Below are positions 1 to 36,496 of a DNA stretch of 36,496 nucleotides, piece after piece. The notes under the pieces were generated by a model that did not search any database, was not told the DNA's origin, and saw nothing but the letters and a program-made list of their open reading frames with translations. The DNA is from Candidatus Krumholzibacteriota bacterium (GTDB taxonomy: Bacteria; Krumholzibacteriota; Krumholzibacteriia; LZORAL124-64-63), in assembly GCA_039714075.1 (NCBI GenBank), contig JBDLKA010000027.1, positions 1 to 36,496 of the forward strand, in the 5' to 3' direction. How positions within the stretch are numbered: the stretch's first letter is position 1; every line of letters starts with the position of its first letter. Both the position numbers and the translations under genes were made by a program.

Positions 1-176
1 CGGCGCCATGCCGACAACAGGACCAGGAACTGCAGGACGGCCAAAGCCAGGAACACCGCGGGCAACGGAAGCAGGGGCGTGCCGAAGCTGGTGCCCGCCC
101 TAAGCAACAGAGTCCCCTGTCCCGCCAGACAGAGAACTCCCGTGAGCAGCAAAACCCGGGCCCGCAGCCAGGTCAT
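1..176 (-). CDS. Partial (N-terminal part; runs off the window edge) hydrophobic, probably membrane, protein of unknown function
   Basis: Manual translation from ATG at 176: MTWLRARVLLLTGVLCLAGQGTLLLRAGTSFGTPLLPLPAVFLALAVLQFLVLLSAWR...; AGGAGG RBS overlaps the upstream stop at 187; two hydrophobic segments. Confidence 0.65.
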   Translation of the reverse strand, partial: MTWLRARVLLLTGVLCLAGQGTLLLRAGTSFGTPLLPLPAVFLALAVLQFLVLLSAWR

Positions 177-186
177 CGACGGCCTC

Positions 187-723
187 CTACCTGATCGTGT
201 TGATCTCCGCCAGCCTCCACTGGTCACCCTGCCTGGCCAGGATGCAGACCAGCTTCAATTCCTGGATGCGGTCCGAGTCGGGACGACGGCGTTTCCAGAC
301 CGCCATGCCGTGGACCCGGTCGCCGCCCGAAGCATCCTGGGTTTTTTCAAAGAGGAAGACCATCGTCCGGTGCGTCTGGAACACGTTCTTGAAGTAGTAG
401 AAGGCCTGGCTCGGGCTGTAGTGGGTGGCCCGGTCGGGGTTGCCGCCGGCGGTCACCTTCAGGCCTGATTCGTGAACCAGATCGGCCAGGGCCTGCTGGT
501 CGGCTTCCTCCCAGGCCCGGGCTATCTCGCCGAAAACCATGCGGGGGCCATTGTCCTGGGCGCCTTCCGGGCCCTTGACGATGCGGGCGTCGGCCCCGCC
601 GGCGAAGGCCAGCAACGCAGAGGCAGCCAGACAGACCGCAATGCCCATAGCCAGGCTTTCCGGGGCTCTTCTGGGCCTCTGGGCCCTGCTGATGAATCTG
701 TGGATGTCGGCCATCATGCTCAT
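187..723 (-). CDS. Exported hypothetical protein, DUF4783-like / NTF2-like fold
   Basis: Signal-peptide-like segment ending AGGADA; motif HYSPSQAFYYFKNVF resembles the DUF4783 YSxxQA motif; C-terminal QWRLAEI strand is typical of NTF2-like folds. Start moved from 771 to ATG 723 (GGAG upstream; 771 lies at about the predicted sigma54 TSS). Confidence 0.6.
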   Translation of the reverse strand: MSMMADIHRFISRAQRPRRAPESLAMGIAVCLAASALLAFAGGADARIVKGPEGAQDNGPRMVFGEIARAWEEADQQALADLVHESGLKVTAGGNPDRATHYSPSQAFYYFKNVFQTHRTMVFLFEKTQDASGGDRVHGMAVWKRRRPDSDRIQELKLVCILARQGDQWRLAEINTIR

Positions 724-781
724 GTGCTCCGTCTTCCCTGATCGGGTCCGACCGGACAATTCCGGGGGCACTTAAATAGAG

Positions 782-796
782 GCAAAGCCTGTGCCA
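782..796 (-). promoter_or_regulatory. Sigma54 (RpoN) -24/-12 promoter
   Basis: Minus strand reads TGGCAC-AGGCT-TTGC, matching TGGCAC-N5-TTGC, about 60 bp upstream of the ATG at 723. Confidence 0.65.
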
Positions 797-964
797 CCGG
801 TCCGTCACCACCCCAACCCCCTGATTTTACCCCCAATCAGGTGAAAAATGCCATGTGGAAGGGAAAAATGTTCCTCTTTATTCCTCTTGAGAGGTTCGAT
901 GGCCCCGAAAGACGTGCCCAAAAGGGGACGGATAAGGCGAAGGTGGGGACACTGCCGCTGATTG

Positions 965-2104
965 TCAGGACAGGACTTCCACACGCTCACGATAGACGAT
1001 GCCCCTGTCGGCCAGTCCCTTGAGCAGGTAATCCACGCAACCGAACTGGCGTCCCATGAACTCCGGAGGCGAGATTCCCCGGTGGATGTACAGCCCCTCG
1101 GCCACCATGCGCAGGGCCATCGTGGCGGTGTAGCCGGTCGTGCGGGCCATGGAGGTCACCCCGGTATCATGATCATACCGATCGACAAGGTCGTAGACAT
1201 AACGCAGACGCTGGTTGTTCCTGACGCCTTCGACCTGGATCTGCATGACGGTGATGTCCCCTTCGCCCTCTTCCAGTTTCCACATGGGGAACAGCAGCCG
1301 GGCCGTCACGTCCAGGGGCCGGACCTTGTGTCCGCCGACTTCAATTTCCTCCGCGGAGAAGAACCCGCTTTCCCTCAGGACCGCCATCTTTTCGATGTGT
1401 CCGGGATAGCGCAGGGTCTTTTCCTTCATGTTCGGCGCGTCGATGGTCCTGGCCAGGGTGCGCAGGCCATCGGTATTGAAGGCCTCCAGGGTGCCGAGTT
1501 CGGGAAAGTCGATCAACTCGGGATCGGACAGGGCGGGCCGGGTCACCGGGACCCCGTTCTCCACGTAGCGGGCGGGCCGGGTGTATTCCTCGATGACGTC
1601 CACGGGTGAAAACACGGCCTTGTATTCCCAGGGCCACTGCCGGACTTCGGGCAGGCCGCCGACATAGGTCAGCACCGAATCCACCTGGTCCAGCTTGCGG
1701 GCCACGCGGCCGATGAGCGCGCTGCCCATGCCGGGAAAGACGCCGCAGTCCATGATGGCGGTGACACCCTTTTCCTTGGCGAGGCGGTCCAGTTCGAACG
1801 GGTCCTCGGCGAAAAAAGCGATATCGACAACGTTCTTCCCGGCTTCGATAACCGCCCGCAGGGTCTGAAATCCCATGAAACCCGGCACGGCATCGACCAC
1901 GAAATCGTAGTCGCCCACCAGGGCGGTGACGGCGGCGGGATCGGCCAGATCGGCGACCAGGGGTGATATGTCCGCCTGGGCGGCCAGTTCCTCCAGGACC
2001 TGCTCGTCGCGGTCGGCGACGGTAACCTCGAATTCATCCTCCGCGGCCAGGTCCCTGGCCATGGGCCCGCCCACCAGTCCGCCCCCCAGCACGATAATCC
2101 TCAT
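965..2104 (-). CDS. Saccharopine dehydrogenase family protein, most like lysine 6-dehydrogenase
   Basis: N-terminal Rossmann motif VLGGGLVG; family motifs DCGVFPG, YVGGLP, EAFNTDGLRTL, EKTLRYPGH, SMARTTG; 379 aa. Confidence 0.85.
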   Translation of the reverse strand: MRIIVLGGGLVGGPMARDLAAEDEFEVTVADRDEQVLEELAAQADISPLVADLADPAAVTALVGDYDFVVDAVPGFMGFQTLRAVIEAGKNVVDIAFFAEDPFELDRLAKEKGVTAIMDCGVFPGMGSALIGRVARKLDQVDSVLTYVGGLPEVRQWPWEYKAVFSPVDVIEEYTRPARYVENGVPVTRPALSDPELIDFPELGTLEAFNTDGLRTLARTIDAPNMKEKTLRYPGHIEKMAVLRESGFFSAEEIEVGGHKVRPLDVTARLLFPMWKLEEGEGDITVMQIQVEGVRNNQRLRYVYDLVDRYDHDTGVTSMARTTGYTATMALRMVAEGLYIHRGISPPEFMGRQFGCVDYLLKGLADRGIVYRERVEVLS

Positions 2105-2127
2105 TATGTACCTTTCACCCTTCTGCA

Positions 2128-2266
2128 GGCCTTGGACATGTAGGCTCGTCTGGAAAGACGGCCATCACAAGGAAGGCCCCCGGTAATCCGCAGCGCTCTG
2201 GCGAGGACATCCGGGGGCCTTTCTTGTGATGGCCGTCTTTCCAGACGCCCCTACATATCCAGGGCC
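2128..2266. repeat. Long inverted repeat: 56-bp arms (2128-2183 and 2211-2266), 27-nt spacer
   Basis: Base-by-base comparison gives 51/56 complementary positions; the right arm includes the last codons and stop of secF. Confidence 0.95.
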
Positions 2267-3240
2267 ATCCGTTTTTTGTCCCTGATCCGCCGCTCATGCC
2301 ACCAGACCAGGATCGGGCTGGCGATGAACATCGAGCTGTACGTACCGACGATGACGCCGAAGCACAGCGCGAAGGCGAAGTCGTGAATCACCGGGCCGCC
2401 CAGGAAGTAAAGGGTCACCGCCACGAAAAAGGTCGTCAGCGAGGTCAGCATCGTACGGCTGAGGCACTCGTTGATGGAGCGGTTGATGACCTCGCGGTAG
2501 CTTTCCTTGCGCCGCAGTTTCATGTTCTCCCGGATACGGTCGAACACCACGATCGTATCGTTCAGCGAATAACCGATGATGGTCAAAAACGCCGCGATGA
2601 TCTGCAGGCTGATCTCGAAGTTCAGCAGCGAGAAGATGCCCAGGGTCAGGGTCACGTCGTGGACCAGGGCCATGATGGCAGCTATGCCGTAGCGGAAAAC
2701 GAAGCGCACGGTGATGTAGAGAACGATCAGGGCCAGCGCCGCCACCACGGAGTTGACCGCCGCGGTCCGCAGTTCGCCGCCGATCTTGGGGCCGACGCTT
2801 TCCTCGCGCCGCAGCTCGATCTCGGTGCCGCTCAGCCCGGCCCGCAGGTCCGCCAGCAGGATCTGGGCGGCATCAAGCGTCTTTTCCCCCGAAACGGTGG
2901 ACACGCCGGTGTTGCTGGCCTTCTCGTCGCCGGCCGCGGCCATCTCCATCACTTCCTCCGGGGTCGGGAACGTGATCAGGAATTCATCGACCGAGCCGAA
3001 TTCCGTCACCTGGACACCCTCGTAGCCCTGGCCTTCCAAAGCCGACCGGATCTCACCGACGGTCGGCACCGGCTCCATCTTCACCTGCAGGACGGACCCG
3101 CCGGTAAAGTCGATGCTCAGCCGCGGTCCCTTGTGGATCAGCATGGTGGCCGCGCTGACGACCACCAGGATCGCCGAAATGGTGAAGGCGACCTTCATGG
3201 CGCCCACGAAATTGATTTTGGGATTCTTGAAGAATTCCAT
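2251..3240 (-). CDS. secF: Protein translocase subunit SecF
   Basis: IDFTGGS, ESVGPKIG, LVHDV, IIGYSLNDTIVVFDRIRE, GTYSS motifs; follows secD; start set at ATG 3240 (MEFFKNPK). Confidence 0.97.
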   Translation of the reverse strand: MEFFKNPKINFVGAMKVAFTISAILVVVSAATMLIHKGPRLSIDFTGGSVLQVKMEPVPTVGEIRSALEGQGYEGVQVTEFGSVDEFLITFPTPEEVMEMAAAGDEKASNTGVSTVSGEKTLDAAQILLADLRAGLSGTEIELRREESVGPKIGGELRTAAVNSVVAALALIVLYITVRFVFRYGIAAIMALVHDVTLTLGIFSLLNFEISLQIIAAFLTIIGYSLNDTIVVFDRIRENMKLRRKESYREVINRSINECLSRTMLTSLTTFFVAVTLYFLGGPVIHDFAFALCFGVIVGTYSSMFIASPILVWWHERRIRDKKRMALDM

Positions 3241-3327
3241 CGTCTTGTCCGACCTTTCCCGGGCGGCGATCGCCCGGAGCAACGCCCCGCGAATCGGGGC
3301 TGATATTAAGCCGTCCCCCGGGACGGA

Positions 3328-5088
3328 CTAGATGCTCATCTTCTGCCGACCCTGCTTGCGGGTCACGAATTCCATGACGACGCGGGTCATCACCAGCGCG
3401 GTGAACATGCTCGTCAGGATACCGATGCTCAGGGTCACCGCGAAGCCCTTGATGGGCCCGGTGCCGAACCACAGCAGGATGCCGCCGGCGATCAGGGTGG
3501 TCACGTTGGCGTCGACGATGGTGCGGGTCGCGTTGGCGTAGCCCGACTGCACCGAGGCGCGGATGGTCTTGTCCTTGCGCAGCTCCTCGCGGATGCGCTC
3601 GTTGATCAGCACGTTGGCGTCCACCGCCATACCCACCGTCAGGATGATACCCGCGATACCCGGCAGCGTGAGCACCAGGTCGAACTGGGCCAGCACGGCC
3701 ATCAGGATGATGATGTTGCTGACCAGGGCCATGACGGTCACCAGGCCGCTCTGCCGGTAGTAGACCAGGATGAAGATGACCACCAGGATCGACCCGTAGA
3801 GGGCGGCGTTGACGCCCATGCGGATCGAATCGCTGCCCAGGCTCGGCCCCACCGTCCGCTCTTCGGCGATGTAGACGTCGGTGGGCAGGGCGCCGGCGCG
3901 CAGCAGCAGGGCCAGATCGCTGGCCTCGTTGTTGGTGAAGTTGCCGCTGATGGATCCGGAGCCGCTGGGGATCTTGCCCTGGATGACGGGTGCGGAGGAA
4001 ATCCGGCCGTCCAGCGAAATGGCCAGGAAGCGGCCCACGTTTTCACCGGTAACCTTGGCGAAGGTGCGCGAGCCCCGATTGTTCAGGGCGAAGTTGACCT
4101 GCCAGAAACCCGGACGGTCGGGGTTGGCGGTCGAAACCGCGTCGGTCAGCTGGTCACCCGTGATGACCTTCTGGGTGTCGATCAGATACAGGGGGCGCAA
4201 CATCTGGCCCTGCCCGAAGTCCATGGGCTCCATCTCCAGCTGGAACTCCACGTTGCGCAGCTTGCGCGCGGTGCGCGGATCGTCCAGCAGGACCTGCACG
4301 CGGGCCACGTTTCTTTCCTCGACGAAAAGAGGGGTGCTGCCCATGAGGCCCGGCTGGGCGATCAGCAGACCCGAGAAGGGATGTTCCTTGAGATAGGCTT
4401 CGTCGGCGCCGGCCAGGGAATCGTCGGTCCCCATGAGATCGTCCAGCTCGCCGAACGGACTGGCGGCGGTATCGGCTTCGGCAGCGGCGGTGTCGCCCTC
4501 CGCGGAAACGACTTCGACTTCAGCCGCGGGTTCTTCGGCTTCTTCAGTGGAGACGGTTTCCTCGGCGGTCTCCGTTTCCCCGGTCATATCGACGTCACCC
4601 AGGAAAAGCCGGTCCAGCTTGTCCAGGGCCGCCTGGATCTCGGTGTCGGGCCGCACCATGCGGAATTCCAACCGCGCGGTCTTGCCCAGCAGGTTCTTCG
4701 CCCTTTCGGGATCCTGCAGGCCGGGAAGCTTCACGACGATCCGGCTGGCGCCGAAGGTGGTGATCTCGGGCTCGGACACGCCGAACTTGTCGATCCGGTT
4801 GTAGAGGATCTCCTTGACCCGCAACAAGGCGTCCGCGGCCTCGCTGGAATTCATGCCTTCCTGATCGACCTCGAGGACCAGGTACATGCCGCCCTTGAGA
4901 TCCAGCCCGCGCCGGATGGCCGCGGCGTCGACATCGGCGATTTCCGCCAAGCGCTCCGGGTTGTCCTGGGCGGCTTCGCGCTCCGCCGGGGAAATGGACA
5001 AGGCCTTGAAGGTCGGCAGCAGCCCGTAAAGGGAAAACAGAAGGATGACGACTGTCAGCCCTGCCCTGATCTGCAGGGAACGGTTCAT
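3328..5088 (-). CDS. secD: Protein translocase subunit SecD
   Basis: GLDLKGG, RIDKFGVSEP, LRAGALP, ERTVGPSLG, LTLPGIAGIILTVGMAVDANVLINERIREE, DANVTT motifs. Confidence 0.98.
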   Translation of the reverse strand: MNRSLQIRAGLTVVILLFSLYGLLPTFKALSISPAEREAAQDNPERLAEIADVDAAAIRRGLDLKGGMYLVLEVDQEGMNSSEAADALLRVKEILYNRIDKFGVSEPEITTFGASRIVVKLPGLQDPERAKNLLGKTARLEFRMVRPDTEIQAALDKLDRLFLGDVDMTGETETAEETVSTEEAEEPAAEVEVVSAEGDTAAAEADTAASPFGELDDLMGTDDSLAGADEAYLKEHPFSGLLIAQPGLMGSTPLFVEERNVARVQVLLDDPRTARKLRNVEFQLEMEPMDFGQGQMLRPLYLIDTQKVITGDQLTDAVSTANPDRPGFWQVNFALNNRGSRTFAKVTGENVGRFLAISLDGRISSAPVIQGKIPSGSGSISGNFTNNEASDLALLLRAGALPTDVYIAEERTVGPSLGSDSIRMGVNAALYGSILVVIFILVYYRQSGLVTVMALVSNIIILMAVLAQFDLVLTLPGIAGIILTVGMAVDANVLINERIREELRKDKTIRASVQSGYANATRTIVDANVTTLIAGGILLWFGTGPIKGFAVTLSIGILTSMFTALVMTRVVMEFVTRKQGRQKMSI

Positions 5089-5126
5089 GGTTCAACTCCC
5101 CATTCTTCGACACGTGAACTCGACAG

Positions 5127-5180
5127 AAAAAAGCACGCCTTGACGACATCCGGGCGGGACTGACATCGCGTCAAGGCGCG
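5127..5180 (-). terminator. Intrinsic-terminator-like hairpin inside the secD leader
   Basis: Perfect 10-bp stem CGCCUUGACG/CGUCAAGGCG, extendable to 12 bp with a G-U pair, followed by C-UUUUUU, ending about 40 nt before the secD ATG; the 23-nt loop is atypically large. Confidence 0.55.
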
Positions 5181-5275
5181 TTGGAAGATCCTCTGGATAG
5201 TATTCCCGACGTACCCGGAAAGCGCCAAAGGCCGCGCAACCCGGATAGTACGTCCTGTCCCGCCGTGTTTTGAGG
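5127..5275 (-). ncRNA. Candidate structured cis-regulatory leader RNA (or sRNA) upstream of secD; no family recognised
   Basis: Upstream promoter motif, bulged hairpin 5208-5254, 8-bp long-range pairing 5257-5264/5153-5160, terminator-like hairpin with U6. Confidence 0.4.
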
Positions 5276-5280
5276 CGCCA

Positions 5281-5291
5281 ATGATAACACA
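5281..5291 (-). promoter_or_regulatory. Putative extended -10 sigma70 promoter for the secDF leader
   Basis: Minus strand TGTG-T-TATCAT (TRTGn plus -10 hexamer) in the 234-bp gap upstream of secD; -35 is poor. Confidence 0.5.
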
Positions 5292-5322
5292 TTCGCGGCC
5301 CTTGCACCAGAAAATGGCGGGT

Positions 5323-6435
5323 TCAAAACTCCACCAGACGGTAGTCCCGGCTGCCCAATCCCAATTCTTCCGCATGGTCCAGAAGGGCGGCGGGCTCCTG
5401 CTGGAAACCGCTCCAAACGGCCAGCGGCCCGTCACTTCGGGAAACGATCAAATCCCAGGTGGCCCGGTCCAGGGCCACCGGATCGGTCGCAGCCAGCACA
5501 CCGACATCCCCCAGCCGGGTCCGCCCACGCCCCTGGGCGCGCCCCGCATGTCTGTCCAGCCGGGCCAGAAGGTTGAAATAACCGAAGCGGGGGGATTTGT
5601 TTTTGCCCACCGCGGCTTTGGCCGCCACCGCCGCGGCGGCCACCTTTTTCTGGAAGCGGGGAATGCCCGCAGCCTCCTCGGGGCTTATTCCCGCCATGAA
5701 ACAGACGTTCATGCATTCCCCGCAACCGGTGCATTTCCGGTGATCGATCATCGCCCGGCCCGCCGTCAGGGAAATCGCGTCGAACAGGCAGACCGCCAGG
5801 CAGGAGCCGCAACCCGCGCACAAAGGTGTATCGACCTGGGGTCTGATATCCCGGTGCAGCAGCAGCTTGCCTTCACGGTCGGCCAGTCCCACTCCCTGGC
5901 TGATCAAGGCTCCCTGGAACCCCGCGTGGGGATGGGGCCGGACCGGAGTCAGCAGACACATCCCGGCGAAATTCCCCAGGGCCGCTGCCAGGGTCAGGCC
6001 GGCGAGATCCGCATCCTGCACGGGATCGGTAACCAGGGAATCGCCCTGGTCTGGCCCGTCGGCCACCAGATAACGCAATCCCCCGCGGCCGTCCCCGTAC
6101 CCCTTGGCCTTCGCCAGTTCCAAATGGGTGTCGGCCTGGTCCAGCCCGCTGGTGGTGATGGACAGGGTGTCGAAACAAACCGAACCCCTGGGCGGATCCG
6201 TGGCGCCGGGACCGGCCAGCGCCCGGGCCACGGCCAACGCCCAGGCAGGATCGACCGCCGGTGGATGGCCCCGTTCTCCCAGCTGAACCTTCAAGCCCCA
6301 GGGAGAGGTCTTCCGGGCGGCTCCGGCAAGACCCAGCCGGTCCACCATCCGGGCCAGACAGGGTCCGAGATCGAGGGGCAAAAGCTCCTGACCCGGTTTC
6401 TGTTCGAGGGATTGGAAATACACATCCGCAGCCAT
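5323..6435 (-). CDS. DUF362 domain protein with a 2x[4Fe-4S] ferredoxin insert (divergent)
   Basis: CAGCGSCLAVC and CTGCGECMNVC motifs; DUF362-like elements KVQLGE, ADG, GFQGAL, DVGVLAATDPVALD, HAEELGLG. Confidence 0.8.
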   Translation of the reverse strand: MAADVYFQSLEQKPGQELLPLDLGPCLARMVDRLGLAGAARKTSPWGLKVQLGERGHPPAVDPAWALAVARALAGPGATDPPRGSVCFDTLSITTSGLDQADTHLELAKAKGYGDGRGGLRYLVADGPDQGDSLVTDPVQDADLAGLTLAAALGNFAGMCLLTPVRPHPHAGFQGALISQGVGLADREGKLLLHRDIRPQVDTPLCAGCGSCLAVCLFDAISLTAGRAMIDHRKCTGCGECMNVCFMAGISPEEAAGIPRFQKKVAAAAVAAKAAVGKNKSPRFGYFNLLARLDRHAGRAQGRGRTRLGDVGVLAATDPVALDRATWDLIVSRSDGPLAVWSGFQQEPAALLDHAEELGLGSRDYRLVEF

Positions 6436-6442
6436 GGTATTC

Positions 6443-7984
6443 TCAGCTCCCCTCGTTCGCTTTTTGCGCCATGTCCCGCAGCGCCAGCATTTCCGATACG
6501 GTCACGAACCTGACCCCCTGGGCCTGGAGACGGGGAATCTCACGGGCAAGAACCGCAGCGGTCGCCCGGTGGGGATGCCCGATACCCAGGGCGAAACCGG
6601 CCGACCGCGCCGACTTGACCAGGACCTCGAGATTCGCCTTGATGGTGGCCTGGTTCTCGTTGTCGTAATCGAGGAAGATCCGATTTTTCGCCGTCGGCAA
6701 CCCCTCCTGCCGGGCCTCGGCGAAGGCCACTGATTTGGCGGAGGTCAAACTGTCGATGAACAGCAGGTCCCGGGCACGCAGGGCTTTCATCAGGGCCGTC
6801 ATGGTCGGGCGGTCGCTGGTGGCGGCGCTGCCCATGTGATTGTTCACCCCGGTGATCATCGGCAGGGCGGCCATGGCCTCGTCGATGTGTTTCCCGATGG
6901 CCTCTTCATCCATTCCCACCATGACCGCACGGGGGCCGGGATCCGTCTCGGGATAGCCCTGGGGTTCCATGGGCAGATGGAGCAGTATTTCCCTCCGCCT
7001 GGCGGAAAAGTTGCGCCGGCTGCGTCCGACGCCGACTTCCACGATACAACCCCGCTCCAATCTCAATTTCCGGCCCGACTCCGGCTGGTCCCCGGTCAGG
7101 GAATCGTCCCCGCTCCGGTCCCCCGGCAATACCAGGTCGGTCGCCTTCAGGGCGAAGTGGCGGGAATAGGGCAGATGCGGCAGGACGGCCATGGTGACAG
7201 GCGCCGGCAAAGCCAGAATGGTCCGGGCGGCTTCACTCTTGCTGTAGCCCCAGTCATCGATCAGCAGGGCCACGACGGGGCCTTCCTGCGCCGCGAACCG
7301 GGACCACGCGCCGGTGCCGGCTCCGTTGCCCCACCGCACCGTGGGACTGCCGCCGGCCCGGTGCAGGACCAGGGTATGGGTCGGCCGTCCCGGAACGCCG
7401 ACATCCAGCCGCAGCAGGTCTTTCAACTCGTTGGGCCGGACCTGATCTTCGGGCAGACGGCCGCCGGGCAGAAGGCGTTCCGCCCACAGGACGCGGGCGC
7501 CGCGGGACTCCACGGCGGCAGCCACCTGGACCTGCAGATCCCACCACGCGATATCGTCCGGGACCGCGACCACGCGGCAGCGCACCGCGGCCTCGGGCCC
7601 GAACCGCGGCGCCGGCCAGTCATGGTCGCCCCCCCGGTCCGAGGCCGCTTCGCCGGCCGGGCCCACCGGACCGGGTCGGAAATTGGGCAAAGCCCCGGCC
7701 AGGGCCGACTCCACCGTGGTCTGGACATCGGCATACATCTTGTCCGAACCCAGGGAAAGCAGGGCGGCCTGGCCCGAACCGGACCGGGACCACTTGAGCA
7801 ACCCGATGCCCACCACGACCACCACCACCGCGGCGCCGACCAGCCAGGGCGCCACGCTCCCTGCTGGGGAGGACTTGGACCGGGACCGCCGGCCTGCGGT
7901 CTTGCCGCGGGTCTTGCGCGGGGATTTCCCCCCTGATTTGCGACGGCGGCGGGAATTGGCGAAGGCTCGGCTGAACAGGTTCAA
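6443..7984 (-). CDS. Divergent polysaccharide deacetylase (YibQ/DUF610 family) with N-terminal membrane anchor
   Basis: IDDWG, LLHLPMEP, VNNHMGS, FIDS, IFLD, IGHP motifs; basic N-terminus plus one TM helix. The ORF-track start (8161) crosses a terminator, so TTG at 7984 is proposed (start uncertain). Confidence 0.85.
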   Translation of the reverse strand: MNLFSRAFANSRRRRKSGGKSPRKTRGKTAGRRSRSKSSPAGSVAPWLVGAAVVVVVVGIGLLKWSRSGSGQAALLSLGSDKMYADVQTTVESALAGALPNFRPGPVGPAGEAASDRGGDHDWPAPRFGPEAAVRCRVVAVPDDIAWWDLQVQVAAAVESRGARVLWAERLLPGGRLPEDQVRPNELKDLLRLDVGVPGRPTHTLVLHRAGGSPTVRWGNGAGTGAWSRFAAQEGPVVALLIDDWGYSKSEAARTILALPAPVTMAVLPHLPYSRHFALKATDLVLPGDRSGDDSLTGDQPESGRKLRLERGCIVEVGVGRSRRNFSARRREILLHLPMEPQGYPETDPGPRAVMVGMDEEAIGKHIDEAMAALPMITGVNNHMGSAATSDRPTMTALMKALRARDLLFIDSLTSAKSVAFAEARQEGLPTAKNRIFLDYDNENQATIKANLEVLVKSARSAGFALGIGHPHRATAAVLAREIPRLQAQGVRFVTVSEMLALRDMAQKANEGS

Positions 7985-8064
7985 GGCGGTGCTTTCCGTT
8001 GGCGGGTTCCTGATCCCGGCGTCCCTGCCGGGATGATGATTGAAGGGGACGGAATGGTTCCTGA

Positions 8065-8093
8065 ATACTAGCCGAGAAGGGAATTCATGGCCA
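8065..8093 (-). promoter_or_regulatory. Putative sigma70 promoter for the deacetylase gene
   Basis: TGGCCA-17 bp-TAGTAT on the minus strand, just downstream of the 8114-8145 terminator. Confidence 0.4.
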
Positions 8094-8113
8094 GAGCCGA
8101 CCTGCGCTTCCGC

Positions 8114-8145
8114 AAAAAAAAGGAGGGAGCGGTGAAGCTCCCTCC
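8114..8145 (-). terminator. Rho-independent terminator after the second lipoprotein gene
   Basis: GGAGGGAGC-UUCACC-GCUCCCUCC followed by U8. Confidence 0.9.
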
Positions 8146-8174
8146 CTGTTCCGGAAATCAAATCCAGGCCTGCG

Positions 8175-8789
8175 TCAAGGCAGGTTCGTCAGATCCACCT
8201 GGCCGATCATCTGGTAGTACTGCTTGGTGGTTCCCTGGTGGACGGTATCCTTGCTGGTCACGTAGAACTTGATCGTACCCTCGACCTTGAGGGTGGAGAA
8301 GTTCTGCCCGCGGTCGAACAGGAAGTCCACTTCGAAGGGGGCCCATTCCGCGTTGGGGATGATGTCGTTCTCCGGCGAAACGACCCAGGTATCCAGAGCC
8401 CGGAACGTACTGAACGCGATGCTGCTCACGCCGGGAACAAAATCCCCGTTGGGATCGGTCTGGGCGTCCCCGGAGAACATCCGTTCGTGGATCCTCAATT
8501 CCTCGTTCACGTCGAGGGTGGTCCCCACATCCGGGAATTCCTGGATCGTGGCATCCTGCAGGATGGTCAGGAAATCCGGGTGCATGATCTTGCGGTACTC
8601 GTCGATGTCCCGGGTTTCGTAGATGGTGCGGAAGTTGTTCATCAGCACATCGGGAGAACTGGGAAAAGGCAGCTCGGGGGGCTTGGTGCCGCCACCGCCA
8701 CCGTCATCTTCATCGGGTGAAAAAATGCAACCGGCGGGGGCAATCAGGAGGGCAAAAGCCGCCAGGAGCAGAAAAAACTTCGATTTCAT
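8175..8789 (-). CDS. Hypothetical lipoprotein (paralogue B), probable NTF2/SnoaL-like fold
   Basis: MKSKFFLLLAAFALLIAPAG-CIFSP lipobox; GGAGG RBS before ATG 8789; Gly/Pro linker; similar to 8907-9539. Confidence 0.8.
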   Translation of the reverse strand: MKSKFFLLLAAFALLIAPAGCIFSPDEDDGGGGGTKPPELPFPSSPDVLMNNFRTIYETRDIDEYRKIMHPDFLTILQDATIQEFPDVGTTLDVNEELRIHERMFSGDAQTDPNGDFVPGVSSIAFSTFRALDTWVVSPENDIIPNAEWAPFEVDFLFDRGQNFSTLKVEGTIKFYVTSKDTVHQGTTKQYYQMIGQVDLTNLP

Positions 8790-8884
8790 CACTTTCCTCC
8801 AACAGGCCGGGGCTTCCCCAGAGGTCGCAACCGAATGGTTCGTTGGCACGGAACGGAAGCCCTTTTTTGAGGTATTAGCCAGCT

Positions 8885-8893
8885 ATTTTAACA
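8885..8893 (-). promoter_or_regulatory. Putative extended -10 promoter for lipoprotein B
   Basis: TG-T-TAAAAT in an AT-rich intergenic patch about 100 bp upstream of ATG 8789. Confidence 0.45.
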
Positions 8894-8906
8894 TATCGAA
8901 AGGCAA

Positions 8907-9539
8907 TTAGCTACCAAAAGTTCCGCGCAACACCCCCATCGTGTTGAGAAGCTGGCCTGTATCAGGGTCACTTTCGCCCTGGAGATCCCTCCACTCGTAA
9001 ATATACCACTTATTGGCCTCAAGTCTAAAGATAACGTCGCATTTTCCCCGGTACCGGACTTCCGAGGCATCGCTGTCGTTGATGACCAGCACATCGTAAA
9101 TGATGTCCTCAATTGTCATTTCATTGCCCACGGGGGGCGGAAAGACGAAGCCGGCCTGGACCATCCGGGCAGTGATACTGACCCCGCTGTTGTAGAAATT
9201 GTTGATGAAGGTGACTTCCCGGGAGCGGTCCCATCCGTCGAAAATTCCGGGGAACTGGTTGGCGGCCTCGTCATCGGGAACGTACCTGAACTCGTCCAGG
9301 CTGATATTGTCCTCCCAACCGGGAGAATGAATGGCCTCCAGGGACTTCTCCAGGTTGGCCCAGACGTTGGCCGGTTTGCTCTGGGGAAGGTAGTCGATCT
9401 GCACCCCGGCGCCCGGCGGCTCCGGTTCCCGGGGCGAGAACAGGCATCCGGACAACAGGACCGCGCCCACCCCCAACAGCATCGCGAAGCTGAGTTTCCC
9501 GCCCGCGATCATCATTTTACCTGTCGGGAACGGCCTCAA
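8907..9539 (-). CDS. Hypothetical lipoprotein (paralogue A), probable NTF2/SnoaL-like fold
   Basis: Lipobox LLSG-CLFSPREPEPP; C-terminal KWYIYEWRD strand; start is TTG 9539 or ATG 9515. Confidence 0.78.
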   Translation of the reverse strand: MRPFPTGKMMIAGGKLSFAMLLGVGAVLLSGCLFSPREPEPPGAGVQIDYLPQSKPANVWANLEKSLEAIHSPGWEDNISLDEFRYVPDDEAANQFPGIFDGWDRSREVTFINNFYNSGVSITARMVQAGFVFPPPVGNEMTIEDIIYDVLVINDSDASEVRYRGKCDVIFRLEANKWYIYEWRDLQGESDPDTGQLLNTMGVLRGTFGS

Positions 9540-9540
9540 C

Positions 9541-11649
9541 TCAAAACCCCCATTTCAGCCACACGTCGGCTTCCCAATAATCGGAACTGGTCTCGGTCAC
9601 ACTGGGTCCGAAGGCATTATACTTCCTGACCATGGCGGAAAGTTCCAGGGGATTTGTATTGCCCAGCTTCCGGAGCACCTTGGCGCCCACCCACAGTTCC
9701 CCGGAATAGGTGCGCGTGGTCTTGCTCGAAGTCCCCAGGGTCTCCCGGTCGTCCCGGGTCCGGTAGGTGGACGCCTCGAGCGTGACGCCCGGAGCGGCGA
9801 TGAACCTCAGGTCCATTTCGATCCTGTTGATGGACTGATTGAGATCCCGACTGTAGAAAGAGCTCCCGGAAGCCTCGGTGGCCGTCTTGGTCGCGGCGAA
9901 CCGCTTGTTGTAGTCGTGGCGCAGGGTGATTTTCAGACGGCTGGTGGGATCGACAACGACCCTGGTGGCCAGGTTGCCCCGCTTGCTGTAGTCATCCTTC
10001 CGCGAGCCCGAGAAGGAATAGTTGGTGTACTGGATGTAGACCCGGTAGCTCTGATCCAGGTTCAACCAGGGGGAAATGGTCCAGTCATACCCTGGTGACA
10101 CCTCGTAGGAATCCTTCACGTTGTTGTTGGAGGACCGGGATTCCCGGATATTGAAATCCTGCACCTGCTGGTAGGCGAACACCATGTCGGCCCTGAATTT
10201 CTGCGCCCAGGTCCTTTCCAGGCTGGCGCTGAAATCGGATTGGTGGCGGTCCTTGTCGTTTTCGTTGTGCTGGTTCTCGGCGATGTCCTGACTCAGCCCC
10301 TCGTGGTACCTGAGATTGAGCCTCGTTCGCCGGAACAGGTCGCGGAAATAGTTGAATTCGTAGTCCCGCGCCTTGTTGTACTGGCGCCCCCGGTTTTCGG
10401 TGGCGGCCTTGTAGCGCTGGTCGTCCCACTTCAAGAGGTAGTCGTAACCGATGGCGATGGAATCCCGACCCGAGGCATAGGTCAGGGTAAGGTCCATCAC
10501 GTCATGTTCCTTCTGCCGCAGCCCCACGCCGCTCTGGGAGTAGTCCAGGTCGTCGGTCAGACGGGTCAGCTTGGTATCGAACCCGAAGGCCCCGAAACTG
10601 AAGTTGTTGATCATCTCGTAGGAGATGGCGTCCACGGTCTCGAGTTCGGTGACTACCTTCTGGTCCTCGTCCACCCCCACGGTGTCGATCAGGCCGTTGC
10701 TGTTCTTCTTGAAGTCGAGGTATTTCTTCTCGAAATTGCTGCGCGTGACCACCACCCGGCCCAGGACGAAGTCCTTGTTGTAATAGACCCCGAAACCCAG
10801 GGAGTCCCCGTTGGCCGAGGAGGGGCTGGTCGTGGCGCCCAGGGCCCGGTCTCCGGCCGTGGCCGTGCCGTAGATCCGGCCCGCGATACTGATCCCCTTG
10901 GTGATATCCAGGCCGGACTGGAACCCGGCGTCCATCTTGCCTTCCTGAAGATCGTTCCGCTGGTTCTGGTTGACGCTGGCCTGATCCATGAACCCGGCGG
11001 ACACCTTGGCGGAATTGGTCAGGAAACCGGTCTTGAACTTGAGTTTGTTGGCGCTCATGCCGACGCGCTTCTGGTCGCGTTTGGACAGATTGGCGTAACC
11101 GGCGGTGTTGACGGTGTTGTCCTCGCTCCAGTTCCAGGAGCCGTCCAGATTCACTTTCACCGGCAGGTTGTCACCCAGACCGTAGGTGAATTTATTGTCG
11201 CGTTTCTCCACGGTCTTGTCCTGCTTGCGGTACTCCTCCCAGGACCAGTTGAACTTGTTGGTGAAAAGGGAATTTTTCCGGAAGGTCAGGGTGGTGATCA
11301 GTTCCCCGTAATAGGTGTATTGCCGGACATTGGCCAGGGCCCCCACCTTGGGCACGTTCTGGACTCCCTGGAAAAAGGGACCGGCCTCCCTGGTCGAATC
11401 CGGTTGTTGTTGAATGCCCTGCTCGGATAATTCCGCCAAGGCCTGGATCCGTTCCAGAGGGGACATATTCGAAAGATCGAGTCCTGACACACCGGAAACC
11501 GCGGTGGTGTCGCTACCGGCGGCCGACGTATCGGCGGGTGCTTCGGCCCCGGATGTTTCCGATTCCTGGGCGCCCGCGGACATAGCCCCTCCCACTGTCG
11601 GGGCCAGAACCAGAAGCAGGAGCAGGAGCATGCCTCGCCCTGAAATCAA
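9541..11649 (-). CDS. Putative outer-membrane beta-barrel protein of unknown family
   Basis: Signal peptide, low-complexity S/T/A linker, about 600 aa of amphipathic beta-strand-like sequence rich in Y/N/D/S, C-terminal WEADVWLKWGF beta-signal with terminal Phe; start may be ATG 11631. Confidence 0.75.
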   Translation of the reverse strand: MISGRGMLLLLLLVLAPTVGGAMSAGAQESETSGAEAPADTSAAGSDTTAVSGVSGLDLSNMSPLERIQALAELSEQGIQQQPDSTREAGPFFQGVQNVPKVGALANVRQYTYYGELITTLTFRKNSLFTNKFNWSWEEYRKQDKTVEKRDNKFTYGLGDNLPVKVNLDGSWNWSEDNTVNTAGYANLSKRDQKRVGMSANKLKFKTGFLTNSAKVSAGFMDQASVNQNQRNDLQEGKMDAGFQSGLDITKGISIAGRIYGTATAGDRALGATTSPSSANGDSLGFGVYYNKDFVLGRVVVTRSNFEKKYLDFKKNSNGLIDTVGVDEDQKVVTELETVDAISYEMINNFSFGAFGFDTKLTRLTDDLDYSQSGVGLRQKEHDVMDLTLTYASGRDSIAIGYDYLLKWDDQRYKAATENRGRQYNKARDYEFNYFRDLFRRTRLNLRYHEGLSQDIAENQHNENDKDRHQSDFSASLERTWAQKFRADMVFAYQQVQDFNIRESRSSNNNVKDSYEVSPGYDWTISPWLNLDQSYRVYIQYTNYSFSGSRKDDYSKRGNLATRVVVDPTSRLKITLRHDYNKRFAATKTATEASGSSFYSRDLNQSINRIEMDLRFIAAPGVTLEASTYRTRDDRETLGTSSKTTRTYSGELWVGAKVLRKLGNTNPLELSAMVRKYNAFGPSVTETSSDYWEADVWLKWGF

Positions 11650-12482
11650 CCGTCGTCCTTTCGGATCAATGCCCCGGCCAGATGCCGGAATCCCTCCGGA
11701 TCGATCTGTTCGGGCCGACTGTCCGGATCAACACCGACCCGGGCCGCAAGCTCTTCCACCGCCTCGGGGGACAGTGAATAATGCCCCCGCAGTTGCGTCC
11801 GCAATTTTTTCCGCCTCTGGCCGAAAAGGGTTTTTACCACCTGGGTGAAGTTCTCGAATTCACTTCGGGACCACGACCCGCGGGGAATGAGCCGGATGAT
11901 GGCCGACTCCACTTCAGGTTTGGGCCAGAAGACCGAGGCCGGCACGGCGCGCATGACCTTGACCTCGAACACCGAACCGAGGACCACGGCCAGGATGCCG
12001 TAATCCCGGCCGCCCGGCGAGGCCGCCAGCCGCTCGGCCACCTCTTTCTGAACCATGAATACGGCGCCGCTGATGCTCTCACGAAGATCGGCCAGCGCAA
12101 ACAGGACCTTACTCGTCAAAACGTAGGGCAGATTACCCGCCACCACGGGACGTGCCCCTGCTTCGGCCAGGGCCCCGGCCCAATCCAGCTTGGCCAGATC
12201 ACCTTCGATGAGCCGGAACTCCTCGCGGGCCCCGAATTCCGACCGCAGCAATTCGCAAAGGTTGCGGTCCACCTCGACGCAGGCAACCCGGGCCGCGGCG
12301 GCCAGCAGATGGACGGTCAAGGCTCCGCCCCCGGCCCCCAGTTCCAGAACGTTGTCGCCGATGGCCAGGGTATCGGCGGCGATGGCCCGGGCCAGGTTCC
12401 CGTCCACGAGAAAATTCTGCCCCCGCCGTTTGACCGGACGAATGCCGTATTTGCGCAGAATGGCGTGTTGGCTTTCGCTCAA
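11646..12482 (-). CDS. rsmA: 16S rRNA m6,2A1518/1519 dimethyltransferase RsmA (KsgA)
   Basis: GQNFL, LELGAGGGALT, EVD, GNLPY, MVQKEVAER, FWPKPEVES motifs. Confidence 0.97.
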   Translation of the reverse strand: MSESQHAILRKYGIRPVKRRGQNFLVDGNLARAIAADTLAIGDNVLELGAGGGALTVHLLAAAARVACVEVDRNLCELLRSEFGAREEFRLIEGDLAKLDWAGALAEAGARPVVAGNLPYVLTSKVLFALADLRESISGAVFMVQKEVAERLAASPGGRDYGILAVVLGSVFEVKVMRAVPASVFWPKPEVESAIIRLIPRGSWSRSEFENFTQVVKTLFGQRRKKLRTQLRGHYSLSPEAVEELAARVGVDPDSRPEQIDPEGFRHLAGALIRKDDG

Positions 12483-12519
12483 GGAATTCTCCGTACCGGC
12501 CTGAGTGCGGGCCCGGCGC

Positions 12520-13320
12520 TCATGGCGCCTCCGGCCCTCCGAACAACCGGAAAAACGATTCCGTCGTTGTGCGGTCGACTTCGCCCGGATCCAGACCCAG
12601 GGTTTCCGCCACCTTTTCCAGGGTATGAATCAGATAAGCAGGTTCGTTCCTTTGGCCCCGATGGGGCACCGGCGGCAACCAGGGTGCGTCGGTCTCCAGC
12701 AGGATCATGTCCACCCCGGCCCGGGCCACCAGATCGGATAACTTGCTGTTTTTATATGTCACCGGACCGCCGATGCCCAGCAAAAATCCCCGGTCCCGTG
12801 CCCAGTCGACCGCGGCGGCATCTCCGCTGAACGAATGGAGAACACCGCCGCGTCGGGGAACACCGCAATGATCGATCTGTTCCAGGGTTTCGCTCCAGGC
12901 GTCGCGCACATGCAGGACGACGGGCAATTCCAGACGGTCGGCCAGGGCCAGTTGCGCGGACAGGGCGGCCTTCTGCGCGGGCCGGGGCGAAAGGTCCCGG
13001 TAGTAGTCCAGGCCGATCTCGCCGATGGCGACCACCCGGTCCGAAGCCGCCAGTTCCTCCAGGGTCCGCAGGGCGCGGTTCCCTTCGTCGGTAACTAGGC
13101 CCTGTTCGTCCGCCAGCAGCAGCGCGTCGTGGGGATGGATTCCGACAGTCGCCAGGATGTCGGGGTTGGCCTCGGCCAAAGCAATGGATTCCCGGCTGGT
13201 TTCCAGGTCATAGCCGACGTTGAGGAATCCCGAGACGCCACCAGCCCGGGCCCTGGTCAGGACGTCGGCGGCCTCGGCGGCGAACTCGCGGCGGTTCAGA
13301 TGGACGTGACTGTCGATCAA
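12520..13320 (-). CDS. tatD: TatD family hydrolase/DNase
   Basis: DSHVH, GIHPHD, GEIGLDYY, LHVRD, LHSFSG, LETDAPW, RGQRNEP motifs. Confidence 0.95.
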   Translation of the reverse strand: MIDSHVHLNRREFAAEAADVLTRARAGGVSGFLNVGYDLETSRESIALAEANPDILATVGIHPHDALLLADEQGLVTDEGNRALRTLEELAASDRVVAIGEIGLDYYRDLSPRPAQKAALSAQLALADRLELPVVLHVRDAWSETLEQIDHCGVPRRGGVLHSFSGDAAAVDWARDRGFLLGIGGPVTYKNSKLSDLVARAGVDMILLETDAPWLPPVPHRGQRNEPAYLIHTLEKVAETLGLDPGEVDRTTTESFFRLFGGPEAP

Positions 13321-14324
13321 TTGCCCTTCCCCCCGCGGGGGCCGTTCCCGCAGCCGCCGTCACGGCAACCCTGGTCGCCTTTGCCGCGCCGCCGGGGCCG
13401 GGGCCGGGGCGAGGGAAGGTCGCGGGACTCTTCCCACCACAAACGATTGGCCGGCCATTCCCTCAACCCTTCCCCTCCGGGAACCGCAACACTCACGGAC
13501 TCCTGCAACAGATTCAATTTGCGGACAGTCCCTGACCCTTCGGGAGTTTCCACCGCGGACCCCACGCGCGGCAGGCTCTGGCGGACCTGGCGGTAGACTT
13601 CGTTTTCGTAGGTCAAACAGCAGCGCAGCCGCCCGCACGGACCGGACAGCTTGCCCGGATTCAGGGGCAGCGCCTGGACTTTGGCCATCTTCAGGGTCAC
13701 CGGGACGAATTCATGCAGGAAGGTCGAACAGCAGAACTCCCGCCCGCAGACACCGATCCCGCCCTTGAGGCGCGCCTCGTCCCGGACGCCGATCTGGCGC
13801 AATTCGATCCGCGTCCGGAAGATGCCGGCCAGATCCCGCACCAATTCCCGGAAGTCGACCCGTTTTTCCGCCGTGAAGTAGAAGGTGATTTTCTTGTGGT
13901 CGAATTGCCGTTCGACGGTGACCAGGTTCATCTTGAGTTTGCGCGCCTGGATTTTTTCCTGGCAGATGTCCCAGAATTCCCACTCGTCACCGCGGTTGTC
14001 GTGCAGGCGGGCCAGGTCCTGGGCTCCGGCCAACTGGACGACCCCCTGTTTGCGGGCCATCTGCCACCACTCGGCCTTGCCCGGGCCGATGTAGTTGATC
14101 CGCCCCATGTCACGGCCCCGGTCGGCCTCGACCAGGCAATACTGGCCGACGGCCAACTTCAACCGGCGGTGGTTGTGGTAAAAGCCCTTGCGGTGGCCCT
14201 TGAACTGGACCAGAACCAGTTCCTGGTCGCCGGGAACTTCCGCGGCCTTCCCCCGGCGGGATCGGCCTCGGCGCCGGTCGCCTTCAGGATCGGACCGACC
14301 CGGAGGACTTGTCTCGTTCGGCAT
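13317..14324 (-). CDS. ricT: PSP1-domain protein RicT/YaaT (Fe-S regulatory protein)
   Basis: FYFTAEKRVDFRELV, RIELRQIGVRDEA, GVCGREFCC, KLSGPCGRLRCCLTYE; in the usual holB-ricT position. Confidence 0.93.
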   Translation of the reverse strand: MPNETSPPGRSDPEGDRRRGRSRRGKAAEVPGDQELVLVQFKGHRKGFYHNHRRLKLAVGQYCLVEADRGRDMGRINYIGPGKAEWWQMARKQGVVQLAGAQDLARLHDNRGDEWEFWDICQEKIQARKLKMNLVTVERQFDHKKITFYFTAEKRVDFRELVRDLAGIFRTRIELRQIGVRDEARLKGGIGVCGREFCCSTFLHEFVPVTLKMAKVQALPLNPGKLSGPCGRLRCCLTYENEVYRQVRQSLPRVGSAVETPEGSGTVRKLNLLQESVSVAVPGGEGLREWPANRLWWEESRDLPSPRPRPRRRGKGDQGCRDGGCGNGPRGGKGN

Positions 14325-15480
14325 GATCTATCAGCCCTTCGAACAAAACGGCCATGGCAAGACCGATGTTGATGTTCCTGTCGATTTCCCGGCGCGAGTC
14401 CTCGATATGTTTCATGTCCTCGAGCAGGGACCGGGTGTGGCGGACCTCCGCCGCCCTGGCCGTCATGGCGGCGGCGGCGGGCAGGCGGGCCCTTCTTCCG
14501 TCGCCGAGTTCACGCGACAGCACCGCGTCACTGTAATGGAGATTGAGCAATTCGCATAGCCGGATGGCGCGGTCCCGGCGGGGCGGCCCGCTGTCGGCCA
14601 TCAATTTTTTGGCGCCGATATCCTCGGGCACGCACATGTGGCCCATGGCCCCGCGGTGGAGTTCGTCGGCGGCGATCGCCGCCAGGGCGCGGTCGCCCCG
14701 GTGGATCCCCTCGAACAGGCAGCCGGCCCAGTCCAGCAGGATGCCCGCTTCGGTCCCGAGCAGGGAAAGACCCCGGCGGGCGTTGCCCTCGGCGGTGCGG
14801 GCGGCGGCGCGGGCCCGCTGGTCGTCGACCCCGCCGATTTCCGCCAGCATTCCCGCCAGTTCATCCTCGGCCCAGGGTTCGAAACGGATCTTCTGGCACC
14901 GGGACAGGATGGTGGGCAGCATGCCCTCGGCCCCGCTGGTCAACAGGAAGATGACCGTGGCCGGCGGGGGCTCCTCTAGGGTCTTGAGAAACGCGTTGGC
15001 GGCCGCGGGATTCATGCGGTGGCCGTCGGCGATGACCGCCACCTTGAAGGGACTCTGAAAGGCCCGGCGTCTCAGGAAGTGGATCAGCGACCGGATGGTC
15101 ATGGGTTCGGGTTTTTCCGGATCGCCGATCCGGACCTGCGCGGTGGCCGCGGCAGGATCCTGGTGAAAGGGGTTGGCGATCTTCTTTTCCAGCAGGTCGC
15201 GGACCCCGGCGTCGTCCAGCGAGGCGGGCGCCGGTCCGATCCAGCGGATATCCGGATGCTGGAAGCCGAGAGCCTTGACGCAGCTTTCGCACAGATGTTC
15301 GGGACCGCAGGAATCAGGCGAGGAACAGTTCAGCAGACGGGCGAATTCGAGGGCGGTGTTTTCCTTGCCCGACCCTTCCGGGCCGATAAAAAGGAAAGGC
15401 TGGCCGAGTTTTCCGGCCGCGCGCACCTTTTGCAGTTTATCGAGAACGGCCGTCCGGCCGAGGAAATGGCTCCTGCCCAA
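14284..15480 (-). CDS. holB: DNA polymerase III delta' subunit
   Basis: GPEGSGK P-loop, zinc Cys cluster (LNC...C...CESC), HPD, AANAFLKTLEEPP, TILSRC. Confidence 0.92.
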   Translation of the reverse strand: MGRSHFLGRTAVLDKLQKVRAAGKLGQPFLFIGPEGSGKENTALEFARLLNCSSPDSCGPEHLCESCVKALGFQHPDIRWIGPAPASLDDAGVRDLLEKKIANPFHQDPAAATAQVRIGDPEKPEPMTIRSLIHFLRRRAFQSPFKVAVIADGHRMNPAAANAFLKTLEEPPPATVIFLLTSGAEGMLPTILSRCQKIRFEPWAEDELAGMLAEIGGVDDQRARAAARTAEGNARRGLSLLGTEAGILLDWAGCLFEGIHRGDRALAAIAADELHRGAMGHMCVPEDIGAKKLMADSGPPRRDRAIRLCELLNLHYSDAVLSRELGDGRRARLPAAAAMTARAAEVRHTRSLLEDMKHIEDSRREIDRNINIGLAMAVLFEGLIDHAERDKSSGSVRS

Positions 15481-15546
15481 GGCGATGCTCCCATCCCGGT
15501 TGATCTGCCCAGCCCGGGCCGGTCATCGGGACCGTTCCGGGGCCTC

Positions 15547-16770
15547 TCAACGGGGTCGCAGCCAATCGGCGGGATCCAGGGGGGTTCGCCCCTGGCGCAC
15601 TTCGAAATACAGTTGGGGTTCATCCCCGGCGGCGGGCTTCCCGACTTCGGCGATGACCTGACCCCTGGCGATCTTATCGCCTTTGGCTACGAATACCCCT
15701 GCCAGATGTGCGTAAAGGGTATAGTACCCCGCGCCGTGGTCAAGGATAACGCATTGGCCGAACCCGGGCAACTGGTCCGAGTATTCGACCGTGCCGTTGG
15801 CGACGGACGCCACCGGGGATCCCGAGGGGGCAGCGATGTTGTACCCGTTGTTGAGGGTGACGGTCTTGAATTTGGGATGCACCGAACGTCCAAAGCCCCG
15901 CAGGAGGGTGCCGCGCACGGGCCAATCCAGATCACCGGCCTGCTTCACCAGCGAGTTGCCGGCGGCCTCGATCCGGACCTTCTTCTGGACGCGCTGCTGA
16001 TCCAGGTCCTCCAGGATGTAGGACAGCTTCTGTTTGTTGAGACCCATCTGCATCAGATCGGTTTTCAATTCCTTGCGCTCGGTTTCCAGTTCGCGCAGGG
16101 AACCCATCTGCTCGGCCATCAGTTCTTCCAGCCGGTCGTTCTCCAGGTTCTGTTCCTCCCGGGTCTGCCAGATCTCCGCCAGGGCCGCGTTCATCTGGCG
16201 CTGCTCACGCCGGAGAATCTGCCCCTCGGTCCGGACTTCCTCGAGCAGGCCCGCTCCCAGACGAGCCAGGGTGCGGCTGACCTTGACGGAGGTCAGCAAT
16301 TCGGAAAAACTTCCCGAAGTCAGGGCCAGTTCCAGATCGCTGCGCTGGGACCGGATATACATGGAGCGCAGACTTCTGGCCAGGGTCTGTTTGCGGTCGG
16401 CGAAGGTATTTCTCCTGATTTCCAGTTCCCGGGCCAGCAGATTGCTCCGTTCCTGAAGCTTGATTTCCTGCTGAACCATGTCGCTCATGAACTGACGACT
16501 CAATTCGATTTCCTTCTGAATATCCTCGTGACCGCGCCTGACGGAGGCCTCTTCCTGGTCCAGATTACTGATCCGTTTCCGGTGATGATCGATCTGCGAA
16601 CGGATCTCGGCGAGTTCGGAGGTATTTTCCTGGATGCTTTCCCGAAGCAGGTCCGGGTTCGCCTGGTTGCCGGCCATGTTGCCGGCTTCGACCTGACCCG
16701 CCGCGGGAAATCCGCAAATGGCCGCCACCGCGGCGCCAATCAGCATGATGATCGCCAGACGCCGCATCAT
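15547..16770 (-). CDS. envC: Murein hydrolase activator EnvC (coiled coil plus degenerate M23 domain)
   Basis: Signal peptide, long coiled coil, WPVRG, YAHL; metal ligands replaced (NNGYNI for HxGxD; QLYFE for HLHFE); follows ftsX. Confidence 0.88.
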   Translation of the reverse strand: MMRRLAIIMLIGAAVAAICGFPAAGQVEAGNMAGNQANPDLLRESIQENTSELAEIRSQIDHHRKRISNLDQEEASVRRGHEDIQKEIELSRQFMSDMVQQEIKLQERSNLLARELEIRRNTFADRKQTLARSLRSMYIRSQRSDLELALTSGSFSELLTSVKVSRTLARLGAGLLEEVRTEGQILRREQRQMNAALAEIWQTREEQNLENDRLEELMAEQMGSLRELETERKELKTDLMQMGLNKQKLSYILEDLDQQRVQKKVRIEAAGNSLVKQAGDLDWPVRGTLLRGFGRSVHPKFKTVTLNNGYNIAAPSGSPVASVANGTVEYSDQLPGFGQCVILDHGAGYYTLYAHLAGVFVAKGDKIARGQVIAEVGKPAAGDEPQLYFEVRQGRTPLDPADWLRPR

Positions 16771-17651
16771 ATCTCGCTTTGCATGGTCAGGTATTTTCTC
16801 ATGGCGGAATAGCTGCCGGTAAGGCCCAGCACGACACAGAACAGGATGAAGCCCGCGATCTGGCCGCCGGTGAAGAAGACGAGCCCGCCCAACCGGTCAT
16901 TCAACACGTACCCGGCCGCGGCCAACAGTCCCATGGCCAGTATGCCGGCCAACAGGCCCTGGATCATGCCCTCGCAAAGGTACGGTGTCCGGATGAAGGC
17001 GTTGGTGGCCCCGACCAGTTTCTGGATCTGGATGATCCGGGCGCTGGAGGCCATGGTCAGCTTGACGGTGTTGGATATGACGAACACCGCCGCCACGAAG
17101 ACGATCAGCCCCACCACGAGACTGGCCATGCGGAAGCGGAAGGTCCAACTCTCCAGGGCGTCGATCCAACCCTGGTTGAACAGGATTTCGGAAACTTCCT
17201 CCCAGACCGCGATCTCCTCGCGCACCTTCTCCACGGACTCCTGGTTGCGGGCGCCCGGGGTCATGGTCAAATGGTAGGAAGCCGGCAGGGGATTGGCGTC
17301 GAGCAGGTCCACGATTTCCGCATCCTCGCCGAGGCCTTCCTTGAACTGGCCCAGGGCGGTTTCGGGAGAAATCCAGGCTACCTTCTGCACGCCCGGGATG
17401 GCCAGCAATCGCGGTTGCAGGGCGGCCATCCGTTCGGGCCCCAGTCCGTCGTTCAGGAAGACCCTCATATCGATCCCCGCCCGGGCCGATTCCAGCATGT
17501 GGCCCATGTTGAGGGTGGCCAGGGTCAGGATGGCCAGGACCAGCAGGGCCGATCCCATGATCAGAATGGTGACACCGGTGGTCAACTTCCGCCGATGGAA
17601 ACCGGCGAACGACTCCCTGATCAGATGGGCTGACTGGGCTCTGTTAAGCAT
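16767..17651 (-). CDS. ftsX: Cell division permease-like protein FtsX
   Basis: Four-TM layout, [31 protein letters not shown]. Confidence 0.93.
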
Positions 17652-18384
17652 TGACGATGTCCTTCCTACCGGTCGCCCGGTACATCCTGTCCGCCAGACT
17701 CACGGAGCGGTCCACCGGGACCCGCCGTTTTTCGTCGGAGGTGATCCGGCCGTCATTCATCACGATGACCCGCTGGCCGAAGGATTTGACGATGCCGTGG
17801 TCATGGGTGCTGAAAATAACGCTGGTGCCGGAATCGTTGATGCGGAACAGAAGGTCGATGATTTCCTGGGCCGTGACCGGATCGAGGTTTCCCGTCGGTT
17901 CGTCGGCCAAAAGGATCTTGGGGCTGTTCACCATGGCCCGGGCGATGGCCACCCGCTGCTGCTCTCCGCCGCTCAACTGGCGGGGCAGGCGGTGCCTCTT
18001 GTCGTACAGGCCGACCTGTGTCAGCACCCTCATGTTGTTGGTGACGATCTGCGCCCGGGGAATCCCCACCACCAGCTGGACGAACGATATGTTGTCCTCG
18101 ACGCTGCGGTCCTCCAGGAGACGGAAATCCTGAAAAACGAAACCTATCTCCCGGCGGAGCCGGGGCACCTTGCGGCGGCTCATCTTCGAGGACAGCATGC
18201 CGCGGACCATGACCTCGCCCTTGGTGGGAAAGGCGTCCATGGCGATCAACCGCAGGATACTGCTCTTGCCGGCCCCGCTGGGCCCCGTCAGACAGAGGAA
18301 TTCACCGTTGGGGACCGTAAAACTGACGTTGTCGACCGCTTTCTGGTCATCGTAGGCCAGGTCCACGTGGTAAAAACCGATCAC
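17644..18384 (-). CDS. ftsE: Cell division ATP-binding protein FtsE
   Basis: [51 protein letters not shown]; start probably GTG 18384 (ORF is open to 18492). Confidence 0.95.
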
Positions 18385-18569
18385 CGTCCGGGAATCCAGG
18401 GGCCCCTCGGAAAGCTTGTCTGATCGCGTATTGGGGTACTTCAATTCCGCCTCCAGACGGTAGTTAGGCCTGTTTTGATAGTCTTTTTTCACCTAAAACC
18501 CCACAGGGGGGACTTTTTCCATCAGACCTGTTTGCATGATCCGTGCCCGGAATTCGGTATATTGGGGGC

Positions 18570-18600
18570 AAAAAAAAGCCGCGGCCCATTGGCCGCGACT
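18570..18600 (-). terminator. Rho-independent terminator after surA-like gene
   Basis: AGUCGCGGCC-AAUG-GGCCGCGGCU followed by a U run. Confidence 0.85.
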
Positions 18601-18640
18601 TCACAAGGTTGAACAGGGGTTCCGGGTCCCGGATTCGGGA

Positions 18641-20002
18641 TCAGCTCTTCTCGTCGATGAAAAACTGCTCCCGCAAGTCGAGGACGTACTTCGCCAGGGC
18701 TTCCTCGATCTTCTGGCCTTCGACCACCTGGCGCAGATTGTCCTTCAATTCCTCGTAGGTGTACATGTGCCCGGCGATCCGGTCGTTGATCTGGAAAATG
18801 TACCAGCCCGCCGAAGTCATAACGGGCTCGGTAACCTCGCCGACCTCGGCTTCGGCCAGGGCGGCCTGGAACTGGGCCGACAGGTCCTCCAGGCGGAAAG
18901 TACCCAGCACCCCACCCTTGCTCGCGGAGGCGGGGTCACCACTGACCTCGGAGGCCACCAGCCCGAACGACTCCCCGTTCAGGATCCTGCTGCGGGCGTT
19001 GTCGATTTCGCTCCGGGCTGCGTCGACATCCTCCTGGGCCACCTCGATGGGCAGGAAAACCTGGCTGATGGCCCGGCGGCCGTCGTCCGTCACGGAGTCC
19101 AGCCGCAGAAGGTGGACGCCCCGGGAGCTGACCACCGGATCGCTGACCTCGGCGACGGACAGGTTGAAGACCGCGCGATCCAGGTTGGGATCGAACAGAT
19201 CGCCCGGCGCCACCACCCCCACCTCGCCGCCCCGCTGGGCGTTCGGTCCCTCGGAATACTCGCTGGCCACATCGGCGAAGGGTCGTCCCGAGGCCAGGGC
19301 GGCCTGGATCTCGGAGACCTTGTCCTGGATCTGTTGCCGCACCTCGACCGACGGCTGGACCGGAACCAGGATGTTGGCGATGGTCAGGCTGTCCGGTTCG
19401 GCGGGCATTTCCTCCAGGTTGGCCAGGTAGTAGTCCCGCACCTCGTTTTCCAGGACTTCGATATTGGGCCGGATGAATTTCCCGACGACCAGCCGGAGAT
19501 ACTGCTGGTCCCGCAGCTGGGATTTCATGCGGGCCCGGTAATCGTCAAGGGTCATCCCGCTGCGGTTCAATTCCCGGCGCAGATTGTCCAGGGATCCGAA
19601 ATGTTCGACGAACTGGTCGATCTTTTCCTGGACGCTCTGCTCGATCGCCTCTTCATCCACGTCCATGTCCGCCTGTTTGGCCGCGGCGATGATCAGCTTG
19701 CTCTCGATCAGGCGGTCCAGCATCTCCCGGCGCACTTCGGGAGAATCGGCGGGAATCGGTTCGCCCGCGTATTCCTTTTCCATCTTGAAGAGCTCGATTT
19801 CGCGGTCCAGATCACTCTGAAGGATGGCCTCTTCATCGACGATGGCCACGATCCGGTCGACCAGGCGGGGTCCCGAGCCCTGGGCCCCGGCGACCGAGCC
19901 CCACAGGGCCATCAACAAAACCAGGCCGGCCGCCAGGCGGGGGGCATGAAGCACCCCGCCCACAGGCGGCATCATTTTGCGGATTTCGGTATTCAATTCC
20001 AC
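18641..20002 (-). CDS. surA: SurA-like periplasmic chaperone/peptidylprolyl isomerase (two parvulin domains)
   Basis: Signal peptide, VDRIVAIVDEEAILQSD SurA N-domain start, two parvulin repeats (FADVASEYSEG...GG; FGLVASEVSGD...GG). Confidence 0.85.
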   Translation of the reverse strand: MELNTEIRKMMPPVGGVLHAPRLAAGLVLLMALWGSVAGAQGSGPRLVDRIVAIVDEEAILQSDLDREIELFKMEKEYAGEPIPADSPEVRREMLDRLIESKLIIAAAKQADMDVDEEAIEQSVQEKIDQFVEHFGSLDNLRRELNRSGMTLDDYRARMKSQLRDQQYLRLVVGKFIRPNIEVLENEVRDYYLANLEEMPAEPDSLTIANILVPVQPSVEVRQQIQDKVSEIQAALASGRPFADVASEYSEGPNAQRGGEVGVVAPGDLFDPNLDRAVFNLSVAEVSDPVVSSRGVHLLRLDSVTDDGRRAISQVFLPIEVAQEDVDAARSEIDNARSRILNGESFGLVASEVSGDPASASKGGVLGTFRLEDLSAQFQAALAEAEVGEVTEPVMTSAGWYIFQINDRIAGHMYTYEELKDNLRQVVEGQKIEEALAKYVLDLREQFFIDEKS

Positions 20003-20018
20003 AAACCTTTCCCCGCGA

Positions 20019-21847
20019 TTAATTGCGTGCCACCGGCTCGCCGACGATCTCCGTGGTCCTCAATTCCTCCCAGGATGCCAGATCGGCCAGGCGATCCTCG
20101 AAGGTCGTCACCGGGATGTCTTCCTTCCACTGGTCCAGCTTGGCCTGGAACATCTGCTCCTTGCGCTGGTCCCTGACCCGCTGGCCGACCGGTTCCCTGA
20201 CCTCCGCCAGCTCGACCGGCCTCTGGGGAACGATCGACTCCAGCATGACGACGCCGAAACGGCCATCGCCCAGGGGGAACGGCTGGCTCACCTCGCCCGC
20301 CTGGAGGGCGAACAGGGCCGTGGAAACGGGGTTGTCATCCTTCAGGACGACATTTTCCAGGGCGCCGGCATTGGCTTTGTTGTCGGCGTCGCTGCCGTAG
20401 GTTTCCAGGATTTCACTCCAGGCCATCCCTTTTTCGGCCTGGGACCAGGCTTCGGCAGCCTTCTCCTCGCTGCGGCAGATGACCTGGCGACCGGCCCGGT
20501 TCTCCAGGGCGAAATATTCCTGGGAATGGTCCGCCCAGAAGGCATCCAGATCCTCGGGGGTGACCTGTTCATCGATCTGGACGACTTCGCTGTACAGCTT
20601 GCCGACGATCATCTCCTCGATCTTGATATTGACCTTGGCCATGACATCGGGATCCTCGAACATTCCCCGGTCCTCGGCCTCGAAGTTGAGCAGGGTTTTC
20701 CCCAATTCCGCCCTGATCTTGCTGCGCAGGCCGCCGAGCATTTCGGTATCCTTGGGCCGCTGGAAAACGCTCATCTTGTCGAAATGGATCTTGTAGTCCA
20801 GCAGGGTGTATTCCTGCAGGCCGTCACGGCCCATGTAGGAATACAGCACCAGATCCATGTCTTCGGTGGCGATCTGGAGGGGGGCCAGCTCATCCTGCTT
20901 GCGCGGATCCTGCGTACCCTCCTTGAACAGGGTTTCGCCGACGGGAAGACCTTGATAACACTTCCACAGGCCGTCCTCGTGGATGGTGAACTGGAATTTT
21001 TCTTCCACCGACTTGAGGAAATCCTCTTTCAGATGCGAGAGCTTCCGCACATGGGTCACGTCCAGGATCTGGGCCTTGGCTTCTTCGAGGGGGGGCTTCT
21101 TGCCGGGTTTCTCCTGGAGGACCTTCAGCACCCAATAGCCGTAAACCGTAGTTATCGGCGGGGTGATTTCCCCGATTTCGGTGTTGAAGACCCCGTCCTC
21201 GAATTCAGGATTGTAGCGCCCGAAGGGAACCGGGATTTCATAGACGCCGGAAGGGGGATCCCCACCGTCGTGGTATTCGTGGACCACATCTTCCCAGTCG
21301 GCCCCTTCGACGGCCATTTTCCGGGCCGCCTCGGCATCATCCTTGAAGTTGCAGATGACATACTGGCAAATCCTCGAGGAGCCCATCTTGGCGTAGAAGG
21401 CTTCCAGTTCCTCGGGGCTGATCGTGCTGGCGGGTTCCTGGATGACCTTGTCCCACATCGCCTGGCTGGCCTCGTAGGCGGACAGGGTTTCGCGGGCCTT
21501 GGCGATGTTGGGGTCGTTCTCCAGACCCATGTTTCGCGCGGTCTGGACCATGATTTCCTTGTTGATCAGCGTTTCCAGGAATTTTTGTTTGCCTTCCGGA
21601 AGCGACATGTCCAGGGCCAGTCCGTCGGCGGACCGGGGAAGCTCTTTCTCCTCCAGCCTGACCAGCCGATCCTCGTAGTAACCGGCCTTGATCTCCACCT
21701 TGCCGACGGTGGCCAGCACTGCGTCTTTCTCCCCACCGCCGCCGCAACCGGACAGCACCGCCAGCAGGACGGCCAGGGAGGTAAGGGTCAGCAGGACAAC
21801 TGCCGGGACGGACCGGACGTTCCGGTTGTTCCGAACGGTCTGGGAAT

Positions 21848-21866
<19 letters not shown>
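20019..21866 (-). CDS. Lipoprotein foldase, PrsA/SurA-like, with two divergent parvulin domains
   Basis: Lipobox VLSG-C, VLATVG, duplicated SurA-N/parvulin units (FEDGVFNTEIGEITPPITT; ALFALQAGEVSQP); lies between mfd and surA. Confidence 0.8.
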
Positions 21867-25369
<3,503 letters not shown>

Positions 25370-25413
25370 GGTGGACCTTGCCGCCGGCTGTTCCGCTGGA
25401 ACAGGAGGGCCGG

Positions 25414-26646
25414 CTAGAACGTGGCGCGTTGCTCGTTGAACGGCGTGATCATGCGCAACCGTTCGATGATCGGGGGCAGCGCCTTGATCACGTAATCCAC
25501 TTCGTCCCGGGTATTGTACCGGGACAGGGAAAAGCGGATCGATCCGTGGGTCAGGGTGAACGGCAGGCCCATGGCCCGCAATACGTGGGAAGGTTCGAGG
25601 CTGCCGCTGGTGCAGGCCGAGCCGCTGCTGGCGGCCACCTTCACGCGATCCAGCAGCAGCAGGATTCCTTCGCCCTCGATGTACTGGAAACTGATGTTGG
25701 TGGTATTGGGCAGACGGTGCTCCGGATCCCCGTTGGCCTGGGTGTCGGGGATCGCGTCCAGCAGCCCCTTTTCGAGACGATCCCGCAACGACCGGACGAC
25801 CGTGTTCTCGTATTCGATATTATCGGCGGCAAGCCCGCAGGCCACCCCCATGCCGGCCACCGAAGCCACGTTTTCCGTCCCGGCCCGACGCCCCCGCTCT
25901 TGATGGCCGCCCACGATCAGGGGACGGATCTTGGTGCCCTTGCGGACGTACAGGGCGCCCACTCCCTTGGGAGCGTGCAGCTTGTGACCCGAAATTGAAA
26001 AAAGATCAATGGACGAGGATTTCAGATCCAGGGGCAGTTTGCCCGCGGCCTGCACGCCGTCCACATGAAAGACCGAACCGTTCTCCTTGACGATCCGCCC
26101 GGCGGCCTCGACATCGAAAATGACCCCGGTTTCGTTGTTGGCCATCATGATCGAGACGATGGCCGTGTCCGGGCGCAGCGCCTGGCGGAGTTCCTCATGA
26201 TCCAACCGGCCCGCTTCGTCCACCGCCAGATAGGTGACTTCATACCCCTGCCGTTTTTCGAGATCCCGGCACAGCCCCAGGACGGCGGGATGCTCGACCG
26301 CGGTGGTGATCAGATGCCTTTTGCGGGGTTGCGCGTGCAGGGTGCCGACGATGGCCAGGTTGTCGCTTTCGGATCCGCCCCCGGTAAGCACGATTTCGCT
26401 GGCCTGGGATGCTCCGAGCAGGGCCTGGATCCTGTCCCGCGCTGCGGCGACCTCATCGCCGGCCCGGGCGCCGAATGAATGCATGCTGGAAGGATTGCCG
26501 AAATGATCGGTCAACAGGGGAATCATCTTCTCGACGACTTCGGGGGCCACCGGCGTGGTGGCGTTGTTGTCGAAGTAGATGCCCTTTGCAGGCGGCTCGG
26601 GCACCCCGTCCATCATGTTGAATCCTGAATTGCCGCTGTTCATCAC
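25414..26646 (-). CDS. nifS: Cysteine desulfurase NifS (group I)
   Basis: YFDNNATT, FGNPSSMH, VEHPAV, ANNETG, HVDGVQ, SGHK (PLP Lys), SSGSACTSGSLEPSHVL. Confidence 0.96.
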   Translation of the reverse strand: MMNSGNSGFNMMDGVPEPPAKGIYFDNNATTPVAPEVVEKMIPLLTDHFGNPSSMHSFGARAGDEVAAARDRIQALLGASQASEIVLTGGGSESDNLAIVGTLHAQPRKRHLITTAVEHPAVLGLCRDLEKRQGYEVTYLAVDEAGRLDHEELRQALRPDTAIVSIMMANNETGVIFDVEAAGRIVKENGSVFHVDGVQAAGKLPLDLKSSSIDLFSISGHKLHAPKGVGALYVRKGTKIRPLIVGGHQERGRRAGTENVASVAGMGVACGLAADNIEYENTVVRSLRDRLEKGLLDAIPDTQANGDPEHRLPNTTNISFQYIEGEGILLLLDRVKVAASSGSACTSGSLEPSHVLRAMGLPFTLTHGSIRFSLSRYNTRDEVDYVIKALPPIIERLRMITPFNEQRATF

Positions 26647-27551
26647 TTGTCCACCTCTATCACTTCCAGGTCTTCCCGGATGAATTCCCGCAACTGGGCC
26701 TCGACGTAGCCCTTGATGGTCGCGTCGGATTTCTTGCAGGCGGCGCAGCTTCCCGTAAGCCGGACAAAGACCTTGCCTTCGCGGTACCGCACGAATTCGA
26801 TGTCGCCGCCGTCGTTGCGCAGGGCCACCGAGATGTCCTCGACCAGCAATTCCTGGATCCGGCCGACCAGTTCCCCGTCGGCGGGATCATGATCGACGGC
26901 CGGGGCCGTAGGCATGGAGTCGAGTTGAACCAGGCCCCCTCCCTGCTTCGGGGCGGGAGCCTCGCCGCGTTCGATCTTGTCCCAGCAATCCCGCAGCAGG
27001 TCGCCGATGTCGTGATGGCAGTCACCGCAGCCGCCGCCGGCCTTGGTGAAGTTGGTGACGTCTTCGATATCCGCGAGACGGTGGTTGTAGATGGCTTCCC
27101 GGACAGTATCCTTGGTCACCTGGTAACAGTGGCACAGCAGGCTTTCCTGCTTGATCAGATCACAGGGGACACCCTTTCCCAGGCGCTTGTAATGATCGAT
27201 CATGGCTGCTTCCAGGGCTTCGCGGCCCATGACGGAGCAGTGCATTTTTTCCCGGGGCAGGCCGTCCAGTTCCTCGGCAATGTCCTCGTTGGTAATTTGC
27301 GCGGCCTCTTCCAGGGTCTTTCCCTTGACCATTTCGGTCAGGATGCTGCTCGAGGCGATGGCGCTACCGCAGCCGAAAGTCTGAAACTTGGCGTCGGCGA
27401 TTTTCCCGTCTTCATCGAGTTTGAACGACAGCCGCAGGGCGTCGCCGCAGGCCATGGATCCGACTTCGCCCACACCGTCGGGGTCTTCGATCTCCCCCAC
27501 GTTGCGGGGGTTCATGAAGTGGTCCAACACCTTTTCCGAGTAATTCCACAT
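26643..27551 (-). CDS. nifU: Fe-S cluster scaffold NifU (three-domain)
   Basis: IscU-like N-domain (ACGD, FGCG, MHC), central BFD-like [2Fe-2S] domain (CHC...GGGCGDC), C-terminal Nfu domain (DGGD...GSCAAC). Confidence 0.95.
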   Translation of the reverse strand: MWNYSEKVLDHFMNPRNVGEIEDPDGVGEVGSMACGDALRLSFKLDEDGKIADAKFQTFGCGSAIASSSILTEMVKGKTLEEAAQITNEDIAEELDGLPREKMHCSVMGREALEAAMIDHYKRLGKGVPCDLIKQESLLCHCYQVTKDTVREAIYNHRLADIEDVTNFTKAGGGCGDCHHDIGDLLRDCWDKIERGEAPAPKQGGGLVQLDSMPTAPAVDHDPADGELVGRIQELLVEDISVALRNDGGDIEFVRYREGKVFVRLTGSCAACKKSDATIKGYVEAQLREFIREDLEVIEVDK

Positions 27552-27617
27552 GGAAGCCGGCTCCTTGAATTCCCGCTCATCCTATGTCGTGGGCGGAAAG
27601 CAAACGGTTGCCGCGAA

Positions 27618-27642
27618 AACACGGACATCTTTAGTCATATAT
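27618..27642 (-). promoter_or_regulatory. Putative IscR/Rrf2 type-1-like operator upstream of nifU
   Basis: ATATATGACTAAAGATGTCCGTGTT: GAC-N7-GTC core, 16/25 match by my count to the E. coli IscR type-1 consensus ATASYYGACTRWWWYAGTCRRSTAT. Confidence 0.5.
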
Positions 27643-27683
27643 CCCATCCCAAGGAAACGGTCCCTGGAGAAATATGCAAGCGA

Positions 27684-29825
27684 TTATGAAACGTTTTCCG
27701 GCCCCGGCCCGGGGCGCATCCGCGCACCCCTGCCCAGCCAGACTTCGCCCAGCAGCAGCACCAGCGCACAACCCAGCAGCCAGGGCGCCACATCCCGGCC
27801 TCCGAGTGAGGCCATGAAGTCGGCCGGGGCCTGGTCGGAGAGATCGCCGATGACATCCAGGTCCAGGTCCTGCATCATTTTACCCCAGTCGTGAGGATCC
27901 TGCAGTTCCAGGGTCGATTCCATGGCGGGAATGCCGGCGGCCACCACGCCCAGGGTATCGCTTCCGGCCAGGAAGGTGATGAATCCCGCCCTGGCCACGG
28001 TTCCCCCCCGCAAAAGGGGCACTCCGCCCTGCCAATCCAGGGACGCGGCGGCTTTTTCCCCGTCCCCGGGGCCGGTTACCAGCAGGTTTTCCGCCTTCTC
28101 CATGGCCGATCCGGATTCCGACGGCAGCGGACGAACCACGGCCTCCTGCCCCACATCGATATTGACCGCGGCGGACAGGCGGCCGGGCACCGCCAGCCAG
28201 GAAACCAGGCGCTGGAAAAAAGGCAGGGCCATGGGGCTGGCCGCCAGATCGTTTCCCTGGGGCAGGAGATTGAATGGCAACACCGCGAATTTTCCCTCGC
28301 CGCGCGCTCCCTCGATCAACACCGGGTCCTCGCCGGTGAGGGTCAAAAGGACGGTGCCCTCACCCTCGGTCAGGCGGAACCACCGCCGCCAGGACACCTC
28401 CTCGAAGGTGCCGACCGCCTCGGGATCCAGCCCCGCGAAAACGGGATGGGTGGCGTCGATCACCCTGACGTGCTGGCCCGCGCCGGTGACGGCCTGGAAA
28501 TCCACCGCGGGGGGCAGCCCGAGACCGGGCAGAAGCGTCCGCGAAAGGTAGCCCGCACCGGTGGGGTCTCCCACCAGGAACAGGGCCGCGCCGCCCTGGT
28601 CCAGCCAGGCCAGCAACCCTTCCAGGGCCCGTCGTCCCAACGGTTCGGGATCCACGAAAACCAGTAGATCGCTGGCGGACATGGCCCCGGTCGTCAAATC
28701 GGCACCCGCCACCGGCCGGACCCGGAACGGCGAAGGACCGTTTCCCGGAGCCAGAGCCTGGGCCAGGTAGCGCCAACCGCCGCGCCCGCCCACCGTATCG
28801 GCGGGCCTGTCCGCGCCATGGACCAGCAGGACCGAGACGGCGTCGGGCACCCCCAGGACAAAGGCGCGGCTGTCGTCCCCGGCAAAGGCGTCGCTTTCCT
28901 TGCGGATCACACCCCGGTGCAGCCCGACCCCGGGAACCGTCACCGGGAATTCAACCGCCACGGGGCCGGCGCCGCTACCCCGGGTCACCGCTTCGGCCAC
29001 GGGTCGGCCGTCGATCTCCAGGGAGAAAACCTGCTCGTCGAATTCGGGAAGCACCCGGGCCCCCAGGGTGATGTTTTCCCCCGGCCGGACGGCCCGGTCC
29101 GGAAGATCAACCGCCAGGATACCGCCTCCGGGCGCTTCATGACCCACCCGGTACACCAGGAATCTGGTCGCGCCGGCATTGTTGAGTTTTTCGGCGGCCG
29201 GTTCCCATTTCAAATCCCGGCCCGTTTCCTGAAGGTCGCTCAGCACCACGATTTCCACCGGGGTGCCGGGCGCCCTGGCCACGACGCGCGCCGCTTCCCG
29301 CAGGACGGCCGCCAGGTCCCAGGGCCCATCGGTGGGTTGAACCAGGGAAAGTCCCCCCACCGCCCCCGCCCCGGCGGGCAGCCAATCCCCGAAAAGAGGG
29401 GCGGTCCGGCCGCCGGCGGTGACGACCTGGACCGCGGCGCCACTCGGCAGCGCCCGGATCATTTCTTCGCACGCCGCCAGCGCGGCCTCCAGGCGGGTGC
29501 CTTCATCCATTTGCGTCCCCATGCTGGCGCTGGTGTCGATGACGAACAGGACCGAGCGGTCCCCGCTGGCGGCGCCGACCCCTCCGTAGCGCGGACCCGC
29601 GGCCGCCAGGGCCACCAGCAGGATGGCCAGCACCCTGAGCAGCAACAGCAGCCAGCGCCGGATTCCCAGGCTGCGCGCCTGCCGGGACTGGACCTCGTCC
29701 AGGAACCGCAGGTCGCTGAACGGCAACCGCCGCACCCGGCGGCGGCTGAGGAAATGAATGATGATCGGCAGGGCCGCCGCCGCGGTCCCGAACAAAAGCG
29801 TGGGATTGAGGAAAGACAACGGCAT
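27684..29825 (-). CDS. BatA-domain/vWA membrane protein
   Basis: N-terminal BatA double-TM motif (FLNP...LPIIIH...F...RFL), MIDAS DTSAS plus LSD, C-terminal TM helix with LLxEVW. Confidence 0.88.
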   Translation of the reverse strand: MPLSFLNPTLLFGTAAAALPIIIHFLSRRRVRRLPFSDLRFLDEVQSRQARSLGIRRWLLLLLRVLAILLVALAAAGPRYGGVGAASGDRSVLFVIDTSASMGTQMDEGTRLEAALAACEEMIRALPSGAAVQVVTAGGRTAPLFGDWLPAGAGAVGGLSLVQPTDGPWDLAAVLREAARVVARAPGTPVEIVVLSDLQETGRDLKWEPAAEKLNNAGATRFLVYRVGHEAPGGGILAVDLPDRAVRPGENITLGARVLPEFDEQVFSLEIDGRPVAEAVTRGSGAGPVAVEFPVTVPGVGLHRGVIRKESDAFAGDDSRAFVLGVPDAVSVLLVHGADRPADTVGGRGGWRYLAQALAPGNGPSPFRVRPVAGADLTTGAMSASDLLVFVDPEPLGRRALEGLLAWLDQGGAALFLVGDPTGAGYLSRTLLPGLGLPPAVDFQAVTGAGQHVRVIDATHPVFAGLDPEAVGTFEEVSWRRWFRLTEGEGTVLLTLTGEDPVLIEGARGEGKFAVLPFNLLPQGNDLAASPMALPFFQRLVSWLAVPGRLSAAVNIDVGQEAVVRPLPSESGSAMEKAENLLVTGPGDGEKAAASLDWQGGVPLLRGGTVARAGFITFLAGSDTLGVVAAGIPAMESTLELQDPHDWGKMMQDLDLDVIGDLSDQAPADFMASLGGRDVAPWLLGCALVLLLGEVWLGRGARMRPGPGPENVS

Positions 29826-30717
29826 CAGTACATCCGCCGACGCTTCTGGAGATAGGCTCCCAGCCCTTTTTCAAAGGGGGTGTCGGTGGTGATCTCCACC
29901 AGGTCCACCAGCTGCCGGCGGCACTCCCGGCGCAGGTATTCCTGCCACTGGCCGAACCGCTGCCGGTAGCTTTCGCGCAGATGCGAGGGCTCCATCCGGA
30001 TGCGGCGGCCGGGCTCCTCCATGGCTTCGAATTCGACCTCGCCGTGGAAGCCGAGATCCATTTCGCGTGGGTCCAGGATCTGGAAGACGATGACCTCGTG
30101 CCCCTTGTGGCGAAAATGTTTCAGTCCCGAGATGATCCGCTCCGGGTCGTCCATCATGTCGCTCAGCAACAGGATCAGACCGCGGCGCTGGACACGCTCG
30201 GCCACCCGGTGCAGCACCTTGCCCAGGCGGGTGGATGAGCCGGCGGGAAGATCGTCGAGAACCTTCAGGACCTGGAACAGCTGTTTCCTCATCGAGCGGG
30301 CGGGCACCATGGCCAGGGGCGCCTCGTCGAAGGTCACCAGGCCGACGGCGTCATTCTGGCGCAGCAAAAGATAGCTGAGGGCCGCTGCCAGGTAGCCGGC
30401 GTAGGCTTTCTTGGTGGGGCGCGATTCATCCCCCGTGAAATCCATGCTGGCCGAGCAGTCCAGCAGCAGGGTGGCCCGCAGATTGGTCTCTTCGGTGAAC
30501 ACCTTCAGGTAGTGCCGGTCGGTCTTGGCATAGACCCGCCAGTCCAGGTGGGAGACCGGTTCCCCGGCGATGTACTGGCGGTACTCGGAGAACTCGGCGC
30601 TGAAGCCGTGGTAGGGGCTCTTGTGCAGACCGGTCAGGAAACCCTCGACCACCAGGCGGGCCACCAGATCGAGCCGGCCGAGGTGGCCGACGAGTTCCGG
30701 CGTCAGCAGGGGGCTGC

Positions 30718-30721
<4 letters not shown>
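29825..30721 (-). CDS. DUF58 domain protein (vWA-like)
   Basis: GLHKSPYHGFSAEFSEYRQY, DWRVYAKTD, LDCSASM, NDAVGL, LSD; follows moxR. Confidence 0.93.
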
Positions 30722-31701
<980 letters not shown>

Positions 31702-31967
31702 GAAAGTCCCTTTCGTTGCAGTGCCCCGCCCAAGCGCGGGTCCGGATATCCGATCAGCGGCTGAAGATACGATATCCCCGTCCCGGGGCCGCGTCCAGTC
31801 CTCGAAACGGGTGGGTTTGGAAACGCCGGGAGGACAAAACAGTTGCAGACAATAAAAATTTCTTCCCGGATGATGGCCGAAAGCCCGCTGCGGACATAAA
31901 TTCCCGGCACCAAAGACAGGAAAAACCACGCCGACCCGGGCCTCGCCGCCAGAACCGGAGGACCTCC

Positions 31968-33242
31968 GTGCACAAGCATCTCTACCGAACCGTGGAAAGT
32001 CTCATGGACCGGATCGACCATTCGGCGGGCGATGAGAAGATGTTGCTCGACATCCTGCAGCTGCTGGTCGAAAGCGACGACATGGCGGACTTCGGGGTGG
32101 TCAGCGGCCGGCTCTACCTGGAGAGGGAACGGGATTACCTGCTGATCGAAAGCATCAGCGGTCACGGACCACGGATCACCGGCAAGACCGTCAGCAAGGA
32201 CTACCAGGTGGTCAAGGACATCCAGCGGCGCCGGCTGTGGATCGTATCTCCCGAATCCCCGGGCTGGGACCCCGATCTGGAGGCCCAGTTCAGCGACGTG
32301 GACTCGGCGGCCATCCTCATCGGCCGCGACCCCTCCTACATCCTGAGCCTGGGCATCCGCCACCACGGCAGCGAGGACGATCTTCTCGTGTTGTTGGAGA
32401 CGATCCGGGCCTCGGTCGGCCTCAAGCTCCGCGAACAGGCCTACGTCAACCAGATGAAGCAGGCCCAGGCCATCCAGCACTCCCTGCTGCCGGCGCGCAT
32501 GCCCTCGCTCGACGGGTACGAGATCGCCGCGGTGAGCCATCCCGCGGCCGAGGTGGGCGGCGATGTCTTCGATGTCCAACGCGTCGAGGAAGGCGTGCTC
32601 GGGCTGATGCTCGCCGACGCCAGCGGCCACGGACTGCCGGCGGCCCTGCAGGCCCGCGACGTGGTCATTGGCATGCGCATGGGACAGGCCGAGAACGAAA
32701 AGATCACCGCGACCATCAGCCGTCTGAACCGCGTGATCCACCACAGCGGACTGACCAGCCGGTTCATCTCCCTTTTCTACGGCGAACTCGAGGAAACGGG
32801 CAGCCTGACCTATGTCAATGGCGGTCACTGCCCCCCCCTGCTGCTGAACAGCGAGGGCGAAGTTTTCGAACTTAAGGTTTGCGGCCCCGTGCTCGGCCCG
32901 CTGCCGGACGCGGTCTACCGGCGCGCCTACATCACCATGAAACCCGGCGAGACCCTGATCATGTTCACCGACGGGGTCACCGAAAGGGTGGACCCCGCCG
33001 GTGGTTCCGGCGAGGACGACATCGTGGAATTCGGCCGCCAGGGTCTGATAGACACCGTCCGGGGCTGCGGCAACTGTTCGGCGGAGGATTTGGTGGCGGA
33101 GATCGTCCGGCGCGTCCGGGAATTCGGGCAGGGGCAACCCTTCGAGGACGATGTCAGCGTGATGGTGGTGAAAAGGCTGGCGGCGGACAACTACCCGCCC
33201 ATGGAGGATTTGACCCTCGTCTCCCCGGCCACCAGGCGGTAA
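31968..33242 (+). CDS. PP2C-family Ser/Thr phosphatase (SpoIIE/RsbU-like) with N-terminal GAF-like domain
   Basis: IQHSLLP, VGGDVFD, LADASGHGLPAAL, NGGH, FTDGVTE, EDDVS; GGAGG RBS before GTG 31968. Confidence 0.92.
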   Translation: MHKHLYRTVESLMDRIDHSAGDEKMLLDILQLLVESDDMADFGVVSGRLYLERERDYLLIESISGHGPRITGKTVSKDYQVVKDIQRRRLWIVSPESPGWDPDLEAQFSDVDSAAILIGRDPSYILSLGIRHHGSEDDLLVLLETIRASVGLKLREQAYVNQMKQAQAIQHSLLPARMPSLDGYEIAAVSHPAAEVGGDVFDVQRVEEGVLGLMLADASGHGLPAALQARDVVIGMRMGQAENEKITATISRLNRVIHHSGLTSRFISLFYGELEETGSLTYVNGGHCPPLLLNSEGEVFELKVCGPVLGPLPDAVYRRAYITMKPGETLIMFTDGVTERVDPAGGSGEDDIVEFGRQGLIDTVRGCGNCSAEDLVAEIVRRVREFGQGQPFEDDVSVMVVKRLAADNYPPMEDLTLVSPATRR

Positions 33243-34897
33243 AGGGCCACGGTCCAGGGCTGGGGTTCGCTCAGACCCAGCCCCGAAATGACGCAGGTAT
33301 CCAGGAGTTCGAAACGGACGCCGTGGATGGTCTTGCCGTCCCAGCGGGGAATCCCCTCGCTCCGGTCCACGAAAAAATCCGGAATCCGGCCCGGCTCTCC
33401 CGACCGGGTGCCCGCCGTCAGCCAGGCGCCGCTGGTGACCATCTCCTCGAAGCCCATCTCATGGCCCAGTTCCATGATCCGGGGACTGACGAGTCCCATC
33501 AGGTCAAGCACGGTGCGGTCGCTGGCGAAGCCCAGGGCGCCGATATCCAGCGCGGCCACCACCGCGTCTTCAGGCGTGTTGCTCCGCAGCCAATCCCCCA
33601 GCTCGAGATAACACTCCCGCACTCCCACCGGAAACTGTCGCGTGTGCGGCAGGACCTGGCTGGTGAATACCCACCAATTCAGAACCAGGGTGGCCACGAT
33701 CGACACGAAAATGATGGCCCGGCCCGTCTTGCGGATGGCCACCGTGACGGCGACCCCCTGCATCAGCCATTCGGCCACCACGCTCAAGGCGAGCAATATG
33801 ACCGGAGCCAGGGGGCTGACGTAACGCGAAATGACCCAAACCTGCCGCACGGCCAACCCACCCAGCAGAACCACCGCCCAGGTGAGCATGATTCCCACCA
33901 GAGCCACCGGACCCCAGATGGACCAGGGGCCCGTCCCCACTTTTTCGGATCCTGATTCACCGGCCCGGCGGACCTGGTGATGCTCCTGGGCCTGGTCCCT
34001 GGTCTGGAAATTCTCCAGGTATTTGTGGCGTCTGAGGATCAGGATGATCAGAAGGAACAACCCGACCCAGATGATGCCCTGCGCCACAGCCAGGATTCCG
34101 ACGGACCGGTAGATGTAGGGAAACCAGACCAGGGGATTCAGGGAAAAGCCGACGCTCTTGGCGCTGGCGGTTTCCGGAACAATGCGGCCGAAGGAAAACC
34201 AGGCGTAAACCAGCCAGGGCAGAACAACCAGCAACCAACCGGATATGCAGGCCAGGACGGGCGCATGGGGCCGGGCCTGATGCCGCCCGGATCTGCCTTC
34301 CATCCCGCCGGCCCGGAAATACTCGAACCACAACAACCAGGGCAGCGCCAAGGGAACCATCACCAAGTACTCGGGGCGAACCAGTCCGGCCAGACCGGCC
34401 CCCACGCCCCAGGCCAGGTAACGGTGCCACATGGGACCGCTGGTCCGGCGGGACACGAGCGGCAACAGCAAAACCACCAGCAGGGCGGTGGCCAACGGTG
34501 TTTCCATGCCCGAAAACGCCCAGCGCAGGAACCACACGTCACTGACCACAAGCAGCATCAGGGCGAATTTCCAGTGGGGCGCGAAGGTCATCCGCTCGAT
34601 GACCGCGTCGGCAGCGAGGATGAGAATCAGGCCGCTGACGGCTCCCAGAACCCAGGCCGCGACCATGGGTCCGAGGCCGAGCTTCACCAGCAGGGCCAGA
34701 CCGAAAATCCACAGGGGGCTGGTGGCGCCGTAGGTCGGATCACCGGGATTGAAGGAGAATTCCCCTCGGTCGAGAAGGTTCTGCAGATAGCGGAGGTGGA
34801 TGAAGGTGTCGTCGGTGACATACCCGCGCAGCAGAAACCCCACCGTCCCGAATACCGCAATGGCGACAATCAATCGCAGGGCTCGGCTGCTTCTCAT
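33191..34897 (-). CDS. Polytopic membrane protein, GT-C-type glycosyltransferase-like
   Basis: DDTFIHLRY after TM1, FNPG...GATSPLW, SGMETPL, RPE, many TM helices, C-terminal periplasmic domain (DIGA...DLMGL). Confidence 0.75.
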   Translation of the reverse strand: MRSSRALRLIVAIAVFGTVGFLLRGYVTDDTFIHLRYLQNLLDRGEFSFNPGDPTYGATSPLWIFGLALLVKLGLGPMVAAWVLGAVSGLILILAADAVIERMTFAPHWKFALMLLVVSDVWFLRWAFSGMETPLATALLVVLLLPLVSRRTSGPMWHRYLAWGVGAGLAGLVRPEYLVMVPLALPWLLWFEYFRAGGMEGRSGRHQARPHAPVLACISGWLLVVLPWLVYAWFSFGRIVPETASAKSVGFSLNPLVWFPYIYRSVGILAVAQGIIWVGLFLLIILILRRHKYLENFQTRDQAQEHHQVRRAGESGSEKVGTGPWSIWGPVALVGIMLTWAVVLLGGLAVRQVWVISRYVSPLAPVILLALSVVAEWLMQGVAVTVAIRKTGRAIIFVSIVATLVLNWWVFTSQVLPHTRQFPVGVRECYLELGDWLRSNTPEDAVVAALDIGALGFASDRTVLDLMGLVSPRIMELGHEMGFEEMVTSGAWLTAGTRSGEPGRIPDFFVDRSEGIPRWDGKTIHGVRFELLDTCVISGLGLSEPQPWTVALYRLVAGETRVKSSMGG

Positions 34898-34919
34898 GGG
34901 CGAGGGGCAACTCCCTGGT

Positions 34920-36083
34920 TTATCTGAGGAACATCGGTAGATTCTGGACCCGCCGGATCACCGGCTTGTACTCGTCCACATCGTAGAAACGGTCCACTTC
35001 GACGCGTTTGACACCTTCGATGACCGAATTCAGCCCGACCGTGGTGTACTTGCCGTCCTGCAGGGCGGTCATCAGGCCGCTGGCCCCGTCCAGAAGCATG
35101 TCCATGGCCAGGTTTCCGAAATTCATGGCCACCATGCGGTCCAAAGCGTCGGGGGCACCGCAGCGCATCATATACCCTAATTGTTGATACGTAACGCCTT
35201 TTCCCGTCAATTTCTTGATTTTTTCCGCGGTCCACAAACCCACGCCGCCCAGCTTCTTGTGACCGTAGGCGTCCTCTTCGCCGGTCTCCATGACCTCACC
35301 ACCCAGGGGCACCGCCCCCTCGCTGATGGTCACCAGCGCATAGTGGCTGGGGTTTTTGTCCCGGTCCCCGTCGATCATCGCGGCCAACTTTTCGATATCG
35401 AAGGGAACTTCGGAGATGATGGCCCGGTCGACGTTGGCCAGATAGCTGGCGATCAGCGAGGTTTCCCCGCTGTTGCGCCCGAACAGTTCGATCAAACCGA
35501 TGCGCTCGTGGCTGCCGATGGGTGTCCGCAGGTCGTTGATGGCCTGGACACTGCGGGTGATGGCCGTCCCGAAACCGATGCAGTAATCGGTCCCGAAAAC
35601 GTCGTTGTCCATGGTCTTGGGGATGGCCACCTGGGGATACCCGGCCTGGTTCAGGCGGGCGGCGTAACTGAGGGTGTCGTCGCCGCCGATGGGAATCAGG
35701 GCGTCGACCTCGAGGTGCTCCAGGTTGGCCACGATGGTGTCGGTGATGTCGGCCGGATATTTCCTGTCCTTGGTGCGCAGGTGGACGGGCATGTCCTGTT
35801 CCCGGACCTTGGCCGGGTTGGTGCGCGAAGTGTGCAGGAAAGTGCCGCCGGTGCGGTCGATGGTGCGCACCTCGTTCCATTCCAGTTTGGAAACCCACTG
35901 GCGGTTCCAGTCTTCGTCGCCGTCGATGCGGTAATTGGCCAAACCGCCCCAGCCGCGCCGAAAACCCAGGACCTCGATGTCCGCCTTGTGGGCCCGGCTG
36001 ACCACCTGCTTCATGGCCGAATTCAGCCCGGGTACGTCGCCTCCGCCGGTGAGAATGGCAATGCGTTTGATCTTCCGCTTCAT
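34920..36083 (-). CDS. pfkA: 6-phosphofructokinase, PfkA family; signature predicts PPi dependence
   Basis: [47 protein letters not shown]. Confidence 0.93.
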
Positions 36084-36131
36084 GGGTGACGCTCCCGGGC
36101 TGGACCAGAAATGGTTAATGGTGTCATCGGC

Positions 36132-36160
36132 AAACTAACCCTACGGTCCGGGGCTGGCAA
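36132..36160 (-). promoter_or_regulatory. Putative sigma70 promoter for pfk
   Basis: TTGCCA-17 bp-TAGTTT, about 50 bp upstream of the ATG at 36083. Confidence 0.5.
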
Positions 36161-36216
36161 GTTCCCAAACGGACAGGGATTATCCGCGACATGGGCAGGC
36201 GCGCGCCCCCGCGGGA

Positions 36217-36496
36217 TCAGTCGGCGGAGGGAAAATCGCAGTGGCAGCCGTCGGCCAGAAAGGTCCCCTGACAGGACATCCGGGCCAACGCGACCACATC
36301 GTTCTCGGTGAGGCCGAAGTTTTCCATGGCCAACTCGTATTCCCGCGACAGGCTCGTGCTGCTGACGGTGGGATTATCCGTGCACAGGGCCACCTTGACT
36401 CCGGCGTCCAGGAAACGGGGCAGCGGATGCTCCTTCAGGCTCGGCACCGCCCCGGTCTGGAGGTTCGACGAAAGGCAGACCTCGAGATAGACTTCG
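36217..36496 (-). CDS. add: Adenosine deaminase family protein, C-terminal part (begins outside the window)
   Basis: LEVCLSSNLQTGAV, HPL, VALCTDNP, LSREY motifs of the ADA fold. Confidence 0.85.
   Translation of the reverse strand, partial: EVYLEVCLSSNLQTGAVPSLKEHPLPRFLDAGVKVALCTDNPTVSSTSLSREYELAMENFGLTENDVVALARMSCQGTFLADGCHCDFPSAD

Follow-up and report, generated by a model that had tools for sequence, protein, structure and literature searches.

The window, which is the whole stretch of 36,496 nucleotides analyzed here, carries secD and secF on its minus strand, preceded by a gene for a DUF362 protein with 4Fe-4S motifs, beyond which lies a divergent polysaccharide deacetylase gene. The segment 5317-5127 (minus strand), between the DUF362 gene and secD, is interpreted with moderate confidence as the promoter and the structured 5′ leader of the secDF mRNA, and its parts are collected in Table 1. 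Plus-strand ORFs across this region overlap the secDF and DUF362 genes and were judged not credible.

Table 1. Features of the secD leader and of its neighboring genes in the window.
Feature	Coordinates	Strand	Basis or remark
DUF362 protein gene with 4Fe-4S motifs	5323-6435	-	upstream neighbor of the leader; stop codon at 5323
Upstream promoter element (about -45 to -30)	5303-5317	-	identical or one mismatch in 6/6 aligned genus members; core in most family members
TGn-extended -10	5281-5291	-	kept in 6/6 genus members, with a single change in one
5′ G-rich box (G-box), 5′ strand of the long-range helix P1	5257-5266 (8-nt core 5264-5257)	-	position after the -10 and covariation with the loop box
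Bulged hairpin 1	5208-5254	-	in minimum-free-energy and centroid folds
Small hairpin 2 (4-bp stem, 3-nt loop)	5188-5198	-	read from sequence and genus alignment
Pyrimidine-rich linker after small hairpin 2	5187-5181	-	sequence
Terminator 5′ arm	5169-5180	-	sequence and fold; stem sequence almost invariant across the family
Terminator loop (23 nt)	5146-5168	-	holds the C-rich box
C-rich loop box, 3′ strand of P1	5160-5153	-	exact complement of the G-box core 5264-5257
Terminator 3′ arm	5145-5134	-	followed by one C and the U6 tract 5132-5127
Spacer from terminator to secD (38 nt)	5089-5126	-	Shine-Dalgarno at 5101-5096
secD (586 aa)	3328-5088	-	Pfam SecDF_P1_head 7.6e-33, SecD_1st 7.1e-24, SecD_SecF_C 1.3e-19
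secF (343 aa)	2251-3282	-	Pfam SecD_SecF_C 4.6e-69, Sec_GG 2.9e-07

The features listed by the original prediction, which are the extended -10, the G-box, the bulged hairpin, the terminator, the loop box, a repeated 8-mer and the ribosome-binding site, are all found where it had placed them. The terminator stem is also at its place, but it has 12 bp, two pairs more than had been written; it is G+C-rich and followed, after one C, by the U tract, which is the make-up of an intrinsic terminator. Transcription is predicted to start at about 5275-5272 (minus strand), around 7 nt past the extended -10. The 15-nt upstream element is without a good -35 consensus; its core recurs across the family and it may be an activator site. 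The exact copies of the repeated 8-mer are at 5250-5243 and 5202-5195 (minus strand). Downstream of the leader, codons 4-9 of secD (5064-5078, minus strand) are by eye almost invariant in nucleotides across the family, including synonymous sites and a rare arginine codon. This stretch can fold as a 5-bp hairpin, whose 5′ arm could alternatively pair with the Shine-Dalgarno sequence (5096-5101), and it may be a translation-level element.

No feature of the leader exceeds chance in the window sequence alone. The fold of 187 nt has a z of -1.25, with 17 of 200 shuffled sequences folding at least as well, the best duplex between lead and loop has a z of -0.96 against 300 shuffled loops, and about 0.27 repeated 8-mers would be expected by chance in ~190 nt by our own arithmetic. 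A consensus promoter scan over positions 3000-7000 returned no promoter-like site, and the leader terminator is absent from the consensus scan because the scan takes only terminator loops of 3-8 nt, so that a terminator with a 23-nt loop is outside its reach. Complementarity and fold within chance agree with the element being a mere terminator of the upstream DUF362 gene, whose complementarity to the 5′ box is accidental. This explanation is hardly credible beside the relatives, in which the terminator is separated from the DUF362 stop codon (5323) by a conserved promoter, the element follows secD under different or divergent upstream genes, and the pairing covaries. The comparative evidence, and not the single sequence, carries the finding: promoter, both boxes and terminator are conserved across genomes, and the pairing of the boxes covaries.

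Conservation and distribution of the leader

Of 41 related genomes searched at the DNA level, six contain the stretch: the window's own, five of the seven other genomes of the genus and none of the 33 outside it. Of the two non-matches in the genus, one (G003) is due to the assembly breaking off 43 nt ahead of secD. The 450 nt upstream of secD were taken from 57 of 61 family genomes, those in which the first 150 SecD residues were found, and in these regions the leader plan is not limited to the genus. Most genera share a promoter, an A/U-rich spacer between promoter and G-box, the G-box itself, a short pyrimidine-rich linker and a terminator with a near-invariant stem and a U5-U9 tract. The terminator loop, of 20-44 nt across genera, carries the complement of the G-box of the same genome, and the minimal forms of the leader have ~90 nt.

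The covariance model R1, whose input was 14 minimal forms, whose only structure is the terminator and whose best-conserved part is the terminator 3′ arm with its U tract (5127-5145), matches 34 of 91 genomes and 14 of 28 genera in the order of the window, which holds a single family, with one match per genome. The window's own genome has one copy and a reverse-strand echo at E = 0.1. In 151 genomes sampled from the class, R1 matched 15 family members, the window's own included, and gave two weak matches in other families (G123 and G180), which were rejected as plain terminators not near secD. An exact-pattern scan of one genome per species over 185,579 species returned 43 loci, which by reading are 19 leaders before secD and 24 unrelated sites; 10 of the 19 are labelled Candidatus Krumholzibacteriia or Krumholzibacteriota, and the others have unspecific or other labels. 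In these searches the leader is restricted to one family of an uncultured phylum, the lineage being taken as Krumholzibacteriota.

The promoter is near-invariant in the genus alignment, and other genera often have full consensus promoters (-35, 17 nt, -10) at the same place. The aligned relatives agree with the original prediction that secDF is preceded by a promoter of its own, which is conserved, and by an intrinsic terminator. The G-box lies 8-16 nt (mostly 13-14) past the -10 hexamer in 30 of 32 leaders. Other DNA-level readings of the region were tried and rejected. A sigma-54 promoter has no conserved -12 element in the genus alignment, an inverted repeat as DNA operator has half-sites whose spacing varies from 22 to 44 nt, and a secD promoter starting from a -35-like hexamer in the terminator 5′ arm has no suitably spaced -10 in any of the three genomes inspected.

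All 34 R1 matches of the order are directly upstream of secD and on its strand, one per genome, as seen by comparing coordinates and reading the downstream sequence. The leader stays with secD while its upstream neighbor varies, being the DUF362 Fe-S gene in the window, a deacetylase gene in three genomes (G002, G042 and G018) and a divergent 261-aa ORF in another (G016). The spacer to the secD ATG has 38 nt in the window, and in the other family members for which it was measured it ranges from 33 to 141 nt. A small RNA that stands alone, ~150 nt long in the window and 60-180 nt in relatives, with a function unrelated to secD and a position kept by synteny, would go well with the consensus-like promoter, the strong terminator (12-13 bp, U6-U9), the compact fold in which the 5′ end is paired to the 3′ hairpin and the single copy per genome. 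Such an independent RNA of ~150 nt, which had been proposed beside the switch, keeps these points in its favor but is unlikely, since its position and strand are fixed and secD is close by. The element is always on the secD strand at 33-141 nt before the ATG, in 34 of 34 model matches and in the simpler forms, and the 38-nt spacer is too short for a promoter and a 5′ UTR, so that secD is left without room for its own promoter. There is also no conserved single-stranded seed, the loop flanks vary, and the housekeeping 6S and SRP RNAs are found elsewhere in the genome.

A divergent 6S (RF00013) or SRP RNA (RF00169) was rejected as an identity of the leader, since both families score above their cut-off elsewhere in the genome and neither does in the window, and the SRP RNA is unlike the leader by eye. 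The 6S RNA is at C1:136475-136651 of the window's own genome. Two SRP RNA matches of equal score (C119:10108-10205 and C144:7238-7335) are each at a contig end and probably represent a single gene that the assembly has split or duplicated.

Minimal, extended and un-knotted forms of the leader

In the window's genus, two additional hairpins are inserted in the linker. Bulged hairpin 1 varies in length and sequence among five genus members and is absent from the minimal forms of other genera; it is a genus-specific insert, and its place in the core, to which the original prediction had assigned it, is not supported. Small hairpin 2 is kept in three of the five genus members with a full-length leader, and the other two have a different small hairpin. 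The repeated 8-mer, to which a meaning had been given, is exact only in the window's genome and is not conserved in the genus alignment. One member of the genus (G007) has the same promoter with only a short hairpin and U6 in place of the knotted leader. The spacers between terminator and secD of G001, G002 and G003 have two to four tandem or near-tandem copies of 7-11 nt units, which differ between the species of the genus; the spacer of the window, with its 38 nt, is the shortest.

An un-knotted form occurs elsewhere in the family (genera g14, g30 and others): after the same promoter, the G-box forms a nested hairpin with a C-box close by, and a distinct small terminator, with a conserved base and U7-U9, comes after it, mostly 50-70 nt before secD. 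With a nested hairpin and a separate terminator, P1 cannot act by crossing in these genera. Five family genomes (G056, G017, G069, G041 and G071) have no run of at least six T before secD. Beyond this family, a dedicated promoter and a long 5′ UTR likewise precede secD in 20 genomes from six further families of the phylum. In one of these families (L146, L147 and L148), a consensus promoter is immediately followed by the secD 5′ UTR, which begins with a G-rich/C-rich hairpin and then a U run, and this may be the ancestral form of the leader. The constant theme is an own promoter, a paired 5′ G-box and a terminator-like hairpin before secD, of which the knotted form is one elaboration.

The G-box itself takes several arrangements. 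In the leaders of genus g36 (L019, L021, L082 and L091) there are two G-rich boxes, of which the 5′ one folds locally and the terminator-proximal one is the exact partner of the loop box, and in G047 the first G-rich box could pair with the loop as well. The G-box of G011 is inside the loop of a 5′ hairpin, which gives a loop-to-loop geometry.

Covariation of the helix P1

Pairing between the G-box and the loop box was evaluated in two alignments. The first (A1) is an unfitted MAFFT alignment of 14 genomes, in which 75.9% of the P1 cells are paired and both sides change in six of eight pairs. The terminator has 90.1% of paired cells in the same alignment, with changes on both sides in three of 13 pairs. 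For the whole structure, 84.7% of cells are paired in A1, versus 37-55% when the partners are slid by one to three columns, and none of 500 shuffles reached the covariation score. Two crossing helices, each with comparative support, are thus present in A1, which is the arrangement of an H-type pseudoknot.

The second alignment (A2) is model-based and was fitted to the terminator and not to P1; its 38 rows include four reverse-strand echoes and six rows in which the G-box is outside the span. In A2, 68.9% of P1 cells are paired, with changes on both sides in eight of nine pairs, and the whole structure has 82.3% of paired cells versus 34-58% when slid. When the 10 echo and out-of-span rows are dropped, P1 in the remaining 28 rows is paired in 71.5% of cells in register versus 69.8% at a slide of +3, column counts that are not clean because G-runs find C-run partners in several registers and the alignment of several rows is off by two to three columns.

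The two boxes change together in the genus alignment, where the seventh pair goes from A-U to G-C and the third from C-G to U-G, and a series from C-G through U-G to U-A is found in box pairs of the relatives. Energies of pairing within and between genomes were also compared. For windows taken by position only (bases 9-30 past the -10, 27 unique), the mean energy of a lead with its own loop is -19.70 versus -17.06 ± 0.58 kcal/mol for permuted partners, and none of 20000 permutations is as low as the self mean, a figure that overstates independence, the genomes being related. For typed 16-nt windows, self pairing is on average 3.7 kcal/mol better than cross-genome pairing and beats the cross mean in 26 of 30 genomes; none of 20000 permutations over the 19 window types is as low, and here the relatedness of the genomes applies equally and four of the windows were chosen knowing the pairing. 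The duplex of the whole lead is only 1.5 kcal/mol better with its own loop than with those of other genomes, which is unconvincing. In the permutation tests, P1 pairing does not stand out in genus g10 (G016, G055 and G068) nor in G042, G045 and G006.

Taken at the level of the group, the comparisons indicate that the P1 helix is real in most of it. The 8-bp long-range helix to the terminator loop that was first seen in the window is conserved with compensatory changes.

Conservation is distributed unevenly along the leader. In A1 the linkers and the flanks of the loop are variable and the invariant columns are those of the terminator arms and the U tract, to which near-invariant positions of the G-box and of the loop box are added. 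With linkers and loop flanks so poorly conserved where they are unpaired, a small-molecule pocket would be less likely. The seven to eight pairs in the middle of the terminator stem (pairs 39-46/157-165) are near-invariant in the 38 rows of A2, while its top pairs and P1 covary, and this middle part could be a protein site.

Folding order and candidate mechanism of secDF attenuation

When the transcripts are cut just before the terminator 3′ arm, the minimum-free-energy fold has at least five lead-to-loop pairs in 29 of 32, so P1 is predicted to form before the 3′ arm is made, as had been supposed. With the 3′ arm added and nested folding, eight of the 32 transcripts, that of the window included, retain P1 and lose the terminator, which returns in the window fold when more 3′ sequence is added. 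P1 is stable by itself, with -15 to -27 kcal/mol and no ligand. Crude constrained folds place the P1 and the terminator states within a few kcal/mol of each other, with a median of 4.4 kcal/mol in favor of P1; the folding is nested-only, and such energies cannot tell the coexistence of P1 and terminator from their exclusion. The linkers flanking the loop box in the window have 8 and 7 nt, which, by the usual loop-length rules, would make full coexistence of P1 and terminator tight or borderline.

These data are consistent with a cis-acting attenuator leader of secDF, in which P1 forms first and interferes with the completion of the terminator, a reading to which we give about an even chance of being right. 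The G-rich box would be near the 5′ end of the RNA, whose start is placed ~7 nt past the extended -10, and would pair with the C-rich box once the terminator loop is made, forming P1, which would cross the terminator stem as a pseudoknot. The terminator 3′ arm would emerge only after P1 forms. With P1 in place, the terminator 5′ arm would be within a closed loop and the 8- and 7-nt linkers would have to span a rigid helix of 8-11 bp; because the linkers are short and P1 is rigid, P1 and the full zipping of the 12-bp terminator stem would hinder each other. The balance between P1 and terminator would set the fraction of polymerases that read into secD, 38 nt downstream. Promoter activity, the folding order and, above all, the regulation of this balance are what we infer.

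The leader may go further and be a true RNA switch of secDF, in which a signal is read by the invariant terminator stem and turned into read-through by the covarying pseudoknot; we put this forward tentatively. Temperature, ions (such as one tied to the gradient behind SecDF activity), a protein binding the invariant stem or a small molecule are candidate signals.

A leader that does not switch is possible as well, though we would not expect it. In such a constitutive leader, the terminator would bleed off most transcripts of a strong promoter, keeping the output of SecDF low, and P1 would protect the 5′ end or fix the efficiency of termination. The stability of P1 by itself and the lack of conserved unpaired nucleotides among those seen are compatible with it, and so is the bare hairpin of G007; the G-box also has its partner in the terminator loop or in a local hairpin depending on the genus, which fits a 5′ end that merely needs pairing. 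However, this explanation does not account for a mid-stem that is near-invariant over 14 genera while P1 covaries freely, nor for the complement being inside the terminator loop in so many genera, and a weak promoter would be a cheaper route to the same end.

The case for a classical metabolite or ion riboswitch, whose aptamer would be the pseudoknot, is poor and we consider it quite improbable. A pseudoknot and a terminator are indeed together within a 5′ leader, near-invariant nucleotides of the stem might line a pocket, and an ion signal is conceivable, given that SecDF is driven by an ion gradient. Against it, the element precedes a single gene family in one bacterial family, neither the length nor the sequence of its junctions and loops is constant, the knot is missing in sister genera, and there is no Rfam match. 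At the gathering threshold of Rfam 15, neither the window nor the loci of nine relatives gave a match, and in E-value mode positions 4950-5450 gave only three matches to unrelated families, of which a snoRNA model has E = 0.036 and two are worse, all taken as chance. The Rfam check agrees with the earlier statement that no SAM, lysine, T-box, c-di-nucleotide, cobalamin, FMN or TPP consensus is recognized. The idea of a ligand-binding switch that accompanied it loses ground, since the unpaired stretches are poorly conserved and P1 is strong alone.

An arrest peptide encoded upstream of secD was also considered and rejected. Those minus-strand ORFs that run over the leader begin at 5435, 5416 or 5307, in each case before the predicted transcription start. 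The AUG atop the terminator 5′ arm is without a ribosome-binding site, and the reading frames, judged by eye, are not the same from genome to genome; insert lengths are offset by non-multiples of three, and indels break any frame. The original view that an RNA element and not an arrest peptide precedes secDF is therefore maintained, there being no fitting ORF and the conserved features being RNA helices.

Other pairings and motifs in the leader were inspected too. A swap of strands, in which the G-box pairs with the 5′ arm and the loop box with the 3′ arm, has only 4 bp and is lost wherever the G-box differs (by eye). The loop box as an anti-Shine-Dalgarno or as a partner of the secD coding start was rejected because by eye it tracks the G-box instead, and a K-turn at the top of the stem was rejected because there are no tandem G·A pairs. 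Base triples between the pyrimidine-rich linker and the purine run of the 3′ arm have a trend in their favor, with an inconsistent base order.

Relation to known leaders and significance

To our knowledge, control of secDF is known only via translation-arrest peptides. VemP, ApdA and ApdP are translated upstream ORFs that act as arrest-peptide monitors of secDF. Like them, the leader described here would be a dedicated control element directly upstream of secDF, but unlike them it has no ORF with a ribosome-binding site starting inside the predicted transcript. With terminator attenuators and 5′-UTR-derived small RNAs, the leader shares a promoter-proximal intrinsic terminator, and its early-ended transcript would accumulate as a small RNA. 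It differs from terminator attenuators in having neither a leader peptide nor an antiterminator that shares a strand with the terminator; its competing helix crosses the terminator.

The preQ1-I, fluoride and ZTP riboswitches act at the transcription level. As in these, an early long-range helix in the 5′ leader would decide the fate of a downstream terminator, whereas theirs are conserved pockets with a wide spread and the secD leader is found in one family, with variable junctions and no Rfam match. These riboswitches are described as using the formation of a pseudoknot or kissing loop on ligand binding (PMC11611296).

The guanidine-IV riboswitch (mepA motif) is the closest documented design, of which the secD leader is not a member. 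According to the same source, an upstream element pairs with the terminator-hairpin loop, which impedes the completion of the terminator and leads to read-through, the tertiary pairing and the full terminator stem compete sterically, and a short co-transcriptional window decides between them (PMC11611296). The secD leader also pairs an upstream element with the terminator loop, which is an analogy of design and not homology, and the loop-to-loop geometry of the G011 leader is a further likeness. On the other hand, the Rfam model of guanidine-IV has no match in the window or in the loci of nine relatives. The pairing of the secD leader has 8-11 bp and covaries, whereas that of guanidine-IV consists of a few invariant nucleotides that contact the ligand. 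The 5′ partner in the secD leader is mostly a single strand at the extreme 5′ end, which gives a pseudoknot and not a kissing loop, and the genes downstream are secD and secF and not a guanidine exporter, with no ligand indicated.

Among the matches listed for a literature search on secDF and riboswitch, the text available mentions no such element, and the matches listed for the name of the phylum, in the text available, include no study of non-coding RNA. The secD leader is best described as a new leader RNA family of a known general kind, supported by covariation, whose function we infer. It adds an uncatalogued RNA family to a candidate phylum and is a natural case in which the terminator loop is engaged by a long covarying helix, where a short kissing loop that depends on a ligand is used elsewhere. 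The un-knotted versions in sister genera make it a good system for the effect of terminator-loop pairing on termination. A true switch would be the first known case of secDF control by RNA, a task for which other bacteria use arrest peptides. A conserved RNA device before secDF would be a second, independent solution beside those peptides, and the leader would offer a handle on the tuning of protein export in an uncultured phylum.
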